From: Eubacteriales bacterium
Lineage (GTDB): Bacteria; Bacillota; Clostridia; Oscillospirales; CAG-272
Length of the DNA: 64,000 nt
Reading direction: 5' to 3'
Assembly (NCBI GenBank): GCA_045605765.1
Contig: JAZUQQ010000027.1
Span: 129,095 to 193,094, forward strand
The notes under the pieces are model-generated. The model ran no database searches, was not told where the DNA came from, and saw only the letters and a program-made list of their open reading frames with translations. Of the stretch, positions 1 through 64,000 are shown piece after piece. How positions within the stretch are numbered: position 1 is the stretch's first letter; every line of letters starts with the position of its first letter. Position numbers and translations under genes: made by a program.

Positions 1-550
1 CAGTCGTAACGTGCGTATGAGTTCCGAATATCACGTTTACTCTGCCGTCAAGATAGTAAGCCAGAGCCTTTTTTTCAGCCGTCGCTTCGGCGTGAATGTC
101 AAGCACCGCGATATCAAAGTTCCCTTTTTCCTTTTCGAGTATCTCATCTACAGTCTCAAACGGGCAGGCAAGGCTCTCCATAAAGACAGTTCCGAGCACG
201 TTCATAACGAGCACACGCGCACTTCCCGTATCTACTACCGTATATCCTCTGCCCGGATTTTCGATTGGATAATTAGCAGGGCGAATTATCTCGCCTTTAT
301 CGTCAAGATAGGAAAAAATACGATTTTTATGCCAGATATGATTGCCCGAGGTTATAACGTCAACACCCGCATACAAAAGCTCGTCTGCCTCATCGGGCAT
401 AATTCCGTTACCCTCGGAGACGTTTTCTCCGTTTGCAATAACAAGCGAAGCCCCGTGCTTTTTACGTATTATCGAAAGATTTTTGGCAAGGACTTCTAGT
501 GCACGCGATCCTACTATATCGCCCAGACAAAGTATTTTAAAATTCTCCAT
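1..550 (-). CDS. ymdB: YmdB-family metallophosphoesterase (2',3'-cyclic-nucleotide phosphodiesterase), N-terminal part; the gene runs off the window
   Basis: Absent from the ORF track because it is truncated. Reverse translation from the ATG at 550 gives MENFKILCLGDIVGSRALEVLAKNLSIIRKKHGASLVIANGENVSEGNGI..GVDVITSGNHIWHKNR, which carries YmdB/calcineurin-like signatures. It sits in the classic position downstream of rny. The plus-strand ORFs 11..499 and 342..566 are shadows. Confidence 0.8.
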   Translation of the reverse strand, partial: MENFKILCLGDIVGSRALEVLAKNLSIIRKKHGASLVIANGENVSEGNGIMPDEADELLYAGVDVITSGNHIWHKNRIFSYLDDKGEIIRPANYPIENPGRGYTVVDTGSARVLVMNVLGTVFMESLACPFETVDEILEKEKGNFDIAVLDIHAEATAEKKALAYYLDGRVNVIFGTHTHVTT

Positions 551-576
551 AAGAGACCCTTTCTAAATGACAAAAG

Positions 577-615
577 CGGTACCGACGGACTAAGGTCCTC
601 GGTACCGTCTTTTTT
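577..615. terminator. GC-rich hairpin between rny and ymdB (possible attenuator or bidirectional terminator)
   Basis: CGGTACCG-ACGGAC-TAAG-GTCC-T-CGGTACCG is followed by TCTTTTTT on the plus strand. The minus-strand run is weaker (CTTTTG). Confidence 0.35.
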
Positions 616-727
616 AACATATTTAAATATATACTTATACGGAAATATCCGTCTTTGTTTCAAAGGAGTTTTATATTATAATATGTTATCCGCGTACTGT
701 CACGCGTGGTTGATTAGTAATTAATTA

Positions 728-2269
728 TTACTTTGCATAGTCAACTGCTCGGCTTTCGCGAACTACGTTGACCTTGATCTGTCCCGGATATTTAAGCTCC
801 GCCTCGATCTTCTTTGCAATCTCTCTTGCTACGAGAACCATATCGGTATCGGATATCATTTCGGGCTTGACCATTATTCTGATTTCTCTACCAGCCTGAA
901 TTGCGAACGATTTTTCTACGCCGGGAACGCTCTCCGCAAGCTCCTCCATTTTTTGGAGACGTTTGATATAATTCTCAACGTTCTCTCTGCGTGCTCCCGG
1001 ACGAGCTGCCGAAATAGCGTCAGCCGCCTGAACGATAAACGCAATTACCGAACGGGATTCTATATCACCGTGATGCGCTTCGATCGCGTGAATGATCTCT
1101 TCGCTCTCTCTGAACTTTTTAGCCAGTTCTACGCCTATCTGAACGTGCGATCCTTCTGTCTCGTGAGTCATAGCCTTTCCGATATCGTGGAGAAGTCCTG
1201 CGCGTTTTGCCACAGTGCTATCAACTCCAAGCTCATCTGCCATAACTCCAGAAAGGAGCGATACCTCTATTGAATGCATAAGCACGTTCTGTCCGTAACT
1301 TGTTCTGTATTTGAGTCGTCCGAGAATTTTTACGAGATCTGCCGGTATTCCGTGAATACCCGTGTCGAACGTCGCACGTTCGCCCGCCTGCCTTATGCTG
1401 GCTTCGACCTCTTTTTTGGATTTTTCCACGAGCTCCTCTATCCTTGTGGGATGGATTCGTCCGTCTGCAATAAGTTTTTCGAGAGTGAGTCTTGCCACCT
1501 CGCGTCTTACGGGATCAAATCCCGAAAGCGTGATGGCTTCGGGCGTATCGTCTATTATAAGATCAACACCTGTGAGAGTCTCTATTGCTCTGATATTTCT
1601 ACCCTCACGACCGATTATTCGACCCTTCATTTCATCGTTGGGAAGGGGAACTACCGATATGGTAGCTTCTGCTACTTGATCAGACGCACATCTTGCTATC
1701 GCAAGCGAGATTATGTTCTTCGCCTTATCGTCAGCAACCTCTTTAAGCTTTTCCTCTATCTCGACCAATCTCAGCGCCGCAGAATGCTTAGCTTCCTCCT
1801 CGATCTGAGAAACGATCTCTCTCTTTGCTTCTTCAACCGTGTAACCGGAAATTGCTTCGAGTCTTTCGAGCGCTTTCATTCTGAGCTGCTCGATCTTTTC
1901 GGTGAGCTCACTGTTTTCTTTAATCTTCTTATCAAGCGTTTCTTCCTTGCGTTCGATATTTTCAAGCTTTTTATCAAGCGCCGCTTCTCTCGATTCGCAT
2001 CTGCGTTCGAGTCTCGAAATCTCGCTTCTTCTTTCCTTGATCTCACGTTCAAATTCTTTATTCGAACGCATTATCTCTTCTTTGGCTTCTATTAAAGCTT
2101 CTTTCTTCTTGGTTTCAGCGGCCTTTGCGCCCTCTTCGACAAGTCTCTTTGCTTCCTGCACAGCTGAGCCTATCTTTGATTCGGCAAACTTTTTTCGAAT
2201 TAAAATTCCTGCGAGCATACCAACTGCCAAAGTGGCTACGGCAACCAAAATCCAAATCCAATCTTCCAT
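728..2269 (-). CDS. rny: Ribonuclease Y
   Basis: 513 aa with an N-terminal TM helix and a long coiled-coil. KH domain ([26 protein letters not shown]) and HD domain ([14 protein letters not shown]) are both present. Confidence 0.95.
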
Positions 2270-2341
2270 TCTTGCACCTCCTTATTATGTTTTTTTATTT
2301 TCTCTCAGATAATACTGCATCAAGTATTTACGAACACATCT

Positions 2342-2386
2342 ATTTTACAACAAAACGAGCCGTTTGTCAATACAGCAAACGGCTTG
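2342..2386 (-). promoter_or_regulatory. Terminator of the upstream membrane-protein gene overlapping a putative rny promoter
   Basis: Hairpin GAGCCGTTTG/CAAACGGCT has a minus-strand GTTTTG tail. On the minus strand, TTGACA (2365-2370), a 17-nt spacer and TAAAAT (2342-2347) form a promoter. Confidence 0.45.
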
Positions 2387-2431
2387 TAGAATGTGAAATA
2401 ATGTTAATATTTATAGTTTTTCGTCAAAAAA

Positions 2432-3250
2432 TCAACAATTTTTATCAAGTCTGGATATCACGGCGTATGCAACGTACTGACAAACAAAATATCCGACTAT
2501 TGTGAAGCCGATCTGATAAACATACGGCAGAATGATAAACAGATATTCCGAAAAGAGGGCGGGAGCACCGTAAGCGGTTATCGTATCAACAGTATCGGTA
2601 ATACAAAAAACGAGCTGTGCCGCCAGATATACGATCACCGGGATCGCTACATATCTGTTTATCACGGCGTTTTTTCCAATTTGCGAGACAAGTGTTTCAT
2701 GCGACAGCTTCCGTCCCGTCGCCTTTATCGAGCGAGCCTTGATACTTGCCGCCAAAAATCCTGTAACCATAACCACAGTGAGCATAATGATATTCATAAA
2801 ATACGAGATCATCGACCACCACACCAGAAGGTCATCACTCATCTGTGCAAGCGTATAATTGGAAAGAGCAAACGAGCCAAACTCAGACAGAAGGTATTCG
2901 TCTATGACAGCATTCAGCCAAAGCACTGCCGATTTAAGAAAAACGGCTATAAAAACAAAGGAAAGTCCTTCTGCTAAAAGCAGTTTAAATGCGAGTTTAT
3001 TTGCTCCCGCAAAAACAGCGCAAACGATGAGCGCGCACTGCGAAAGAAATGCTACCGTCACAACGAGCTCGGAAAGCTTTGAAATAATTTCGTACAGCAC
3101 TCCGTCTCCGATATTCGCAAGTATCGTACCGCAAAGCGGAGAGAGGAAAAACGTGTCGGCAAGCGGAATGATAAGCGCAAAAACAAGTGCGAGTTTATGT
3201 GAAAGTTTCTCAAAATTTCCCGAGAAAAATGGTCTTTTTTTGTTCTTCAT
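2432..3250 (-). CDS. Hypothetical polytopic membrane protein
   Basis: Multiple hydrophobic helices and no motif I recognise. Start trimmed to the ATG at 3250 (MKNKKRPFF) behind AAAGGTG; the ORF track begins at a TTG at 3259. Confidence 0.55.
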   Translation of the reverse strand: MKNKKRPFFSGNFEKLSHKLALVFALIIPLADTFFLSPLCGTILANIGDGVLYEIISKLSELVVTVAFLSQCALIVCAVFAGANKLAFKLLLAEGLSFVFIAVFLKSAVLWLNAVIDEYLLSEFGSFALSNYTLAQMSDDLLVWWSMISYFMNIIMLTVVMVTGFLAASIKARSIKATGRKLSHETLVSQIGKNAVINRYVAIPVIVYLAAQLVFCITDTVDTITAYGAPALFSEYLFIILPYVYQIGFTIVGYFVCQYVAYAVISRLDKNC

Positions 3251-3283
3251 TCGTGGCAAAACACCTTTCGGTCGTACTTTTAT

Positions 3284-3907
3284 TTAATAAAATCTCATCA
3301 CCGAAACGACCTTGCCGAGAACAATAAGGCTATCGACGATTATAGGTTCCATACTGCTGTTTTCGGGTTGAAGTCTGTAATGTCCGTTCTCTTTATAATA
3401 AGTCTTGACAGTCGCCTCGTCGCCAATAAGCGCAACTACAATATCTCCATTTTCAGCCACGGGAGTTCTCTGTACTACGACGAAATCCCCGTCCATTATT
3501 CCTACCTCTATCATACTCTCCCCCTTCACCCTAAGGGCGTAAAGCTGACTGCTCATATGCGACTTTTTAACTATCGGGAAGTATATCGACTCCTCGGTAT
3601 TTTCGAGCGCGAGTATAGGAGATCCTGCCGCGACCTTACCGACTACGGGTATCTTCACCGAACGGCGCTGCTCGACAGGCACGGGTGAAATCTCAACAGG
3701 TTTAAGACTACGAGATTTTCCTGCGTCGCGTTCAAGATATTTTTTATCTTCAAGTCTCTTTATGTAAGAATGTACCGTTGAAGTAGATTTTATTGAGAGA
3801 GCCTGCTGAATATCGCGCACCGCAGGCGGATACCCGTTCTTGCGGGTAGACTCCACTATAAAATCAAGTACCTTCTTTTCCTTATCGGTAAGTGCCTGAG
3901 AGTGCAT
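3284..3907 (-). CDS. lexA: LexA repressor (SOS regulator)
   Basis: 207 aa. N-terminal wHTH (GYPPAVRDIQQALSIKSTSTVHSYIKRLEDKKYLER), an AG cleavage site (VAAGSPI), and a C-terminal S24 peptidase with Ser/Lys (KGESM..VKT). Confidence 0.93.
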   Translation of the reverse strand: MHSQALTDKEKKVLDFIVESTRKNGYPPAVRDIQQALSIKSTSTVHSYIKRLEDKKYLERDAGKSRSLKPVEISPVPVEQRRSVKIPVVGKVAAGSPILALENTEESIYFPIVKKSHMSSQLYALRVKGESMIEVGIMDGDFVVVQRTPVAENGDIVVALIGDEATVKTYYKENGHYRLQPENSSMEPIIVDSLIVLGKVVSVMRFY

Positions 3908-3923
3908 TTTCCTTCATCCTTTC

Positions 3924-4010
3924 TTTGGGGCTTTGCCCCAAGCCCCACTCAGAAAGCTTTTTGAAAAAAGTTTTTTGATAACTTTCAAAAACTTTCGCAA
4001 AAAAGTAATT
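3924..4010 (-). repeat. Copy A of the AAAGTTTTTGAAAG-box/hairpin repeat family, inside the lexA 5' leader
   Basis: Gene-sense reading is GCGAAAGTTTTTGAAAGTTATCAAAAAACTTTTTTCAAAAAGCTTTCTGAGTGGGGCTTGGGGCAAAGCCCC, then the RBS and ATG. Box at 3983-3995; small GC hairpin GGGGC-TTT-GCCCC at 3927-3939. Confidence 0.7.
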
Positions 4011-4051
4011 GAAAGTCGAGGGTTATATGAAATATATTCATATTCAACTGC

Positions 4052-4091
4052 ATTATATCACACTTTTTTCAAAAAATCAAACATTTGTTTG
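4052..4091 (-). promoter_or_regulatory. lexA promoter with an overlapping SOS-box-like palindrome
   Basis: Minus strand carries TTGATT (4075-4080), a 17-nt spacer and TGaTATAAT (-10 at 4052-4057). The palindrome CAAACATTTGTTTG (4078-4091) is an AAAC-N4-GTTT variant of the Firmicute GAAC-N4-GTTC LexA box and overlaps the -35. Confidence 0.5.
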
Positions 4092-4191
4092 CTTTTTTGT
4101 GTCGAAAAATGTAAATTAATTATGAACAGTGACGAAAAAACAGAATACGGTCTGCCTTTCTGACAGACCGTATTTATCATTTTTATGTATT

Positions 4192-5385
4192 TTATTCGGC
4201 TGTATAGTTATCGAAATATCCCTGAATAAAGACTATCGGAGTCCCCTTATCTCCGCTTCCCGAAGTAAGATCGCAGAGTGATCCGATAAGGTCAGTGATT
4301 CGTCTCGGAGTCGTTCCCTGAGATTCCATCGAGCCCACAAGATCATCGCCTTTGTTCTTTATATAACCCTCGATAGCGTGGCGGAGCTCGTCACCGCTGA
4401 GATCTGCGAAGTTATTATCCGCAAGATATTTCAGCTTTACCTCGTTGGGAGTTCCGTTAAGTCCGTCTGTGTATCCAGGCGAAACGACCGGATCGGCAAG
4501 TTCCCAAATCTTTCCTGCCGGATCCTTGAACGCGCCGTCACCGTAAACCATTACCTCCACCTTTTTGCCGGTAGCTTCCTTAACCTTAGACTGGACATCG
4601 TAAACGAACTCAGTGCAGTCCCTCGGAAAAAGCTTGATCTTATCCTCGGTAGCCTTGTTTGATCCTAACAGACCGTACTTATCGTTATATCCGCTTCCGT
4701 TTATGCTATCTGTAAGAATATCATCAAGTCCGAGGACGATCTCTGCGCCCGCGTTTTTAAGAATTCTCTTGGTTCTTGCGCGAGTGTGAACGTCGCAGGT
4801 GAGAACCTTCTTTGTATAGTTAAGTATTACCGCAGGATTATTTGCGAAAACCACCTCAACGTCCGCGCCCTCCTCGCGAATGAGCGAGGAATAGTAATCA
4901 ACATAGTCAACGCCCGTAAAGGGATGAAGATTTTTACCGAAAAGCTCTCTGTATTTTTCAAGCGAAAGCACGTCTGAATAGGGATTCACGCCCTTTTCGT
5001 CAAGCTGATCAAGCGAAACAAGATGATTTCCGACCTCGTCCGAGGGATAGCTGAGCATAAGAACTATCTTTTTTGCTCCCTTTGCGATACCTCTGAGGCA
5101 TATAGCGAATCTGTTTCGGCTAAGTATCGGGAAAATAACTCCGATCGTATCTCCGCCAAGCTTTGCTTTAACGTCCGAGGCGATATCTTCGGTCGACGCA
5201 TAGTTGTTCTGCGCTCTTGCCACAACTGCCTCTGTAACTGCGATAACGTCGCGGTCGCATATTTCAAAATTTTCGGACTTTGCCGCATCCAGAACGGACT
5301 GTACGACGATAGCTGCGAGATCGTCTCCGCTGCGTATGATCGGCGCACGGACACCGCGCGAAACGGTTCCAACCATTCTTTCCAT
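4192..5385 (-). CDS. CofE-like (F420-0:gamma-glutamyl ligase family) domain protein, long form
   Basis: 397 aa. The N-terminus VRAPIIRSGDDLAAIVV..RDVIAVTEAVVARAQ resembles the CofE fold. AAGGAG RBS upstream. The assignment is from memory of the family only. Confidence 0.45.
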   Translation of the reverse strand: MERMVGTVSRGVRAPIIRSGDDLAAIVVQSVLDAAKSENFEICDRDVIAVTEAVVARAQNNYASTEDIASDVKAKLGGDTIGVIFPILSRNRFAICLRGIAKGAKKIVLMLSYPSDEVGNHLVSLDQLDEKGVNPYSDVLSLEKYRELFGKNLHPFTGVDYVDYYSSLIREEGADVEVVFANNPAVILNYTKKVLTCDVHTRARTKRILKNAGAEIVLGLDDILTDSINGSGYNDKYGLLGSNKATEDKIKLFPRDCTEFVYDVQSKVKEATGKKVEVMVYGDGAFKDPAGKIWELADPVVSPGYTDGLNGTPNEVKLKYLADNNFADLSGDELRHAIEGYIKNKGDDLVGSMESQGTTPRRITDLIGSLCDLTSGSGDKGTPIVFIQGYFDNYTAE

Positions 5386-5698
5386 AAATAATTATCTCCT
5401 TCTTAAATGGATTACTTATATATTTTAGCATTTTTTTTGACGATGTCAAGTGTTTTTATGCATATATCTTCGTCTTTTCAATATATTTATGCGAAATATC
5501 CAAAAAAGCGCCTTTTCACGCTTTTTTACAAAGCAATTTTGAGACATGGAAGGGCGTGAGAGCAAAAGCGCATTGACAAGCTATGTGGAAAATATTATAA
5601 TAAAAAAGAAAAAATAAAAAAACTTTCCAAAAAAGCGCAACCAAATGAAAAATTTCGTGTCTTATAAGGTGAAAGGGAAAAACGGAGGTTAACAGATA

Positions 5699-6262
5699 GT
5701 GCATGATCGCGATATAGTAGATCTCTTCTGGCAAAGAGATCAGTCGGCAATATTATATTCAAGCGTAAAATACGGAAAAAGCCTTGAAAACACTTCGTAT
5801 GCGATAGTGAGCTCGCACGAAGATGCGCAGGAATGTGTTCAGGACACATATTTTGCCGCGTGGAACGCCATGCCTGACGACCGCCCCGACTATCTTGGAG
5901 CTTACCTTATGAAAATTGTGCGAAATCTTTCAATCAATCTCTGCCGAAAGCAGAGCGCAAAGAAGAGAGATTCGGGCATCACGCTCATCTACGACGAGCT
6001 CAGTGAATGTATTCCCGACGGCTCTCTCAGCGTTTTCGAGCAGATGGAAAGCGGTGCGCTTGCGAGCGTGATAAACTCCTTCCTTGAAGATCTCGACAAG
6101 GAAAAGCGCGTGGTTTTCGTAAGGCGGTATTTCTACTCGGATTCAATAAAAGAAATATCGGAAAAGCTTTCTCTCAGTGAGTCGAAGGTCAAGAGTATGC
6201 TGATGCGCCTGCGCCAAAAGCTTGCCGAGGTGATCAGACGGGAGGGATTTTATGAAGAGTAA
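5699..6262 (+). CDS. ECF-type RNA polymerase sigma-70 family factor
   Basis: 187 aa with a GTG start behind GGAGG. Region 2 (QDTYFAAWNAM..YLMKIVRNLSINLCRK) and region 4 HTH (RRYFYSDSIKEISEKLSLSESKVKSMLMRLRQKL) are recognisable. Confidence 0.85.
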   Translation: MHDRDIVDLFWQRDQSAILYSSVKYGKSLENTSYAIVSSHEDAQECVQDTYFAAWNAMPDDRPDYLGAYLMKIVRNLSINLCRKQSAKKRDSGITLIYDELSECIPDGSLSVFEQMESGALASVINSFLEDLDKEKRVVFVRRYFYSDSIKEISEKLSLSESKVKSMLMRLRQKLAEVIRREGFYEE

Positions 6263-6908
6263 CGAGCAAAAGATCCTTTACCTGTTTGACGAGATCGGCA
6301 GGATCGACGACAAATACGTCGCCGAGGCTATGGAGTGCAGGAGCTATACCGCGAAAAAGCGCAGCTTTATAAAGATCCTCGCTCTTGCCGCCTGCATCAC
6401 TCTGATCACCGTTTCCTGTCTTGTCGGTATATCAAACATCGCAAACAGTCTATTTGACGCTTGCAAAAACGATTTGCCCTCAGATGACGGCACCGTTTAT
6501 GAAATGTCCGATGCTCTTTGCGAGGTAATGACAGAGCTTGACGTCAAATTCCTGAGCGCGGCGCAGATAAGCAAGCCGACGGCAGAGCTTGTGTGTGACG
6601 GCAGCCTTCGCATCATCTGGACCTATAACGGCGAGGTATATTACTCCGTAACCGTAGATTCGAGCGATGCCAAGGCGCTTGAAAGGCATCTCGCAAGGAA
6701 AAGCTCATCGAGAGTATCTCCTGACGATGAATACGGCGATTTCAGATTTTACGTCAGTCACGGTAACGGACTCCTCGAAACGCCTTATATCGAGGACAAT
6801 GCAGGACGTTTATCCGTCGGTTCCCTTTCAGATTATCTACCCGAGGTTTATCCGTCAAGCGAGCTTGCAGACTTTATAGGCTCGCTCATCAAAAGGATGG
6901 AAAACTAA
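6252..6908 (+). CDS. Putative anti-sigma factor (single-pass membrane protein)
   Basis: Overlaps the sigma gene by 11 nt and has a GGGAGGG RBS. It has a cytoplasmic N-terminus (IGRIDDKYVAEAME), one TM helix (ILALAACITLITVSCLVGI) and an extracytoplasmic C-domain. The role is inferred from context. Confidence 0.5.
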   Translation: MKSNEQKILYLFDEIGRIDDKYVAEAMECRSYTAKKRSFIKILALAACITLITVSCLVGISNIANSLFDACKNDLPSDDGTVYEMSDALCEVMTELDVKFLSAAQISKPTAELVCDGSLRIIWTYNGEVYYSVTVDSSDAKALERHLARKSSSRVSPDDEYGDFRFYVSHGNGLLETPYIEDNAGRLSVGSLSDYLPEVYPSSELADFIGSLIKRMEN

Positions 6909-6938
6909 CCGTGTCTTTGTGAAAGGAAGGTTTACAAA

Positions 6939-8435
6939 ATGAAAAAGAATTTATTTACTAAGGCTTTGGCAATATTTTTTGCGGCAGTTATGATGTTCTC
7001 GCTCGCCTCCTGCAAGGGAGAAAACGACGCTATGGGCGATATGTTTTACGGCGGCGCACCGGAAAAAGGAGAAGATGGCGCGGACGCATATTCTCCTGAG
7101 GATTACGGCAAGCTTATTGAGAACCCTTGGGTATCGACCTTACAGGAGCCGACCTCGACTTTTTCGTCAGACGTTGACACCGCGTCTTATTCAAGGCTTC
7201 GCGCATATCTGAATCAAGGAATGACCTTTGACGCGATAAAGAGCTACTACGGGGCGTCAATACGTACCGAAGAGATGCTTAACTACTTTGATTACACGAC
7301 AAATTCTCCCGAAAACGGCGAGCTTTTCGGAGTGAGAACCGAAATTGCTCCCTGTCCCTGGAACGCTTCGGCAAATCTTGTTATGATGACCTTTAGGGCA
7401 AAAGAGGTCGAAAATATAAGCGCAGGCAACAATCTCGTTTTCCTTATCGACTCTTCGGGATCTATGGCTTCCGAGGATAAGCTTCCTCTTCTCAAATCGG
7501 CGTTCGGAACTCTTATCGACACGCTCGGTGAAGAGGACAGGATCTCGATAGTCACCTATTCGGGCGCTGAAAAGGTACTCCTTTCGGGCGCAAAAGGCTC
7601 GGAAAAGCAGAAGATCAAAAACGCGGTAAACGCGCTTTCGGCAGGAGGCTCCACCAACGGCTCGGCAGGCATGGAAAGAGCGTATTCTCTAGCGCAAGAC
7701 TATTTCATCGAGGGCGGAAACAACCGCATAATTATGGCAACCGACGGAGATCTCAACGTTGGAATCACCTCGACCGAGGGCATACTGAGCTACGTTGAAA
7801 ACAAGCGTCAAAGCGGTATTTATATCTCCACTCTCGGCTTTGGAAGCGGAGGATACAACGACTCGATGCTCGAAACGATTGCGGACAACGGCAACGGAGT
7901 ATATTATTTTATAGACGGAACGTCCGAAGCCGAGAAGGTGTTCGGCAAGGATCTCACCTCGACGCTGTATACGGTGGCACAGGACGTCAAATTTCAGCTC
8001 ACATTTAACAGCGAGGCGATATCCGAGTACCGTCTTGTCGGCTATGAAAACCGCGTTATGAGCAACGAGGATTTCACAAACGATGCAAAGGACGCAGGCG
8101 AGGTCGGATCGGGACACGAGCTCGTGGTCTGCTACGAAATAAAGATGACAGAAAGCGAAACGGCTTCGAATGAGCTTATGACTCTCGCAATTAGATACAA
8201 GGATCCCGGTGCGACAGAGGGCAAGCAAAACGACTACGTTATAACCCCCGAAAGCATTGCTCAGAGTGCATCTGACGATTTCAAATTCGCCTGCGCCGTT
8301 ATCGTAACGGCAATGCTCATGCACGATAGCCAGTATCTCGACGAGGGCATCACACTAGAATACGTAAAGAACACGCTCGCAGGACTTACGCTCAGTGATT
8401 TTTACAAGCAAGAATTCAGAAATATGATAAAATAA
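6939..8435 (+). CDS. Lipoprotein with von Willebrand factor A domain (YfbK-like)
   Basis: Lipobox LASC. MIDAS motif DSSGSM..T..G..ATDG (VFLIDSSGSMASEDKLPLL..GGSTNGSAGM..IIMATDGDLNVG), plus a C-terminal extension typical of YfbK-type proteins. Confidence 0.8.
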   Translation: MKKNLFTKALAIFFAAVMMFSLASCKGENDAMGDMFYGGAPEKGEDGADAYSPEDYGKLIENPWVSTLQEPTSTFSSDVDTASYSRLRAYLNQGMTFDAIKSYYGASIRTEEMLNYFDYTTNSPENGELFGVRTEIAPCPWNASANLVMMTFRAKEVENISAGNNLVFLIDSSGSMASEDKLPLLKSAFGTLIDTLGEEDRISIVTYSGAEKVLLSGAKGSEKQKIKNAVNALSAGGSTNGSAGMERAYSLAQDYFIEGGNNRIIMATDGDLNVGITSTEGILSYVENKRQSGIYISTLGFGSGGYNDSMLETIADNGNGVYYFIDGTSEAEKVFGKDLTSTLYTVAQDVKFQLTFNSEAISEYRLVGYENRVMSNEDFTNDAKDAGEVGSGHELVVCYEIKMTESETASNELMTLAIRYKDPGATEGKQNDYVITPESIAQSASDDFKFACAVIVTAMLMHDSQYLDEGITLEYVKNTLAGLTLSDFYKQEFRNMIK

Positions 8436-8440
8436 CAATA

Positions 8441-8472
8441 AAAATTCCGCCCTTTCAGGCGGAATTTTCATT
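8441..8472. terminator. Bidirectional intrinsic terminator (vWA gene / purL)
   Basis: AAAATTCCGCC-CTTTC-AGGCGGAATTTT with A/T runs on both sides. Confidence 0.7.
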
Positions 8473-11400
8473 TTACTTATAATACTTGACTGCCGAGTCA
8501 AAGAGCTTCATCTCATACTTACCGATAACGTTCTTGTAGAGATTCTTACCGATACGCTCACTGTGTCCCATCTTACCGAGAACACGTCCGTCGGGGGAGG
8601 TTATACCTTCAACGGCAAGAACAGAGCCGTTCGGGTTGAACGCGGTATCCATCGTGGGATCACCTGAAAGGTCAACGTACTGAGTTGCGATCTGACCGTT
8701 CTCTGCAAGCTTGTGTATAAGCGCCTCGTCGGCAAGGAAACGTCCTTCGCCGTGAGAGATCGGCACGGTATAGATCTCGCCAACCTCGGTACCCGCAAGC
8801 CAAGGGGACTTATTTGTACAAACTCTTGTGCGAACAAGCTTCGACTGGTGGCGTCCTATTATATTATAGGTTAGCGTCGGGCAGTTTTCATCGGTATCAA
8901 TTATCTTTCCGTAAGGAACCAGTCCGAGCTTGATAAGTGCCTGGAAGCCGTTACAGATACCAAGCATAAGACCGTCGCGCCCATCAAGAAGCTTTCCGAC
9001 CTGTTCCTTGATTTCGGGGTTGCGGAAGAAGGCAGTAATAAACTTCGCAGATCCGTCAGGCTCGTCACCGCCCGAGAAGCCACCGGGAATGAACACCATA
9101 TTGCTCTCGGCGAGTTTTTTCGAAACAAGCTCAACGCTACGGCTGACGTCGTCAGAGGTGAGGTTTCGGATAACGACGATCTCTGCCTCTGCGCCCGCGT
9201 TTTCAAGAGCACGTGCTGAATCGTATTCGCAGTTAGTTCCGGGGAATACGGGGATAAGTGCCTTCGGGCGAGCGGTCTTGATTGCAGGAGCTGCTATAAT
9301 GCCGCCGTTATATGCAAATGCGGGTATATTGTTGCCCGTCGCCTTTGCATCTGTGGGATATACGTCCTCAAGAGTTCCCTCGTTAAGAGAGAGAAGCTCG
9401 GCGATAGTTGCCTTTTCGCTTCCAAGGTCGATTATCGGATCAATTACCGTTGTACCGATCTTTAATGCGTAGTCTGCCGTAACGTCATCGGAAAGCTCTG
9501 CAACGATAAAGTCGTACATCATTGTATTATACCAAGCGTCAACTACGGCACCGTTTGACTTAAATCCGATCTCGTTACCGAAGGACATCTTCATTATCGC
9601 TTCCGCAATTCCGTTTTCAACGGCATAAGCCGCTTTCACCTTGCCGTCAAGGCATACCTTGTGGAAGGCTTCCCACGCCGCCTTGGTAGAAGATGCTGTC
9701 TTATCCTTGGGAGCAAAGAGGTAAACGGGATCTCCCGCTTCCTTAAATTCGGGAGAAATTACGTTTTTAGCACTTATCGGAGCTATTGCGAAGGATATAA
9801 GCGTGGGAGGAACATCCTTGTCAAGGAATGTTCCCGACATAGAGTCCTTGCCGCCGATAGCTGCCGCACCAAGCTCAAGCTGTGCGTCCATAGCACCGAG
9901 GAGTGCCGCAAAAGGCTTGCCCCAGCGCGTCGGCTCACTGCGAAGCTTTTCGAAAAATTCTTGAAGCGTAAGATACGCGTCCTTATAGTCAGCACCAGAT
10001 GCCACGATCTTCGCCATCGAGCTATATACAGCCGCACGTGCTCCCGTGTAGGGATCGGTGCACATTGCGTCGGGATCAAGTCCCCACGCCATTACGCTCG
10101 CCTGCTCGGTGAATTGACCGGGAAGAACGGGAAGAACTGCCGCCATTGACTGGCAAGGAGTTTTCTGCGTCTTACCGCCAAAGGGCATAAGCACCGAGCC
10201 TGCGCCTATCGAACCGTCGAATCGCTCAACCAGCCCTCTTCTGCTTGCAGTTTTAAGGTCAGATGCCATCTCACGGAGATTTCCGTAAAGTGCCTTCGAG
10301 AACACCGAAAGATCTTTTTCGTTTACCTCGAGGCTTGTATGCTTGTCGGCACCGTTTGTATTGAGGAATTCACGGGAAAGATCGGCTATCGTCTGTCCCT
10401 TCCAGTTCATGACCATTCGTGCCTGCTTCGTTACGACTGCAACTCTGTAAGCTTCGAGGTTTTCGCTTTCTGCATATTTAATAAATTTATCTGCATCGGA
10501 TGCCTCAACGACGACCGCCATTCTTTCCTGAGATTCGGAAATTGCAAGCTCTGTGCCATCAAGACCGTCATACTTCTTACGAACTGCATCAAGATCGATT
10601 TCAAGACCGTCCGCGAGCTCACCGATAGCAACCGAAACGCCGCCCGCGCCAAAGTCATTACAACGCTTAATAAGACGGGTGACCTCTGGATTTCTGAACA
10701 GACGCTGGATCTTTCTTTCCTCGGGAGCGTTTCCCTTCTGTACCTCGGATGCCATGGTAGTAAGCGACTTCATATTGTGGCTCTTCGACGAGCCGGTTGC
10801 GCCGCCAATGCCGTCACGCCCTGTTCTTCCGCCGAGAAGTATAATAACATCCCCTTCTGCGGGACGCTCGCGGCGTACGTTATATGCGGGTGCTGCCGCA
10901 ACGACTGCGCCGCATTCAAGGCGCTTTGCAACGTATCCGTCGTGGTAGATCTCGGCAACGTGACCGGTTGCCAGACCTATCTGGTTACCGTATGAGGAAT
11001 ATCCTGCCGCCGCAGTCTGGCAAAGCTTTCTCTGCGGAAGCTTGCCCGAAAGAGTTGCACTCAGCGGCTTACGAGGATCGGCTGCGCCGGTTACACGCAT
11101 TGCCTGATGTACGTAAGCACGTCCCGAAAGCGGATCTCGGATACAGCCTCCTATACAGGTTGCCGCGCCACCGAAGGGCTCGATCTCGGTCGGGTGGTTG
11201 TGTGTTTCGTTTTTGAACATAAGGAGCCAGTCCTGATCCTCGCCGTTTACGTTTGCGGTAACGTGTATGGAACAAGCATTGATTTCCTCGCTCTCGTCAA
11301 GCTCGGGCAGAAGTCCTCTTTTCTTTAAGACCTTACCCGCGATAGTCGCAATATCCATAAGAGTCTGCGGACGCCTTGACGCCTTCTCCTTACCGTAAAC

Positions 11401-12165
11401 CTCGATTCTTGCATCAAGGTAACGCTCATACGCCTCGGCAACCGCCTTATCGGATATTTTAACGTTATCAATATGAGTTGAGAAGGTAGTGTGGCGGCAG
11501 TGATCTGACCAATATGTGTCAACAACGCGGATCTCGGTTATAGTCGGATCGCGGTACTCCTCGTTTTTAAAGTAATCTTGAAGGAATTTGAGATCATCAA
11601 GATCCATAGCAAGTCCAAGCGTGTCAAGAAGATCGGAAAGTCCTTTCTCGTCAAGCGAAATAAAGCCGTCGACCGTCGCAACGGTTTCGGGGATAGCGTA
11701 GTCGATAGCAAGCGTTTCAGGCTTTGCAAGATCGGCTTCACGGCTTTCGACCGCGTTGATTACGTACTTCTTGACGGTATTTACGTCATTATCTGTAAGG
11801 TTTCCGCCAAGAATATATACCTTCGCAGAGCGAACGGTAGGACGCTCACCCTGACTTTGAAGCTGAATACACTGAGCCGCCGAGTCTGCTCTCTGGTCAA
11901 ACTGACCGGGAAGCGGTTCAACTGCAAAAATCACACCATCGGTATTTTCAAGCTCATAGTACACGTCATCAAGCTGCGGCTCGGAGAATACGGTGTTTAC
12001 CGCCTGATTAAAGAGCGCCTGATCGATATTCTCAACGTCGTAGCGGTTGATAACACGTACCGAAGTGAGTCCTTCAATGCCGACGAGATTTTTAAGCTCG
12101 CTATATAAGCCGTTTGCCTCGTGCGCAAGTCCCGCTTTCTTTTCTACAAATATTCTGAATACCAT
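8473..12165 (-). CDS. purL: Phosphoribosylformylglycinamidine synthase, single-chain large form
   Basis: 1230 aa containing PurS-like, PurL (AIRS) and C-terminal glutaminase (GICNGFQ, HSER) regions in one polypeptide. Confidence 0.93.
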   Translation of the reverse strand: MVFRIFVEKKAGLAHEANGLYSELKNLVGIEGLTSVRVINRYDVENIDQALFNQAVNTVFSEPQLDDVYYELENTDGVIFAVEPLPGQFDQRADSAAQCIQLQSQGERPTVRSAKVYILGGNLTDNDVNTVKKYVINAVESREADLAKPETLAIDYAIPETVATVDGFISLDEKGLSDLLDTLGLAMDLDDLKFLQDYFKNEEYRDPTITEIRVVDTYWSDHCRHTTFSTHIDNVKISDKAVAEAYERYLDARIEVYGKEKASRRPQTLMDIATIAGKVLKKRGLLPELDESEEINACSIHVTANVNGEDQDWLLMFKNETHNHPTEIEPFGGAATCIGGCIRDPLSGRAYVHQAMRVTGAADPRKPLSATLSGKLPQRKLCQTAAAGYSSYGNQIGLATGHVAEIYHDGYVAKRLECGAVVAAAPAYNVRRERPAEGDVIILLGGRTGRDGIGGATGSSKSHNMKSLTTMASEVQKGNAPEERKIQRLFRNPEVTRLIKRCNDFGAGGVSVAIGELADGLEIDLDAVRKKYDGLDGTELAISESQERMAVVVEASDADKFIKYAESENLEAYRVAVVTKQARMVMNWKGQTIADLSREFLNTNGADKHTSLEVNEKDLSVFSKALYGNLREMASDLKTASRRGLVERFDGSIGAGSVLMPFGGKTQKTPCQSMAAVLPVLPGQFTEQASVMAWGLDPDAMCTDPYTGARAAVYSSMAKIVASGADYKDAYLTLQEFFEKLRSEPTRWGKPFAALLGAMDAQLELGAAAIGGKDSMSGTFLDKDVPPTLISFAIAPISAKNVISPEFKEAGDPVYLFAPKDKTASSTKAAWEAFHKVCLDGKVKAAYAVENGIAEAIMKMSFGNEIGFKSNGAVVDAWYNTMMYDFIVAELSDDVTADYALKIGTTVIDPIIDLGSEKATIAELLSLNEGTLEDVYPTDAKATGNNIPAFAYNGGIIAAPAIKTARPKALIPVFPGTNCEYDSARALENAGAEAEIVVIRNLTSDDVSRSVELVSKKLAESNMVFIPGGFSGGDEPDGSAKFITAFFRNPEIKEQVGKLLDGRDGLMLGICNGFQALIKLGLVPYGKIIDTDENCPTLTYNIIGRHQSKLVRTRVCTNKSPWLAGTEVGEIYTVPISHGEGRFLADEALIHKLAENGQIATQYVDLSGDPTMDTAFNPNGSVLAVEGITSPDGRVLGKMGHSERIGKNLYKNVIGKYEMKLFDSAVKYYK

Positions 12166-12186
12166 ATTCGTTTAAACTGCCTTTCT

Positions 12187-13458
12187 TTATTTTTCCTGAT
12201 ATGCTTTGAGTGCTCTCTGTCCTATATCACTTCGCCAGAAAGCGTTGTCGAAATGCACCTTATTTATATTTTTATAAGCCTTCTCGACAGCATTCCCGAG
12301 GGTGTCATCGATAGCGGTAACGCCAAGGACTCTTCCGCCCGAGGTAAGAAGCTTTTCGTTTTCGAGCTTTGCGCCCGCAACGAAGAGTTCCGCATCAAAC
12401 TCGCCGTCAACTCTTATTTCAAAGCCTTTTTCGTAGCTCGTGGGATATCCCTCAGACGCCATAATTACACAGCAGGCGTGATCACTGCTGAACTTGACCT
12501 CGATCTCTGAGAGCCTTTCGTCTGCAACTGCCATCATAATTTCGAGCAGATCGCTTTCGAGAAGCGGAAGAACGACTTGCGTTTCGGGGTCTCCGAAGCG
12601 GCAGTTGTACTCAATGACCTTCGGTCCGTCGGGAGTTATCATAAGTCCGAAATATAGGCAACCCTTGAAGGTTCTTCCCTCGGCGTTCATCGCCGCCATC
12701 GTGGGAAGGAAAATCTCCTTCATACAGCGCTCTGCAACCTCGTTTGTATAATACGGGTTAGGAGCGACCGTTCCCATTCCTCCTGTGTTAAGACCTTCGT
12801 CGTTATCGTGCGCTCTCTTATGGTCCATAGAGGATACCATCGGCACGAGAGTCTTTCCGTCGGTAAACGCAAGCACAGAGACCTCGGGGCCCGTAAGGAA
12901 TTCCTCGATAACTACGCGACTTCCGCTGTTTCCGAATACTTTATCTTCCATCATAGAGATAACAGCGTCTCTTGCTTCGTCTCTGGTCGTTGCGATTATA
13001 ACACCCTTGCCGAGCGCAAGTCCGTCGGCTTTGATAACGGTAGGTATCTTTGCAGTCTCGATGTATTCAAGCGCTTGCCTAGCATTCTCGAAGACCTCAT
13101 AAGATGCCGTAGGTATCGAGTATTTTTTCATAAGATTTTTGGAAAAGACCTTGCTTCCCTCAATTGCCGCCGCTTTGGCGGTGGGTCCGAAAGCTTTAAT
13201 TCCCGCATCACTTAGCGCATCGACCGCGCCGAGAACGAGCGGGTCGTCGGGAGCGACTACCGCAAAATCTATTTTATTGTCAAGAGCGAATTTGACGATA
13301 GCGTCAATATCCTTTGCGCCAATATTCACACACTCGGCATCGCCTGCCATTCCGCCGTTTCCGGGGAGAGCGTATATCTTTTCAACGCTGCTGTTTTCCT
13401 TTATTTTCTTTATAATGGCGTGCTCCCTACCGCCGCCGCCTACTACAAGTATTTTCAT
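12187..13458 (-). CDS. purD: Phosphoribosylamine--glycine ligase
   Basis: Starts MKILVVGGGGREHAII and has ATP-grasp motifs. Start trimmed to the ATG at 13458. The 18-aa K/F-rich extension in the ORF track is read-through of the repeat element. Confidence 0.93.
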   Translation of the reverse strand: MKILVVGGGGREHAIIKKIKENSSVEKIYALPGNGGMAGDAECVNIGAKDIDAIVKFALDNKIDFAVVAPDDPLVLGAVDALSDAGIKAFGPTAKAAAIEGSKVFSKNLMKKYSIPTASYEVFENARQALEYIETAKIPTVIKADGLALGKGVIIATTRDEARDAVISMMEDKVFGNSGSRVVIEEFLTGPEVSVLAFTDGKTLVPMVSSMDHKRAHDNDEGLNTGGMGTVAPNPYYTNEVAERCMKEIFLPTMAAMNAEGRTFKGCLYFGLMITPDGPKVIEYNCRFGDPETQVVLPLLESDLLEIMMAVADERLSEIEVKFSSDHACCVIMASEGYPTSYEKGFEIRVDGEFDAELFVAGAKLENEKLLTSGGRVLGVTAIDDTLGNAVEKAYKNINKVHFDNAFWRSDIGQRALKAYQEK

Positions 13459-13667
13459 TTTTATTTGAAACCCTTTTCGCAGAAAAACTTTTTGTAAAAA
13501 GTTTTTCCGCACCTTTTCAAAAACTTTTCTAACACTCTTTCAAAAACTTTTTTAAAACCCTTGCATATCCTTGTTTTAATTAAAGTTTTTGAAGTTCCAA
13601 GAAACTTTTTCAAAAAGTTTCTTGGTGTGGGTTCAAAACGCCGCAAGCGGCGTTGGGGGCAGAGCCC
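13459..13667 (-). repeat. Copy B of the box/hairpin repeat family (purH|purD junction), the largest copy
   Basis: Sense boxes at 13512-13528 and 13535-13550, plus one inverted box at 13583-13595. Perfect 12-bp hairpin at 13482-13507 and a 14-bp inverted repeat at 13597-13625. GC hairpin AACGCCG-CAAG-CGGCGTT at 13637-13654. Confidence 0.8.
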
Positions 13668-14852
13668 TTAGTGATGGAACAATCTCATTCCGGTAAACGC
13701 CATAGCCATACCGTATCTATTGCAGCACTCAATAACGAGATCGTCGCGTATCGATCCGCCCGGCTCTGCTATGTACTTAACTCCCGATTTCTTCGCACGC
13801 TCGATATTGTCACTAAACGGGAAGAATGCGTCCGATCCGAGAGATACTCCGTCGATCGTATCAAGATATTCTCTCTGTTCTTCCTTAGTGAAGGGAGCGG
13901 GCTGCTCGGTGAAGTATTTCTGCCAGTTGCCGTCCGCACAGACGTCCTCCTCGTTCTGGTTTATATAGCCATCGATAACGTTGTCTCTGTCGGGACGTCC
14001 AAGCGTGTCCTTAAAAGGAAGACTCAGCACTTTATCGCTCTGACGAAGGAACCAAGTATCTGCCTTGCCGCCCGCAAGACGGGTGCAATGAACTCTCGAC
14101 TGTTGACCTGCGCCGACGCCGATAGCCTGTCCGTCGTACGCAAAGCATACCGAGTTCGACTGTGTGTATTTAAGAGTGATAAGCGAGATTATAAGATCGC
14201 GCTTTGCGCTGTCGGGAAGCTCCTTATTCTCGGTAACGAGATTGTTAAGAAGTGCCTCATTTATCTCGAAATTGTTTCTTCCCTGCTCAAAGGTGATACC
14301 AAAGACCTGCTTATGCTCAACGGGCGCAGGAGTGTAGTTCGGATCTATTTTAACTATATTGTAGTTTCCGTTTCTCTTGGATTTAAGAATTTCAAGTGCC
14401 TCGCTCTCGTATCCAGGAGCTATAATTCCGTCCGAAACCTCTCTCTTTATAAGCTTTGCGGTAGTAACGTCGCAAACGTCCGAGAGTGCAACCCAGTCTC
14501 CGAAGGAGCACATTCTGTCAGTTCCTCTTGCTCTTGCGTAAGCGCAGGCGAGGGGAGACTCGTCAAGTCCTTCGATATCGTCAACGAAGCAAGCCTTTTT
14601 GAGCTTTTCGGGGAGCGGGATCCCAACTGCCGCGCTCGTCGGGCTGACGTGCTTGAACGAGGTAACTGCGGGAAGTCCGAGCGCCTCTTTCAGCTCTTTA
14701 ACAAGCTGCCACGAGTTGAAGGCATCGAGGAAATTTATAAATCCGGGTCTGCCGCAAAGTATTTCGATAGGAAGCTCGCTTCCGTCGTGCATAAATATTT
14801 TCGCAGGCTTCTGATTGGGGTTACAACCGTATTTGAGTTCAAATTCTTTCAT
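13668..14852 (-). CDS. purH: AICAR formyltransferase (PurH C-terminal-domain-only form)
   Basis: 394 aa. MKEFELKYGCNPNQ..AIGVGAGQQSRVHCTRLA..GSIRD..MAFTGMRLFHH matches the AICARFT half of PurH. There is no MGS-like cyclohydrolase domain. Confidence 0.88.
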   Translation of the reverse strand: MKEFELKYGCNPNQKPAKIFMHDGSELPIEILCGRPGFINFLDAFNSWQLVKELKEALGLPAVTSFKHVSPTSAAVGIPLPEKLKKACFVDDIEGLDESPLACAYARARGTDRMCSFGDWVALSDVCDVTTAKLIKREVSDGIIAPGYESEALEILKSKRNGNYNIVKIDPNYTPAPVEHKQVFGITFEQGRNNFEINEALLNNLVTENKELPDSAKRDLIISLITLKYTQSNSVCFAYDGQAIGVGAGQQSRVHCTRLAGGKADTWFLRQSDKVLSLPFKDTLGRPDRDNVIDGYINQNEEDVCADGNWQKYFTEQPAPFTKEEQREYLDTIDGVSLGSDAFFPFSDNIERAKKSGVKYIAEPGGSIRDDLVIECCNRYGMAMAFTGMRLFHH

Positions 14853-14958
14853 TATATTGTTCCTTTCTTTTTCGAGTAAAACTTCTTGAATGAAGTTTTA
14901 CTCAAACTCCTTTCAAGAACTTTGAATAATTTTCATTATGTAATGCGGCGAGTTTGTT
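14853..14958 (-). repeat. Copy C of the box/hairpin repeat family (purO|purH junction), diverged
   Basis: Sense box AAAGTTCTTGAAAGG (14909-14923). Perfect 12-bp hairpin GAGTAAAACTTC-TTGAAT-GAAGTTTTACTC (14874-14903). Confidence 0.7.
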
Positions 14959-15675
14959 TTACGCGTTCTTGTTTACTATTCTCGTTTCGCTCTCACCCGA
15001 TGCGATGTCGATATACCGAACAAAAAGCGAAACCTTGTTATCCTCGTTGAGATTTGTCCAGATAAGATCGGTGAGCGCGTCGATGTCCATATCGGGGAGC
15101 TCTAGGGTCTTGGGTTCGCCCTCAAAGGACGGAAGCGGATCGCCGTCACCGTTATAGGTGTGGATGAACTTTGCTCTGCCCGCTATCGGATTCGAGTAAG
15201 CGTATGTAAAGCGCTCGCAGGAGCTATCGTCTCCCTCTGCGCTCTTAAGAATTGACATAGCATAGTTCATATCTCCGTTTTCGCGATGGATTATTCCCGA
15301 AATACGCGGCGTAAAGTTCGGCTTGTCGTCCTCGAACTCGCGAGTTCTGAGTGCCTGCTCGAAGGTCATCTGCTTATCCATAAGCTCGTAGATCGTATCT
15401 GTCTGATCGCCGTTTGTTACGATAGTCTTATTTCCGAGCACTCTTACTGGATAGTAGATGATGAGATGAGGATCCACCATCTTCGACTCGTCGAAAGCCT
15501 TGGTTCTCATAGCGTCGCCCTCGGCAACGAAAACTCTGTTTCGGCTATTTACGCTTCTTCCCATAATGAAGTAAGCGGCGACCGCCTTTTTGCCGTCGGC
15601 ACTCTTGCCGATAATAATTCCTCTGCCGTGATATGCAAGAGAGTTCAGTTCTTCTTTGATAGTAGATACCTTCAT
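14959..15675 (-). CDS. purO: IMP cyclohydrolase, archaeal PurO-like type
   Basis: 238 aa. LAYHGRGIIIGKSADGKKAVAAYFIMGRSVNSRNR..IVTNGDQTD resembles the PurO family. Its position next to an AICARFT-only purH supports the call. Confidence 0.75.
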   Translation of the reverse strand: MKVSTIKEELNSLAYHGRGIIIGKSADGKKAVAAYFIMGRSVNSRNRVFVAEGDAMRTKAFDESKMVDPHLIIYYPVRVLGNKTIVTNGDQTDTIYELMDKQMTFEQALRTREFEDDKPNFTPRISGIIHRENGDMNYAMSILKSAEGDDSSCERFTYAYSNPIAGRAKFIHTYNGDGDPLPSFEGEPKTLELPDMDIDALTDLIWTNLNEDNKVSLFVRYIDIASGESETRIVNKNA

Positions 15676-15676
15676 T

Positions 15677-16306
15677 TTAGTTCTCCTTTATATATACCTT
15701 ATTGTTTTCAACCGTTATTCTTCCCTCGCAGAAAAGCTTTACCGCTTTGGGAAGTATCTTCCACTCTGCCTGTTCCATAATTCTCTTTTGCAAAGTCTCA
15801 GGAGTATCGTCCCGTCTGACCTCTACCGCCTTTTGAAGAATTATCGGACCTGCGTCACATTCGGGAGTAACGATATGTACGGTCGCGCCCGAAATCTTTA
15901 CACCCTTTTCAAGCGCCGCCTCGTGAACGTGAAGTCCGTAAAATCCCTTTCCGCAAAACGACGGAATAAGCGCAGGGTGAACGTTGATTATTCTGTTCGG
16001 AAATGCTTCATACACCTGCTCGTCAATGATAGTAAGAAATCCTGCCAGCACAACAAGGTCGATGCCCTGTGACGTCATCTCATCGGCAAGTGCCTTAGAG
16101 TAGTCGGCAATAGAGTCGTAGTCACGTCTTGCGAGGACTTTTCCCTTAATATTTGCATTTTTTGCGCGTTCGAGTGCATAAACGCCCGGTTTTGATGCGA
16201 TAACGAGAGTTATCTTTCCGTTTCCGAGCTCGCCTTTTGCCTCGGCGTCGATAAGCGCCTGCAAATTCGTACCGCCACCCGAAACGAGAACTGCAATTTT
16301 AGTCAT
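15677..16306 (-). CDS. purN: Phosphoribosylglycinamide formyltransferase
   Basis: MTKIAVLVSGGGTNLQALID..NVHPALIP..G..HEA (Asn/His/Asp catalytic set). Start trimmed to the ATG at 16306; the 31-aa extension in the track is repeat read-through. Confidence 0.92.
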   Translation of the reverse strand: MTKIAVLVSGGGTNLQALIDAEAKGELGNGKITLVIASKPGVYALERAKNANIKGKVLARRDYDSIADYSKALADEMTSQGIDLVVLAGFLTIIDEQVYEAFPNRIINVHPALIPSFCGKGFYGLHVHEAALEKGVKISGATVHIVTPECDAGPIILQKAVEVRRDDTPETLQKRIMEQAEWKILPKAVKLFCEGRITVENNKVYIKEN

Positions 16307-16433
16307 TTTTATTTTTCGCAGAAACCCTTTTTTCAAAAAGGGTTTCCGCCCCTTCCCAAAAACTTTCTTAGAGAAACTTTTTGAAAAAAGTTTCTCCAAA
16401 CCTCTTCAAAAACTTTTCTTAAATTTTGCTTGC
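16307..16433 (-). repeat. Copy D of the box/hairpin repeat family (purM|purN junction)
   Basis: Two sense boxes (16351-16366, 16401-16417). Two perfect 12-bp hairpins: GAAACCCTTTTT-TC-AAAAAGGGTTTC (16321-16346) and GAGAAACTTTTT-GA-AAAAAGTTTCTC (16371-16396). Confidence 0.8.
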
Positions 16434-17483
16434 TTAAGCGAGAATTACGCCGTCGTCACCCTTGATTATCTCACCGATAACGTAAGCGTCCTCACCGTGT
16501 GCTCTGAGAATTTCAAGCGCCGTATCGACCTCGCTTGCGGGAACGACAACGCTCATACCAACGCCCATATTATATGTATTGAACATATCTCTCTCGGGAA
16601 TATTACCCGTCTTTGCGATAAGATCGAATATCGGAAGAACCTTGACTGCGCTCTTATCGATCTTTGCGGTAAGACCGCTCGGGATAGATCTCGGAATATT
16701 CTCGTAAAATCCGCCGCCCGTGATGTGTGAGATGCCCTTTACGTCAACCTTTTCAAGAAGCGCGAGAATGCTTCTCACGTAAATTCTCGTAGGAGTGAGC
16801 AGAGTTTCTGCAATACTCTTTCCGCCGAGCGCATCGCAGGGAGTGTAAAGACTGTCGGGGTTATTATCTATATCGAAAACCTTACGACAAAGCGAGAACC
16901 CGTTTGAGTGAACTCCGCTCGAAGCGAGTGCGATAACGACGTCGCCCTCTGCCATTCTCTTATTATCGAGTATTTTCTTCTTATCAACGATACCGACCGC
17001 AAAGCCTGCGAGGTCGTATTCCTCTGTCGGCATCATGCCGGGATGCTCTGCGGTTTCTCCTCCGATAAGCGCCGCACCCGACTGAACGCAACCCTCGGCA
17101 ACTCCGCCGACGATAGACGCAATCTTCTCGGGAATGTTCTTTCCGCAGGCAATATAGTCAAGGAAGAAGAGCGGCTTTGCTCCGCAGCAGATTATATCGT
17201 TCACACACATAGCGACAGCGTCTATACCGATTGTATCGTGCTTATCCATAAGGATAGCCATTTTGACCTTTGTTCCACAACCGTCGGTACCCGAAACGAG
17301 CACAGGCTCCTCCATTCCCGCAATGGGAAGTCCGAAGCAGCCGCCAAATCCTCCGACGTCGTCGAGGCAGCCCTCGTTCTTGGTGCGCGCGATGTGCTTT
17401 TTCATAAGCTCAACAGCTTTGTATCCGGCAGTGATATCAACGCCTGCCGCTGCGTAACTTTCAGATCTTGAATTATTGTGCAT
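16434..17483 (-). CDS. purM: Phosphoribosylformylglycinamidine cyclo-ligase (AIR synthetase)
   Basis: 349 aa. SYAAAGVDI..VSGTDGCGTK..DYIA..ALASSGVHSNGFSL are typical PurM motifs. Confidence 0.93.
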   Translation of the reverse strand: MHNNSRSESYAAAGVDITAGYKAVELMKKHIARTKNEGCLDDVGGFGGCFGLPIAGMEEPVLVSGTDGCGTKVKMAILMDKHDTIGIDAVAMCVNDIICCGAKPLFFLDYIACGKNIPEKIASIVGGVAEGCVQSGAALIGGETAEHPGMMPTEEYDLAGFAVGIVDKKKILDNKRMAEGDVVIALASSGVHSNGFSLCRKVFDIDNNPDSLYTPCDALGGKSIAETLLTPTRIYVRSILALLEKVDVKGISHITGGGFYENIPRSIPSGLTAKIDKSAVKVLPIFDLIAKTGNIPERDMFNTYNMGVGMSVVVPASEVDTALEILRAHGEDAYVIGEIIKGDDGVILA

Positions 17484-17582
17484 AATTTTCCCCTATCCTT
17501 TCAAAAACTTTCTGCGAGAAAACTTTTTGAAAAAAGTTTTCTCGCGCTCTTTCAAAAACTTTACTTAAAATAGTTTTAAGTT
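17484..17582 (-). repeat. Copy E of the box/hairpin repeat family (purF|purM junction)
   Basis: Two sense boxes (17497-17511, 17547-17562) flank a 13-bp hairpin GAGAAAACTTTTT-G-AAAAAAGTTTTCTC (17516-17543). Confidence 0.8.
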
Positions 17583-19010
17583 CTAATCTTCTTTGCCGTT
17601 CCAGCAATATGTGCAGACCTCGTCCGCAGGAAGTCCGATAGCTTCAAGAAGTCCCTCTATCGACTGGAATTCTACCGAATCAAAGCCGAGCTTCTGGCAG
17701 ATGACCTCGCGAAGCTTCTTTCCTCGCTCGGTATCGGGACTTGAATACTCGCTTATATATTTTTCGCCTTCCTCACCTTCAAGCTCACGGATAACTCGGC
17801 GTGCTATGAGCTCTAGCTCGGACGTACTGCGCGAAAAATTCAGATATTTACAGCCGTACATAACGGGCGGGCAAGCCGAGCGTATATGTACCTCCTTTGC
17901 GCCATGCTCGTAAAGGAACTCGGCGGTCTCGCTCATCTGAGTGCCTCGCACTATCGAATCGTCAACGAAAAGGAGTTTCTTTCCCCTGATGAGCTCGTGT
18001 ACGGGAACGAGCTTCATCTTGGCTATCTGATTTCTTACCTTTTGATCGGTAGGCGTAAAGCTCCTCGGCCAAGTGGGGGTATATTTTATTATCGGTCTTG
18101 CGTACCGGATATGACTCTCGTTTGAATATCCAACTGCGTGAGCTATACCCGAATCGGGAACTCCACAAACGTGATCAACGCCCGCGCCGAGAGCAGTCTT
18201 CGCATCGTGCCTTGCCATTATCTCCCCGTTTTTGTTGCGCATACACTCGACGTTGACCCCTTCGTAGCAGGACGTGGGATATCCGTAATACGACCAAAGA
18301 AAGGCGCATATCTTTTTCTTTTTGCCGGGCTCCGCGAGACGTTTTACCTCGTGCGCCGATATCTCAACTATCTCTCCCGGTCCCAGTTCGCGAAACTGCT
18401 CATATCCAAGCTTGGTTGCGGCAAACGATTCAAAGGTCGCACAGTAGCCATCCTCTGCTTTGCCGATCATTATCGGCGTTCTTCCCATAGCATCTCTTGC
18501 CGCGATTATCGTTCCTCTCTCAGTCAGAATAAGTATAGATGCCGATCCTTGTATCTTGCTTTGAGCGTACTTTATTCCTTCCACGAAGTCCTTTCCGTGA
18601 TTTATAAGCGCGCCGAGCAGCTCGGTAACGTTCGTCTTTCCGCCGCCCATAGCCGACAGGTACAATCCCTCGCTGTTTACAAGCTCATCGAGAAGCTCCT
18701 TCGCGTTCTTTATAGTGCCTACCATTATAAGAGCATAAGTGCCGAGGCGCGAATGTAAAAGAAGCGGTTGAGGACTCGTGTCGCTTATACAACCGATACA
18801 AGCATTTCCTCTAAGCTCGCTAAGGTCCGAATCGAACTTTGTCCTAAACGGTGTATTTTGAAGATTATGTATAGATCTCTGGAATTTATCGGTATCGTTA
18901 AACGCAGCCATACCACCGCTTACCGTACCAAGATGAGAATGATAGTCCGTTCCGAAAAAGACGTCAAGAACACAGTCTCTTTTGGAAACAGCTCCGAAAA
19001 AGCCGCCCAT
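17583..19010 (-). CDS. purF: Amidophosphoribosyltransferase homologue with Gly in place of the N-terminal catalytic Cys
   Basis: PRTase motif LLFVDDSIVRGTQ; Fe-S-ligand-like Cys residues (CAFLW, SACPP..GC, CTYCW). Start placed at the ATG at 19010 (MGGFFG) behind AAAGGA; the track's TTG at 19034 adds 8 aa. Canonical PurF begins MCGI(V/F)G. Confidence 0.85.
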   Translation of the reverse strand: MGGFFGAVSKRDCVLDVFFGTDYHSHLGTVSGGMAAFNDTDKFQRSIHNLQNTPFRTKFDSDLSELRGNACIGCISDTSPQPLLLHSRLGTYALIMVGTIKNAKELLDELVNSEGLYLSAMGGGKTNVTELLGALINHGKDFVEGIKYAQSKIQGSASILILTERGTIIAARDAMGRTPIMIGKAEDGYCATFESFAATKLGYEQFRELGPGEIVEISAHEVKRLAEPGKKKKICAFLWSYYGYPTSCYEGVNVECMRNKNGEIMARHDAKTALGAGVDHVCGVPDSGIAHAVGYSNESHIRYARPIIKYTPTWPRSFTPTDQKVRNQIAKMKLVPVHELIRGKKLLFVDDSIVRGTQMSETAEFLYEHGAKEVHIRSACPPVMYGCKYLNFSRSTSELELIARRVIRELEGEEGEKYISEYSSPDTERGKKLREVICQKLGFDSVEFQSIEGLLEAIGLPADEVCTYCWNGKED

Positions 19011-19106
19011 ATATTGATCCTTTCTTCTTTTCAAGGAGTATAGTTTTCAAGTTAAAAAAACACGAAGCGGTCAGCCCCCCTAAAATCGGATGCTGACCTC
19101 ACTCAT

Positions 19107-19604
19107 TCAGTTTTTGTTATATTTTTCGCTAATCTCAGCATCCTTTGCAAGAACTGCCGCAGAAGCCGCCGCACGCGTATCTGTCAGACGCTTTGCAAGA
19201 GAGTCGTCCGAGAGAGCGATTATCTGAGCCGCAAGGATCGCGGCATTTACTGAGCCATCAATAGCAACGGTTGCCACGGGAATGCCCGCAGGCATTTGAA
19301 CGGTAGAAAGAAGCGCGTCGATACCTTCAAGTGCCGAAGCTTTGATCGGGATACCGATAACGGGAAGAATAGTGTTTGCCGCGATAGCACCTGCAAGATG
19401 AGCCGCCTTGCCTGCTGCCGCGATTATTGCCCCGAACCCGTTTTCCTTTGCCGCAAGAGCAAATGCTCTCGCTTCCTCGGGAGTTCTGTGTGCCGAGAAT
19501 ATATGTACCTCAAAGGGTATGCCGTACTTTTCAAGGGTGCTTATCGCCCCTTCAACCTTAGGAAGGTCGCTGTCGCTACCCATAATTATTCCAACTTTTT
19601 TCAT
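19107..19604 (-). CDS. purE: N5-carboxyaminoimidazole ribonucleotide mutase
   Basis: 165 aa. IIMGSDSDLP..SAHRTP..AAGKAAHLAG..PVIGIP..MPAGIPVATV. Confidence 0.93.
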   Translation of the reverse strand: MKKVGIIMGSDSDLPKVEGAISTLEKYGIPFEVHIFSAHRTPEEARAFALAAKENGFGAIIAAAGKAAHLAGAIAANTILPVIGIPIKASALEGIDALLSTVQMPAGIPVATVAIDGSVNAAILAAQIIALSDDSLAKRLTDTRAAASAAVLAKDAEISEKYNKN

Positions 19605-19648
19605 CTTTGAACCTCTTTAAACTGTTTATTTTAGTTATAAAAATACGC

Positions 19649-19688
19649 AAAAAGGCAGTTCTATCCATAGTGAAAGGTAAGAACTGCC
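19649..19688 (-). terminator. Intrinsic terminator forming the ZTP riboswitch expression platform
   Basis: Minus strand reads GGCAGTTCT..AGAACTGCC followed by TTTTT. The 5' arm overlaps the aptamer's conserved 3' CCGUCUGGGCAG segment. Confidence 0.75.
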
Positions 19689-19762
19689 CAGACGGTCGGC
19701 CTTGTATGTTATCTTTGCTCCCCCGCGGTAAACCGCCAATCCGTCAGTCACAAAAATACATT
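19684..19762 (-). promoter_or_regulatory. ZTP (pfl-motif) riboswitch aptamer
   Basis: Minus strand reads GUGACUGACGGAUUGGCGGUUUACCGCGGGGGAGC, a linker, then CCGACCGUCUGGGCAG. This matches the pfl consensus GUGACUGGCG..CCGGGGAGC..CCGCCUGGGCA. The pseudoknot pair covaries (GACGG with CCGUC). Confidence 0.85.
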
Positions 19763-19790
19763 AAATTAAGGTGAAATTTTTACCGTTCGT

Positions 19791-19819
19791 ATTATAACAC
19801 ACAAAGCCGCTTTTGTCAA
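19791..19819 (-). promoter_or_regulatory. Consensus sigma-A promoter of the pur operon
   Basis: Minus strand carries TTGACA (19814-19819), a 17-nt spacer and TGtTATAAT (-10 at 19791-19796). Confidence 0.75.
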
Positions 19820-19849
19820 CAAATTTTTCGTTATTTTATAATGGAAAAA

Positions 19850-20278
19850 TCAAAGAAATTTTTTTAGTTCCTCGATGTTTTTTTCTTCAGTTTTCACAAG
19901 TTTTTCAGCAAATCCTCTCGTATCGGGAGATATATCGCAGGAATCGTTGAGATGGCGGGTAATTTTCGTTATCCCTGACGACGTGCCTTTTATCATATCC
20001 TCTGCTATCTCAGAGTCGGATGCGTAGACGAGCGTTTTCGCCGCCGAGAACATCTTTGCGTACATTTTCGATGCATCATTTGAGCTTTCAACCGGCGCAC
20101 CCATGTTGTGCAAACGGTTTCCCGCTTCGTTCAGAATATCACGATATTCATTTCTCTGACTGTCAAGCAGCGCAAGAAACTGCTCGTCCTTTACCTTTTT
20201 GCGTACGGTGTTTATGCCGTCTATCCCCATTTCCACGTTTTGTCTGATATTTTCAAGTATTTTCGCTTCTTCGGTCAT
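19850..20278 (-). CDS. Hypothetical helical protein
   Basis: About 142 aa starting at MTEEAKILENIRQ, with the ATG at 20278 behind GAAAGGAA. Predicted all-helical and no motif recognised. The longer track ORF adds an unlikely hydrophobic leader. Confidence 0.5.
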   Translation of the reverse strand: MTEEAKILENIRQNVEMGIDGINTVRKKVKDEQFLALLDSQRNEYRDILNEAGNRLHNMGAPVESSNDASKMYAKMFSAAKTLVYASDSEIAEDMIKGTSSGITKITRHLNDSCDISPDTRGFAEKLVKTEEKNIEELKKFL

Positions 20279-20359
20279 AATAAAATTCCTTTCGGTTTTA
20301 GTTACACAATTATTATGGTCTAAAATAAAGAAAAAATGCAAAAACATCTCGGTTTACTA

Positions 20360-20388
20360 TTGACAAAAGGAAGAAATTGTGTTAAACT
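20360..20388 (+). promoter_or_regulatory. Promoter of the rpsF-ssb-rpsR operon
   Basis: TTGACA, a 17-nt spacer and TGtTAAACT. A structured leader of about 120 nt follows and could be an S6:S18 autoregulatory leader; I could not verify that by eye. Confidence 0.55.
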
Positions 20389-20512
20389 ATCATCTCGAAG
20401 TGTCATTATAGCCCAAGAACACCGGAGTCGGGCGCGCGACGCTTCTCCTTACCGCAGGTAAAATAAAAATTTACGAGGCTTGCGGTCTTATGTCCATAGG
20501 GAGGTGTAAATA

Positions 20513-20809
20513 ATGGAAAAAGCAGTTAACAAGTATGAAACCGTATTCGTCCTTAACGCTACTCTTACCGAAGAAGCAACGGCTGCTCTCGTTACCAAGT
20601 TCTCCGATCTCATCGCATCCGATACGGCTGCTCCCGAGGTTAAGGAAATTGGAAAGAGAAAGCTCGCTTATCTTATCGACGATATGAGCGAAGGATACTA
20701 CGTTCAGATGGATTTCAGCGCTACGCCGAAGTTCGTTGCTGAGCTTGAAAGAATCTTCGGAATTACCGAAGGTGTTATGCGTTCTATCGTAGTAAGAAAA
20801 CCCGAATAA
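20513..20809 (+). CDS. rpsF: 30S ribosomal protein S6
   Basis: 98 aa. YETVFVLNATLTEE..GKRKLAYLI..GYYV. Confidence 0.95.
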   Translation: MEKAVNKYETVFVLNATLTEEATAALVTKFSDLIASDTAAPEVKEIGKRKLAYLIDDMSEGYYVQMDFSATPKFVAELERIFGITEGVMRSIVVRKPE

Positions 20810-20846
20810 GAAAAGTACCGTTTATTTTTGAAAGGATGGTATAAAA

Positions 20847-21317
20847 ATGGCTAATTTCAATCTCAACAAGGTAATTATAGGCGGACGTCTTACAGCCGAT
20901 CCCGAGATCAGACAGACCTCATCGGGCACTCCGGTATGCTCCTTTTCGGTCGCGGTAAACCGCCGCACTTCCACAGAAGGCGCACAGCAGGCTGATTTTA
21001 TAAACGTCGTCGCTTGGAGAAACCAGGCAGAGTTTGTTTGCCGTTTCTTCCGCAAAGGAAGTTCGATCTGCGTGATCGGATCCATCCAGACAAGATCCTG
21101 GACGGATCAAAACAATCAGAAGCGCTACTCTACCGATGTCGTTGCAGACGAGATCAACTTCGTTGATTCGAAGAGTGAATCTCCTATGGGCGGACAGGCA
21201 AGATCGAACGCTTCGCAGTACACACCGGAAAGCTACGGCACTCCGTCGTTTTCCTCTCAGGACGAGGACGCTCCGAGATTCGAGGACATCCCCAACGACG
21301 ACGATCTTCCGTTCTGA
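20847..21317 (+). CDS. ssb: Single-stranded DNA-binding protein
   Basis: OB fold (MANFNLNKVIIGGRLTADPEIRQT) and an acidic C-terminal tip DDDLPF. Confidence 0.95.
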   Translation: MANFNLNKVIIGGRLTADPEIRQTSSGTPVCSFSVAVNRRTSTEGAQQADFINVVAWRNQAEFVCRFFRKGSSICVIGSIQTRSWTDQNNQKRYSTDVVADEINFVDSKSESPMGGQARSNASQYTPESYGTPSFSSQDEDAPRFEDIPNDDDLPF

Positions 21318-21343
21318 CACAATATTATAAGGAGGTTTCATAA

Positions 21344-21619
21344 ATGGATAACGAAAAGGAAGTTCAGGCAGCTCCCGCTGCAAAGCCCGCTCGCCCGAAC
21401 GTAAATCGCAAGAGAAAAAAGGTTTGCCAGTTCTGCGCTGACAAGACCGTAAACTTCATAGATTACAAGGACGGTGCAAAGCTCCGTAAGTTCACGTCCG
21501 ACAGAGGCAAGATCCTGCCCAGACGTGTTACCGGTACCTGCGCTATGCACCAGCGTGAACTGGCCATCGCCATCAAACGCGCTCGCGTAATCGCTATTCT
21601 TCCTTACGTCACTGACTAA
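21344..21619 (+). CDS. rpsR: 30S ribosomal protein S18
   Basis: 91 aa. [54 protein letters not shown]. Confidence 0.95.
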
Positions 21620-21642
21620 TTTTTGACAGCATAAAGGAAATT

Positions 21643-21677
21643 AAAAGACCAAAGCCCTTGCGCTTTGGTCTTTTTTG
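21643..21677 (+). terminator. rpsR intrinsic terminator
   Basis: AGACCAAAGC-CCTTGC-GCTTTGGTCT followed by TTTTT. Confidence 0.8.
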
Positions 21678-21726
21678 TGTTATAATCGTGATAAGATGAT
21701 GTTATTCTACAAAATCATATTTTAGT

Positions 21727-21790
21727 AAAGTTTTTGAAAAGGTGCAAAAAACTTTTTACAAAACGTTTTTCTGCGAAAAGTTTTCCGAAT
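21727..21790 (+). repeat. Copy F of the box/hairpin repeat family (5' leader of the ABC exporter operon)
   Basis: AAAGTTTTTGAAAAGGTGCAAAAAACTTTTTACAAAACGTTTTTCTGCGAAAAGTTTTCC is near-identical by eye to the start-proximal module upstream of purD. It lies downstream of a TGtTATAAT -10 at 21678-21686. Confidence 0.75.
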
Positions 21791-21794
21791 AATT

Positions 21795-23525
21795 ATGAAA
21801 AATCTGCTTAATTATTTAAGTCCATACAAAAAGCGGATTGCCGGCGCACTCACGATAAAGGTGATCGGCACGGTCATGGATCTTTTTATCCCATGGCTTC
21901 TTGCAATAATAATAGACGACGTGATTCCCACCGAAAGCCTCGGTTCTGTCGTCTTTTTTGGCGTTCTTATGATCGCCTGCGCATTCTGTGCTCTGCTTTT
22001 CAACATAATCGCAAACCGCTCAGCTTCGCTCGTTTCGGCATACTGTATCCGCGCGATAAGACACGATCTCTTTGAAAAAATATCCTATCTCGATGCCTCG
22101 CAGATAGACGAGTTCTCAATATCCTCGCTTGAATCGAGAATAACGACCGACACCTACAACGTACAAAGAATGGTCAACACAATGCAACGTATGACGATCC
22201 GCGCGGTAATACTCTTTATCGGCGGTCTGATCGTCACCTCCATACAGGACCCCCTGCTTACCCTCACCCTTCTCTGCACCCTCCCTTTCATTGCGTTTTT
22301 CACGATAACTATAACGAAAAAGAGCATTCCGCTCTACGACGATCAGCACAAAGCAACTGACGATCTTATACGAGTTGTTCGTGAAAACACATCAGGCGTT
22401 CGCATAATAAAGGCACTCTGTCGCACCGAGCACGAGAAGAAGCGCTTTGACAAAGCCAACAAAGAAGCGATACGCCGCGAAAAGAAAGCTAATATCGCAG
22501 TGGCGGCAACAAATCCGCTTATCAGCCTGTTCCTAAACGTAGGTCTCTCGGCGGTCATCGTAGTCGGTGCGCTTATGATACGCGGCGGACATAGCTCGGT
22601 GGGTAATATAATCGCGTTCATCAGTTACTTTACTATCATATCCAACGCGATGATAATGGTATCGCGTATCTTCGTCAGCTATTCGAGCGGTGCTGCAGGA
22701 ATGAAGCGAATAAACGCAGTCCTCTTTTCCGAGCCGAACCTTTGGGTCGAGGTGTACGCCGACACCGAAAGCGAGGAAAGCACCGAAAAGGCTCCGCACA
22801 TCGAATTTTCAAACGTATCCTTCGCATACAAAAATCATAAGGCACTTGACAGTATATCATTCTCGCTTGAAAAGGGTCAAACGCTTGGAATTCTCGGTAC
22901 TACGGGAAGTGGAAAGAGCACGCTCATTTCCCTGCTTATGCGCGTTTACGATGCAGATGAGGGTGAAATAAAAATAGAAGGAAGAAATGTAAAAGAGATT
23001 CCGACCGTGGAGCTCCGCTCACGCTTCGGAAGCGTTTTCCAGAACGACTTTATAATGAACGACACGATAAAGGAAAACGTAGTTTTCGGTCGCGACATTT
23101 CGGACGCAAATCTCGAAAAAGCATTTGAGCTCGCTCAGGCGGCAAGTTTCGTAAACGAATATCCCGAAAAATCAGATCATATGCTTGACATTAAAGGGGC
23201 AAACCTCAGCGGAGGCCAGAAGCAACGCCTCACGGTCGCGCGCGCACTTGCGGGCGATCCCGAGATACTCGTGCTCGACGACGCGTCCTCCGCGCTCGAC
23301 TACAAGACCGACGCCGCGCTTCGCCGTGCTATAAAGGAAAATTTCAAGGACACAACTACTCTCATCGTTTCACAAAGAGTCAGCTCTATAATGCACGCCG
23401 ATCTGATCATCGTTCTCGACAAGGGCAGGATGATTGGCTGCGGAAGTCACGAGGAGCTGCTGCTATCCTGCGAGTATTACAGAGAAACGGCAAAGTCGCA
23501 GATGGGAGGTGTATACCTTGGATAG
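21795..23525 (+). CDS. ABC exporter, fused permease/ATPase subunit (heterodimer partner 1)
   Basis: 576 aa with a six-helix TMD. Walker A GTTGSGKST, signature LSGGQKQR and Walker B ILVLDDA are present. Confidence 0.9.
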   Translation: MKNLLNYLSPYKKRIAGALTIKVIGTVMDLFIPWLLAIIIDDVIPTESLGSVVFFGVLMIACAFCALLFNIIANRSASLVSAYCIRAIRHDLFEKISYLDASQIDEFSISSLESRITTDTYNVQRMVNTMQRMTIRAVILFIGGLIVTSIQDPLLTLTLLCTLPFIAFFTITITKKSIPLYDDQHKATDDLIRVVRENTSGVRIIKALCRTEHEKKRFDKANKEAIRREKKANIAVAATNPLISLFLNVGLSAVIVVGALMIRGGHSSVGNIIAFISYFTIISNAMIMVSRIFVSYSSGAAGMKRINAVLFSEPNLWVEVYADTESEESTEKAPHIEFSNVSFAYKNHKALDSISFSLEKGQTLGILGTTGSGKSTLISLLMRVYDADEGEIKIEGRNVKEIPTVELRSRFGSVFQNDFIMNDTIKENVVFGRDISDANLEKAFELAQAASFVNEYPEKSDHMLDIKGANLSGGQKQRLTVARALAGDPEILVLDDASSALDYKTDAALRRAIKENFKDTTTLIVSQRVSSIMHADLIIVLDKGRMIGCGSHEELLLSCEYYRETAKSQMGGVYLG

Positions 23526-25356
23526 AGGATACAGACCGTCCTTCCGTCACGACGCTCAGTCAAAGGACAACGGTGTAAAAATGTCGAAAAGATCGGTACT
23601 TTTACGTATAATGAAATATCTTATGACCTACAAAAAGACGCTTTTTCTCGCCGCGGTCATTATGATAGTTTCCAACCTTCTTTCCCTTATGGGACCCGAG
23701 CTCTCGGGAAAAGCCATTGACGCCATCGGAGAAAACGGCAACGTCGACCTCGGCTCAGTGCTCTTCTATGCAGGGCTGATGGTACTCTTTTACGCGATCT
23801 CGGCAGGGCTTTCCTATCTGCTGTCGACTATTATGATCTCGCTCAGCAAGAGCGTCACCTACCGTATGAGAAAGGACGTTTTTGATCATCTTTGCGACCT
23901 CCCGGTCGGATATTTCGATAAAAATCAATCGGGAGATCTCGTCAGCCGTCTGACGTACGACATAGACACGGTCAACGCTTCCCTTTCAAACGATCTTATA
24001 CATATAATTTCAGGAGTAATAACCGTAGTCGTATGTGCCTATCAGATGTTCAGAATAGCACCCGCTCTTATGCTTATATTCGTTATAACTATTCCTGCGC
24101 TCATCTTTTTCTCGCGTTACAGAGTCAAAAAAGTTCGTCCGCTATTCTCGTACCGTTCCAAGAAATACGGAGAGCTCAACGGCTATGCTGAGGAGATGCT
24201 TTCCGGTCAGAAAACTATCCGAGCCTACTCCAAGGAAAAGGTTATGATAGCGCGATTTGATAAGCACAACGACGAGGCGGTGTCTGCCGAGCGAAACGCA
24301 GATTATCAGGCGTGCATCCTCGGACCGTCGGTAAACTTTATAAACAACATCACGCTTTCTCTTATCGGAATGTTCGGAGTCCTGCTCTTTATAACGACCA
24401 AAAACTCGGCATCAGGGGCTATGTTCACCATCGGCGCGCTTTCTTCCTTTATACAATATGCGCGCAGATTTTCAGGTCCGATAAATGAAACCGCGAACAT
24501 CGTCAGCGATATACAGTCGGCTCTGTCGGCAGGATCGAGAATATTCCGCCTGCTCGACGAAAAATGCGAGCCAAAGGACATCGAGGCGACCGAAAATCTA
24601 TCCGAGAGCGGAATATGCGAAAACGGAAGCGCCGAAATAAAGGATGTTTCATTCGCCTACGTCGAGAACATGACTGTGCTTCACGACATCTCGATAATCG
24701 CAGAAAGACACAAAACTGTCGCTCTTGTGGGAGCAACCGGTTGCGGCAAGACCTCTATAATAAATCTCCTTATGCGTTTCTACGATCCGAACAAAGGCGA
24801 GATACTCCTTGACGGCGTAAACACGAAAAACGCGCCAATATCAAGCGTCCGTCGCTCATTTGCGATGGTGCTCCAAGAGACGTGGCTTTTTGGCGGCACG
24901 ATAGCCGAAAATATTGCCTACGGACGCGACGACGCGACACTCGAGGAGATAGTTGCTGCTGCAAAGACCGCAAAGGTCCACGACTTTATTGAAGGTCTAC
25001 CCGACGGATACGACACGGTCATAGACGAAAACGGGGCAAACGTTTCGAAAGGTCAAAAGCAGCTCATCACGATAGCTCGTGCCGTCCTTCTCGACACTCC
25101 CTTTCTTATTCTCGACGAGGCCACCTCAAACGTTGACTCACGCACGGAGGCTCTCCTTCACACGGCCATGGACGCTGCAATGAGAAACCGTACTTGTATT
25201 ATAGTCGCACACCGTCTGTCCACGGTAAGAAATGCCGATATGATAATAGTTATGGATAAGGGGCGTATAATAGAAAGAGGAGACCACGAAACGCTGCTTA
25301 ACAAAAACGGAATTTATGCCGCTCTGTATAATTCGCAGTTCGATAACGTCGAATAA
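23518..25356 (+). CDS. ABC exporter, fused permease/ATPase subunit (heterodimer partner 2)
   Basis: Walker A GATGCGKTS, signature VSKGQKQL and Walker B ILDEATS. Start placed at the TTG at 23518, 8 nt after GGAGG and overlapping the upstream stop. An alternative ATG lies at 23581; the track's 23434 start is unlikely. Confidence 0.85.
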   Translation: MDRGYRPSFRHDAQSKDNGVKMSKRSVLLRIMKYLMTYKKTLFLAAVIMIVSNLLSLMGPELSGKAIDAIGENGNVDLGSVLFYAGLMVLFYAISAGLSYLLSTIMISLSKSVTYRMRKDVFDHLCDLPVGYFDKNQSGDLVSRLTYDIDTVNASLSNDLIHIISGVITVVVCAYQMFRIAPALMLIFVITIPALIFFSRYRVKKVRPLFSYRSKKYGELNGYAEEMLSGQKTIRAYSKEKVMIARFDKHNDEAVSAERNADYQACILGPSVNFINNITLSLIGMFGVLLFITTKNSASGAMFTIGALSSFIQYARRFSGPINETANIVSDIQSALSAGSRIFRLLDEKCEPKDIEATENLSESGICENGSAEIKDVSFAYVENMTVLHDISIIAERHKTVALVGATGCGKTSIINLLMRFYDPNKGEILLDGVNTKNAPISSVRRSFAMVLQETWLFGGTIAENIAYGRDDATLEEIVAAAKTAKVHDFIEGLPDGYDTVIDENGANVSKGQKQLITIARAVLLDTPFLILDEATSNVDSRTEALLHTAMDAAMRNRTCIIVAHRLSTVRNADMIIVMDKGRIIERGDHETLLNKNGIYAALYNSQFDNVE

Positions 25357-25468
25357 TAAAATACAAGGATTTCTGGCAAATTGATGCAATTTTTTCCAAA
25401 ATATAACTTTTTGTTCGCTTTTTGTGTGAACAATTTGTTAACATTGCGCTTTTTATGTGAATTTACTA

Positions 25469-25497
25469 TTGAAATTCGAGGCAAAATCATATATAAT
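25469..25497 (+). promoter_or_regulatory. Promoter upstream of the stand-alone ACP gene
   Basis: TTGAAA, a 17-nt spacer and TATAAT, followed by a leader of about 95 nt containing the hairpin GTGCGA-AG-TCGCAC. Confidence 0.55.
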
Positions 25498-25594
25498 AAT
25501 TGAGGCAAGTGTGCGAAGTCGCACAGGCCGAATCCAGTAATGCTTACCGCTCTTTGAGCGCGCGGGCAAAAACAATCGGAAGGATACATATTTT

Positions 25595-25831
25595 ATGAGT
25601 ATTTTCGAAGAGCTTACGCAGATACTTTCCAAGCAGCTGCGCATTGACGTCGAAAAAATCGAAAGCTCCGCCGACCTGATGGAAGACCTCGGCGCGGATT
25701 CTCTCGATATTGTTGAGATCCTCATGATAGTTGAAGAACAGTTTGGAATTACTGTTCCCGAAGAGGAATTCCCAAATCTCCGCACGGTAGGAGCGCTTCG
25801 TTCCTACGTAGAGGCAAACGCCAACAACTGA
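25595..25831 (+). CDS. Acyl carrier protein (stand-alone)
   Basis: 78 aa. The phosphopantetheine attachment motif LGADSLDIVEI is present. Confidence 0.88.
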   Translation: MSIFEELTQILSKQLRIDVEKIESSADLMEDLGADSLDIVEILMIVEEQFGITVPEEEFPNLRTVGALRSYVEANANN

Positions 25832-25837
25832 ATAACA

Positions 25838-25872
25838 AACAATCGGCAGATTAGTTTCTGCCGGTTGTTTTT
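25838..25872 (+). terminator. Terminator or attenuator after the ACP gene
   Basis: AACAATCGGCAG-loop-CTGCCGGTTGTT followed by TTT. Confidence 0.55.
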
Positions 25873-25949
25873 CCTGTTCACAAATCGATTTTTTGTGCTA
25901 CTATTACTTTATCGTTTTATCTCTTGTTTTGAAAGGATCGCGCACACAA

Positions 25950-26747
25950 ATGAGGATCGCAGATGCTCACACACATATTTTTCCACAGAAAATAGCCGTA
26001 AAGGCATCAAAATCAATAGGCGATTTTTACGGACTTGATATGGCATTCCCTGCCGACGTTGACATTCTACGCGAAAACGAAAAAAAGATCGGAGCCGAGA
26101 GATGTCTTGTATGCTCCGCTGCGGTCACCGCATCGCAGGTTGTGAGCATAAATGATTTTATCTCATCAGAGTGCCGAAAGGCAAAGGCGGAGGGCGGTCT
26201 TATACTCATAGGATTTTGCGCCATTCATCCCGATTTTGTCGGTATAAGCGACGAGCTCGATCGCGCAAAAGAACTTGGGCTTGTTGGAGTAAAGCTTCAC
26301 AATGATTTTCAGAGATTCGATATAGATGATCCTAAGGCGATCCCGATGTACCGCGAGATCGCAAAGCGCGGTATGCCCCTGCTTTTCCACGCGGGAGACA
26401 ACAGATATGATTATTCCGCCCCGCGGAGAATAGCAAGCGTGATGAGACAGATTCCCGAGCTCACCGTAATTGCCTCGCATTTCGGAGGTTATCAGCGTTG
26501 GGATGATCTTGACTGCATACCACAAGATGCCAATATATATTTTGACACGTCAAGCTCACTTGATTTTCTGCCGATTGAAAAGGCAAATGCGATAATCGAG
26601 CGCTTCGGCACGGACAAGTTTATGTTCGGCACCGATTTCCCGATGTGGGATGCCGAAAAGGAGCTCGAAAGATTTATGAAGCTCGGTCTTTCGGAAAGCG
26701 AAAAAGAGGACGTGCTTTACAACAATTTCCGCCGTCTGTTCGGATGA
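25950..26747 (+). CDS. Metal-dependent amidohydrolase (amidohydrolase-2 / TIM-barrel family)
   Basis: MRIADAHTHIFP carries the HxH metal motif. Downstream elements are KLHNDFQ, LFHAGD and FGTDFPMWD. Start trimmed to the ATG at 25950. Confidence 0.75.
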   Translation: MRIADAHTHIFPQKIAVKASKSIGDFYGLDMAFPADVDILRENEKKIGAERCLVCSAAVTASQVVSINDFISSECRKAKAEGGLILIGFCAIHPDFVGISDELDRAKELGLVGVKLHNDFQRFDIDDPKAIPMYREIAKRGMPLLFHAGDNRYDYSAPRRIASVMRQIPELTVIASHFGGYQRWDDLDCIPQDANIYFDTSSSLDFLPIEKANAIIERFGTDKFMFGTDFPMWDAEKELERFMKLGLSESEKEDVLYNNFRRLFG

Positions 26748-26867
26748 AAATAAGAAAACCTGCCGCCGGTGCGGAGATCAGAATACAAAAAATGATCTCC
26801 GCGCACGGATGGAAGAATATTTTTACACAAATTTAATAAAAAAATTGCGATTTTGTATTTTTTCATA

Positions 26868-26896
26868 TTGACAAACCCATAAAAGTATGTTATACT
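26868..26896 (+). promoter_or_regulatory. Promoter of tRNA(CAT), and probably secG
   Basis: TTGACA, a 17-nt spacer and TATACT, about 35 nt upstream of the tRNA 5' end. Confidence 0.6.
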
Positions 26897-26930
26897 ATGG
26901 AGCACGCAGAAAATTTTCCTTATCATATAG

Positions 26931-27004
26931 GGGCCATTAGCTCAGTTGGTCAGAGCTACCGGCTCATAACCGGTTGGTCCGGGGTTCGAGTCCCTGATGG
27001 CCCA
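26931..27004 (+). tRNA. tRNA with anticodon CAT (elongator Met, or Ile2 after lysidine modification)
   Basis: Acceptor stem GGGCCAT/ATGGCCC, D-arm AGCTCAGTTGGTCAGAGCT, anticodon stem-loop ACCGG-CTCATAA-CCGGT and a GGTTCGAGTCC T-loop. CCA is not encoded. It is not an initiator, because pair 1-72 is matched and there is no GGG/CCC anticodon stem. Confidence 0.9.
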
Positions 27005-27096
27005 CTTACTTATGACCGCTTGTGCGAAAGACAAGCGGTCATATTACACCGCATTAAAAATAGTCCGTCTTACAGACGATTTACGGAGGAAATAAA

Positions 27097-27483
27097 GTGG
27101 AAATAGTTATTGGTGTTTTACTTATTCTCGTTTCGATTTTTCTTATAGTTGCAGTTCTTTTCCAGAGTAGCAAAAACGCTCGTCTTTCGGGTGCTATCGC
27201 AGGCGGCGCTGAAACCTTCTTCGGCAAGACCAAGGGCAAGACCATTGACAAGAAGCTCAGTTCGCTCACCATTATCGTAAGTATAATTTTTGCAATCGTA
27301 GTTCTTGCTCTTTATGCAATTCAGCCCGGCAAGGCAAAGATAAAGTACGACTACGACTACCTTGACAGTTACGTTGCGGGCGTTATCGACGGTTCTATCG
27401 AAGTTTCCGTTTCCGAGGAAGATGACGAGGAAGCAGAAGACGATCACAATCATGATCACGCGAGCGAGGACGCTGAGGGTTAA
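27097..27483 (+). CDS. secG: Preprotein translocase subunit SecG with an acidic/His-rich C-terminal tail
   Basis: GTG start behind GGAGGA. The two-TM core (LILVSIFLIVAVLFQSSKN..GG..FFGK) is followed by about 50 extra residues ending EEDDEEAEDDHNHDHASEDAEG. Confidence 0.85.
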   Translation: MEIVIGVLLILVSIFLIVAVLFQSSKNARLSGAIAGGAETFFGKTKGKTIDKKLSSLTIIVSIIFAIVVLALYAIQPGKAKIKYDYDYLDSYVAGVIDGSIEVSVSEEDDEEAEDDHNHDHASEDAEG

Positions 27484-27495
27484 TTTTAAAATCTG

Positions 27496-27533
27496 ACAAA
27501 CCATTTTGCAGTTGCAAAATGGTTTGTTTTTTG
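27496..27533 (+). terminator. secG intrinsic terminator
   Basis: Perfect 15-bp stem ACAAACCATTTTGCA-GT-TGCAAAATGGTTTGT followed by TTTTT. Confidence 0.85.
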
Positions 27534-27684
27534 TGAGAAGTATTGATTTACCGCTATAGCAATGATATATAATATAAAAATCTTCATTAAAAGGAATAGC
27601 ACCCCGAAAGCGAGTTGTCATCGAACCGCTCTAAAGAACAAATGACTGCACAGAAGACTCACTTGAAATAGTATAAAACAATAT

Positions 27685-27720
27685 TAAAAATGTAAAGACG
27701 GCGTTTTCACGCCGTCTTTC
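27685..27720 (-). terminator. Terminator of the M23 peptidase gene
   Basis: AAAGACGGCG-TTTTCA-CGCCGTCTTT with T runs on both strands. Confidence 0.7.
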
Positions 27721-27722
27721 TT

Positions 27723-28487
27723 TTATTCTTGCTCTATATTGGAAGGTTTATCTGAGTATTCGAGATATTCAAGGGGATCGGCAGAATTTCCGCTTATTTC
27801 AAGCTCAAAATGAAGGTGTGCTTCGTCCGAAAACTCGACCATCGCGCTCTCTCCGACATATCCTATAACCTCACCGCTCTTTACTTCCTTACCCTCAACT
27901 ATGCTTTCAGGCAGAGCGTCGCCGAGATTTTTATAGTGTGACACCACGCCGTCCTTATGCTCAATGCTTACACAGTATCCCATAAATGGGTCATAATAAA
28001 CGCCTTCTATCTTTCCGTCAAGGCAAGCCTTGACCTCGCTTCCGGCAGACGCCGAAATGTCAATTCCGCTATGCGTGCGATAATCTCCCAGGGTAAGAGA
28101 GTAAACAAGCTCTTCGGTGCTGTGAGGCTTGAAAACATACCCTTCCACCGGATAGGACCATTTGGGTTCATCCGGCACGGGAACTATCGTTTCCTGATCG
28201 TTATTTCCGGGTTTTTCGTTCTTTCCCGTGTCATCACTAGGATCGTCGCTCGGCTTTTCGTCCTTTTCGTCCGTGTCGGGAATCTGTCCGTTTCCGACGT
28301 CATCACCCTGAGGGGGATTTTGTCCGATATCGTCACCGTCATCGATAGGCGGCTTTGTCTGGTCGTCCCTACCTATTTTCGCAAGTGCTACGGTAAACAC
28401 GGTCACCGTAACAATAAGCATAGCCGCAAGTGCGACAGCTATCACGACAGACAGTTTTTTGCTTGACAATTTAAATCGACCGTTCAT
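27723..28487 (-). CDS. Membrane-anchored M23 (LytM-type) metallopeptidase; possible SpoIIQ-like protein
   Basis: N-terminal TM anchor and a low-complexity P/D/G-rich linker. The M23 motifs HSGID and HLHFE are intact. The SpoIIQ idea rests only on architecture and proximity to spoIIE. Confidence 0.75.
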   Translation of the reverse strand: MNGRFKLSSKKLSVVIAVALAAMLIVTVTVFTVALAKIGRDDQTKPPIDDGDDIGQNPPQGDDVGNGQIPDTDEKDEKPSDDPSDDTGKNEKPGNNDQETIVPVPDEPKWSYPVEGYVFKPHSTEELVYSLTLGDYRTHSGIDISASAGSEVKACLDGKIEGVYYDPFMGYCVSIEHKDGVVSHYKNLGDALPESIVEGKEVKSGEVIGYVGESAMVEFSDEAHLHFELEISGNSADPLEYLEYSDKPSNIEQE

Positions 28488-28820
28488 TATAAATCAATCC
28501 TTCCTTAATTTTCGAAGCTTTGCGCTATGCCGCCCGATATGTTCTCGGAAAACGCAAAATGCTCCGTGCGAAAGTGTCGTTTGAATTAGAGACATATACT
28601 AAATATCTCTTCGACTCTTACGCCTCTTGTTTGCACCGTCTTTTGTCCTTCTTATTTTTACCTTTTAAAGAGCATTTATACAAAAAAATCAGAGTTCTGT
28701 TGCTTTTTGACCTCTGTTTTTGCACTTTATGATAAGAAAACTCACAAAGTTTTTGTCTGTTAGATCAAAATGCGATATATTTTTTTAAAATAACAAAGCA
28801 TAATATTAAAAAAACTTTTT

Positions 28821-28868
28821 TTCGACCCTTTCCTTTCGACCTATTATTTAAGTATCTTGTTGTAGAAT
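28821..28868 (+). promoter_or_regulatory. Putative spoIIE promoter with two Spo0A-box-like repeats
   Basis: TTCGACC occurs at 28821-28827 and 28835-28841. Its reverse complement GGTCGAA matches 6 of 7 positions of the 0A box TGTCGAA. TAGAAT -10 at 28863-28868. Confidence 0.35.
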
Positions 28869-28909
28869 ATTTTTGATAAATCTCGTAAAAATCGAAAGGA
28901 AATGAAAAA

Positions 28910-31339
28910 ATGCAAAATAATCGGGATAAACGGACTGTAAAATTATTTAAAAAAATCTATCATGAGATATACGACAGGCTTGTCGAGGTAAAAAAGGCGA
29001 GCGTCGATTTTCTCGGGCGGCTCGGAGAGGAGCAGGACAAGCTCGTTCTCGGACAAGCCGCAGAAAACGCAAATGTCACCGAGGGCTACCGCCTCAGACG
29101 GCGCGCCGCCTTTTCTCTGCTCTTTGCGTTGCTCGGGTTTCTGTTTGCAAGTGGAGAGACCTTCTTCGGCGCACGACCTTTCGCCCTTGCGCTTCTCAGT
29201 GCATCGGGATACGCAGGAACGGTATTCGTTTACATAGGCGCTGTCGCAGGCGCGCTCGTTTCGGGAGAAGCTATCGTTGCAAGTATAGTGACATACACTC
29301 TGACTCTCGGTGTACGGCTTATACTTTCCTCGCACGCAGATGCCAGTATTGCAATAAAAAGCTTTGAGGAAAATCTAACTCTACGCTGTCTTATTGCGAG
29401 CATTGCGGGATTTTCTCTCGGATTAAGCGGAGTTATATCTGAAAGATTTTCACCTCAATCGGTCTACATTATGCTGTTTTTGACCTTGTCGGTGCCGATA
29501 TTCACAGCCACATTCAGAGCCTCGCTCGGCAGGGGCGCAGGCTCGACCTTGCGCGACTTTTCGGTCTGCATTCTTCTCTTTGTGCTTATATATTCACTAC
29601 GGGAGCACATCATTTTCGGACTTTCCTTTGCGGTGATCGTGGCCGCGCTCGTGGTTTTCTACGTCTCGGCAGCAAACGGCTTCTTGCGCGGAACGCTCGT
29701 CGGAATAATCTGCGGACTTGCCTTCGATCCTATCGTTGCTCCTGCTTTTGCGGTACTCGGAATGGCGTCGGGAGCTCTGCGAATCGTCGGAGTGGGCGTT
29801 TCGGTCTCTCTTTCTACTATTCTCTCCTGTATTATGCTCGTTTACATCGACGGTACGTCACTTCTTTTATCGCTTGCAGGTAATATTTTGTTTGCTGCCG
29901 TCATTTTCTGGCCGCTATCAAAAAGCGGAGTTTTGCCCGGCTTTGCACTGTTTTCGGGTCCGCACGAAGGCGTCGAGCGCAAATATGCCGAGGAGAAACG
30001 CAGAATATCAGAGCGTGACCGTCTCACCGCAATGTCCGAGTCCTTTGATGCGCTCGCGACGACATTTCTGAAAATATCGGACAAGCAACGCTATCCGGGA
30101 AGCTACGAGCTCCGAGAGATGTGCAACGCGGTCATAACCAAACATTGTCGACACTGTCCTCTGAATGTTCTCTGTTGGCAAAAAGATTATGAGGACAGTT
30201 CTGAGATGATAGACTCGGTCGTAGAGATTCTGCGTAAGGGCGGATCGCTCGATCGCGATGGTCTTCCCGAAAAATTCAAAAAGCGTTGCCGAAGCACCGA
30301 CAGAATACTAAACGATATAAATTCGGGTGCGGCAGAGCTTCTTGAAACCGCCATAAAACGCGACAAGACACAGCTCTTTGCACTAGACTATGAAGCAATG
30401 TCCGAACTTCTGCGCGATGCGGTATCCGAAAACGACTACGAATTCGAGCCCGACACACAGCTTGCAAAAAACGCATCAAACATACTCGGAAGACTGGGTG
30501 TCCGCTCTGCGGCGTGGGGTGCTTGGGGAAAAAGAAAAAAGACGCTGGTAGCATCGGGCATAGATATAGGAACTCTCGCGCTCAGCGCATCTGAAATAAG
30601 GCGTGCACTGTGTGACGGCACAGGACTTTCACTCGGCGAGCCTAAATTCGTTTTTGAGGGAGACTACGTAACTATGACCGTTGAGAGCCGCGAAAATTAC
30701 TCCATAGAATCCTTCACTATCGGAAGCAAGAAAAAAGACGAAAATGAAAGCGGAGATATTATCCGCACATTTGAGTCGGACGGAAAACTAAGCTACGCTA
30801 TAATCTGCGACGGTATGGGAAGCGGTCAGCGAGCGGCAGAATGTGCGGGAATATCGGCACTTTTTATTGAAAAGATGCTTTCTGCGGGCAATTTCAAGAA
30901 CGTCACAATGAAGATGCTCTCCAACTTTATTCGCTCGCGCGGAGAGGAATGTCACTGTACGGTAGATCTTTTCGAATTCGACCGTCTCTCAGGCGAAGGT
31001 GTCTTTGTGAAATGCGGTGCAGCCGCATCTTATATTCTGCGCGGCGGAAACCTTTTTAAAATCGACGCTAACACGATGCCCCTCGGAATAACACGCGAAA
31101 TAAATGCCGAGAATATCAAAATGAACCTTCAAAGCGATGATATCATTGTTATGATGAGCGACGGGGTCGCCCATTGCCTTGAAGATGCGCTTTGGGTTCC
31201 CGAAGTCATAATCTCCTGCGGAAAATCCTCGTGCGAGGATACCGCGCGTGCGCTCTACTCACGCGCCATCAGCGAAAACGGACAAGAGGACGACATAAGC
31301 ATCGCTGTTATGAAGGTATGTGATATAGTTGCAGCTTAA
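28910..31339 (+). CDS. spoIIE: Stage II sporulation protein E (PP2C phosphatase)
   Basis: 809 aa with about 10 N-terminal TM helices and a C-terminal PP2C domain (SGDII..AIICDGMGSGQRAA..MMSDGV..DDISIAVMKV). Confidence 0.9.
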   Translation: MQNNRDKRTVKLFKKIYHEIYDRLVEVKKASVDFLGRLGEEQDKLVLGQAAENANVTEGYRLRRRAAFSLLFALLGFLFASGETFFGARPFALALLSASGYAGTVFVYIGAVAGALVSGEAIVASIVTYTLTLGVRLILSSHADASIAIKSFEENLTLRCLIASIAGFSLGLSGVISERFSPQSVYIMLFLTLSVPIFTATFRASLGRGAGSTLRDFSVCILLFVLIYSLREHIIFGLSFAVIVAALVVFYVSAANGFLRGTLVGIICGLAFDPIVAPAFAVLGMASGALRIVGVGVSVSLSTILSCIMLVYIDGTSLLLSLAGNILFAAVIFWPLSKSGVLPGFALFSGPHEGVERKYAEEKRRISERDRLTAMSESFDALATTFLKISDKQRYPGSYELREMCNAVITKHCRHCPLNVLCWQKDYEDSSEMIDSVVEILRKGGSLDRDGLPEKFKKRCRSTDRILNDINSGAAELLETAIKRDKTQLFALDYEAMSELLRDAVSENDYEFEPDTQLAKNASNILGRLGVRSAAWGAWGKRKKTLVASGIDIGTLALSASEIRRALCDGTGLSLGEPKFVFEGDYVTMTVESRENYSIESFTIGSKKKDENESGDIIRTFESDGKLSYAIICDGMGSGQRAAECAGISALFIEKMLSAGNFKNVTMKMLSNFIRSRGEECHCTVDLFEFDRLSGEGVFVKCGAAASYILRGGNLFKIDANTMPLGITREINAENIKMNLQSDDIIVMMSDGVAHCLEDALWVPEVIISCGKSSCEDTARALYSRAISENGQEDDISIAVMKVCDIVAA

Positions 31340-31343
31340 ACTA

Positions 31344-31392
31344 AAAACTGCTTTGAAGTGGTAACACACTCAAAGCAGTTTTTGTTTTTTTG
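31344..31392. terminator. Bidirectional terminator (spoIIE / metH)
   Basis: AAAACTGCTTTGA-loop-TCAAAGCAGTTTT followed by TGTTTTTTT. Confidence 0.8.
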
Positions 31393-31399
31393 ATTGTTT

Positions 31400-33799
31400 T
31401 TATCCGCACACCATCTCGGCGTATCTGACCGCTTCCATCGCATCGCGCGCGTATTTATCCGCACCAATAGCATTTGCGTATTCCTCATTCAAAACCGCAC
31501 CGCCAACTATGACCTTGCACCAAGGAGCCTGTTTTCTGAGAAGCTTTATAGTCTCCTCCATAGCAGGCACAGTCGTAGTCATAAGAGCGCTCAGTCCGAT
31601 TATCGGAGCGTGAAGCTCTACCGTCTTTTCGACGATAGCTTCGGGTGAAACGTCGCGTCCGAGGTCACAGACGTCAAAGCCGTAATTTTCGAGCAGGAGC
31701 TTTACGATGTTCTTTCCGATATCGTGGATATCACCCTTGACTGTCGCAAGAACGAAAGAACCTCTATTCGAAGAATTTTCACCCCGAAGCGCAAGCTTTA
31801 TCTGCTCAAAAGAACTCTTTGCCGCCTCGGCACTCATAAGAAGCTGAGGCAGATAGACCCTTTTCTTCTCAAATCCCTCACCCACGATATTTAGCGCGGG
31901 AATTATATCATTTTGAACGACTGAAAGCGGGTCTTCGCTCTTTATAAGCTCGTCAGTAAGTACCGCCGCGCGTTCTTTAAGTCCCCTTACTATCGCATTT
32001 TGAAGCTCGGAAGCGTATTCGGTCCTTTCTGCCGTCTCCGTGCTCTTTGCTACGGCGTGGCTCGTTTCGGTCGTAATCGACTGTGCAAAGTCAATATAAT
32101 TTGCGCAGTTAACGTCTTTGCCCGAAAGCGCAAGATACGCCCTGTAAGACTTCATCATTTCGAGCGAATAAGGGTTCATTATAGCCGCCGAAAGTCCGTT
32201 TTGCATAGCGAGCGCAAAGAACGTTCCGTTTATTGCATCTCTCTGAGGAAGTCCGAAGGAGACATTGGAAACTCCGAGTGAAGTATGGCAACCAAGTTTA
32301 TTTTTTATAAGATAAACCGCTCGTAAGGTCTCCTTTGCGGCAAAACTGTCCGCGCTGATGGTGAGCGCGAGAGGGTCGAAGATAATATCTTTCCTGTCTA
32401 TACCGTATCTTTCGGCTTCGGCAAGTATTTTCTCGGCTATTTTCAGCCTGTCCTCGGCTTTTTCGGGGATTCCGCTTTCATCGAGAGTGAGCGCAACAAC
32501 AAGTCCGCCGTATTTCTTTGCAAGCGGAAAGACGCTCTCCATACTTTCTTTTTTTCCGCTGACCGAATTTATCATAGCCTTGCCGTTATAACGTCGGAGC
32601 GCTGCCTCCATCGCGCTTGCGTCTGAGGTATCTATCTGCAATGGCAGGTCGATTATCGCTTGAAGCTCTGTCACCGATGATGTCAACATTTTGACCTCGT
32701 CTATTTCAGGCAGTCCGACATTGACATCAAGTATATGCACCCCTGCATCCTGCTGAGCGAGACCTTCCTTTAAGATATAGTCGATATCGTTCGCTTTGAG
32801 CGCTTCCTTAAAGCTTTTTTTGCCCGTAGGGTTGATCCGCTCTCCGATAAGCAGAGGTATATCGTCAAATATTACGGCGTGAGTATATGAGGATACTGAC
32901 GTAATATTCTTTTTTTCTATCGATTTTGGCGTGATATTCGCGGTTTTTTCAACAAGCGCGGATATATATTCAGGCGTCGTTCCGCAGCAACCGCCCGCGA
33001 TACGCACTCCTTTTTCTAAAAGCGAGGCAACATCGCCAGCAAACTCGTCGGATGAAAGGTCATAAACGGTCTTGCCACCGATCACTCTGGGAAGCCCTGC
33101 ATTAGGTTTAATTATTACAGGAATCGATGCAAATTCGAGATATTTGGAAACGACGTCGATAAGCGCCTTCGGTCCCAGCGAGCAGTTTGCACCGATAGCA
33201 TCCGCACCCATTCCCTCGAGCATCGCGACCATTGCCTCGGCAGATGCGCCGGTCATAAGCTTATTGTCCTCGCTGTAAGCGTTTGAAACAAAAACGGGAA
33301 GATCGCAGTTTTCCTTTGCCGCAAGGAGCGCGGCTTTGGTCTCATAGCTATCGTTCATCGTCTCGATGAAAATAAGGTCTACGCCGTATTTTACACCGAT
33401 TTTTACTGTCTCGGCAAAAAGCTTTACCGCGTCCTCAAAGTCAAGGTCTCCGTAAGGCGCGAGCATTCTGCCCGAAGGTCCGATATTGAGCGCAATAAAT
33501 TTTTCCTGAGGCGCGTTGCTCTCTTCTCTTGCAACTTTAGCGTTTTCAACGGCGGCTTTTACGACCGCGTCAAGTTCATTTTTCGAGAATTTAAGCAGAT
33601 TTGCACCAAAAGTATTCGTGTTTACGACGTTTGCTCCCGCGTCAAAATAGTCGCGGTGTATATTTTTTATCACCTCGGGATGGGTAATATTCCAGCTTTC
33701 GGGGAGCTCGCCCATTTCAAGACCATTGTCTTGAAGAAAAGTCCCCATAGCGCCATCGAGATAAATTATATTATTTTTGAAAAATTCTCTTATATTCAC
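31400..33799 (-). CDS. metH: Methionine synthase core (Hcy-binding + pterin-binding + cobalamin-binding domains)
   Basis: YLDGAMGT, GANCSLGP and GGCCGTTPEYI (Zn site); a pterin-binding barrel; B12 motif GDIHDIGKN. Start placed at the GTG at 33799 (VNIREFF), which overlaps the upstream TGA as GTGA. Confidence 0.88.
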   Translation of the reverse strand: MNIREFFKNNIIYLDGAMGTFLQDNGLEMGELPESWNITHPEVIKNIHRDYFDAGANVVNTNTFGANLLKFSKNELDAVVKAAVENAKVAREESNAPQEKFIALNIGPSGRMLAPYGDLDFEDAVKLFAETVKIGVKYGVDLIFIETMNDSYETKAALLAAKENCDLPVFVSNAYSEDNKLMTGASAEAMVAMLEGMGADAIGANCSLGPKALIDVVSKYLEFASIPVIIKPNAGLPRVIGGKTVYDLSSDEFAGDVASLLEKGVRIAGGCCGTTPEYISALVEKTANITPKSIEKKNITSVSSYTHAVIFDDIPLLIGERINPTGKKSFKEALKANDIDYILKEGLAQQDAGVHILDVNVGLPEIDEVKMLTSSVTELQAIIDLPLQIDTSDASAMEAALRRYNGKAMINSVSGKKESMESVFPLAKKYGGLVVALTLDESGIPEKAEDRLKIAEKILAEAERYGIDRKDIIFDPLALTISADSFAAKETLRAVYLIKNKLGCHTSLGVSNVSFGLPQRDAINGTFFALAMQNGLSAAIMNPYSLEMMKSYRAYLALSGKDVNCANYIDFAQSITTETSHAVAKSTETAERTEYASELQNAIVRGLKERAAVLTDELIKSEDPLSVVQNDIIPALNIVGEGFEKKRVYLPQLLMSAEAAKSSFEQIKLALRGENSSNRGSFVLATVKGDIHDIGKNIVKLLLENYGFDVCDLGRDVSPEAIVEKTVELHAPIIGLSALMTTTVPAMEETIKLLRKQAPWCKVIVGGAVLNEEYANAIGADKYARDAMEAVRYAEMVCG

Positions 33800-34428
33800 T
33801 GCTTCTCTCCCAAGTTTAGTGTAAAGTCCTCTTTTATTCCTATAATTGCCGTGACCGACTTGCTCGGTGACATAAGAAAGGACTCGTTTAAAGTAAGTCC
33901 TATCTTCCGCTGACAGTCGAGAGTACAAAATATCTCTTTTTGAAGCTCTATCGGAAGATCTCCGTAGCCTGCACTAAAACGCGGACGGCAGAGCTTCCCT
34001 TCCATCTTTTTCTCTGTGGCAATTTCTCTGTTAAAAGCATCACACAGGCTTTCGATGCGCTCTGCGCCTATTGCCTGAAAAATCAGCGCTTTTGACGGTA
34101 AAATACGCGCGTATTTTGCGACAAGTCTATCGAGAGACAGTCCGACAGTCGCTGCAAAAAGTACGATGCTTTCGCATTCTTCAAGGTTTCTCATAAGGTC
34201 ACGCGAACGTGTGACGGCAAAGGTGAGATCGAGAGCGTTTTTCATTCTCTTGATCGGAAACTCTCGGTAGCAGACCTTGTAAGTCAGTTTCCCCTCTGCC
34301 TCGGCAAGACACTCCTTCACGAGCTTTGATATCTCGTGCGTAGCCTCGCGCGCTCGCGCGTAGTGAAGAATCTCTTTTTCGTTATATTCGGGTGCATCAA
34401 ACGATCGCACCGTAACCGCGCTCAACAC
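33796..34428 (-). CDS. Stand-alone methionine synthase reactivation (AdoMet-binding) domain protein
   Basis: 210 aa. RPRFSAGYGDLPIELQKEIF..LTLNESFLMSPSKSVTAIIGI resembles the MetH activation domain. Confidence 0.7.
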   Translation of the reverse strand: MLSAVTVRSFDAPEYNEKEILHYARAREATHEISKLVKECLAEAEGKLTYKVCYREFPIKRMKNALDLTFAVTRSRDLMRNLEECESIVLFAATVGLSLDRLVAKYARILPSKALIFQAIGAERIESLCDAFNREIATEKKMEGKLCRPRFSAGYGDLPIELQKEIFCTLDCQRKIGLTLNESFLMSPSKSVTAIIGIKEDFTLNLGEKQ

Positions 34429-35306
34429 GGTTTTCCGAGAATATCCGAGAGATTTGCCTGTATCTTCTCGGCAACGTCGGGCTTGTTCATCGAATAAACG
34501 TGAACGTTCGTTATACCGTTTGCAAACAGGTCGATTATCTGATCTGTCGCATAGGCAATTCCCGCCTGCTTCATAGAATCGCTCGACGGGCCGAATTTAT
34601 CAACAAGACTTTTAAATCTCTGAGGCATAAACGAACCCGAAAGCTTTATCGCACGTTCGACCTGATTTCCGTTGGTTATAGGCATAACGCCCGGAATTAT
34701 CGGAACGTTTATTCCCGCCTCGCGTATCTTATAAAGGAAATTATAGAGTAGATTATTGTCAAAAAACATCTGCGTAGTAAGAAAAGAGCATCCCGCGTCT
34801 ACCTTTTCTTTAAGATACTTTATATCCTCTTTCTGATTTGCGCTTTCGGGATGTATCTCGGGATAGCAGGCTCCGCCGATGCAGAAATCCGCACCGCTTT
34901 CTTTTATATCTCGGATAAGATCCACGGCGTGGCGGTAAGCCCATTTGCTTCTGTCGCTCTTTTCAAGCTCGGGCGTGAGGTCGCCGCGAAGCGCCATTAC
35001 GTTTTCTATTCCTGCGTCACGAATAGCCGAGATTTTTTCGCGAACGGTCTCCCTTGTAGAAGACACACAGGTAAGATGCGCAAGCGTGGGCACTCCGTAG
35101 TATTCCTTGATATTCTTTGAAATTTCGAGTGTGTATTTACTCGTTCCGCCGCCCGCGCCGTATGTAACGCTCATAAACGAGGGACGAAGTCTTGCTATCT
35201 CCTCGGTTGCGTGTCTGACACTGTCAAAGGCACTATCCGTTTTAGGTGGAAAAACCTCAAACGAGAGTGAAAATTTGTCCTGATTTAAAAGCTTATCGAG
35301 TTTCAT
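34422..35306 (-). CDS. metF: 5,10-methylenetetrahydrofolate reductase
   Basis: 294 aa. FSLSFEVFPPKT..SVTYGAGGGT..HLTC..ALRGD. Confidence 0.9.
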   Translation of the reverse strand: MKLDKLLNQDKFSLSFEVFPPKTDSAFDSVRHATEEIARLRPSFMSVTYGAGGGTSKYTLEISKNIKEYYGVPTLAHLTCVSSTRETVREKISAIRDAGIENVMALRGDLTPELEKSDRSKWAYRHAVDLIRDIKESGADFCIGGACYPEIHPESANQKEDIKYLKEKVDAGCSFLTTQMFFDNNLLYNFLYKIREAGINVPIIPGVMPITNGNQVERAIKLSGSFMPQRFKSLVDKFGPSSDSMKQAGIAYATDQIIDLFANGITNVHVYSMNKPDVAEKIQANLSDILGKPC

Positions 35307-35357
35307 TTAAGTAATTACCTTTCGTGAGTTTATATAAAAGCTTTGTTGTAAAATTTA

Positions 35358-35981
35358 TCAGATAAATACCGCGTTTTCGGGTATTTCGGTTATGCAGCGT
35401 TCTCTGTACTTTTTAATTACCGATTCCCTGCTTTGTGAAAGCTCTTTTTCAAGGTTTTCAGCTATTTTAAGCGCAAGGCACGCAAGGGTATCGTATGGCA
35501 GTTTTTCATCTACAAGTTCATCAAGCGAGATTGCTATTTTTGATATTTCCTCTGAAAGACCGCCTTTTTTTAAATTCATTCCGAATCCGATAACGGTAAA
35601 AGAGTTTTCACCGCAAAAGACCGATTCTGCAAGAATTCCGCAAAGCTTTCTGCCGCATGACATAATATCATTCACCCATTTCACCTCGCAAGACAGAGAA
35701 AAAAGCCAACTCAGCGTATCGGTGACCGCGTTTGCCGCCGCGAGGGTCATCGGAAAATCTGCCACAAATTTTACACACACGCTCATATAAAGTCCCGACT
35801 TAGGAGATTCAAAAGCCCTGTCGTACTGACCGTGTCCCGCGCTTTGGCTGAGCGCAAGCGCGATCGTTCCAAACTCCTTCGGATTCTTTTTTAAATAGGT
35901 ATTAGTCGAATCAATTTTTTCAAAAACAAGAGCACTTCGACCGTTTTTTCTAAAATATTCTTCTATTTCTTTGACAGTCAT
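35358..35981 (-). CDS. Biotin protein ligase-like catalytic domain protein with a degenerate biotin-binding loop
   Basis: 207 aa. IDSTNTYLK and VKWVNDI..GRKLCGILAES fit a BPL core. The GRGRxGRxW loop, however, reads GHGQYDRAF. There is no N-terminal HTH. Confidence 0.6.
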   Translation of the reverse strand: MTVKEIEEYFRKNGRSALVFEKIDSTNTYLKKNPKEFGTIALALSQSAGHGQYDRAFESPKSGLYMSVCVKFVADFPMTLAAANAVTDTLSWLFSLSCEVKWVNDIMSCGRKLCGILAESVFCGENSFTVIGFGMNLKKGGLSEEISKIAISLDELVDEKLPYDTLACLALKIAENLEKELSQSRESVIKKYRERCITEIPENAVFI

Positions 35982-35992
35982 ATCGGGAAATT

Positions 35993-36907
35993 TTACTCCG
36001 TGTCTATTTTTTCATATATCCCGTTTATTTCAAATCTTGGGAAATTTATATATAGAAAAAGGGATATTCTCGTCATATCGGCATTTTTTACCGAAAAGGT
36101 AAACTGAAACGCCTGATTCCCTTCGTAAAGCGATGGGCTAAGCGAGGTCATATCCTCAAGCGTCGCTCCATACGCGGAAAGCGCACTTAATAAAGACGCG
36201 ATCTCATTTGGATCGTTTGGAACGACCGTCAGGATCACAGTATGAGCGTTTTGCCTCTTACATAAAGTTGACGAAAAAACAAAATATCTAACGAAATTAT
36301 CCCCATCCAAAGGCATATCAACACTCATTACCGGAGATAGTCCGTATCTCAGCGTTTGACGGTATATGTTCTGCATAAATCCGTCGGCAGAGCTATATAT
36401 CGGCAGAAGACATAGCTCACACCTGCCGTCCGCGACCTCCTCGCAGACAGCCGCTATACTGTCACAGATCACCTGCGACGCTCCCTTTAAGACACCTGCA
36501 AATTTTTCATACGCCTTATCGGCAGAGCGGTTTGAAAAACAGGCTATCCTTATCCCTTCATCAAAAACTTCATCAAAACTGTCGATCTCGCCTTCGCTAA
36601 TGCCACGAGAGGATAGCTCGTCGGCGGTAAGCGCGCAAAAACGAATCTTAAAATCAATGTCCTTGAAGCTTTTTCGGGGCATCTGGGTAATATCAATTTT
36701 TTCCTGAGATAAAAATGAGGAAAATACACCCCTAAGTTTGTCCGCGATCTGTTCAAAACCGTCAAACGGCTCCTCACGCACCGTATCAAGAAGCATATAA
36801 GCTAGCTCCTTTATCTGTGCGTCGTAGATAAGCGATTTGCGCGAAAGTGCTCCGTGCGCTTCGGAGAGATTTTTGGAAATTATCTCTCCTTTTTTTATAC
36901 TATCCAT
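35993..36907 (-). CDS. Prephenate-dehydratase/ACT-like protein with altered catalytic motifs
   Basis: 304 aa. RIACFSNRSADKAYEKF..CEEVADGRCELCLLPIYSS is PDT-like. TRF is replaced by VRY, and the ACT-region ESRP by TSLSP. About 110 aa at the N-terminus are unassigned. Confidence 0.4.
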   Translation of the reverse strand: MDSIKKGEIISKNLSEAHGALSRKSLIYDAQIKELAYMLLDTVREEPFDGFEQIADKLRGVFSSFLSQEKIDITQMPRKSFKDIDFKIRFCALTADELSSRGISEGEIDSFDEVFDEGIRIACFSNRSADKAYEKFAGVLKGASQVICDSIAAVCEEVADGRCELCLLPIYSSADGFMQNIYRQTLRYGLSPVMSVDMPLDGDNFVRYFVFSSTLCKRQNAHTVILTVVPNDPNEIASLLSALSAYGATLEDMTSLSPSLYEGNQAFQFTFSVKNADMTRISLFLYINFPRFEINGIYEKIDTE

Positions 36908-36916
36908 AAACTTTGC

Positions 36917-38755
36917 TCACTTTTTAAGGGCGTTTTCAAGCGTAACATAGCTCTGCGCAAGGAAGGCTTTAAGTTCATCGGCAGTCAGCGGTCTCTGTGC
37001 CAAAAGCGCAAGCGACCAGACCTGCTTTACACCCTCGTTCTTTTTGTCCGTGTCATCGAGTGCCGAAAGAGTCTGCACGAGCGAATTTTTGCTGTTAAGA
37101 ATAAGAGTTGCATCAGATAGTGCATCCGACATACCGTCTGCGTTTGGCATATAGTAGCGCATCATATCGCTCATTCTTCTCTGCTCCTCGGGGATGTTGA
37201 GTATCGCGGGAACACTCTCGTCTTTAAGCGCACTAAATTCTACTTTCAGATTTTCGGCTCCGCTGATACTTCTGAACATCTCGGCAAGGGAGTCGTCCTC
37301 GAAGCATTCGCCCTCACCTTTAAGCGCATCGGCAACATCCGAGTCAATACGCAGGAATTTTACGCCGTTTTCCCCTTCGAGCATACTTATAAACTGAAAA
37401 TCAAGCGGTCCTTCGACGAGTGCGACCTTGATGCCTTGCGACTCGAACATCGAAATATACTGCGCCTGCGATATCTTGTCGGTGGAATAGTATATCTTGC
37501 CGTCCTGATTTTCTTTTGCTTTCTCAAGAAATTCTTTTGCCGAGACGAGCTCGCCGTCAGTCAAACGGAGCAAAAGAGAATCCTTGACTCTGTCGTAGAA
37601 TTTCTTATCCCTCAGACATCCGTATTCCACAAACACACGGATATCATTCCAATACTCGTCGAACTTTTCTCTTTCGGTATTGTAGAGCGAGTTTATCTTA
37701 TCGGCAACCTTCTTTACAATGTGAGTTGATATCTTCGCTACGTATCCGCTATTTTGCAGATATGAGCGCGATACGTTCAAGGGAAGGTCAGGGCAATCTA
37801 TGGCTCCTTTGAGCATAAGAAGAAAATCGGGGATCACTTCCTTGATATTATCGGCAACGAACACCTGATTATAATATAGCTTGACCTGTCCTTCGAGATT
37901 ATCGTATTCGCTTCTTATCGGCGGGAAATATAGAATTCCTTTGAAATTAAGCGGATATTCTGCATTTATGTGTATCTGGAAAAGAGGCTTTCGGTAATCG
38001 GAGAAAAGCTTTGTGTAGAAATCGGCGTACTCCTCGTCGGTGCAGGCGCTTGGGGCCTTCTGCCATAGCGGAGAAATATCGTTTATCGGTTTTTCCTCCT
38101 TGCTTTCGCTCTTGTCATTGCTGTCCTCGTAGTAAATTTCAACAGGCATAAAGGCACAGTATTTATTCAGAACGCCTCTGAGCGCGTTCCCCCTGAGATA
38201 TTCGTCACCCTCGCCTGAAAGGTGCAGGATAACGTCGGTTCCGTGCTCTCTTTGATAGGATGCTCTGTCAAGAGTATAAGCGCCGTCCTCAGTACACTCC
38301 CAATGTACACTTGGTGAGCCGTAGATAGACGAAGATAATATCTCTACGGTATCGGCTACCATAAACGCAGAGTAAAATCCCAGTCCGAAATGACCGATTA
38401 TGCCGTTTGACGCGTCTCCCTGCTCGTATTTTTCGATAAATTCGAGCGCCCCGGAAAGAGCGATGTTGCAGATATATTTCTGAACCTCTTCGGCGTTCAT
38501 TCCGATTCCGTTGTCCGAGACTGTGAGCGTTTTTTCTTCTCTGTCCAGCTTTACCGTGATACGGTAACTCTCATCGGCGCTGTCGTACTGACCGAGAGAG
38601 GCGAGTCTTTTCAGCTTTGTGACCGCATCCGACGCGTTTGACACCAGCTCACGCACGAATATTTCCTTTTCGGAGTAGAGCCACTTCTTTATAACGGGGA
38701 AAATATGTGAGGTCTGGACAGATATCCCGCCCTTAACGCTTTTTATTTCTTCCAT
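36917..38755 (-). CDS. htpG: Molecular chaperone HtpG (Hsp90)
   Basis: 612 aa. ELVSNASDA..SDNGIGM..IGHFGLGFYSAFMVAD is the GHKL ATPase signature. Confidence 0.93.
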   Translation of the reverse strand: MEEIKSVKGGISVQTSHIFPVIKKWLYSEKEIFVRELVSNASDAVTKLKRLASLGQYDSADESYRITVKLDREEKTLTVSDNGIGMNAEEVQKYICNIALSGALEFIEKYEQGDASNGIIGHFGLGFYSAFMVADTVEILSSSIYGSPSVHWECTEDGAYTLDRASYQREHGTDVILHLSGEGDEYLRGNALRGVLNKYCAFMPVEIYYEDSNDKSESKEEKPINDISPLWQKAPSACTDEEYADFYTKLFSDYRKPLFQIHINAEYPLNFKGILYFPPIRSEYDNLEGQVKLYYNQVFVADNIKEVIPDFLLMLKGAIDCPDLPLNVSRSYLQNSGYVAKISTHIVKKVADKINSLYNTEREKFDEYWNDIRVFVEYGCLRDKKFYDRVKDSLLLRLTDGELVSAKEFLEKAKENQDGKIYYSTDKISQAQYISMFESQGIKVALVEGPLDFQFISMLEGENGVKFLRIDSDVADALKGEGECFEDDSLAEMFRSISGAENLKVEFSALKDESVPAILNIPEEQRRMSDMMRYYMPNADGMSDALSDATLILNSKNSLVQTLSALDDTDKKNEGVKQVWSLALLAQRPLTADELKAFLAQSYVTLENALKK

Positions 38756-38835
38756 TTTAATTCTCCTTATTAGTGTAAAGACATTTTAATATATTATAAC
38801 ACTTTGCAAAATGATTTTATAGGGTAAAATGTAAA

Positions 38836-39714
38836 TTATTTAAGTGAAATCTTTACGTTTGCATCTGTTCCGAGGGCTCCGAAAAGAAGCTCTCGTATTT
38901 TTTCGGTCTTATCCGAATATTTTTCAGGCAAAAGAATTCTCACTGCGGAGTCCTTGGTAAGCTCTTCGCCCACAGTTCTGAAACGCTCAGATGGTATTAA
39001 AAGAGAGCTGTGCTCAAAAAGTGCATACGCCTCGCGGTAGATCTTCTCGGCACTCTCTTTTTGTCCGCTTTCAAGAAGCGCATTCACTCTTTCAATGTAA
39101 AAATCCTCACACAAAGGATCGATAGAGCAGGCTTTTTCGGATATTTCACAAATTCTCATGAAATCGAGATCGCGTCGCAATGCGGCGCAGGCAATAGCGA
39201 ATATACGCCTATAAGTATCGTGATATTTTTCAACAGCAAGTCTTGTTTTTTCGTCTATAAAGTGCTTACTTAGAAAAAATCCCCTGTATATTTCGAGCGC
39301 ACGAAGGGCAATCGGCTTCATTTCTTCGAGACTGCCGCTCAAAAACACCTTTTGGACAAGGCGTTCAAAGATATCGCTATCTATCTGCGCTTCATTTGGA
39401 AGTACGAATCGGTAAGTATTGTTCTCAAAAACAATAACCCCGTGCGGATCAAGACCGATATCCGCAAGTGTTTTTCTCGCCCTGTGAAGCATAGCGTTAA
39501 GTGCGTTGAGCGCCTCAGGGTAACGACCCGAATAGGCGCCGTATCCAAAAGTCGCATCTATAAGTTCCCGCCTGTTTACAGATCGCTCGCGGTTAAGTAT
39601 CAGATATTTTATAAGCCGCCATTTTTTATGTCCGCGGCCGTCTTGTTCACAAGCCGTTTTGCCACAAAACGAGAGAGTAAACGGTCCAAAAAAGGATATT
39701 TTCAGATTTTGCAT
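38836..39714 (-). CDS. SARP/AfsR-DnrI-like transcriptional regulator (wHTH + BTAD)
   Basis: 292 aa. The N-terminal OmpR-type wHTH-like region (ISFFGPFTL..KWRLIKYLILNRERSVNRRELIDA) is followed by TPR-like BTAD helices (ALEIYRGFFL..). Confidence 0.6.
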   Translation of the reverse strand: MQNLKISFFGPFTLSFCGKTACEQDGRGHKKWRLIKYLILNRERSVNRRELIDATFGYGAYSGRYPEALNALNAMLHRARKTLADIGLDPHGVIVFENNTYRFVLPNEAQIDSDIFERLVQKVFLSGSLEEMKPIALRALEIYRGFFLSKHFIDEKTRLAVEKYHDTYRRIFAIACAALRRDLDFMRICEISEKACSIDPLCEDFYIERVNALLESGQKESAEKIYREAYALFEHSSLLIPSERFRTVGEELTKDSAVRILLPEKYSDKTEKIRELLFGALGTDANVKISLK

Positions 39715-39846
39715 AGACCGACGCCAAAACCTTTCAATAATTTTTTATAATCACGGGTAATTATATCATAAATTATTTTAAAAAGCAACAGTTTACGCAT
39801 ATTGTGCAAATGCGTTGTGTTCATATAAATTTAACAATTCAAAGTA

Positions 39847-39875
39847 TTGTAAAATGCCCTGATATGTGGTAGAAT
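39847..39875 (+). promoter_or_regulatory. Promoter of tRNA-Ser
   Basis: TTGTAA, a 17-nt spacer and TAGAAT with an upstream TG. Confidence 0.6.
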
Positions 39876-39900
39876 TTATGTTGCGACCGAAAGAATCCTT

Positions 39901-39989
39901 GGAGAAGTACTCAAGAGGCCGAAGAGGCGCCCCTGCTAAGGGTGTAGGTCGTTTATAGCGGCGCGAGGGTTCAAATCCCTCCTTCTCCG
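39901..39989 (+). tRNA. tRNA-Ser (anticodon GCT), long variable arm
   Basis: Acceptor stem GGAGAAG/CTTCTCC, anticodon loop CTGCTAA, a long variable arm and a GGTTCAAATCC T-loop. CCA is not encoded. Confidence 0.92.
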
Positions 39990-39994
39990 TAAAA

Positions 39995-40031
39995 ACAAAA
40001 GAACGAGCAAATGCTCGTTCTTTTGTTTTTT
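39995..40031 (+). terminator. tRNA-Ser terminator
   Basis: Perfect 14-bp stem ACAAAAGAACGAGC-AAAT-GCTCGTTCTTTTGT followed by TTTTT. Confidence 0.85.
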
Positions 40032-40185
40032 ATAGTAATTTGGCACCATGCAGAACCCCGTCCACCGTCGTTTTTAGCTCTATACACGCGCACGCGCGAG
40101 AGAGAAATCCTCGAAGAGTGACACTTATAGCGAACGTCAAAAGAGGCGGGAATGGTCCCGCCTCAAAGATTTTTACGAAAAGGTA

Positions 40186-40310
40186 TTAACAAAACACACC
40201 TCCAGGAGTATACTAAAATCGAAGAGGAAGCCCGTGACGGTTGCCTCCCCAAAGCACGATAAAAGAAATAACCGCCTTATGTGAGAGTCAGGCGGTTATT
40301 TCTTTTTGTT
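40186..40310 (+). ncRNA. Candidate small RNA with its own promoter and terminator
   Basis: TTAACA (40186-40191), a 17-nt spacer and TATACT (40209-40214). A 5' hairpin at 40224-40247 is followed by a single-stranded CCCCAAAGCACGAUAAAAG stretch. The terminator is GAAATAACCGCCT..AGGCGGTTATTTC plus TTTTTGTT (40266-40310). No plausible ORF. Confidence 0.3.
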
Positions 40311-40414
40311 ATGAGTGTCGATGTAATTAAGCAGTGCAAGAATAAAACTCTCAAAGAGGACCAGGAGAGCCTTTGCTGCGGCGGAATTACTCATCGTCAA
40401 AAGCCTCTTTGGAA

Positions 40415-40451
40415 CAAAAAATCGGCGTACCTGAGGCAAATCGGGTACGCC
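40415..40451 (-). terminator. pnp intrinsic terminator
   Basis: Minus strand reads CGGCGTACC-loop-GGTACGCCG followed by TTTTTT. Confidence 0.8.
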
Positions 40452-40476
40452 GAATCTTATTAAAGTTTAGAGTTAC

Positions 40477-42675
40477 TCAGTCCTCTTTCTTCTTAAAGGG
40501 TCTTCTGAAACCTCTGTTTCCGCGGTCGCCTCTATCGCCACGGTCGCCACCTTCGCGTCTGGGGGGTCTTTCCTCGCCTTCGAGTTTCGGAAGCAAAGCC
40601 TTTGCCGAAAGGTTATAACGTCCCTTTTCGTCAACGCCCATAAACTTAACGGTGAGCTCGTCGCCTTCGTTTACGACGTCCTCTACCTTTTCAACAAAGG
40701 TATTTGAAAGATCCTTGATATGGCACATACCTTCCTTGCCGGGAGCGAACTCAACGAACGCTCCGATAGGAATGATCCTCGTAACCTTGCCGGTATAAAC
40801 TGCACCTACCTCGGGCTCGAAGCAGATGCCCTCGATAATAGCCTGAGCCGCAAGTCCACTGTCGCGGTTAACTGCTGCGATATAAATTGTTCCGTCGTCC
40901 TCAATATCGATCTTTGCGCCGGTGTCAGCAACGATCTTCTGAATGACCTCGCCGCCCTTACCGATGACCTCGCGGATCTTTTCGGGCTTAATGTGCATGA
41001 TGATCATCTTGGGAGCGTACTTATTGACTTCTTCGCGAGGAGCAGGAATAGCTTTGAGAATGATCTCGTCGATGATATAGTCACGACCCTTATGAGTCAT
41101 TTCAAATGCCGCCTTGATAATTTCGGGAGTAAGACCGTCGATTTTAAGGTCCATCTGGATAGAGGTAATACCCTTGTGTGTACCTGCCACCTTGAAGTCC
41201 ATATCGCCGTAGAAGTCTTCAAGACCCTGAATATCGATCATAGTATCCCAAGAGCCGTCCTCTGCGGTGATAAGTCCGCAGGATATACCTGCAACCGGCG
41301 CCTTGATCGGAACACCTGCCGCCATAAGAGCGAGGGTGGATCCGCAGACAGAAGCCTGAGAGGTCGAACCGTTCGAGGAGATAACCTCAGAAACGAGTCT
41401 CATAGCGTAAGGGAATTCCTCGACCGAGGGAAGTACAGGAATGAGCGAACGCTCTGCGAGCGCACCGTGTCCGATCTCGCGGCGTCCGGGGCTACGGCTT
41501 GCCTTTGCTTCACCTGTGGAGAAGCCGGGCATATTGTAGTGGTGCATATAACGCTTGGATTCTTCCTCATCGATAGTGTCGAGCATCTGCGCGTCGCCTA
41601 CCGTACCGAGCGTTGCGATGGTGAGAACCTGAGTCTGACCTCTGGTAAACATACCCGAACCGTGAACTCTGGGAAGAAGGTCAACCTCTGCGGCAAGAGG
41701 ACGGATCTCGTCCATTCTTCTGCCGTCAACACGCTTCTTGTCCTCAAGAAGCCATCTGCGAACGATCTTCTTCTGGATCTTGTATACAAGCTCGCCGATA
41801 ATGTCGGGAAGCTCGGGATATTCCTCCGAGAACTTTTCGAGAATAGCGTCGGTAATGGGCTGCATTCTTGCATCACGAACGGTCTTGTCGTCGGTATCGA
41901 GAGCTACCATAACGTCCTTTTCGCAGAAAGCGAAGATCTTGTCAAACATATCGTGATCAAGCTCGCAGGAGGGATAGTCAAACTTGGGCTTTCCTACCTC
42001 TGCAACGATAGAGTCGATGAAGGAGCAGAGCACCTTGATCTCCTCGTGAGCCTTCATAATGGCCTGGAACATAGTGTCGTCGTCAACCTCGTTCGCGCCT
42101 GCCTCGATCATAACCACCTTCTTAGCCGAGCCTGCAACGGTGAGCTCGAGATCGCTCTTTGCTCTCTGCTCGGAGGTCGGGTTTACCACGATCTCGCCGT
42201 CAACGAGACCCATAAATACGCCTGCGATAGGTCCGTTCCACGGAATATCCGAAATGGAGAGGGCGATCGATGCGCCGATCATAGCTGTAATTTCGGGCGA
42301 GCAGTCGTTGTCAACGCTGAGAACCATAAGGCTTATTGCAACGTCATTACGAAGGTCCTTCGGGAAGAGAGGTCGAACAGGACGGTCGATAACGCGAGAG
42401 GTGAGTATCGCCTTTTCGGAAGGTCTTCCCTCACGTCTGAGGTATCCGCCGGGAATTCTTCCTACTGCGTAAAGACGCTCCTCAAAGTCAACCGAGAGAG
42501 GAAGGAAGTCGATTCCGTCACGGGGCTTTGCCGAAGCGGTTGCGGTTGCGAGAATCGAGGTCTCGCCGTATCTGATAAGAGCCGATCCGTTTGCAAGACC
42601 TGCCATCTTTCCGGTTTCAACGGTAAGAGGTCTGCCTGCAAGAGTAGTTTCAAAAATCTTGTAGTTGTCGAACAT
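40477..42675 (-). CDS. pnp: Polyribonucleotide nucleotidyltransferase (PNPase) with an Arg/Gly-rich C-terminal tail
   Basis: 732 aa: two RNase PH domains, KH and S1 domains, and a tail EERPPRREGGDRGDRGDRGNRGFRRPFKKKED. Confidence 0.95.
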   Translation of the reverse strand: MFDNYKIFETTLAGRPLTVETGKMAGLANGSALIRYGETSILATATASAKPRDGIDFLPLSVDFEERLYAVGRIPGGYLRREGRPSEKAILTSRVIDRPVRPLFPKDLRNDVAISLMVLSVDNDCSPEITAMIGASIALSISDIPWNGPIAGVFMGLVDGEIVVNPTSEQRAKSDLELTVAGSAKKVVMIEAGANEVDDDTMFQAIMKAHEEIKVLCSFIDSIVAEVGKPKFDYPSCELDHDMFDKIFAFCEKDVMVALDTDDKTVRDARMQPITDAILEKFSEEYPELPDIIGELVYKIQKKIVRRWLLEDKKRVDGRRMDEIRPLAAEVDLLPRVHGSGMFTRGQTQVLTIATLGTVGDAQMLDTIDEEESKRYMHHYNMPGFSTGEAKASRSPGRREIGHGALAERSLIPVLPSVEEFPYAMRLVSEVISSNGSTSQASVCGSTLALMAAGVPIKAPVAGISCGLITAEDGSWDTMIDIQGLEDFYGDMDFKVAGTHKGITSIQMDLKIDGLTPEIIKAAFEMTHKGRDYIIDEIILKAIPAPREEVNKYAPKMIIMHIKPEKIREVIGKGGEVIQKIVADTGAKIDIEDDGTIYIAAVNRDSGLAAQAIIEGICFEPEVGAVYTGKVTRIIPIGAFVEFAPGKEGMCHIKDLSNTFVEKVEDVVNEGDELTVKFMGVDEKGRYNLSAKALLPKLEGEERPPRREGGDRGDRGDRGNRGFRRPFKKKED

Positions 42676-42713
42676 TTTTGTGAACCTTTCTTTTATTTTA
42701 TTTGCAGCCTTAA

Positions 42714-42790
42714 CCGGAGAAATAATGAATAGCGGACACGCCCGATATTTTTATCGGAAGCATACGTTATTCATTATTGAATTTTTCCGG
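42714..42790 (-). promoter_or_regulatory. Long hairpin in the rpsO-pnp intergenic leader
   Basis: AATAATGAATA pairs with TATTCATTATT, extended by CCGGAGAAAT/ATTTTTCCGG. In other bacteria the pnp leader carries an RNase III-cleaved autoregulatory hairpin. Confidence 0.45.
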
Positions 42791-42821
42791 TCAAGACCTT
42801 TTAACTGTTTTTCGTGTGTTT

Positions 42822-42854
42822 ATCTCAAAAATGGGAGGCGGTGCCTCCCATTTT
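42822..42854 (-). terminator. rpsO terminator/attenuator
   Basis: Minus strand reads AAAATGGGAGGC-ACC-GCCTCCCATTTT followed by TGAG. Confidence 0.75.
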
Positions 42855-42884
42855 CTTGAAAACGAAGTTTTCGAAGGCGCGAAC

Positions 42885-43151
42885 TTACTTTCTGAGTCCG
42901 AGCTTCTTAACTATTGCGCGGTAACGCTCAATATCGGTATTCTGGAGATATTTGAGAAGGTTACGTCTCTTACCTACCATTTTGAGAAGTCCGCGACGGC
43001 TGTGGAAGTCCTTCTGGTTGTTAGCAAGATGCGCGTTGAGGTCGTTAATTCTCTGAGTGAGAATAGCGATCTGAACCTCAGGCGAGCCTGTGTCGCCCTC
43101 GTGCATAGCGTTAGCGAGAATGATTTCCTGCTTTTTTTCCTTTGCGAGCAT
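42885..43151 (-). CDS. rpsO: 30S ribosomal protein S15
   Basis: 88 aa from [45 protein letters not shown]. Start trimmed to the ATG at 43151 behind AAAGGTG. Confidence 0.95.
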
Positions 43152-43458
43152 AGTTTTTTCACCTTTCTGTAGATTTATTCTCCGATAAAACCGAGTTTGC
43201 GGTCTGGTGAAACCGTCCGAAGAGCGAACGTTTACCCGCAAACCAAGCCATACGGAATTATGTTTTGCCCCGAACGGCGCGCGTCCGCAGGCGAAAAGCA
43301 TTATATCATATATAAGCGATTTTTGCACGAACATTGGAAGATGTTTACAAAATGTTTACACTTCAAGGGCGGTTTTGTCCGACAAAACAACCTCGCCACT
43401 CTCGACGAGGTTGTTTTGTATTGCTGAGAAAGCGCAAACTGTGATCTGCAGTTCGGGA

Positions 43459-44280
43459 TCACTCAGATGCGTTTGTGTCGGTTTCGGGCAAGTACTTATC
43501 TTTGACAAGCGATTTTACAAGCAATATTGTGCTGACGGTCACGCTTATTATACTTATCCACTGCGACGTTGAAAAGATTCCTATAAATCCCCGAATTTTA
43601 TCTCCGCGAAGAAATTCGTCAAAAAAACGGATCACTCCGTATGCTATAAGATAGATGTACAGAAGTTTACCGCGAATACGCGGACACGTTTCGCATTTTT
43701 TAAGTAAGCAAAACATAACTAAAACCAAAAAGAAATTACATCCTGCTTCGAGAAGTTGGACCGGAAAGCGTGTGACTCCGTTCACATCGGGCACGAGTGT
43801 ATTGCCGTGCGCACAAAATCCGAACTTTGATTCTATCCCATAGCAGCATCCCGCAAAAAAGCATCCTATACGGGCAATGCCATGAAACAAGGGGATTATC
43901 GGTGACATAAGATCGGCATATAATGCAGTATCCTGCCGTAAAATTTTCGTCGCAATACCGCCTGCGGCGATGCCTCCGAAAAGACCGCCGTAGAAAACCG
44001 CCCCGCCGAATATATGCTGGACTCGTGCAAGCCAAAGCGAAAATTCCGCCTTTTTAAAAAGATAAGGAAAAAGACGAATGTTTGTCAGCGCGTAAAGCAG
44101 ATGGCCACCGATGAAAACTCCTGCTATGACGGCAAGGAGAAAAAGAACTCCGTCTTCTGCGAACAGACCCCTTTTTTTGAGGAGTAAAGACAAAATCACT
44201 CCGCAGATAATACATCCAATCAGCGCAAATAATCCATAAGATGCGATCTTATATCCGAAAATATCAAATTGAGGTAACAA
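43459..44280 (-). CDS. lgt: Prolipoprotein diacylglyceryl transferase
   Basis: 273 aa polytopic protein. GGLFGG, HGIARIGCFFAGCCYG, RFPVQLLEA and GVIRFFDEFLRGD are present. TTG start behind GGAG. Confidence 0.88.
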   Translation of the reverse strand: MLPQFDIFGYKIASYGLFALIGCIICGVILSLLLKKRGLFAEDGVLFLLAVIAGVFIGGHLLYALTNIRLFPYLFKKAEFSLWLARVQHIFGGAVFYGGLFGGIAAGGIATKILRQDTALYADLMSPIIPLFHGIARIGCFFAGCCYGIESKFGFCAHGNTLVPDVNGVTRFPVQLLEAGCNFFLVLVMFCLLKKCETCPRIRGKLLYIYLIAYGVIRFFDEFLRGDKIRGFIGIFSTSQWISIISVTVSTILLVKSLVKDKYLPETDTNASE

Positions 44281-44302
44281 CTAAAAGCTCCGGTGTAATT
44301 GG

Positions 44303-44767
44303 TCAAGAAAGCCCGCCGAATAAAGACGCACTTTCGAGAGCGGCACACATAGAGCAAGCTTCGCACGAGGAACAGATGCAGGCAGGAAGTGTACACGAAA
44401 GAACTCCTAATGCACATATCGAAGCTCCGATGATGCCTAGGACAAATCCCGCCGTAGCCATTCCCGATGATTTTCCGTATGCGGCAAAAGATTTTCTTCT
44501 TCCCTTAGCGCCGAAAACGATTCCTAAAATCGAACAGGGCAGAACCAAAATATTAAAAACGAAAACCCACCCGAAAAGTATGCCGCAAACTCCAAGCACG
44601 AGTGCCGCTATCGACAAACCGAGCCCGTCGTTAGGATTTCTGGGTCGGCGAGTCGGATAATTATTATATCCGCCCTGTTGCTGATAGCCGTACGGCGGCT
44701 GATTGGATTGCTGATACTGCTGGTTGGGGTTTTGATTGTTCTGCTGATTCATGTTTTGATTGTCCAT
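44303..44767 (-). CDS. DUF4190-like small membrane protein with a Q/N-rich N-terminus and a Cys-rich C-terminus
   Basis: Starts MDNQNMNQQNNQNPNQQYQQSNQPPYGYQQQGGYNNY, followed by two TM helices and a tail CTLPACICSSCEACSMCAAL. Start trimmed to the ATG at 44767. Confidence 0.6.
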   Translation of the reverse strand: MDNQNMNQQNNQNPNQQYQQSNQPPYGYQQQGGYNNYPTRRPRNPNDGLGLSIAALVLGVCGILFGWVFVFNILVLPCSILGIVFGAKGRRKSFAAYGKSSGMATAGFVLGIIGASICALGVLSCTLPACICSSCEACSMCAALESASLFGGLS

Positions 44768-44977
44768 ATATAGTATCTCCTGTCTTAAAATTACAAAAAC
44801 AAACAAATTTCGCGCGAAAAAGATAAAGAACTGCAATTTTATGTCTTTTTCGGACAAGTTGGTTTTTGCTTTTCCGAGTATATCATAAAAAACGGCGTTT
44901 GTCAAGTATGGATATCATTTTGATAATTAAATATCCGTTTGATTATTGTACAATAATATTATGAAGGCGGTGATAAT

Positions 44978-45271
44978 ATGATTTATGACAAGATTAAACT
45001 ACTCAGAGAGCAGTGTGGTCTCACTCAATCGGAGCTTGCAAAGCAGCTCGGCGTTACCCGATCGGGCGTAAATGCGTGGGAAATGGGTATTTCCGTTCCA
45101 TCTACGCAGTACATCGTGGAGCTTTCGTTGTTTTTTGGAGTGTCTGCCGATTATCTTCTCGGTCTGCCAAAGACCTCTACCGTCTCCGTAGAGGGTCTTA
45201 ACGATAGAGAAATCGCTTCGATAATAGAAATTATTAATTGCTATAAAGAAAAACCTTCCGACAAATTGTAA
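44978..45271 (+). CDS. XRE-family helix-turn-helix transcriptional regulator
   Basis: 97 aa. LREQCGLTQSELAKQLGVTRSGVNAWEMGISVPSTQYIVELSLFFGVSADYLLG. Confidence 0.85.
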   Translation: MIYDKIKLLREQCGLTQSELAKQLGVTRSGVNAWEMGISVPSTQYIVELSLFFGVSADYLLGLPKTSTVSVEGLNDREIASIIEIINCYKEKPSDKL

Positions 45272-45306
45272 GGCTGTCGCTCGAAAGCGACGGCTTTTTG
45301 TTTTTA
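45272..45306 (+). terminator. Terminator of the XRE gene
   Basis: GCTGTCGC-TCGAAA-GCGACGGC followed by TTTTTGTTTTT. Confidence 0.8.
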
Positions 45307-45422
45307 TTAAAATTTTGAGGTCACAAAAGCAGTATATCTAATTCAAATTTCCAGCAACGCATCAACCTCGCACCGAAAGACTCTGTCGGATCAAAAAACT
45401 TTGGTCAATTACCTTATTTTAC

Positions 45423-45476
45423 TTGACATTTCAGAGTATGTTCGCTATAATAAAAGAGTATGTTCGCTATAATAAA
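45423..45476 (+). promoter_or_regulatory. recX promoter containing a perfect 22-bp tandem duplication
   Basis: TTGACA (45423-45428), a 17-nt spacer and TATAAT (45446-45451). AGAGTATGTTCGCTATAATAAA occurs twice back to back (45433-45454 and 45455-45476), giving a second TATAAT at 45468-45473. Confidence 0.65.
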
Positions 45477-45554
45477 GATGGATATTTTTTGCTTATAAAA
45501 ATGTCCTGCCGCTTTTAGGTAGCGGCAAAAGAGGTTTACGGGAGGCTTTGAAGA

Positions 45555-46010
45555 ATGAAGAAAACGCCCGCATACGTAAAGGCTATGGCACTGCTTGCCC
45601 TCTCCGATATGAGCGAGCGAAGGCTTCGCGAAAAGCTTCGTACAAAAGGATTTTCGAGTAACGAAATATCCGATGCACTCGAAGAGCTGAAAGCGGACGG
45701 CTATCTGTCGGACGATCGACTAATAGAAAACCTCGTAAATTATTATGCAAAGCGCAAATATTTCGGCAAATACCGCATAAGGCTCGAGCTTCTCACAAAA
45801 TTCGACCGCGAAAGCGTTGACAGATGCTTTGACAATGTCTGCGAGTGTGTCGATTTCAGAGCACTTGCCGCCGAACTTGCCGTCAAGGAAGGGGCAAAGG
45901 GCGTCGAAAAGGACAAGATCTTGCGAAAGCTCCAACGGCTTGGACATGACTCCACATCAATAAGACAGGCACTTGCCGAAATTAAAAAAGAAGAAAATCA
46001 GGATACGTGA
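45555..46010 (+). CDS. recX: RecA regulator RecX
   Basis: 151 aa of three-helix repeats. ALLALSDMSERRLREKLRTKGFSSNEISDALEELKADGYLSDDRL. Confidence 0.8.
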   Translation: MKKTPAYVKAMALLALSDMSERRLREKLRTKGFSSNEISDALEELKADGYLSDDRLIENLVNYYAKRKYFGKYRIRLELLTKFDRESVDRCFDNVCECVDFRALAAELAVKEGAKGVEKDKILRKLQRLGHDSTSIRQALAEIKKEENQDT

Positions 46011-46026
46011 AGGAGACAATTTCTCT

Positions 46027-47391
46027 ATGCCAAAACAGATAAAGGTTGGATTCGTTTCGCTTGGCTGCTCCAAAAACCGCATAGACACCGAGGTAATGCT
46101 CCACACCCTGCTCAGTGCAGGATATGAGATCACCGCAGACGAGACTGAGGCCGACGTAGTTATAATCAACACCTGCGCATTTATCGAGAGCGCGAAAAAG
46201 GAAGCCATCGACAATATTCTTGATATCGCGTGGCTCAAAGAAAACAAGGACCTTAAGGGTATCGTCGTTTGCGGCTGTCTTGCCGAGCGTTACGGCAAGG
46301 AGATACTCGACGAGATGCCCGAGGTCGACGCTATCGTGGGCGTCGGAGGACTTCCCAAGATCACAGAAGCGGTCGAGGCGGCATATCAGGCAGGATTTCG
46401 TAACAAAAAGTCGCAGATCACAAACAAATACACTTGTCTTGACGACAAGAACACAATGCCGCTTGGCGGCGACAGAGTCGTTACAACTCCCGAATATACA
46501 GCCTACATAAAGGTCGCCGAGGGATGCGACAACCACTGCGCCTATTGCGTTATCGGAAATATACGCGGAAAATTCAGAAGCCGCCCTATTGAGGACATCA
46601 TTGCAGAGGCGAAAACGCTCGAAGAGCTCGGGGTCAAGGAGCTCAACATCGTCGCGCAGGATACCTCGCGCTACGGTCTGGATATTTACGGCAAGTACAG
46701 TCTTGCAAGACTCGTGAGAGCCATTACCGAACAGACGAATATCCCCTGGATAAGACTTCTCTACTGCTACCCCGATAAGATAACCGACGAGCTCTGCGAG
46801 GAATTCAAAAACAACGACAGACTCGTAAAATATATTGATATGCCGATCCAGCACATCTCGGACGGTGTGCTCGACCGAATGAACCGTCACGGCGGAAGCG
46901 CGGTAATTAAAGACGCTATCGCGCGGCTCCGCGAGGCAGCTCCTGACATCGTGCTCCGCACTACCGTTCTGGTCGGCTTCCCCGGCGAGAGCGACGAGGA
47001 TTTCGAGGAGCTTTGCGAGTTTATCAAGGAAGCAAAATTCGACCGTCTTGGCGCGTTCACCTACTCGGCAGAGGAAGGAACGCCTGCCGCAGTTATGGAG
47101 GCTCAGGTAGACGAGCAAACAAAGCAGGACCGCTACGACCTTATTATGCGTATCCAAGGCGAGATCTCCGCTGAAAAGAATGAGCAGAAGCTCGGACAGA
47201 CGCTCGAGGTCATCTGCGAAGGATACGATACGGTGTCCGAAATATACTACGGCAGAAGTGCAGCAGATGCACCCGAGATCGACGGAAAAATCTATTTCTC
47301 CTCAGACAGAGCAGTCGACGAGGGAGAGTTTGTAAAGGTCACCATAGGAAACGTACTCGATTACGATCTCATTGGAGACCTCACCGAGTAA
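46027..47391 (+). CDS. rimO: Radical-SAM methylthiotransferase, RimO-type (ribosomal protein S12)
   Basis: VGFVSLGCSKN..INTCAF (UPF0004 domain), a radical-SAM CxxxCxxC (CDNHCAYCVI) and a C-terminal TRAM domain. Start trimmed to the ATG at 46027. RimO versus MiaB/MtaB was judged by the N-terminus and length only. Confidence 0.75.
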   Translation: MPKQIKVGFVSLGCSKNRIDTEVMLHTLLSAGYEITADETEADVVIINTCAFIESAKKEAIDNILDIAWLKENKDLKGIVVCGCLAERYGKEILDEMPEVDAIVGVGGLPKITEAVEAAYQAGFRNKKSQITNKYTCLDDKNTMPLGGDRVVTTPEYTAYIKVAEGCDNHCAYCVIGNIRGKFRSRPIEDIIAEAKTLEELGVKELNIVAQDTSRYGLDIYGKYSLARLVRAITEQTNIPWIRLLYCYPDKITDELCEEFKNNDRLVKYIDMPIQHISDGVLDRMNRHGGSAVIKDAIARLREAAPDIVLRTTVLVGFPGESDEDFEELCEFIKEAKFDRLGAFTYSAEEGTPAAVMEAQVDEQTKQDRYDLIMRIQGEISAEKNEQKLGQTLEVICEGYDTVSEIYYGRSAADAPEIDGKIYFSSDRAVDEGEFVKVTIGNVLDYDLIGDLTE

Positions 47392-47413
47392 AATATTAAA
47401 TTTGGAGAGAAAA

Positions 47414-48049
47414 ATGGAAAACAAAAAGCTTTTCAGAAAAGAAAACGTGCCCAACATACTGACGGTGATAAGAGCTCTGCTCGTTCCCGTATTTATGATA
47501 ATTATTATATTCGCGCCCCGCGACGGTTCTAACGGCGAGATTGTTATGCGCCTTATCAGCGCAGCTCTTTTCGGCCTTATATCGCTCACCGATATGATAG
47601 ACGGAAAGATGGCAAGAAAATACAATCTCGTTTCGGATTTCGGAAAATTCCTCGATCCGCTTGCCGACAAGATCCTCGTGTTTGGCGCAATGATCTCGCT
47701 CATTGCCTTTATGGGCGGCGACGAGGGTGTTCCCTACGTATTCGAGATCTGTATGGTATTTGCAATCTTCGTTTTCTTCACGCGCGAGATCGCAGTCACC
47801 TCGCTCCGCCTTCTCTTCTCAAACAAGGGCGGTCACGCGCTTGCGGCGAATTTCGCAGGAAAAATGAAGACTGTTTTTCAGATAATCTTTATCATCGTCG
47901 CACTCATTGAACCGATATTCTGGGATCTTTGGATAGCGACCTTCGTGTCCATGGCGGTTATGACGGCTATGACCGTTATTTCGGGAATCATCTACTTTAA
48001 AGAGTACATTCCACTCATAAAAGGTCAAAACAGTAGCGAGAACAAATAA
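47414..48049 (+). CDS. pgsA: CDP-diacylglycerol--glycerol-3-phosphate 3-phosphatidyltransferase
   Basis: NILTVIRALLVP..DMIDGKMARKYNLVSDFGKFLDPLADK is the CDP-alcohol phosphatidyltransferase motif. Start trimmed to the ATG at 47414 behind GGAGAG. Confidence 0.88.
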   Translation: MENKKLFRKENVPNILTVIRALLVPVFMIIIIFAPRDGSNGEIVMRLISAALFGLISLTDMIDGKMARKYNLVSDFGKFLDPLADKILVFGAMISLIAFMGGDEGVPYVFEICMVFAIFVFFTREIAVTSLRLLFSNKGGHALAANFAGKMKTVFQIIFIIVALIEPIFWDLWIATFVSMAVMTAMTVISGIIYFKEYIPLIKGQNSSENK

Positions 48050-48088
48050 TCAAAGCATTTCAAATTCTGTAAAAAGGAGGACTTCGGT

Positions 48089-49117
48089 ATGACCGTAAAA
48101 GAGCTTGATGACAAGATCAAACGCGGACTTGGCGGAGTTTACCTTTTCTACGGTGAAGAGGAATATTTAAAGCGCCATTATCTCGAAAAGGTGCGCGAAA
48201 CGCTCATTACGGACGAAACGGACGCGGTTTTCAACCATGTAAGGATAGAAAACGGCGAGGTCGAAAGACTGGGCGACGAGCTTGTCGGTACTCCTCTTTT
48301 CGGGAGCGCGGGCGGCAGGCTTATCGAGCTCTGGGGTGTTGACTTTACCGCTATGAACGATTCAAAGCTTGACGAGCTCGCAGTCGCTTTTTCAGAGGTG
48401 ACCGACGATACTCTGCTTATCTACTGCAAGCCCGACGAATTCACGGAGGGCACAAAAAAAGCGCAGAGTTCCCCATTCAAAAAGTTTTCTTCCTCGGCAA
48501 ATCTTATAAATTTCGAAAAGCAAACTCCCGCAAAGCTGATCGGCTGGGCGAGCAGGCATTTTGCATCTCACGGCTGCGCCGCAGATCCTCAGATCTGCAA
48601 GAAGCTTATCGACTACTGTGCAAACGATATGTTCGTACTCGCGTCCGAGATCGACAAGCTCTCCTCTTTTGCAAGGCAAAACGGCAAGGTCGTGATAAGT
48701 GAGGAAATGATATATACAGTCTGCTCACCCAACACCGTTTTCGGGGCGTTCGACTTTGCAAACGCGATGATAGACGGCAACACACATCTCGCTCTCAGTA
48801 TTTTTGCTGAGATGAAGCTCCGCAAGGAAAGGCCGGAATACATTCTTTCCGCAGTTTCCAAAATATGCAGCGAGCTTCTGACTGTGAGAATTCTCTCCGA
48901 TGCAGGCTATTCTAAGCAGGATATTGCCAAGAAAATGAAGATGCACGAATACCCTGTTTCGCTACGAATGGCAGCGGCATCAAAAAAGAGCGTCGAAACA
49001 CTCGAAAGAGCGGTAAGACTCTGTTGCGAAACAGATTTGAAGATAAAATCCACACGCCTTGACGACTACACCGAGCTCGAGGTTCTTATTCTCTCGATCG
49101 GCAGAAAGCAGGCGTAA
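48089..49117 (+). CDS. holA: DNA polymerase III delta subunit
   Basis: 342 aa. VYLFYGEEEYLKRHY at the N-terminus and helical C-domains, in a position typical for holA. Confidence 0.75.
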   Translation: MTVKELDDKIKRGLGGVYLFYGEEEYLKRHYLEKVRETLITDETDAVFNHVRIENGEVERLGDELVGTPLFGSAGGRLIELWGVDFTAMNDSKLDELAVAFSEVTDDTLLIYCKPDEFTEGTKKAQSSPFKKFSSSANLINFEKQTPAKLIGWASRHFASHGCAADPQICKKLIDYCANDMFVLASEIDKLSSFARQNGKVVISEEMIYTVCSPNTVFGAFDFANAMIDGNTHLALSIFAEMKLRKERPEYILSAVSKICSELLTVRILSDAGYSKQDIAKKMKMHEYPVSLRMAAASKKSVETLERAVRLCCETDLKIKSTRLDDYTELEVLILSIGRKQA

Positions 49118-49756
49118 ATGAAGATAAAAATTGATGAGATCGTGCTTGTCGAAGGGCGATACGACAAGATAAAACTAGACAGTCTGCTCGATGCGACGGT
49201 GATCGCGGTAAACGGCTTCGGTCTTTTTAAGGACGAAGAAAAAAAGGAAACGATCCGCGCACTCGCCGCAAAGAAAGGCGCCATAATCCTATGCGACAGT
49301 GACGGAGGCGGTACGATCATACGCCGTCACCTGAATTCAATGTTCCCAAGGGAGATCGTCAAAAACCTCTATATCCCCGAAATCATGGGAAAAGAGCGGC
49401 GCAAGGCCTCTCCGTCAAGGGAGGGAAAGCTTGGCGTTGAGGGGATGGACTCAGAGCTTCTAAGAGAGCTTTTTCGTCCGTTTGAATCGAGCGCGGAGAA
49501 AAGGAACAGTATTCCGATAACTGCCGCAGACCTAGTTTTCGACGGATTTTCGGGAGCAGACAACGCATCCGAAAAGCGAGCGGAGCTTGCAAAAAGACTC
49601 GGACTGCCGTCTAATATCAGTGCAAAGCTTCTCGTGGACGCTATCAACATTTTAGGCGGTCGAGAGGCTTATGTGATGGCGAAAAAAGTGCAAAGCCCCG
49701 CAGCGAAGCCGCCGCACGACGGTTTGCCTTGCAAACCTAAGCACAGATCAAATTAA
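49118..49756 (+). CDS. Toprim-domain protein (RNase M5-like / DUF4093 type)
   Basis: IVLVEGRYDKIKL..ILCDSDGGGTIIR is a Toprim E..DxD signature. The ATG directly abuts the holA stop. Confidence 0.65.
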   Translation: MKIKIDEIVLVEGRYDKIKLDSLLDATVIAVNGFGLFKDEEKKETIRALAAKKGAIILCDSDGGGTIIRRHLNSMFPREIVKNLYIPEIMGKERRKASPSREGKLGVEGMDSELLRELFRPFESSAEKRNSIPITAADLVFDGFSGADNASEKRAELAKRLGLPSNISAKLLVDAINILGGREAYVMAKKVQSPAAKPPHDGLPCKPKHRSN

Positions 49757-49817
49757 GTGCAAAGTTAAGGTGGCTTTGCTTCGCAAAGCAAGAATTGATT
49801 AGAAGGTTATTTTTAGC

Positions 49818-49910
49818 AAAGTTTTTGCGAAAGCTTGAAAACCCTTTTTATAAAAAAGTTTTCAAAAAAGTTTTTGAAAGGTATGGAAAACATTTATTAA
49901 AAGTTTTCCG
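49818..49910 (+). repeat. Copy G of the box/hairpin repeat family (nrdR 5' leader)
   Basis: Sense boxes AAAGTTTTTGCGAAAG (49818-49833) and AAAGTTTTTGAAAGG (49867-49881). Hairpins at 49837-49863 and 49885-49909. A GC hairpin GCTTTGC-TTC-GCAAAGC lies at 49773-49789 just upstream. Confidence 0.75.
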
Positions 49911-49920
49911 AACAGAAAAA

Positions 49921-50370
49921 ATGAGATGTCCGATTTGTTCACACGATGACAGTAAGGTAATAGACTCGCGTCCGACCGAAAGTGGAACGATCCGCCGACG
50001 CCGCGAGTGTCTATCCTGTAAACATCGCTTCACCACCTACGAGGTCATTGAGGTCATTCCGATATTCGTAGTCAAAAAGAACGGCACGAAGGAGATATTT
50101 GACAAGCAGAAGCTCCTCGGAGGACTTATAAAGTCCTGCTACAAGCGACCGATAACTATACCTCAGCTTGAAGAGCTCGTTGATAACATTGAGCAGGAGC
50201 TTTACAATTCGCTTCGCGGCGAGATATCATCTAACGAAATAGGCGAAATGGTTATGAAGCATCTGAAAGCACTCGACGAGGTATCCTACGTGCGTTTCGC
50301 GTCGGTATACCGCGAATTCAAGGATATCGACACCTTCCTCAGCGAAATAAAGGAACTCATCAAAAAGTAA
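49921..50370 (+). CDS. nrdR: Transcriptional repressor NrdR
   Basis: MRCPICSHDDSKVIDSRP..RRRRECLSCKHRFTTYE (zinc ribbon) plus an ATP-cone. Start trimmed to the ATG at 49921; the 42-aa extension in the track is repeat read-through. Confidence 0.93.
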   Translation: MRCPICSHDDSKVIDSRPTESGTIRRRRECLSCKHRFTTYEVIEVIPIFVVKKNGTKEIFDKQKLLGGLIKSCYKRPITIPQLEELVDNIEQELYNSLRGEISSNEIGEMVMKHLKALDEVSYVRFASVYREFKDIDTFLSEIKELIKK

Positions 50371-50384
50371 AGGAATAAACTGAT

Positions 50385-50642
50385 ATGACAGGATCTTTTT
50401 CGTACAAAACTCGCGGAGTATGCTCGCGCGAGATAAATATAAGCGTCACGGACGGCATAATCGATTCGGTTCAATATATAGGCGGTTGCAGCGGAAACAC
50501 CCAGGGAGTCTCCGCGCTTGTTAAGGGAATGCATATCGACGAGGCTATTAAGCGTCTTTCGGGCATTAAATGCGGCTTTAAAAGCACATCTTGCCCCGAC
50601 CAACTCGCCGAGGCGCTAAAAAAAATCAGAGAAAACAATTAA
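50385..50642 (+). CDS. TSCPD-domain small protein (TIGR03905-like)
   Basis: 85 aa. GGCSGNTQGVSALVKGM..TSCPDQLAEAL. Confidence 0.75.
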   Translation: MTGSFSYKTRGVCSREINISVTDGIIDSVQYIGGCSGNTQGVSALVKGMHIDEAIKRLSGIKCGFKSTSCPDQLAEALKKIRENN

Positions 50643-50681
50643 AAATCCAGATACAAGGCAAAGTAAAGGGAACTAACACAA

Positions 50682-52406
50682 ATGAATTACAAAGAAAATT
50701 ACAAACGCTGGCTCGGTGAGAAAAGCGTCTCGCAAGAGCTCAAAGACGAGCTTTATGCAATCGAAAACAACGAAGATGAGATAAAATACCGTTTTTCAAG
50801 TTATCTCAGCTTTGGTACGGCAGGTCTCCGCGGCAGAATGCTTGCAGGAACGAATGCTATGAACGTCCATACGGTCGCTCACGCATCACAGGGATTTGCA
50901 AATCTTATAAACCGCGAAGGAGCGCGCGCGGCAAAGCGCGGTGTCGCTATCGCCTACGACAGCCGCAATAATTCAGTGCTCTTCTCAAAAGTATCGGCAG
51001 AGGTTTTTGCCGCAAACGGCATTAAAACCTTCTTTTTTGAGTCTCTCAGACCCACTCCCGTGCTCTCGTTCGCTATCCGTCACCTCGGATGTATAGGCGG
51101 TGTAAACGTCACGGCTTCGCATAATCCCAAGGAATACAACGGCTACAAGGCATACTGGGAGGACGGCGCTCAGCTTCCGCCCGAGCACGCCAAGATCGTT
51201 TCCGCTTCGATAGCAGAGACCGATATTTTCGACGGTGTAAAGCGTATGAATTTCGATGATGCCGTCAAGGCGGGACTTATTGAGATAGTTGGAACTGTAA
51301 TAGACGATGAATATATAAAGAACGTCACCGCACAGTCGGTCGATAATAACGCAGTCAAGGCGGTTGCAGACGATCTGCGCGTAGTCTATACCCCTCTTCA
51401 CGGCGCGGGATATCGGCTCGTTCCCGAGGTTCTTCGTCTGTGCGGACTCAAACACCTCTACACGGTTTACGAGCAGATGGTGCTCGACGGAAATTTTCCT
51501 TCGGTAGTCTCCCCCAACCCTGAGCACCCCGCCGCTCTTGAACTCGGAACCGCACTTGCAAGAAAGGTCGACAGCGATCTTGTTATCGGCACAGACCCCG
51601 ATGCAGACCGAGCGGGCGTCATGGTGCGCCGTCACGACGGATCATTCGTTCCAATGACGGGCAACCAGATAGGAGCTCTCCTTCTCGAATATATTATCAC
51701 CGCTTATGAAAACACTAGCACGATGCCGTCCGATCCTTACGCGGTAAAGACGATCGTAACCAGCGAGATCTGCACAAAGATCTGCAAAAGCCACAACGTC
51801 GGACTTTTCAACGTTCTCACAGGCTTTAAATTTATCGGAGAGGTCATCAAAAACCACGACGACGTTGGAAACGGTCACTATCTGTTCGGATTTGAGGAAA
51901 GCTATGGCTACCTGAAAGGAACTTATGCTCGCGACAAGGACAGCGTAGTTGCCGTAATGCTCATCGTCGAGATGGCGGCTTACTACAAGGCAAAAGGAAT
52001 GTCTCTTTACGACGCGCTTTGTGCTATGTACGAAAAGTACGGATATTATAACGAGCGTACCGTAAATCTTGTGTTCGACGGCTTTGACGCCGCTGAGCGT
52101 ATGAGCACCTTTATGAAAAAGATACGTGAAACGACTCCCTACGAGATCGGCGGCAAAAAGGTGCTCGCAGTACGAGATTATCTTGCCGAGACGGTCACAG
52201 AGATCGCCACTGGCAAGGTATCGGGTACAGGTCTTCCCTCATCCGACGTAGTTTACTATGAGCTTGAGGACAATAACGTAGTAGTCGTTCGTCCGTCCGG
52301 CACAGAGCCTAAGATAAAGCTCTACTTCTTGCTCAACGGAAAATCGTCAGACGAATGCGAGGCTCTTATGAACGCATGCACCGAAAGCGTCGAGCGCTGG
52401 AAGTAA
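50682..52406 (+). CDS. Phospho-sugar mutase (phosphoglucomutase/phosphomannomutase family)
   Basis: 574 aa. Active-site loop TASHNPKEYNGYK, metal loop GTDPDADR and sugar loop GFEESYG. Confidence 0.9.
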   Translation: MNYKENYKRWLGEKSVSQELKDELYAIENNEDEIKYRFSSYLSFGTAGLRGRMLAGTNAMNVHTVAHASQGFANLINREGARAAKRGVAIAYDSRNNSVLFSKVSAEVFAANGIKTFFFESLRPTPVLSFAIRHLGCIGGVNVTASHNPKEYNGYKAYWEDGAQLPPEHAKIVSASIAETDIFDGVKRMNFDDAVKAGLIEIVGTVIDDEYIKNVTAQSVDNNAVKAVADDLRVVYTPLHGAGYRLVPEVLRLCGLKHLYTVYEQMVLDGNFPSVVSPNPEHPAALELGTALARKVDSDLVIGTDPDADRAGVMVRRHDGSFVPMTGNQIGALLLEYIITAYENTSTMPSDPYAVKTIVTSEICTKICKSHNVGLFNVLTGFKFIGEVIKNHDDVGNGHYLFGFEESYGYLKGTYARDKDSVVAVMLIVEMAAYYKAKGMSLYDALCAMYEKYGYYNERTVNLVFDGFDAAERMSTFMKKIRETTPYEIGGKKVLAVRDYLAETVTEIATGKVSGTGLPSSDVVYYELEDNNVVVVRPSGTEPKIKLYFLLNGKSSDECEALMNACTESVERWK

Positions 52407-52458
52407 CCAAAGGCAAAAGCCTCTTGGAAAATCAAAAAATACCACTCGCTTTGTGCGG

Positions 52459-52494
52459 GTGGTATTTCAGTTAAAAGTGGTGTTTCAGTTAAAA
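52459..52494. repeat. 18-bp tandem duplication spanning the stop codon of the DHQase-like gene
   Basis: GTGGTATTTCAGTTAAAA (52459-52476) and GTGGTGTTTCAGTTAAAA (52477-52494) are 17/18 identical. Copy 1 also forms the right arm of the mutase-gene terminator (ATACCAC..GTGGTAT). Confidence 0.8.
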
Positions 52495-53270
52495 TAGGTG
52501 AAATTATTCTTTATCTCGTTTATCTGCGATAGGTCGGGCTGTAACGGCGCCGAGTTTTCATTTCTCTCATCAACACAAAGCCACATGCTGCAGCCAAGCA
52601 TAGGACCTACTCTCCTGAGCAGGTTGCAATCCCCGCTTGCAAGAAACAAAAACGGTATGCCCAGCTCTTTTTTAAGAAGCGCGGTTATTCGGAGGTTTTC
52701 GACCTCTTCTTCAGGCCCCGTAGCTCCCGAAACGATCTTGCAAACGTCTGCTCCACGTCTTTTCTGCTCAAATGCTATTTCCAGAACTCGCTCTGCGCTT
52801 GTAAATTGGTGAATATGAGAGGACACAAGAACCTCCGCTCCGACCTCGTGTATTCGGTCGATAAGATCCATCTGCTTCTTGATAGCGTCCTCATCAGTTG
52901 CCATCTGATCGGGTGCTCCGCACTGATAGAGGTCTCCCACAACATCGCAAAGAGTCGCTCCGCATTTAGCAAGCTTTAAGATTCCCTCACTTATTTCTTC
53001 TTCGCTTTTACCCTCATTTTCGTGACCGCGGTAATACGTAACGTACGTAGGCAGTCCCTGCGCCGCAGAAAGTATTTCTTTAATATCCTTTTCGGTGTGA
53101 AGCTCTTTGTCAAAATAACAAAATTGAAGTCCGAGTGCATCCGATCCGTTTTTAATGGCTCTGTCCATATAATAAAGAAGTTTTTCCTTATTTTTTTCGA
53201 GTATCATCGAAGTCACAAACGGTGTGTCGTGATTTAAAAAGGTAGGTTTTGTTGCAAAAGTTTCTTTCAT
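52485..53270 (-). CDS. Type I 3-dehydroquinate dehydratase-like protein
   Basis: 261 aa. VLVSSHIHQFTS..GADVCKIVSGA..FLFLASGDCNLLRRVG lines up with the AroD His/Lys region (SNHDF..ADIPKIA..MSMA..G..SR). No other shikimate genes lie nearby. Confidence 0.5.
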   Translation of the reverse strand: MKETFATKPTFLNHDTPFVTSMILEKNKEKLLYYMDRAIKNGSDALGLQFCYFDKELHTEKDIKEILSAAQGLPTYVTYYRGHENEGKSEEEISEGILKLAKCGATLCDVVGDLYQCGAPDQMATDEDAIKKQMDLIDRIHEVGAEVLVSSHIHQFTSAERVLEIAFEQKRRGADVCKIVSGATGPEEEVENLRITALLKKELGIPFLFLASGDCNLLRRVGPMLGCSMWLCVDERNENSAPLQPDLSQINEIKNNFTYFN

Positions 53271-53336
53271 GAGTCTTCTCCTTTTCTCTACTTTCTATAC
53301 TAACGTATAGACATCACTTTTTGAATTTATCACTTA

Positions 53337-53365
53337 ATTATAGCACACGATCCAAAGAATTTCAA
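53337..53365 (-). promoter_or_regulatory. Promoter of the DHQase-like gene
   Basis: Minus strand carries TTGAAA (53360-53365), a 17-nt spacer and TATAAT (53337-53342). Confidence 0.5.
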
Positions 53366-53601
53366 CCCCCTCGGAGCAGAAAAACCAATATGTAAATTTG
53401 TGTATCAAAAAATACTAATTATGAAGAGTTTTCCACTTTAAAAAGCACAAAAAGATCGTACCATAAATTTTCTTTTTTGGGATTATATCCCAGACAGAGT
53501 CGGCGTGCTTTATTTTACATATCGCGGCGGGTCAGATAAATTTTAAATATTTTGAGATAATATAACGAAAACGCTTGCATCTGAGAGCTTTTTCGTTTGT
53601 T

Positions 53602-54342
53602 TTATTCGCCTTTATAGGGAAAAGACGGCATCGGTTTCAGCTTGAACTCATTGATCTTGTGAAGGTAGTCGATGCGTTCCTTCTTTGCGGCATCGTCGCA
53701 AACACCGGTGCGAATATATTTATCGAGCATCGCGTAGGTAAATCCGAGATTATCCTCGTCGGTCTTTCCACAAAGTCCGTCGGACGGAATCTTTTTAACG
53801 ATGTGCTCGGGCAGCCCCGCCTCGACACCGAGGGCGACTACCTCGGCTACCGTGAGATTTGCAAGCGGACTGAAATCTCCCGCCGCGTCGCCGTATCTCG
53901 TAGAATATCCGACGTAGTCCTCGGATAGATTGCAGGTATTTACCACTCTGCCGTTTCTTGACTGTGATACTGCGTAGAGCACACACATACGCACTCTCGG
54001 AGCGAGATTTATCCTCGTCTGATTCGAGATCTCTCCGATCTCCCCGACGATAGAGTCCATCAATGCATCGTAGCCTTCTCTTATGTTTATCTCGTAGCTC
54101 TCTATACCGAGAAAAGAGACGAGCTCGTGCGCGACGTCAATATCGCTCTGCTCGCCGTTGGGCATAAGCACGCCGATAACTCTGTCCTTTCCGAGAGCAC
54201 GCACGCAAAGTGCAGCCGCCACCGAAGAATCTTTTCCCCCAGATATTCCGAGCACAGCGTTGCAGTCCTTGCCGTTTTTATCAAAGAAGTCTCTTATCCA
54301 GAGAGTAACGTCATCAAGCACCTTTTTAGCGTTAAATTCCAT
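53602..54342 (-). CDS. nadE: NH3-dependent NAD+ synthetase
   Basis: 246 aa with the PP-loop LGISGGKDSSVAAAL. Confidence 0.9.
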   Translation of the reverse strand: MEFNAKKVLDDVTLWIRDFFDKNGKDCNAVLGISGGKDSSVAAALCVRALGKDRVIGVLMPNGEQSDIDVAHELVSFLGIESYEINIREGYDALMDSIVGEIGEISNQTRINLAPRVRMCVLYAVSQSRNGRVVNTCNLSEDYVGYSTRYGDAAGDFSPLANLTVAEVVALGVEAGLPEHIVKKIPSDGLCGKTDEDNLGFTYAMLDKYIRTGVCDDAAKKERIDYLHKINEFKLKPMPSFPYKGE

Positions 54343-54536
54343 TTTAAATATCCTTTCAAATCCTATCTATGCTATCAGTTTAATATTTAAACTCGAAAAA
54401 GTCAACAGAAATAGCAAAAAAATTTATAAATGTTTTAATTATATAGTGACTTTTTTATTTTTTTATGTTATCATATCACTTATGAAAACCCTTTTCCCTG
54501 AAAACTTTAATTAATTTAACTAAAAGGAACGAACGA

Positions 54537-55721
54537 ATGAAAGAAACTATACTTTGTAAATACGGCGAGATCGTCCTCAAAGGACTGAACAAGCCGCAGT
54601 TTGAAAAAGCACTGAGTGCCGAGATGAAGCGCCGCATCGCTCCCGCAGGCGATTTCGAGATCTTCCACTCTCAGTCGATACTGTATATCTCTCCGAAAAA
54701 CGATGAGTGCGACATCGACCTCGCCGTCGAGCTTGCCAAAAAAGTGTTCGGTATCGCGACCGTAGCTCGAGCGGCCGAATGTGAAAAGAATATGGACGCA
54801 ATAATTAAGACCGCGATAGAGTATCTGCCCGAAAAGATACGCGGATACAGATCATTCAAGGTTGAGGGCAAGCGAGGAGACAAGCGCTTTCCTCTCACCT
54901 CGCCCGAGATAGCGCGCGAGGTAGGCTCTGCCGTGGGAGATCTTGTTCCCGACGTTGAGGTCGATCTCAAAAATCCCGACATCACGGCAAAGGTTGAGAT
55001 CCGCGATGACTGCGCCTACATTCACGCGGGAAGCGAAAAGGGTGCGGGCGGTATACCTTATGGAAGCTGCGGAAAAGCAACTCTCCTCCTTTCAGGCGGC
55101 ATTGACTCTCCCGTTGCAGGCTATATGATGGCGCGCAGAGGTGCCCTTATTGATGCAGTACATTTTGAATCCTTCCCCTACACCTCCGAACGAGCAGAGG
55201 AAAAGGTCGCCGAACTCGCCTCTCTCGTTTGCGAGTATACGGGAAAAATGAGAATGAAGGTCATCTCTCTCACCGAGATACAGGAAGAAATGGTAAAAAA
55301 GGTAAATCAGGAGTATTTTACTCTCCTTCTCCGTCGCTGTATGATGCGTCTTGCCGCAAGAGCCGCAAAGGAAAGCGGATCTATGACTCTCGTTACGGGT
55401 GAGTCTCTCGGTCAGGTCGCAAGTCAAACTATGCCTGCGCTCGTTGTGACCGACAGTGCGGTCGACATGCCCGTACTGCGTCCGCTTATCGGAATGGACA
55501 AAGAGGAAATAATCACTGTTGCCCGCAAGATCGGTACTTTTGAGACATCTATTCAACCCTACGAGGACTGCTGTACCGTCTTTACACCCAAGCACCCCAA
55601 GACTCGCCCCGAGCTTGAAAAGGTACTTGCCGAAGAAGCAAAAATGGATTTTGCGGCCCTCGAAAACAAGGCGTTTGCCGCTATGCGCGTGAGAGAAATC
55701 CGCAGAGCTATCGACGGCTGA
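54537..55721 (+). CDS. thiI: tRNA 4-thiouridine(8) synthase ThiI
   Basis: 394 aa. A THUMP domain followed by the PP-loop LLSGGIDSPVAGYMM. No rhodanese domain. Confidence 0.9.
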   Translation: MKETILCKYGEIVLKGLNKPQFEKALSAEMKRRIAPAGDFEIFHSQSILYISPKNDECDIDLAVELAKKVFGIATVARAAECEKNMDAIIKTAIEYLPEKIRGYRSFKVEGKRGDKRFPLTSPEIAREVGSAVGDLVPDVEVDLKNPDITAKVEIRDDCAYIHAGSEKGAGGIPYGSCGKATLLLSGGIDSPVAGYMMARRGALIDAVHFESFPYTSERAEEKVAELASLVCEYTGKMRMKVISLTEIQEEMVKKVNQEYFTLLLRRCMMRLAARAAKESGSMTLVTGESLGQVASQTMPALVVTDSAVDMPVLRPLIGMDKEEIITVARKIGTFETSIQPYEDCCTVFTPKHPKTRPELEKVLAEEAKMDFAALENKAFAAMRVREIRRAIDG

Positions 55722-55762
55722 TAATAACGCAAACAAAGCCGTTTTCCCCGAGGTCGTAATAC

Positions 55763-55791
55763 TTGACAACAGAGAAAAATCACGCTATAAT
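55763..55791 (+). promoter_or_regulatory. alaS promoter
   Basis: TTGACA, a 17-nt spacer and TATAAT. The flanks (ACTTGACA..CGCTATAATAAAGAGTA) resemble the recX promoter. Confidence 0.65.
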
Positions 55792-55836
55792 AAAGAGTAA
55801 TGTTTATCTACTTACAATATGGAAGGAAAAAACGCT

Positions 55837-58467
55837 ATGAAATGGACGTCTGTAAATAACATTCGCGAGAAATATCTCTCGTTTTTTGAATCAAAAGGTC
55901 ACCTTCGACACAAGAGCTTCCCTCTCGTGCCGATAAACGATAAATCCATACTGCTCATTAACGCGGGAATGACTCCGCTTAAAAAATATTTTACAGGCGA
56001 GCAGGAGCCTCCCCGTCACAGAATGACCACTTGTCAGAAATGTATCCGTACTCCTGATATTGACCGCGTCGGCATTACCGCTCGTCACGGTACTTATTTC
56101 GAGATGCTCGGAAACTTTTCCTTCGGAGATTATTTCAAAAAAGAGGCTATTCCGTGGGCTTGGGAGTTCTGCACCAAGGTCATTGAGCTTCCCGAGGAGC
56201 GCATCTGGGTAACTATCTACCTCGACGACGACGACGCCTTCGACATCTGGACCAAAGAGGTGGGAATTCCCGAGGAAAGAGTCGTACGTCTTGGAAAAGA
56301 GGACAACTTCTGGGAGCACGGAAGCGGTCCCTGCGGACCCTGTTCCGAGCTTCATTTCGACCGTGGCGAAGAGTTCGGTTGCGGAAAGCCCGATTGCAAG
56401 CCCGGTTGTGACTGCGACAGATATATGGAGTTCTGGAATCTCGTTTTCACTCAGTTTGACAACGACGGAAACAATAACTATACACGCCTTGCAAAGCCGA
56501 ACATCGATACCGGAATGGGGCTTGAACGTCTTGCCTGCATTATGCAGGGAGTAAACAACCTCTTTGAAGTCGATACCGTTCAAAACATTATGAAGTGCAT
56601 CGTTGACAAGGCAGGCGTAAAATATGGAGAGGATCCTAAAAAGGACATCTCGCTCAGAGTTATCACCGACCACGTCAGAGGATCGACCTTTATGGTCTGC
56701 GACGGCGTAGTTCCCTCGAACGAGGGACGCGGATACGTTCTGCGCAGACTTCTCCGCCGCGCGGCACGTCACGGCAGAATGCTCGGTATCAAGGGCAACT
56801 TCCTTGCCGACGTAGCGGCTGTCGTTGCGCGTGAAAACTATTCGGAGTATCCCGAGCTTACCGAAAAGCTCGAATATATAAGCAAGGTAATCTCGATCGA
56901 GGAAAGCCGTTTTGCGGCAACGATAGATTCCGGACTTGCAATTCTCAGCGGAGTTATCGAAAAAGCAAAGAGTGAAGGTGCAGCCGCTCTCCCCGGTGAC
57001 GAGGTATTCCGTCTGTACGATACCTTCGGCTTCCCTATCGACCTCACCAGAGAGATAGCCGCAGAGGCAGGACTCTCGCTCGACGAGGAAACCTTCAACG
57101 CTCTTATGAAGGAGCAGAAAACACGTGCGCGTGAGGCAAGAGCCAACATCAGCGGTTGGAGCGACGCTTCGAAAGGTCTTCTCGATGGCTTTAATGCTAC
57201 CGAGTTCGTCGGATATACCGCAGACGCGTGCGAAGCAACGGTCGTCGGAATAATCGCAGACGATGTTTCGCTCGAAAGCGTAAACGAAGGCGAATTCTCG
57301 ATAATCCTCGACAAGACCGTATTCTACGGCGAGGGCGGCGGACAGGTCGGAGACAGTGGAAAGATCACGCTCGGCGATGCCATAATAAACGTTCTTGACA
57401 CTAAAAAGACCGACGGCGTTTACATTCACATCGCTCAGATTGAAAACGGCTCTGTATCGGTAGGCGACACAGTAAAAGCCGAGATAGACGTTGACAGAAG
57501 AAACTCGATCCGCAGAAATCACTCGGCTTGTCATCTTCTCCAAGCGGCACTTCGCGAGGTCCTCGGAGCACACGTCGAGCAGGCAGGCTCGTACGTTGAC
57601 GAGCACAGACTCCGTTTCGACTTCTCGCACTACGAGGCGGTAAATGCAGATCAACTCGCAAGGGTTGAGGCTCTCGTAAACTCTCACATTCTCGCAGGCG
57701 TTTGTGTTGATACTGTCGAAACCGACATCGAAAGCGCTAAAAAAGCAGGCGCTATGGCGCTCTTTGGTGAAAAATACGGCGCGAAGGTCAGAATGGTCAA
57801 GATGGGCGACTTCTCGACCGAGCTTTGTGGCGGTACTCACATAGACAACACCGCAAAAGCAGGACTTTTCAAGATCATTTCCGAGTCCTCCGTAGCCGCA
57901 GGCGTTCGCCGTATTGAGGCGACCACAGGTATTGGAGTTCTCGATCTGCTTGCAAACAAGGACGAGCTTATCGCAGAAACGGCAAAAGAAATGAAGCTTG
58001 CAAACGCGGCAGACCTTGCAAAGCGCGCATCTCAACTCCAAAGTGAGCTCAAAGGCGCAAAGAGCGAGATAGAGGCTCTCGAAGGCAAGATCGCGTCCTA
58101 CGAATTCGGGGAAACCGAGAAGTCGGCAATTGACGTGAACGGAATCAGCGTTATAGCTTCCCGTCTTGACGGAGTAAGCGTAGATTCTGCGCGCACTCTC
58201 TGCGACAAGGTAAGGGATAAAAACCCCGCAAGTGTCACCTTGCTTGCCCTGACTGCAAACGACAGACTGAATTTCGTCTGTGTATGCGGAGCAGAAGCAG
58301 TAAAACGCGGTGCAAACGCGGGCAAGATCGTGAAGGAAATCGCAACCGTCTGCGGCGGTGGAGGCGGCGGACGTCCGGATAGCGCAACTGCCGGTGCAAA
58401 GGATCTCTCCAAGGTTAACGACGCTCTCGCGGCAGTCGTAGCAACGGTTGAAAAATACGTGAAGTAA
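55837..58467 (+). CDS. alaS: Alanine--tRNA ligase
   Basis: Class II core (FFESKGH..), an editing domain with HxxxH..CxxxH (HSACHLL..CGGTH) and a C-terminal DHHA1 domain. Start placed at the ATG at 55837, 9 nt after GGAAGGA. Confidence 0.95.
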   Translation: MKWTSVNNIREKYLSFFESKGHLRHKSFPLVPINDKSILLINAGMTPLKKYFTGEQEPPRHRMTTCQKCIRTPDIDRVGITARHGTYFEMLGNFSFGDYFKKEAIPWAWEFCTKVIELPEERIWVTIYLDDDDAFDIWTKEVGIPEERVVRLGKEDNFWEHGSGPCGPCSELHFDRGEEFGCGKPDCKPGCDCDRYMEFWNLVFTQFDNDGNNNYTRLAKPNIDTGMGLERLACIMQGVNNLFEVDTVQNIMKCIVDKAGVKYGEDPKKDISLRVITDHVRGSTFMVCDGVVPSNEGRGYVLRRLLRRAARHGRMLGIKGNFLADVAAVVARENYSEYPELTEKLEYISKVISIEESRFAATIDSGLAILSGVIEKAKSEGAAALPGDEVFRLYDTFGFPIDLTREIAAEAGLSLDEETFNALMKEQKTRAREARANISGWSDASKGLLDGFNATEFVGYTADACEATVVGIIADDVSLESVNEGEFSIILDKTVFYGEGGGQVGDSGKITLGDAIINVLDTKKTDGVYIHIAQIENGSVSVGDTVKAEIDVDRRNSIRRNHSACHLLQAALREVLGAHVEQAGSYVDEHRLRFDFSHYEAVNADQLARVEALVNSHILAGVCVDTVETDIESAKKAGAMALFGEKYGAKVRMVKMGDFSTELCGGTHIDNTAKAGLFKIISESSVAAGVRRIEATTGIGVLDLLANKDELIAETAKEMKLANAADLAKRASQLQSELKGAKSEIEALEGKIASYEFGETEKSAIDVNGISVIASRLDGVSVDSARTLCDKVRDKNPASVTLLALTANDRLNFVCVCGAEAVKRGANAGKIVKEIATVCGGGGGGRPDSATAGAKDLSKVNDALAAVVATVEKYVK

Positions 58468-58480
58468 TTTAGGTGCCTCA

Positions 58481-58526
58481 CCCCCAACGCCGCTTGCGGC
58501 GTTTTGAACCCACACCAAGAAACTTT
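58481..58526 (+). repeat. Copy H: stop-proximal GC-hairpin module, a perfect 46-bp inverted copy of 13614-13659
   Basis: CCCCCAACGCCGCTTGCGGCGTTTTGAACCCACACCAAGAAACTTT equals the reverse complement of 13614-13659 at every position checked by hand. Confidence 0.9.
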
Positions 58527-58536
58527 AATAAAAACA

Positions 58537-58570
58537 AAAGGAAGCGGATAATTTTCGCTTCCTTTTCTTA
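58537..58570 (+). terminator. Second hairpin terminator after alaS
   Basis: AAAGGAAGCG-loop-CGCTTCCTTT followed by TCTT. Confidence 0.6.
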
Positions 58571-58701
58571 TACTATGCATCTACGCTCAAGTCAAGCAAA
58601 ATCATCTTTTTTGTAAACACACGCGCGCGTTGATTGACAAGACATAAACTTTGCTGTATAATATATCAAAACACCTTATTTTAAAAGGAAATGATGCGAA
58701 A

Positions 58702-59937
58702 ATGCAAAAATTCACGAAATTAACGGCGACATTGTCGGTCCTTCTTATACTTTGTCTCATGCTTTCCTCGTGTTCGTTTTATCGCTCTTACAGTATAAAT
58801 TTGCCCGACACGCCCAACGCCGAAGACATAAAGGATATTCCCACGCCCGACAGCTCCTTGCCCGATGCCCCCGAGAAGCTCGATTTCGGAATGGTAAACA
58901 CCTTTGACCCCAAAAGAGCGCTTGAAAATCTCTACGCTTACGATTATGCCTTTAATTACCTTACCTTTGCAACATCAAGCAAAAACAGTGCACTCTTCCC
59001 CTCGACCGAGCTTTATCTGGACGCCTGTGCTTACGAGCGCAACAAGGCACTTGAAGAAAAATTCAGCTTTAAATTCTCACCGCTTACCGACAAAGCATCA
59101 ACTCTTGCGCAGGACATAGCAAACGCGAAGAAAAACAACACAGCTTACGCAGATATCGTCGCGGTCACACTCGCCGATATTGCGCAGTTTGAGGGAAAAG
59201 ACATCCTTTGCGACATATCTGCCCTTCCCTTTATAGGAAATTTCGCCGATGATCCATATTTATTGATTGACAACGAATATTTTGTAGCAAACGAAGCCAG
59301 TATTTTGCCATCGCAGACGAGAGTTTTGTTTTTCAACAAGTCACTTTTGGAAAAATCGGGTGAAGATCTGCCGTACTTGCTCCTTTCGTCCAAAAAATGG
59401 ACGTGGGAAGCCCTTTCCAACTATCTTGAAAATGGCGGAAAACTCGCAACCTCTGATAATATAAACAAAATTATTGAGGCTACCGTGAAAATCTCGGATA
59501 CCGAAGATGAGGAAGAAGACAAAATTGCGGAAAAGGTCAAGGCTCTTATAGACTCTGTATCGGCATCTGTCGTAAAAGAGGACGCAAAATCCAAATTCCT
59601 CGCGGGAGAAGTCCTGTTTTATCTTGGAACTTTTGCCGACATCATCGACATAACCTCTAACGATACACCCTGCGGTCTGCTCCCCATTCCTCTTTTTGAG
59701 GAAGGCGACGAGTATTCGGATGTTCATAACGCAGAAAACGTCATAGCTTACGCTTGTCCGAAGAATGCTTCCAACATTGAGCGCTCGGCGTTTATGATAG
59801 CGGCAATCACTCAGGCATCGCAAGGCTCACGCGCAAACGCTTTTTCTAAAATCCTTGACGGAAGCCTACTCAGAGACAACGGTTCCCGACTCTCGCTTGG
59901 ATATATTTTTAACGCAGATACCAAAATAATTTATTGA
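58702..59937 (+). CDS. Putative lipoprotein, possibly with a solute-binding-protein-like fold
   Basis: Signal peptide and lipobox (LMLSSCSF). Start trimmed to the ATG at 58702. Resemblance to ABC sugar-binding proteins is weak, and no transporter genes are adjacent. Confidence 0.45.
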   Translation: MQKFTKLTATLSVLLILCLMLSSCSFYRSYSINLPDTPNAEDIKDIPTPDSSLPDAPEKLDFGMVNTFDPKRALENLYAYDYAFNYLTFATSSKNSALFPSTELYLDACAYERNKALEEKFSFKFSPLTDKASTLAQDIANAKKNNTAYADIVAVTLADIAQFEGKDILCDISALPFIGNFADDPYLLIDNEYFVANEASILPSQTRVLFFNKSLLEKSGEDLPYLLLSSKKWTWEALSNYLENGGKLATSDNINKIIEATVKISDTEDEEEDKIAEKVKALIDSVSASVVKEDAKSKFLAGEVLFYLGTFADIIDITSNDTPCGLLPIPLFEEGDEYSDVHNAENVIAYACPKNASNIERSAFMIAAITQASQGSRANAFSKILDGSLLRDNGSRLSLGYIFNADTKIIY

Positions 59938-59960
59938 CCCTCTAAAGAAAGGAAGTAAAA

Positions 59961-60731
59961 ATGATTATACAAAGTGATATACACGCTTTTTTAAAAGACA
60001 TGGGGATAGATCGTGCAGATACCGTCATGATGCACACCTCTATGCGTTCTATAGGAGATGTCGAGGGCGGTTGTGACGGTCTGATCGACGCCTTCAAATC
60101 CTATCTTTGTGACGGACTTTATCTCGTTCCGACCCACACTTGGGCAAACGTCGGCATCAGTGTTTTCGAATACGATCCGAAAAATACGATCCCGTGCATC
60201 GGGGCTCTCCCGACGGTAGCCGCGTTCAGAGCAGACGGTTTCCGCTCGCTTCACCCGACCCATTCGGTGGCGGCGTTCGGAAAACGCGCGGAGGAATTCA
60301 TAAAAGGCGAGGAAAAATCGACCTCACCCTGTCCTGTCGGCGGAGTTTGGTCGCGCCTGTACGATGAAAACGCCAAAATTCTCCTCGTCGGCGTAGGACT
60401 TAATCGAAACACCTACATACACGCGATAGACGAAAAGATCGATCTTCCCGACAGACTCACTCCGCCCGTACACATTGCTGTAATTGACGGTGAAAAGAGA
60501 TACGAGCTTGATTTCAGACGTCACAGCAGCAATACCGGTTCGGAGAATTTTGGAAATTTCAAAAAGCCGCTTGAAGTACTCGGCGCACTCACATACGGAA
60601 AGCTCGGAGGTGCCGACGTTATCTGTGTCGATGCGAAAAAATGTACCGAGATCATCGAAAACCTGTGGAAAAATGCGGATTATCATCTCTGCATAGAGGA
60701 AAAAGAAATCCCCGAAAAATATTATATATAA
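59961..60731 (+). CDS. AAC(3)-family (YokD-like) aminoglycoside N-acetyltransferase homologue
   Basis: 256 aa. VMMHTSMRSIG..LVPTHTW..FRSLHPTHSVAAFG..LLVGVGLNRNTYIHAIDE. Confidence 0.75.
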   Translation: MIIQSDIHAFLKDMGIDRADTVMMHTSMRSIGDVEGGCDGLIDAFKSYLCDGLYLVPTHTWANVGISVFEYDPKNTIPCIGALPTVAAFRADGFRSLHPTHSVAAFGKRAEEFIKGEEKSTSPCPVGGVWSRLYDENAKILLVGVGLNRNTYIHAIDEKIDLPDRLTPPVHIAVIDGEKRYELDFRRHSSNTGSENFGNFKKPLEVLGALTYGKLGGADVICVDAKKCTEIIENLWKNADYHLCIEEKEIPEKYYI

Positions 60732-60740
60732 AACGAAGAT

Positions 60741-60772
60741 ACCCCGACGGATAAAATCCATCGGGGTTATTT
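60741..60772. terminator. Bidirectional terminator (acetyltransferase gene / prs)
   Basis: ACCCCGACGGA-loop-TCCATCGGGGT with flanking A/T runs. Confidence 0.6.
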
Positions 60773-60796
60773 ATGTATTTTCTACAACTAAGTCTC

Positions 60797-61918
60797 TTAA
60801 AGCGTGACCTTACCATCTTTAACTGCGCGGTCAACGTATGCGTGGATCTTGTTGACCGGATTGAGTATCGCACTGATCGACTCGTCGTGGTTGAGCGTGT
60901 CAATAAGAAGTGAAACGTACTTGCACATATTTACCTCGCGATACCAAGGCTTTGCTTTAAGCTCGTCCGGACGGTATATGAGGTTGCTGGTGAAGATACG
61001 CTCTATGTCTCCGTTCGCGTAAGCCTTATCGAAGTTTTCAAATCCGTTGCAGAAAAGTCCGAAGGTTGCGAAAACGAATATTCTCTTTGCGCCCATCTTT
61101 TTAAGGTGAGTTGCGACTTCAATTATCGAGTCGCCCGAGGAGATCATATCGTCAACGACGATAATATCCTTGCCTGCAACGTCGCGTCCAAGATACTCGT
61201 GAGCAACGATCGGGTTTCTTCCGTTGACTATCTTGGTATAGTCACGGCGCTTATAGAACATTCCAAGGTCAAGCTTGAGCACCGAGGAGTAGTACATAGC
61301 TCTGTTCATTCCGCCCTCGTCGGGAGAAACAACTGCAATGTCATTTTCGTTGAGCGAAAGTCCCTCGCCGTCCTTGATGAACGCCTTTATCATCTGATAT
61401 GTAGGACGGATATCATCAAATCCGCAAAGCGGGATGGCATTCTGTACTCTGGGATCGTGCGCATCAAATGTAAGAATGTTGGTGACGCCCATATTTACAA
61501 GCTCTTGAAGTGCCATAGCGCAGTCGAGAGACTCTCTCGAAGAACGCTTGTGCTGTCTACCCTCGTATAGCATCGGCATAATTACCGAAATTCTTTTTGC
61601 CTTACCTGCGATGCTTCCGATAACTCTTTTGAGGTCCTGAAAATGATCATCGGGGCTCATCGGCACGGTTTGACCGTACATAGTATATGTGGCACCGTAA
61701 TTGAAAACGTCGCAGATAATGAACACGTCGTGTCCTCTGAGCGACTGATGGAGCGCACCCTTTCCTTCTCCGCTTCCAAATCGGGGGCATTCTGCATCTA
61801 CTACAAAGCTGTTTGCCGAGCTTCTCCATCCCATAAGATAATTGTCAACCTGTTTCGCGAATTCCTCACCTCCGCGCATCGTTATAACGCTGAGTTGTCC
61901 GTACAGTTCGTTTGCCAT
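60797..61918 (-). CDS. prs: Ribose-phosphate pyrophosphokinase (long form)
   Basis: The PRPP-binding loop IIVVDDMISSGDSI and the FDAHDP motif are present. Start trimmed to the ATG at 61918 behind GGAGGG. Confidence 0.85.
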   Translation of the reverse strand: MANELYGQLSVITMRGGEEFAKQVDNYLMGWRSSANSFVVDAECPRFGSGEGKGALHQSLRGHDVFIICDVFNYGATYTMYGQTVPMSPDDHFQDLKRVIGSIAGKAKRISVIMPMLYEGRQHKRSSRESLDCAMALQELVNMGVTNILTFDAHDPRVQNAIPLCGFDDIRPTYQMIKAFIKDGEGLSLNENDIAVVSPDEGGMNRAMYYSSVLKLDLGMFYKRRDYTKIVNGRNPIVAHEYLGRDVAGKDIIVVDDMISSGDSIIEVATHLKKMGAKRIFVFATFGLFCNGFENFDKAYANGDIERIFTSNLIYRPDELKAKPWYREVNMCKYVSLLIDTLNHDESISAILNPVNKIHAYVDRAVKDGKVTL

Positions 61919-62174
61919 AGACCCTCCGAAATTTTGAATTTTTTTCGTATACCAGTATTCTATCACACTTTTTCCGATTTGTGAACATATTTCTGTAAAA
62001 AAATTTATTTTTCTACAAATTTGTATCTTAAATGCAAAAGACGGTCTGTTTTATATTCAATTTATCCAAACAAGGAGAAAATTTTCTGCCAAAATAAAAT
62101 TTTCTTCATCCGAATATAGACTTTTTGTAGCGTTTATGATATAGTAAAAGCACCTGTATGAAAGGAATTTTATT

Positions 62175-63119
62175 ATGAAAATAGTTATAAGCGACCGCGC
62201 AACGCTTGGAGACGGCGTCGATCTCTCGGTATTTGAATGCTTTGGAGAACTGGTGACCTTCCCCTCGACCTCACCTCACGAGATAATAGATCGGATAACA
62301 GATGCCGATATTCTTATATGCAATAAAACTCTCGTCGGAAAAAATGCGCTTGACAGCGCAAAAAATCTAAAAGCAATACTTCTTTTTGCAACCGGATATA
62401 ATAATATTGATATAGATCACGCCGCCAAGCTTGGAATTGCCGTCTGCAACGCGGGACAGTATTCGACATACGCGGTGGCTCAACACACTTTTGCGCTGAT
62501 ACTGAGACAGGCAAGCCGAGTTGCCGAATATTCTGATTTCGTTTGCGGAGGCGGCTGGATACGCTCACCCCTCTTTTCTGCGTTTGAATTTCCCACGCAC
62601 GAGCTTTATGCCAAGACACTCGGAATTATCGGATTTGGAAGCATAGGACGTGCGGTGGCGGACGTTGCTTTGGCTCTTGGAATGAAGGTTCTCGTTTATA
62701 CACGTACTCCAAAAGAGGATCCGCGTGTCACATTCGTCTCCTTTGACGAGCTGCTGGGCTCATCGGACTATATTTCGGTACACTGCCCTCTAAACGACCA
62801 AACGGCAAAGATGTTTAATGGCGACGCGTTCAAAAAATGCCGCGACGGCGCATTTTTCGTGAATACCTCGCGCGGCGGCGTTGTAGATGAGGTCGCCCTC
62901 GCCGAGGCGCTCAACAGCGGAAAGCTTTCGGGTGCGGCACTTGACGTGCTCTCGACCGAGCCGATGTCAAAGGACTGCCCTCTTATCGGAGCAAAAAATC
63001 TAACTCTGACGCCGCACACGGCATGGATACCCGTCGAGACTCGCCAGCGTCTTATCGGAATCGTAGCCTCAAACCTCGAAGCCTTTCTGTCGGGAAAGCC
63101 GACTAATAAGGTGAACTGA
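62175..63119 (+). CDS. D-isomer-specific 2-hydroxyacid dehydrogenase (glycerate/hydroxypyruvate reductase-like)
   Basis: 314 aa. NAD-binding GIIGFGSIGRAVA and the catalytic R..E..H set (NTSRGG..D..PHTAW). Confidence 0.85.
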   Translation: MKIVISDRATLGDGVDLSVFECFGELVTFPSTSPHEIIDRITDADILICNKTLVGKNALDSAKNLKAILLFATGYNNIDIDHAAKLGIAVCNAGQYSTYAVAQHTFALILRQASRVAEYSDFVCGGGWIRSPLFSAFEFPTHELYAKTLGIIGFGSIGRAVADVALALGMKVLVYTRTPKEDPRVTFVSFDELLGSSDYISVHCPLNDQTAKMFNGDAFKKCRDGAFFVNTSRGGVVDEVALAEALNSGKLSGAALDVLSTEPMSKDCPLIGAKNLTLTPHTAWIPVETRQRLIGIVASNLEAFLSGKPTNKVN

Positions 63120-63127
63120 CAAGCGTA

Positions 63128-63164
63128 AGACCCTCGGAACATATTGTTCCGAGGGTCTGTTTTG
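63128..63164. terminator. Bidirectional terminator
   Basis: Perfect 14-bp stem AGACCCTCGGAACA-TAT-TGTTCCGAGGGTCT followed by GTTTTG. Confidence 0.8.
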
Positions 63165-63185
63165 TATCTTTAAACCGATTTAGTA

Positions 63186-63932
63186 TTACCATGCGTTTTG
63201 TATATAAGTCGCCACCATCGCGCTGAAAGTTGCTTTATGCTCGCCCTCGACCGCATAGTAATCTGTGTTTCCGTCACTCATATCGTTCACAGCGATATAA
63301 TAAGCATCTCCGCTCACCCAGATACTGAACGCGTCACTTCTGAAAAGAAGGTCGTCGCTGCAACGCTGTACGTCTATGAGATAATCACAGTTAAGAGATG
63401 TTCCGCTTGGCAAAGCTATCGGCTCTTTATCTATTACCGTAGAGTTTACCGCGTTTATCTCCTTTTCGGAAAACTTGTAATAATTATTTACTCCGTTAAA
63501 ATCATCATCGTAAGTATAGTACGCGTAGCAGTAGCCGTCAAGCTCGCCTCCCGCCTCTATTCTAGCGACTATCTCGTCGTATCTGTCACTGACACAGTAG
63601 ACTATATATCCGCCGCCATTTCCTCCTGCTTCTCCGCCCCAGAGAAAATCTCCGTCAAGGCTTTTGTAGAAGCGTGTTCCGAACTGCTCTGCAAGAAGTA
63701 TCGGGATGTCGGTTTCGGTGATGCTCAGCATATCCACCGTGTTTATCGGCGGAAAAAGCTCTTTACATTCGGGCAGTAGCATATACGTCTTTCCGCCGTA
63801 GCTTATCGAGCCGTCCTCGTTCCAGAAGCCGCGCAGCTCGCGCATCTCGTCTATTGCGTCGCAGGAAGCAAAGGAGAGGCAGAGCATAGTGCAGACCGTT
63901 ATAAGTGCAAAAATCCTTAAAAATCTTTTCAT
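63186..63932 (-). CDS. Hypothetical lipoprotein
   Basis: Signal peptide with lipobox LSFASC and an AAGGGGA RBS. No domain recognised. Confidence 0.55.
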   Translation of the reverse strand: MKRFLRIFALITVCTMLCLSFASCDAIDEMRELRGFWNEDGSISYGGKTYMLLPECKELFPPINTVDMLSITETDIPILLAEQFGTRFYKSLDGDFLWGGEAGGNGGGYIVYCVSDRYDEIVARIEAGGELDGYCYAYYTYDDDFNGVNNYYKFSEKEINAVNSTVIDKEPIALPSGTSLNCDYLIDVQRCSDDLLFRSDAFSIWVSGDAYYIAVNDMSDGNTDYYAVEGEHKATFSAMVATYIQNAW

Positions 63933-64000
63933 AACTGTGTCCCCTTATTCGAGATTAAGCTTATTCTTCATCGTATTCTTGGAAACAAGGAAGAATACCG

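Follow-up and report, generated by a model that had tools for sequence, protein, structure and literature searches.

A box-and-hairpin unit at the junctions of the pur operon

The window, that is, the whole stretch of 64,000 nucleotides that was analysed, contains a pur operon in which Pfam confirms purL, purD, purH, purO, purN, purM, purF and purE. At the gathering threshold, Rfam 15 recognises only tRNA and a ZTP riboswitch in the whole window. An earlier note on this DNA had claimed that four pur gaps are not ordinary spacers and are assembled from a box and a hairpin, and reading the sequence we found these parts exactly as described. They sit within the pur transcript, 3' of a consensus promoter (19819-19791) and the ZTP riboswitch.

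In the window, each unit consists of a box AAAGTTTTTGAAAGG, 0-5 nt, and a hairpin of 12-16 bp with the apex AAACTTTTT-TC-AAAAAGTTT; across the family, the box has 15 nt, (A)AAAGTTTTTGAAAGG, the spacing is again 0-5 nt and the hairpin, mostly perfect, has 12-18 bp. The unit is polar, its apex, box and loop polarity being nearly invariant. A AAAGTTTTT-like 9-mer half-site occurs in it three times, in direct, inverted and again direct orientation, and its apex is perfectly palindromic. The box closes with GAAAGG(A/G)G, which resembles a Shine-Dalgarno (SD) sequence and lies 1-3 nt ahead of the stem; this purine run is retained in both box type A (GAAAGGAG/GAAAGGGG) and box type B (GGAGGGGG).

With a covariance model of 91 copies, mostly from genomes other than that of the window, we found 10 full units (24.9-70.1 bits) and 2 orphan boxes over 7 loci, 4 of which are pur junctions. 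The earlier count of 12 boxes at 7 loci, 11 of them co-oriented with the gene downstream, was thereby reproduced. The copies and the modules joined to them are as follows.

3922..3944, minus strand: GC mini-hairpin module GGGGCTTGGGGCAAAGCCCCAAAG, joined to the lexA-leader unit (sequence, RNA fold)
3945..3998, minus strand: full unit in the lexA 5' leader, 51.6 bits
13476..13530, minus strand: full unit 5' of purD (ATG 13458), 68.1 bits, hairpin 13479-13510
13531..13553, minus strand: orphan box AAAGTTTTTGAAAGA adjoining the upstream side of the previous unit, 18.8 bits
13579..13629, plus strand: full unit opposed to the pur genes, 46.3 bits (RNA fold)
13630..13667, no strand assigned: a pair of GC-rich mini-hairpin modules that read GGGCTCTGCCC and AACGCCGCTTGCGGCGTT on the gene strand, immediately 3' of the purH stop
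14870..14926, minus strand: full unit of the T->C subfamily in the purO/purH gap, 61.2 bits, hairpin 14874-14903
16314..16364, minus strand: full unit, second of a tandem pair in the purM/purN gap, 32.8 bits, hairpin 16318-16349 (RNA fold)
16365..16419, minus strand: full unit, first of that pair, 66.5 bits, hairpin 16368-16399
17497..17511, minus strand: orphan box, exact AAAGTTTTTGAAAGG, in the purF/purM gap, 13 nt 5' of the purM ATG (17483)
17511..17565, minus strand: full unit with a 15-bp perfect hairpin in the purF/purM gap, 70.1 bits, hairpin 17514-17545 (RNA fold)
21724..21777, plus strand: full unit with an imperfect stem, 5' of an ABC exporter gene (ATG 21795), 51.8 bits (RNA fold)
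49815..49863, plus strand: degenerate unit, first of two 5' of nrdR, 24.9 bits
49864..49915, plus strand: full unit 5' of nrdR, 47.0 bits

One unit, 13579-13629(+), runs against the gene direction, and the other 9 units, with 11 of 12 boxes, follow it. Together with 13476-13553 this exception forms a doublet arranged head to head, in the order hairpin, reverse-complement box, 27 nt, two boxes, hairpin. The lexA-leader unit lies 3' of a promoter-like site, TTGATT-17-TATAAT. Variants occur within the operon: the unit at 16314..16364 has the stem GGAAACCC/GGGTTTC and the box end GGGAAGGGG, and that at 14870..14926 the box AAAGTTCTTG with arms AACTTC/GAAGTT. Mini-hairpin modules like those at 13630..13667 also come after units in related genomes, for instance at locus L010.

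Matches to the box with at most 2 mismatches number 11 in the window against 0.37 expected, a count reached in none of 100 shuffles, and the palindrome AAACTTTTTNNAAAAAGTTT with at most 3 mismatches is matched 9 times against 0.19 expected. The hairpins are predicted to be stable (RNA fold z-scores -3.8 to -6), and no U-tract follows any of them when the gaps are read on the gene strand, as the earlier note had also stated. Its further claim that the K/F-rich N-terminal extensions of purD, purN and nrdR are artefacts of the open reading frame track held as well, the true starts being 13458 and not 13512 for purD, 16306 and not 16399 for purN, and 49921 and not 49795 for nrdR.

The hairpin covaries and is strand-polar

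The note had also proposed a search for compensatory changes in the hairpin arms, and these are abundant. In the stem alignment 93.8% of the cells are paired, 16 of the 18 pairs have changed on both sides and 224 cells are compensatory; none of 500 shuffles gave a covariation as high. The base of the stem varies by genome yet stays complementary, the median stem length is 16 bp and 60% of the stems are perfect. The loop has a preferred strand, with TC in 77 copies and AC in 16 versus GA in 2 and GT in 2. Stem mismatches are evenly split in forward copies (8 GT versus 8 AC), and in reverse copies, where the element strand rather than the mRNA strand is counted, they amount to 7 GT versus 1 AC; an excess of G-U on the mRNA strand is thus absent.

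A dispersed extragenic repeat with clade-dependent orientation

In a pattern scan, the unit was found in at least 55 genomes and at about 100 of 117 loci among the matches listed, with the 3' arm present though it lay outside the pattern. The carriers are mostly uncultured Oscillospiraceae-like Clostridia of the gut, joined by six Desulfobacterota (sulfate reducers). In 864 kb of locus DNA there are 197 hairpins, and only 3 of 155 copies lie within genes, which indicates an extragenic location. The genes next to copies have housekeeping roles and are unrelated to one another, and no partner gene recurs. Some act on nucleotides or DNA (pur, nrdR and lexA in the window; recA, dnaX, dnaN, dnaA and dnaK/J at other loci), and the others are heterogeneous (ABC exporters, hemB, hisZ-like, patatin, proC, peptidase). 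In six related loci, Rfam 15 returned a T-box only.

Copies occur as singlets, tandem arrays and head-to-head doublets. Window-like genomes carry mostly the first two; doublets of 150-185 bp are found in DATEAM, in JAFQFS and in the purH/purD gap of the window. Orientation also depends on the genome. In the 14 window-like genomes the sense to reverse ratio is 32:8 (26:7 without the window), so that the co-orientation emphasised in the earlier note stands there; in 41 other genomes, 24 copies are forward and 22 reverse, which is the random orientation that the note had set against its own reading. Many copies lie right behind the stop codons of convergent genes, the hairpins of reverse copies 12-16 nt past the stops.

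Relatives lacking the unit show what the junctions look like when unfilled. At 80 loci with PurN 62-84% identical (532 kb), the purM/purN junctions are overlapping or short and hold zero copies, and at loci L121 and L120 the purO/purH and purH/purD junctions are compact with ordinary SDs. These compact, element-free junctions indicate that the fillings are lineage-specific insertions and that the element is an operon invader, not an ancestral component of pur regulation; nor is the unit pur-specific. Some positions have been kept: the lexA-leader site is common to the window and L067, where the copy has decayed; an orthologous site holds an intact copy in L043 and a decayed one in L107; the unit position in the dnaK/dnaJ gap is kept in L083 and L115; and the position upstream of nrdR is kept in the window and L005, with diverged sequence.

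We looked for the marks of transposition. Repeats flanking the copies were distributed as in the shuffled-partner control, giving no target-site duplication, and none was seen in the three DATEAM doublets inspected. Singlets have no terminal inverted repeats. No transposase recurs among 634 ORFs neighbouring copies (blocks up to 8 kb), and a tblastn search of 1.4 Mb of locus DNA with IS200, IS608 and RAYT queries (approximate sequences) found none linked to the unit; the same search gave one RAYT-like ORF (L064, 7531-7881), linked to a different, GTAG-tagged palindrome. A GTAG/CTAC tag stands at the unit edge in just 1 of 126 copies. No empty/filled polymorphism between close strains was found, so that mobility is inferred from the distribution. 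An ordinary MITE, the other outcome that the earlier note had allowed for, is thus disfavoured by singlets without terminal inverted repeats and by the lack of any target duplication or transposase in these searches, while inverted doublets of the MITE/REPIN type do occur in some genomes.

Interpretation of the junction fillings

Taken together, the fillings probably belong to a family of small, dispersed palindromic repeats that is so far uncatalogued and non-autonomous, comparable in kind to REP/REPIN or BOX and here co-transcribed with the operon. On this reading the repeat is a REP-like genomic passenger rather than a purine-specific control element. Copies would multiply inside genomes as singlets, tandem arrays and head-to-head doublets through an agent acting in trans, for which a single-strand (HUH/Y1-type) mechanism would be the best fit, given the strand-polar hairpin, the absence of target duplications and the singlets without terminal inverted repeats. 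In the lineage of the window, the repeat would have invaded four junctions of a once-compact pur operon, its copies there being presumably transcribed, in all but one case in the sense orientation, as part of the pur mRNA. Effects on expression would be secondary, each copy being expected to form a stable intercistronic RNA hairpin. The box end GAAAGG(A/G)G may serve the next cistron as ribosome-binding site, directly (purM) or across the hairpin (purN, nrdR), and such a supply would explain why sense copies beside start codons are tolerated and retained. An effect of the pur units on translation or mRNA stability is plausible. Against this explanation stand the 32:8 sense bias in window-like genomes, the proximity to start codons and the retention of some sites across genera, which suggest that copies are selected for a function in the host and are not purely parasitic. 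The near-identity of box and apex over two phyla also counts against it, since REP families are normally lineage-specific.

Alternatively, the unit could owe its presence mainly to selection as a cis-acting RNA module that works in 5' leaders and between cistrons, either as a portable ribosome-binding site or by stabilising the mRNA; we regard this as a serious minority possibility. The box would act as an SD of the STAB-SD type or offer an AU-rich site for RNase Y-type cleavage, while the hairpin would either shield the 5' end that lies downstream or carry the SD close to the AUG. This reading overlaps the preferred one and differs from it in taking function, not selfish spread, as the cause of the copies. 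It draws on the sense bias of the 14 window-like genomes, on the SD-like run kept in both box types and on the positions kept 5' of nrdR and dnaJ. Both readings draw on the start codons, which we verified through N-terminal motifs: among 76 forward copies the spacing between hairpin and ATG has its peak at 6-12 nt, with 12 copies in that range, and 10 of these 12 have no intervening SD motif, while 49% of control genes have one in the last 12 nt. The purN ATG (16306) lies 11 nt past the hairpin end of 16314..16364 and the nrdR ATG (49921) 11 nt past the hairpin end at 49909, both with no SD between, and the only SD-like sequence for purM is the GAAAGGA of its orphan box together with GGGG. AUG regions past the last hairpin are predicted to be unpaired (RNA fold). 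From the sequence, this arrangement suggests a hairpin-bridged ribosome-binding site composed of box SD, hairpin and ATG. The ABC exporter gene (ATG 21795), however, lacks a stable hairpin and also any SD within 20 nt, and SD-less initiation on A-rich leaders may therefore suffice, with no bridging. A functional module is at odds with the 24:22 orientation in the 41 other genomes, the many copies behind convergent-gene stops, the relatives that express the same operon element-free, the decayed copy in the L067 lexA leader and the stem mismatches, which show no G-U excess on the mRNA strand.

A combined form, which we think rather unlikely, is a horizontally spreading selfish "portable ribosome-binding module" that carries its own SD in the box, bridges it to the start codon by the hairpin and is mobilised by something other than RAYT and GTAG. 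If true, insertion between cistrons, or between SD and AUG, would leave the gene alive; the mode of mobilisation would also account for the occurrence in both Clostridia and Desulfobacterota, and the three-way covariation of box and both arms would reflect its mechanism.

That a dedicated regulator acting in trans, either an RNA-binding protein or an sRNA, binds the unit and so coordinates a nucleotide and DNA-metabolism regulon (pur, nrdR, lexA, recA, dnaA/N, dnaX) seems quite improbable. Several unit-bearing genes do concern nucleotides or DNA, and box and apex are strongly conserved; against this, the remaining gene set is heterogeneous, copies take both orientations and also lie behind stop codons, close relatives lack the element, and genome-specific stem bases and doublets are marks of amplification.

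That CodY or another transcription factor binds the unit as an array of double-stranded DNA operators is very hard to sustain. The 9-mer present three times per unit and the palindromic apex recall dimeric operators, and the earlier note had seen a loose CodY likeness in the box. Yet the consensus AATTTTCWGAAAATT with at most 3 mismatches is matched 6 times in the window against about 5.5 expected; three matches clip units at the mismatch limit (3980-3994, 16412-16426, 49857-49871), an overlap at chance level, and most units have none. Moreover, the sites lie inside the operon, far from the promoter, the loop is polar, and the variable base of the stem shows perfect covariation, for which an operator read base by base would have no need.

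Intrinsic terminators or attenuators partitioning the pur operon can be dismissed with comparable assurance: the hairpins are stable, the stretch 16400-16367 (a hairpin, then the next box) was flagged terminator-like on one weak consensus match and reverse-orientation hairpins follow stop codons closely, but no U-tract abuts the stem in either orientation (tails GAA/AAAG forward, ACCCCUUUC reverse) and essential downstream pur genes would lose their sole strong promoter.

Comparison with known systems

The earlier note could not match the unit to the Firmicute repeat families it knew. In Rfam no family reaches the gathering threshold or even an E-value of 10 for it (the best score in 13300-17700 is 25.3 bits versus a threshold of 48), and its sequence has no match in the searchable literature. 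Singlets, which have no terminal inverted repeats and whose flank repeats do not exceed the shuffled-partner control, do not fit a MITE. Integron attC sites likewise are polar, strand-specific hairpins between successive co-oriented ORFs; they have imperfect stems, extrahelical bases and RYYYAAC/GTTRRRY cores, whereas here 60% of the stems are perfect, the consensus lacks those cores, the pur gene order is conserved and there is no integrase.

Pneumococcal BOX and RUP and the Neisseria Correia elements (NEMIS) are modular small intergenic repeats of Firmicutes or Neisseria that are co-transcribed, form stable RNA structures and can alter the expression of downstream genes. BOX is made of boxA/B/C modules of 45-59 nt, and a Correia element is bounded by 26-bp terminal inverted repeats and a duplicated TA; to our knowledge, neither BOX nor Correia has a unit of one box plus a single hairpin. 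The earlier note had seen no resemblance of the unit to BOX or RUP, and Rfam is blank. The STAB-SD of cryIIIA in Bacillus thuringiensis, GAAAGGAGG, is SD-like, lies in the 5' leader far 5' of the start and is thought to bind 30S subunits and so protect the mRNA. Both place an SD-like sequence well upstream of a start codon; STAB-SD belongs to a single locus and has no attached hairpin.

Translation from split sites of SD, hairpin and AUG is well established for T4 genes 38 and 25, where the SD is linearly too distant from the AUG and the intervening hairpin restores a spacing of 5-11 nt (PMC3014915). The purN and nrdR units, with 11 nt after the hairpin, and other copies, with 6-12 nt, resemble them; the T4 structures are single and gene-specific, whereas these are dispersed repeat copies with a predicted function.

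The dispersed-repeat explanation, which we prefer, finds its nearest parallel in the REP/BIME and REPIN-RAYT systems of Enterobacteria and Pseudomonas (PMC3116915, PMC3337134, PMC3733652). Differences exist: the tag here is a 15-nt AT-rich box ending in the SD-like GAAAGG instead of GTAG or CGTC, stems are mostly perfect, no unit-linked RAYT was found in the locus DNA searched, box and apex are common to two phyla whereas REPs are inherited vertically and keep to one lineage, and one clade has a strong sense bias and start-codon proximity. In common with REPs (20-40 bp) and REPINs, the copies are short palindromes outside genes, flanked on one side by a conserved tag that is not itself palindromic. 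They are present many times per genome in genome-specific variants, as singlets and, in some genomes, inverted doublets, with no target duplications, between co-directional and convergent genes, and they become mRNA hairpins through co-transcription.

Box-hairpin units in the window

A covariance model of 91 copies, mainly from genomes other than that of the window, was run over the sequence and gave 10 full units (a 15-nt box, 0-5 nt and a hairpin of mostly perfect stem) and 2 orphan boxes, which have no hairpin, at seven loci: four gaps of the pur operon and the leaders of lexA, an ABC exporter gene and nrdR. Eleven of the 12 boxes point in the direction of the flanking genes. The earlier note had arrived at the same 12 boxes, seven loci and 11 co-oriented copies, and its gene-strand reading of the four pur gaps as built of box and hairpin parts agrees exactly with ours. 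Boxes with up to two mismatches number 11 in the window against 0.37 expected, and palindromes with up to three mismatches 9 against 0.19; in neither case did a shuffle score as high. Three further model matches were rejected on reading, as an ordinary terminator (53542), an ordinary ribosome-binding site (39707) and a generic hairpin (62070).

Unit-bearing loci of the window (pur gaps read on the gene strand, leaders located by the covariance model)
purF-purM gap: box, 15-bp perfect hairpin, second box, ATG
purM-purN gap: two box-hairpin units in tandem, GCGAAAAATAAAA, ATG
purO-purH gap: single unit of the T-to-C variant, ordinary Shine-Dalgarno (SD) sequence
purH-purD gap: two GC-rich mini-hairpins, reverse unit, 27-nt spacer, orphan box, forward unit
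3945-3998: lexA leader, outside pur
21724-21777: ABC exporter gene leader, outside pur
49815-49915: nrdR leader, outside pur

Several readings of the unit were rejected. A terminator is excluded by the stem, which no U-tract abuts, as had been noticed from the sequence; a promoter by the box TTGAAA, which lacks a usable -10 at 17 nt; an attC site by perfect stems and missing core sites; and a coherent regulon by the heterogeneity of the genes next to units. The likeness of the box to the CodY consensus, raised in the earlier note, does not hold up, since that consensus occurs 6 times in the window against 5.5 expected. The unit could not be matched to a catalogued family at the first reading, and Rfam likewise gave us no match to it, either at gathering score or with E-values allowed up to 10; a literature search with the literal sequences of the unit and for REP-like repeats in Clostridia returned nothing relevant.

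A widespread family with a conserved, paired stem

A pattern scan (box, N3-12 and AAACTTTTT) of one genome per GTDB species returned at least 117 loci in at least 55 genomes. About 100 of the 117 loci, among the matches listed, hold the whole unit, with its 3' arm present though absent from the search pattern. Uncultured Clostridia sampled from gut, rumen and termites, Oscillospiraceae-like or other, make up most carriers among these matches. Six carriers are Desulfobacterota with a GC content of 56-70%: Thermodesulfobacteriota SMAG_U8218, where 50 kb hold at least 17 copies, two Solidesulfovibrio-like genomes, Maridesulfovibrio sp. FT414, a Syntrophaceae MAG and a 'delta proteobacterium' MAG. 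The box-hairpin unit is a widespread family and no pur-specific feature.

Copies hardly differ in box, apex AAACTTTTT/AAAAAGTTT or loop polarity (TC 77 and AC 16 versus GA 2 and GT 2), and the stem base is variable between genomes and complementary throughout. Compensatory changes in the hairpin arms, which the earlier note had proposed to look for, were found: in the 91-sequence alignment 93.8% of cells are paired, 16 of the 18 stem pairs are altered on both sides and 224 cells are compensatory, with no shuffle or slid register near the observed value. Stem length has a median of 16 bp, and pairing is perfect in 60% of stems. In the T-to-C subfamily the change occurs in the box and both arms of all four copies seen; 124 copies are T/T/T, and none is mixed. 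The box itself nearly repeats the 5' arm in direct orientation and is complementary to the loop and 3' arm save for one G x G. Templated copying, gene conversion or alternative pairing might lie behind the linked changes and the likeness of box and arm.

Other repeats accompany the units. GC-rich mini-hairpin modules (GGGGCAAAGCCCC, GGGCAGAGCCC, AACGCCGCAAGCGGCGTT) adjoin the hairpin side of many of them, at 3922-3944 and 13630-13667 in the window and, in other genomes, at loci L010, L049, L050, L057, L063, L068, L069 (six modules by itself), L083, L092, L095, L099 and L106; these mosaics are reminiscent of BIMEs. Short tandem repeats of CAAATCCCTAA type and CCCTATT/ACCTCTT type follow the units of the carrier genomes JAZQWH (L009, L035, L104) and JAISFM (L001, L018, L112), and the JAZQWH units are embedded in genome-specific repeats of 190-424 bp with no Rfam match and no transposase ORF. 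In a rabbit-gut relative (L005, 700-860 (-)), nrdR is preceded by three units in tandem, each about 57 nt long and of a diverged variant (AAAGTTCTTTTGG + TCCTTTTCTTTCAAGAAAAGGA), at the same position as the two nrdR units of the window. One SGB_7835 locus (L033) combines five units with a T-box leader (2188-2451 (+), 109.6 bits).

Filled junctions of the pur operon

The pur gene names were borne out by Pfam, and the operon order is purE-F-M-N-O-H-D-L. Because a consensus promoter and a ZTP riboswitch head the operon, the units are part of the pur transcript.

Features of the pur operon
19791-19819 (-): promoter, perfect TTGACA-17-TATAAT with TG extension
19679-19761 (-): ZTP (pfl) riboswitch, 59 bits, directly behind the promoter
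19064-19078 (-): weak hairpin then GTGTTTTTTT, which may be a partial terminator or attenuator, in the 72-nt purE-purF gap, the sole long pur junction without a unit
14962-15675 (-): archaeal-type IMP cyclohydrolase gene purO (PF07826), just upstream of purH
13671-14852 (-): purH, short (394 aa) and AICARFT-only, its match beginning at profile position 76

For comparison we took 80 metagenome loci encoding PurN at 62-84% identity. Where purM lies upstream, the purM-purN junction is overlapping or very short (TGCTGATG, GGAATGAC and similar), and there are no unit copies in the 532 kb of these loci. One relative's pur locus (L121) is syntenic with the window from purM to purL and has ordinary SDs at its junctions, which measure 12 nt (purM-purN), 16 nt (purO-purH) and 70 nt (purH-purD) versus 127, 106 and 209 nt in the window. 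Since the junctions of the relatives are compact and unit-free, the fillings would have been gained, and translational coupling lost, in the window's lineage; judged from these sequences, the pur-operon copies are most probably insertions that invaded the operon in that lineage. Four of the seven filled gaps fall in this one operon (p ~0.003, hypergeometric estimate, 7 of about 55 gaps), and tandem arrays and neighbouring filled gaps are also found at other loci, which together suggests local spread.

Orientation and position

With gene calls from our own codon log-odds caller, 3 of the 155 oriented copies are intragenic. Among the listed loci of all genomes the downstream gene is co-oriented with the unit in 76 cases and opposed in 64, and units in co-directional gaps are forward in 56 and reverse in 30. 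Random orientation relative to genes, which the earlier note had named as telling against its claim, is what we found in 41 other genomes (24 forward, 22 reverse), but not in genomes with window-like units (32 versus 8, or 26 versus 7 minus the window), so that the sense bias is limited to this window-like group, which was delimited by eye and post hoc. The hairpin side lies near the gene end, at a median of 42 nt to the start in forward copies and 12-16 nt to the stop in reverse ones, and the box side lies farther from the gene.

GC skew tracks the gene strand in the window and therefore does not separate replication-linked from transcription-linked orientation. Non-Watson-Crick stem positions, read on the box strand, are G-T in 34 cases versus A-C in 17, regardless of transcription direction; this excess and the polar loop hint weakly at a strand-specific single-stranded DNA form, rather than at mRNA selection.

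Signs of amplification and decay, and presumed mobility

The stem base is common to the copies of one genome, and two subtypes occur together in SMAG_U8218. Head-to-head doublets (hairpin, reverse-complement box, spacer of 27-90 nt that is often palindromic, box, hairpin) are present in SMAG_U8218, in RGIG1778 and in the purH-purD gap of the window, and recur as repeats of 150-185 bp; REPINs are laid out in this way (PMC3337134). At orthologous sites some units have been kept and others have decayed: the dnaK-dnaJ gap holds a unit in the genomes SIG665 and SIG669; units also precede nrdR in the rabbit-gut relative; the lexA leader of SIG672, with 76% nt identity to that of the window, keeps a degraded box and a mini-hairpin, the 36-nt hairpin being gone; and a copy that is intact in one Solidesulfovibrio-like genome is decayed at the matching site of its relative.

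No target duplication was observed, flank repeats being equal to the control, the GTAG tag occurs in 1 of 126 copies, and clustering of the 634 ORFs neighbouring units revealed no recurrent transposase. Tblastn with IS200, IS608 and RAYT queries over the 1.4 Mb of examined DNA returned a single ORF resembling RAYT, the transposase-like protein tied to REP/REPIN repeats, and this ORF is tied to a different palindrome. The two form a REP system of their own at L064, 7531-8000 (-), in a genome where the box-hairpin unit occurs as well: the ORF (HIH ... YIYYNP) is closely preceded by the GTAG-tagged palindrome GTAGGGGCGACCATTGGTCGCCC, and its coding sequence contains a related copy. BLAST of the consensus unit against plasmid and phage collections gave no match (the low-complexity filter may hide some), and a pattern scan of viral contigs gave no copy. 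Because neither target duplication, GTAG tag nor linked transposase accompanies the unit, we infer its mobility only from its distribution.

A possible role in the transcript

Folding of the junction RNAs predicts the main hairpins in every one (z-scores -3.8 to -6) and an open A-rich stretch with the AUG; a rival pairing of box to arm would in most junctions be too weak to displace these hairpins. The box has an SD-like 3' end (GAAAGGAG or GAAAGGGG in type A, GGAGGGGG in type B), and the orphan box is the sole SD of purM. No SD was found in the 11 nt from the last hairpin to the ATG of purN (ATG 16306) and nrdR (ATG 49921), nor within 20 nt of the start of the ABC exporter gene (ATG 21795). 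Over all genomes, a spacing of 6-12 nt between hairpin end and ATG is the commonest (12 of the 76 forward copies), and 10 of these 12 have no SD motif between hairpin and ATG; among 239 control genes, 49% have an SD in the last 12 nt and 78% at -20 to -4. The start codons are credible by their N-terminal motifs (hemB RPRRLR, NUDIX SAGGVVF, patatin GLVLEGG, NrdR MRCPIC), and so are the PurN and PurD starts by their N-termini.

The split initiation regions of T4 genes 38 and 25 have this same order of SD, hairpin and AUG, and there a hairpin shortens the distance between SD and AUG to 5 or 11 nt (PMC3014915). In the same manner, the SD of the box might be bridged over the hairpin to the next AUG, forming a split ribosome-binding site that would let sense copies be tolerated beside start codons and would account for their survival there. 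REPs and STAB-SD are known as mRNA stabilisers, and the unit may equally well act as a 5' or 3' stabiliser. Alternatively, initiation may be SD-less on the purN, nrdR and ABC exporter leaders, all of which are A-rich. It is plausible that the sense copies serve the host, either as bridged ribosome-binding sites or as stabilisers.

Relation to known repeats

The box-hairpin units make up a new family of dispersed palindromic repeats, REP-like in kind. Dispersed palindromic repeats are well studied in Proteobacteria and, to our knowledge, hardly studied in the uncultured Clostridia, which dominate gut and rumen communities. There the family is abundant; it breaks up translationally coupled operon junctions and produces false N-terminal extensions in automatic gene calls, and an annotation model for it is therefore useful in itself. 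The recurrent SD-hairpin-AUG layout offers a testable idea for repeats adjoining the start codons of essential genes, and Maridesulfovibrio sp. FT414 is a cultured carrier with a complete genome. The observation in the earlier note is confirmed and its interpretation supported in part only: a role in the mRNA is plausible, and the CodY-like array falls away.

The general kind of element is already known; what is somewhat surprising is the distribution of the family and its SD-bearing box. With box and apex conserved in two phyla, no GTAG and no linked RAYT in the DNA examined, it makes a good case for the study of repeat movement. The family stands apart from REPs in its tag and, as far as the 1.4 Mb examined show, in having no RAYT of its own, yet it behaves like the REP class.
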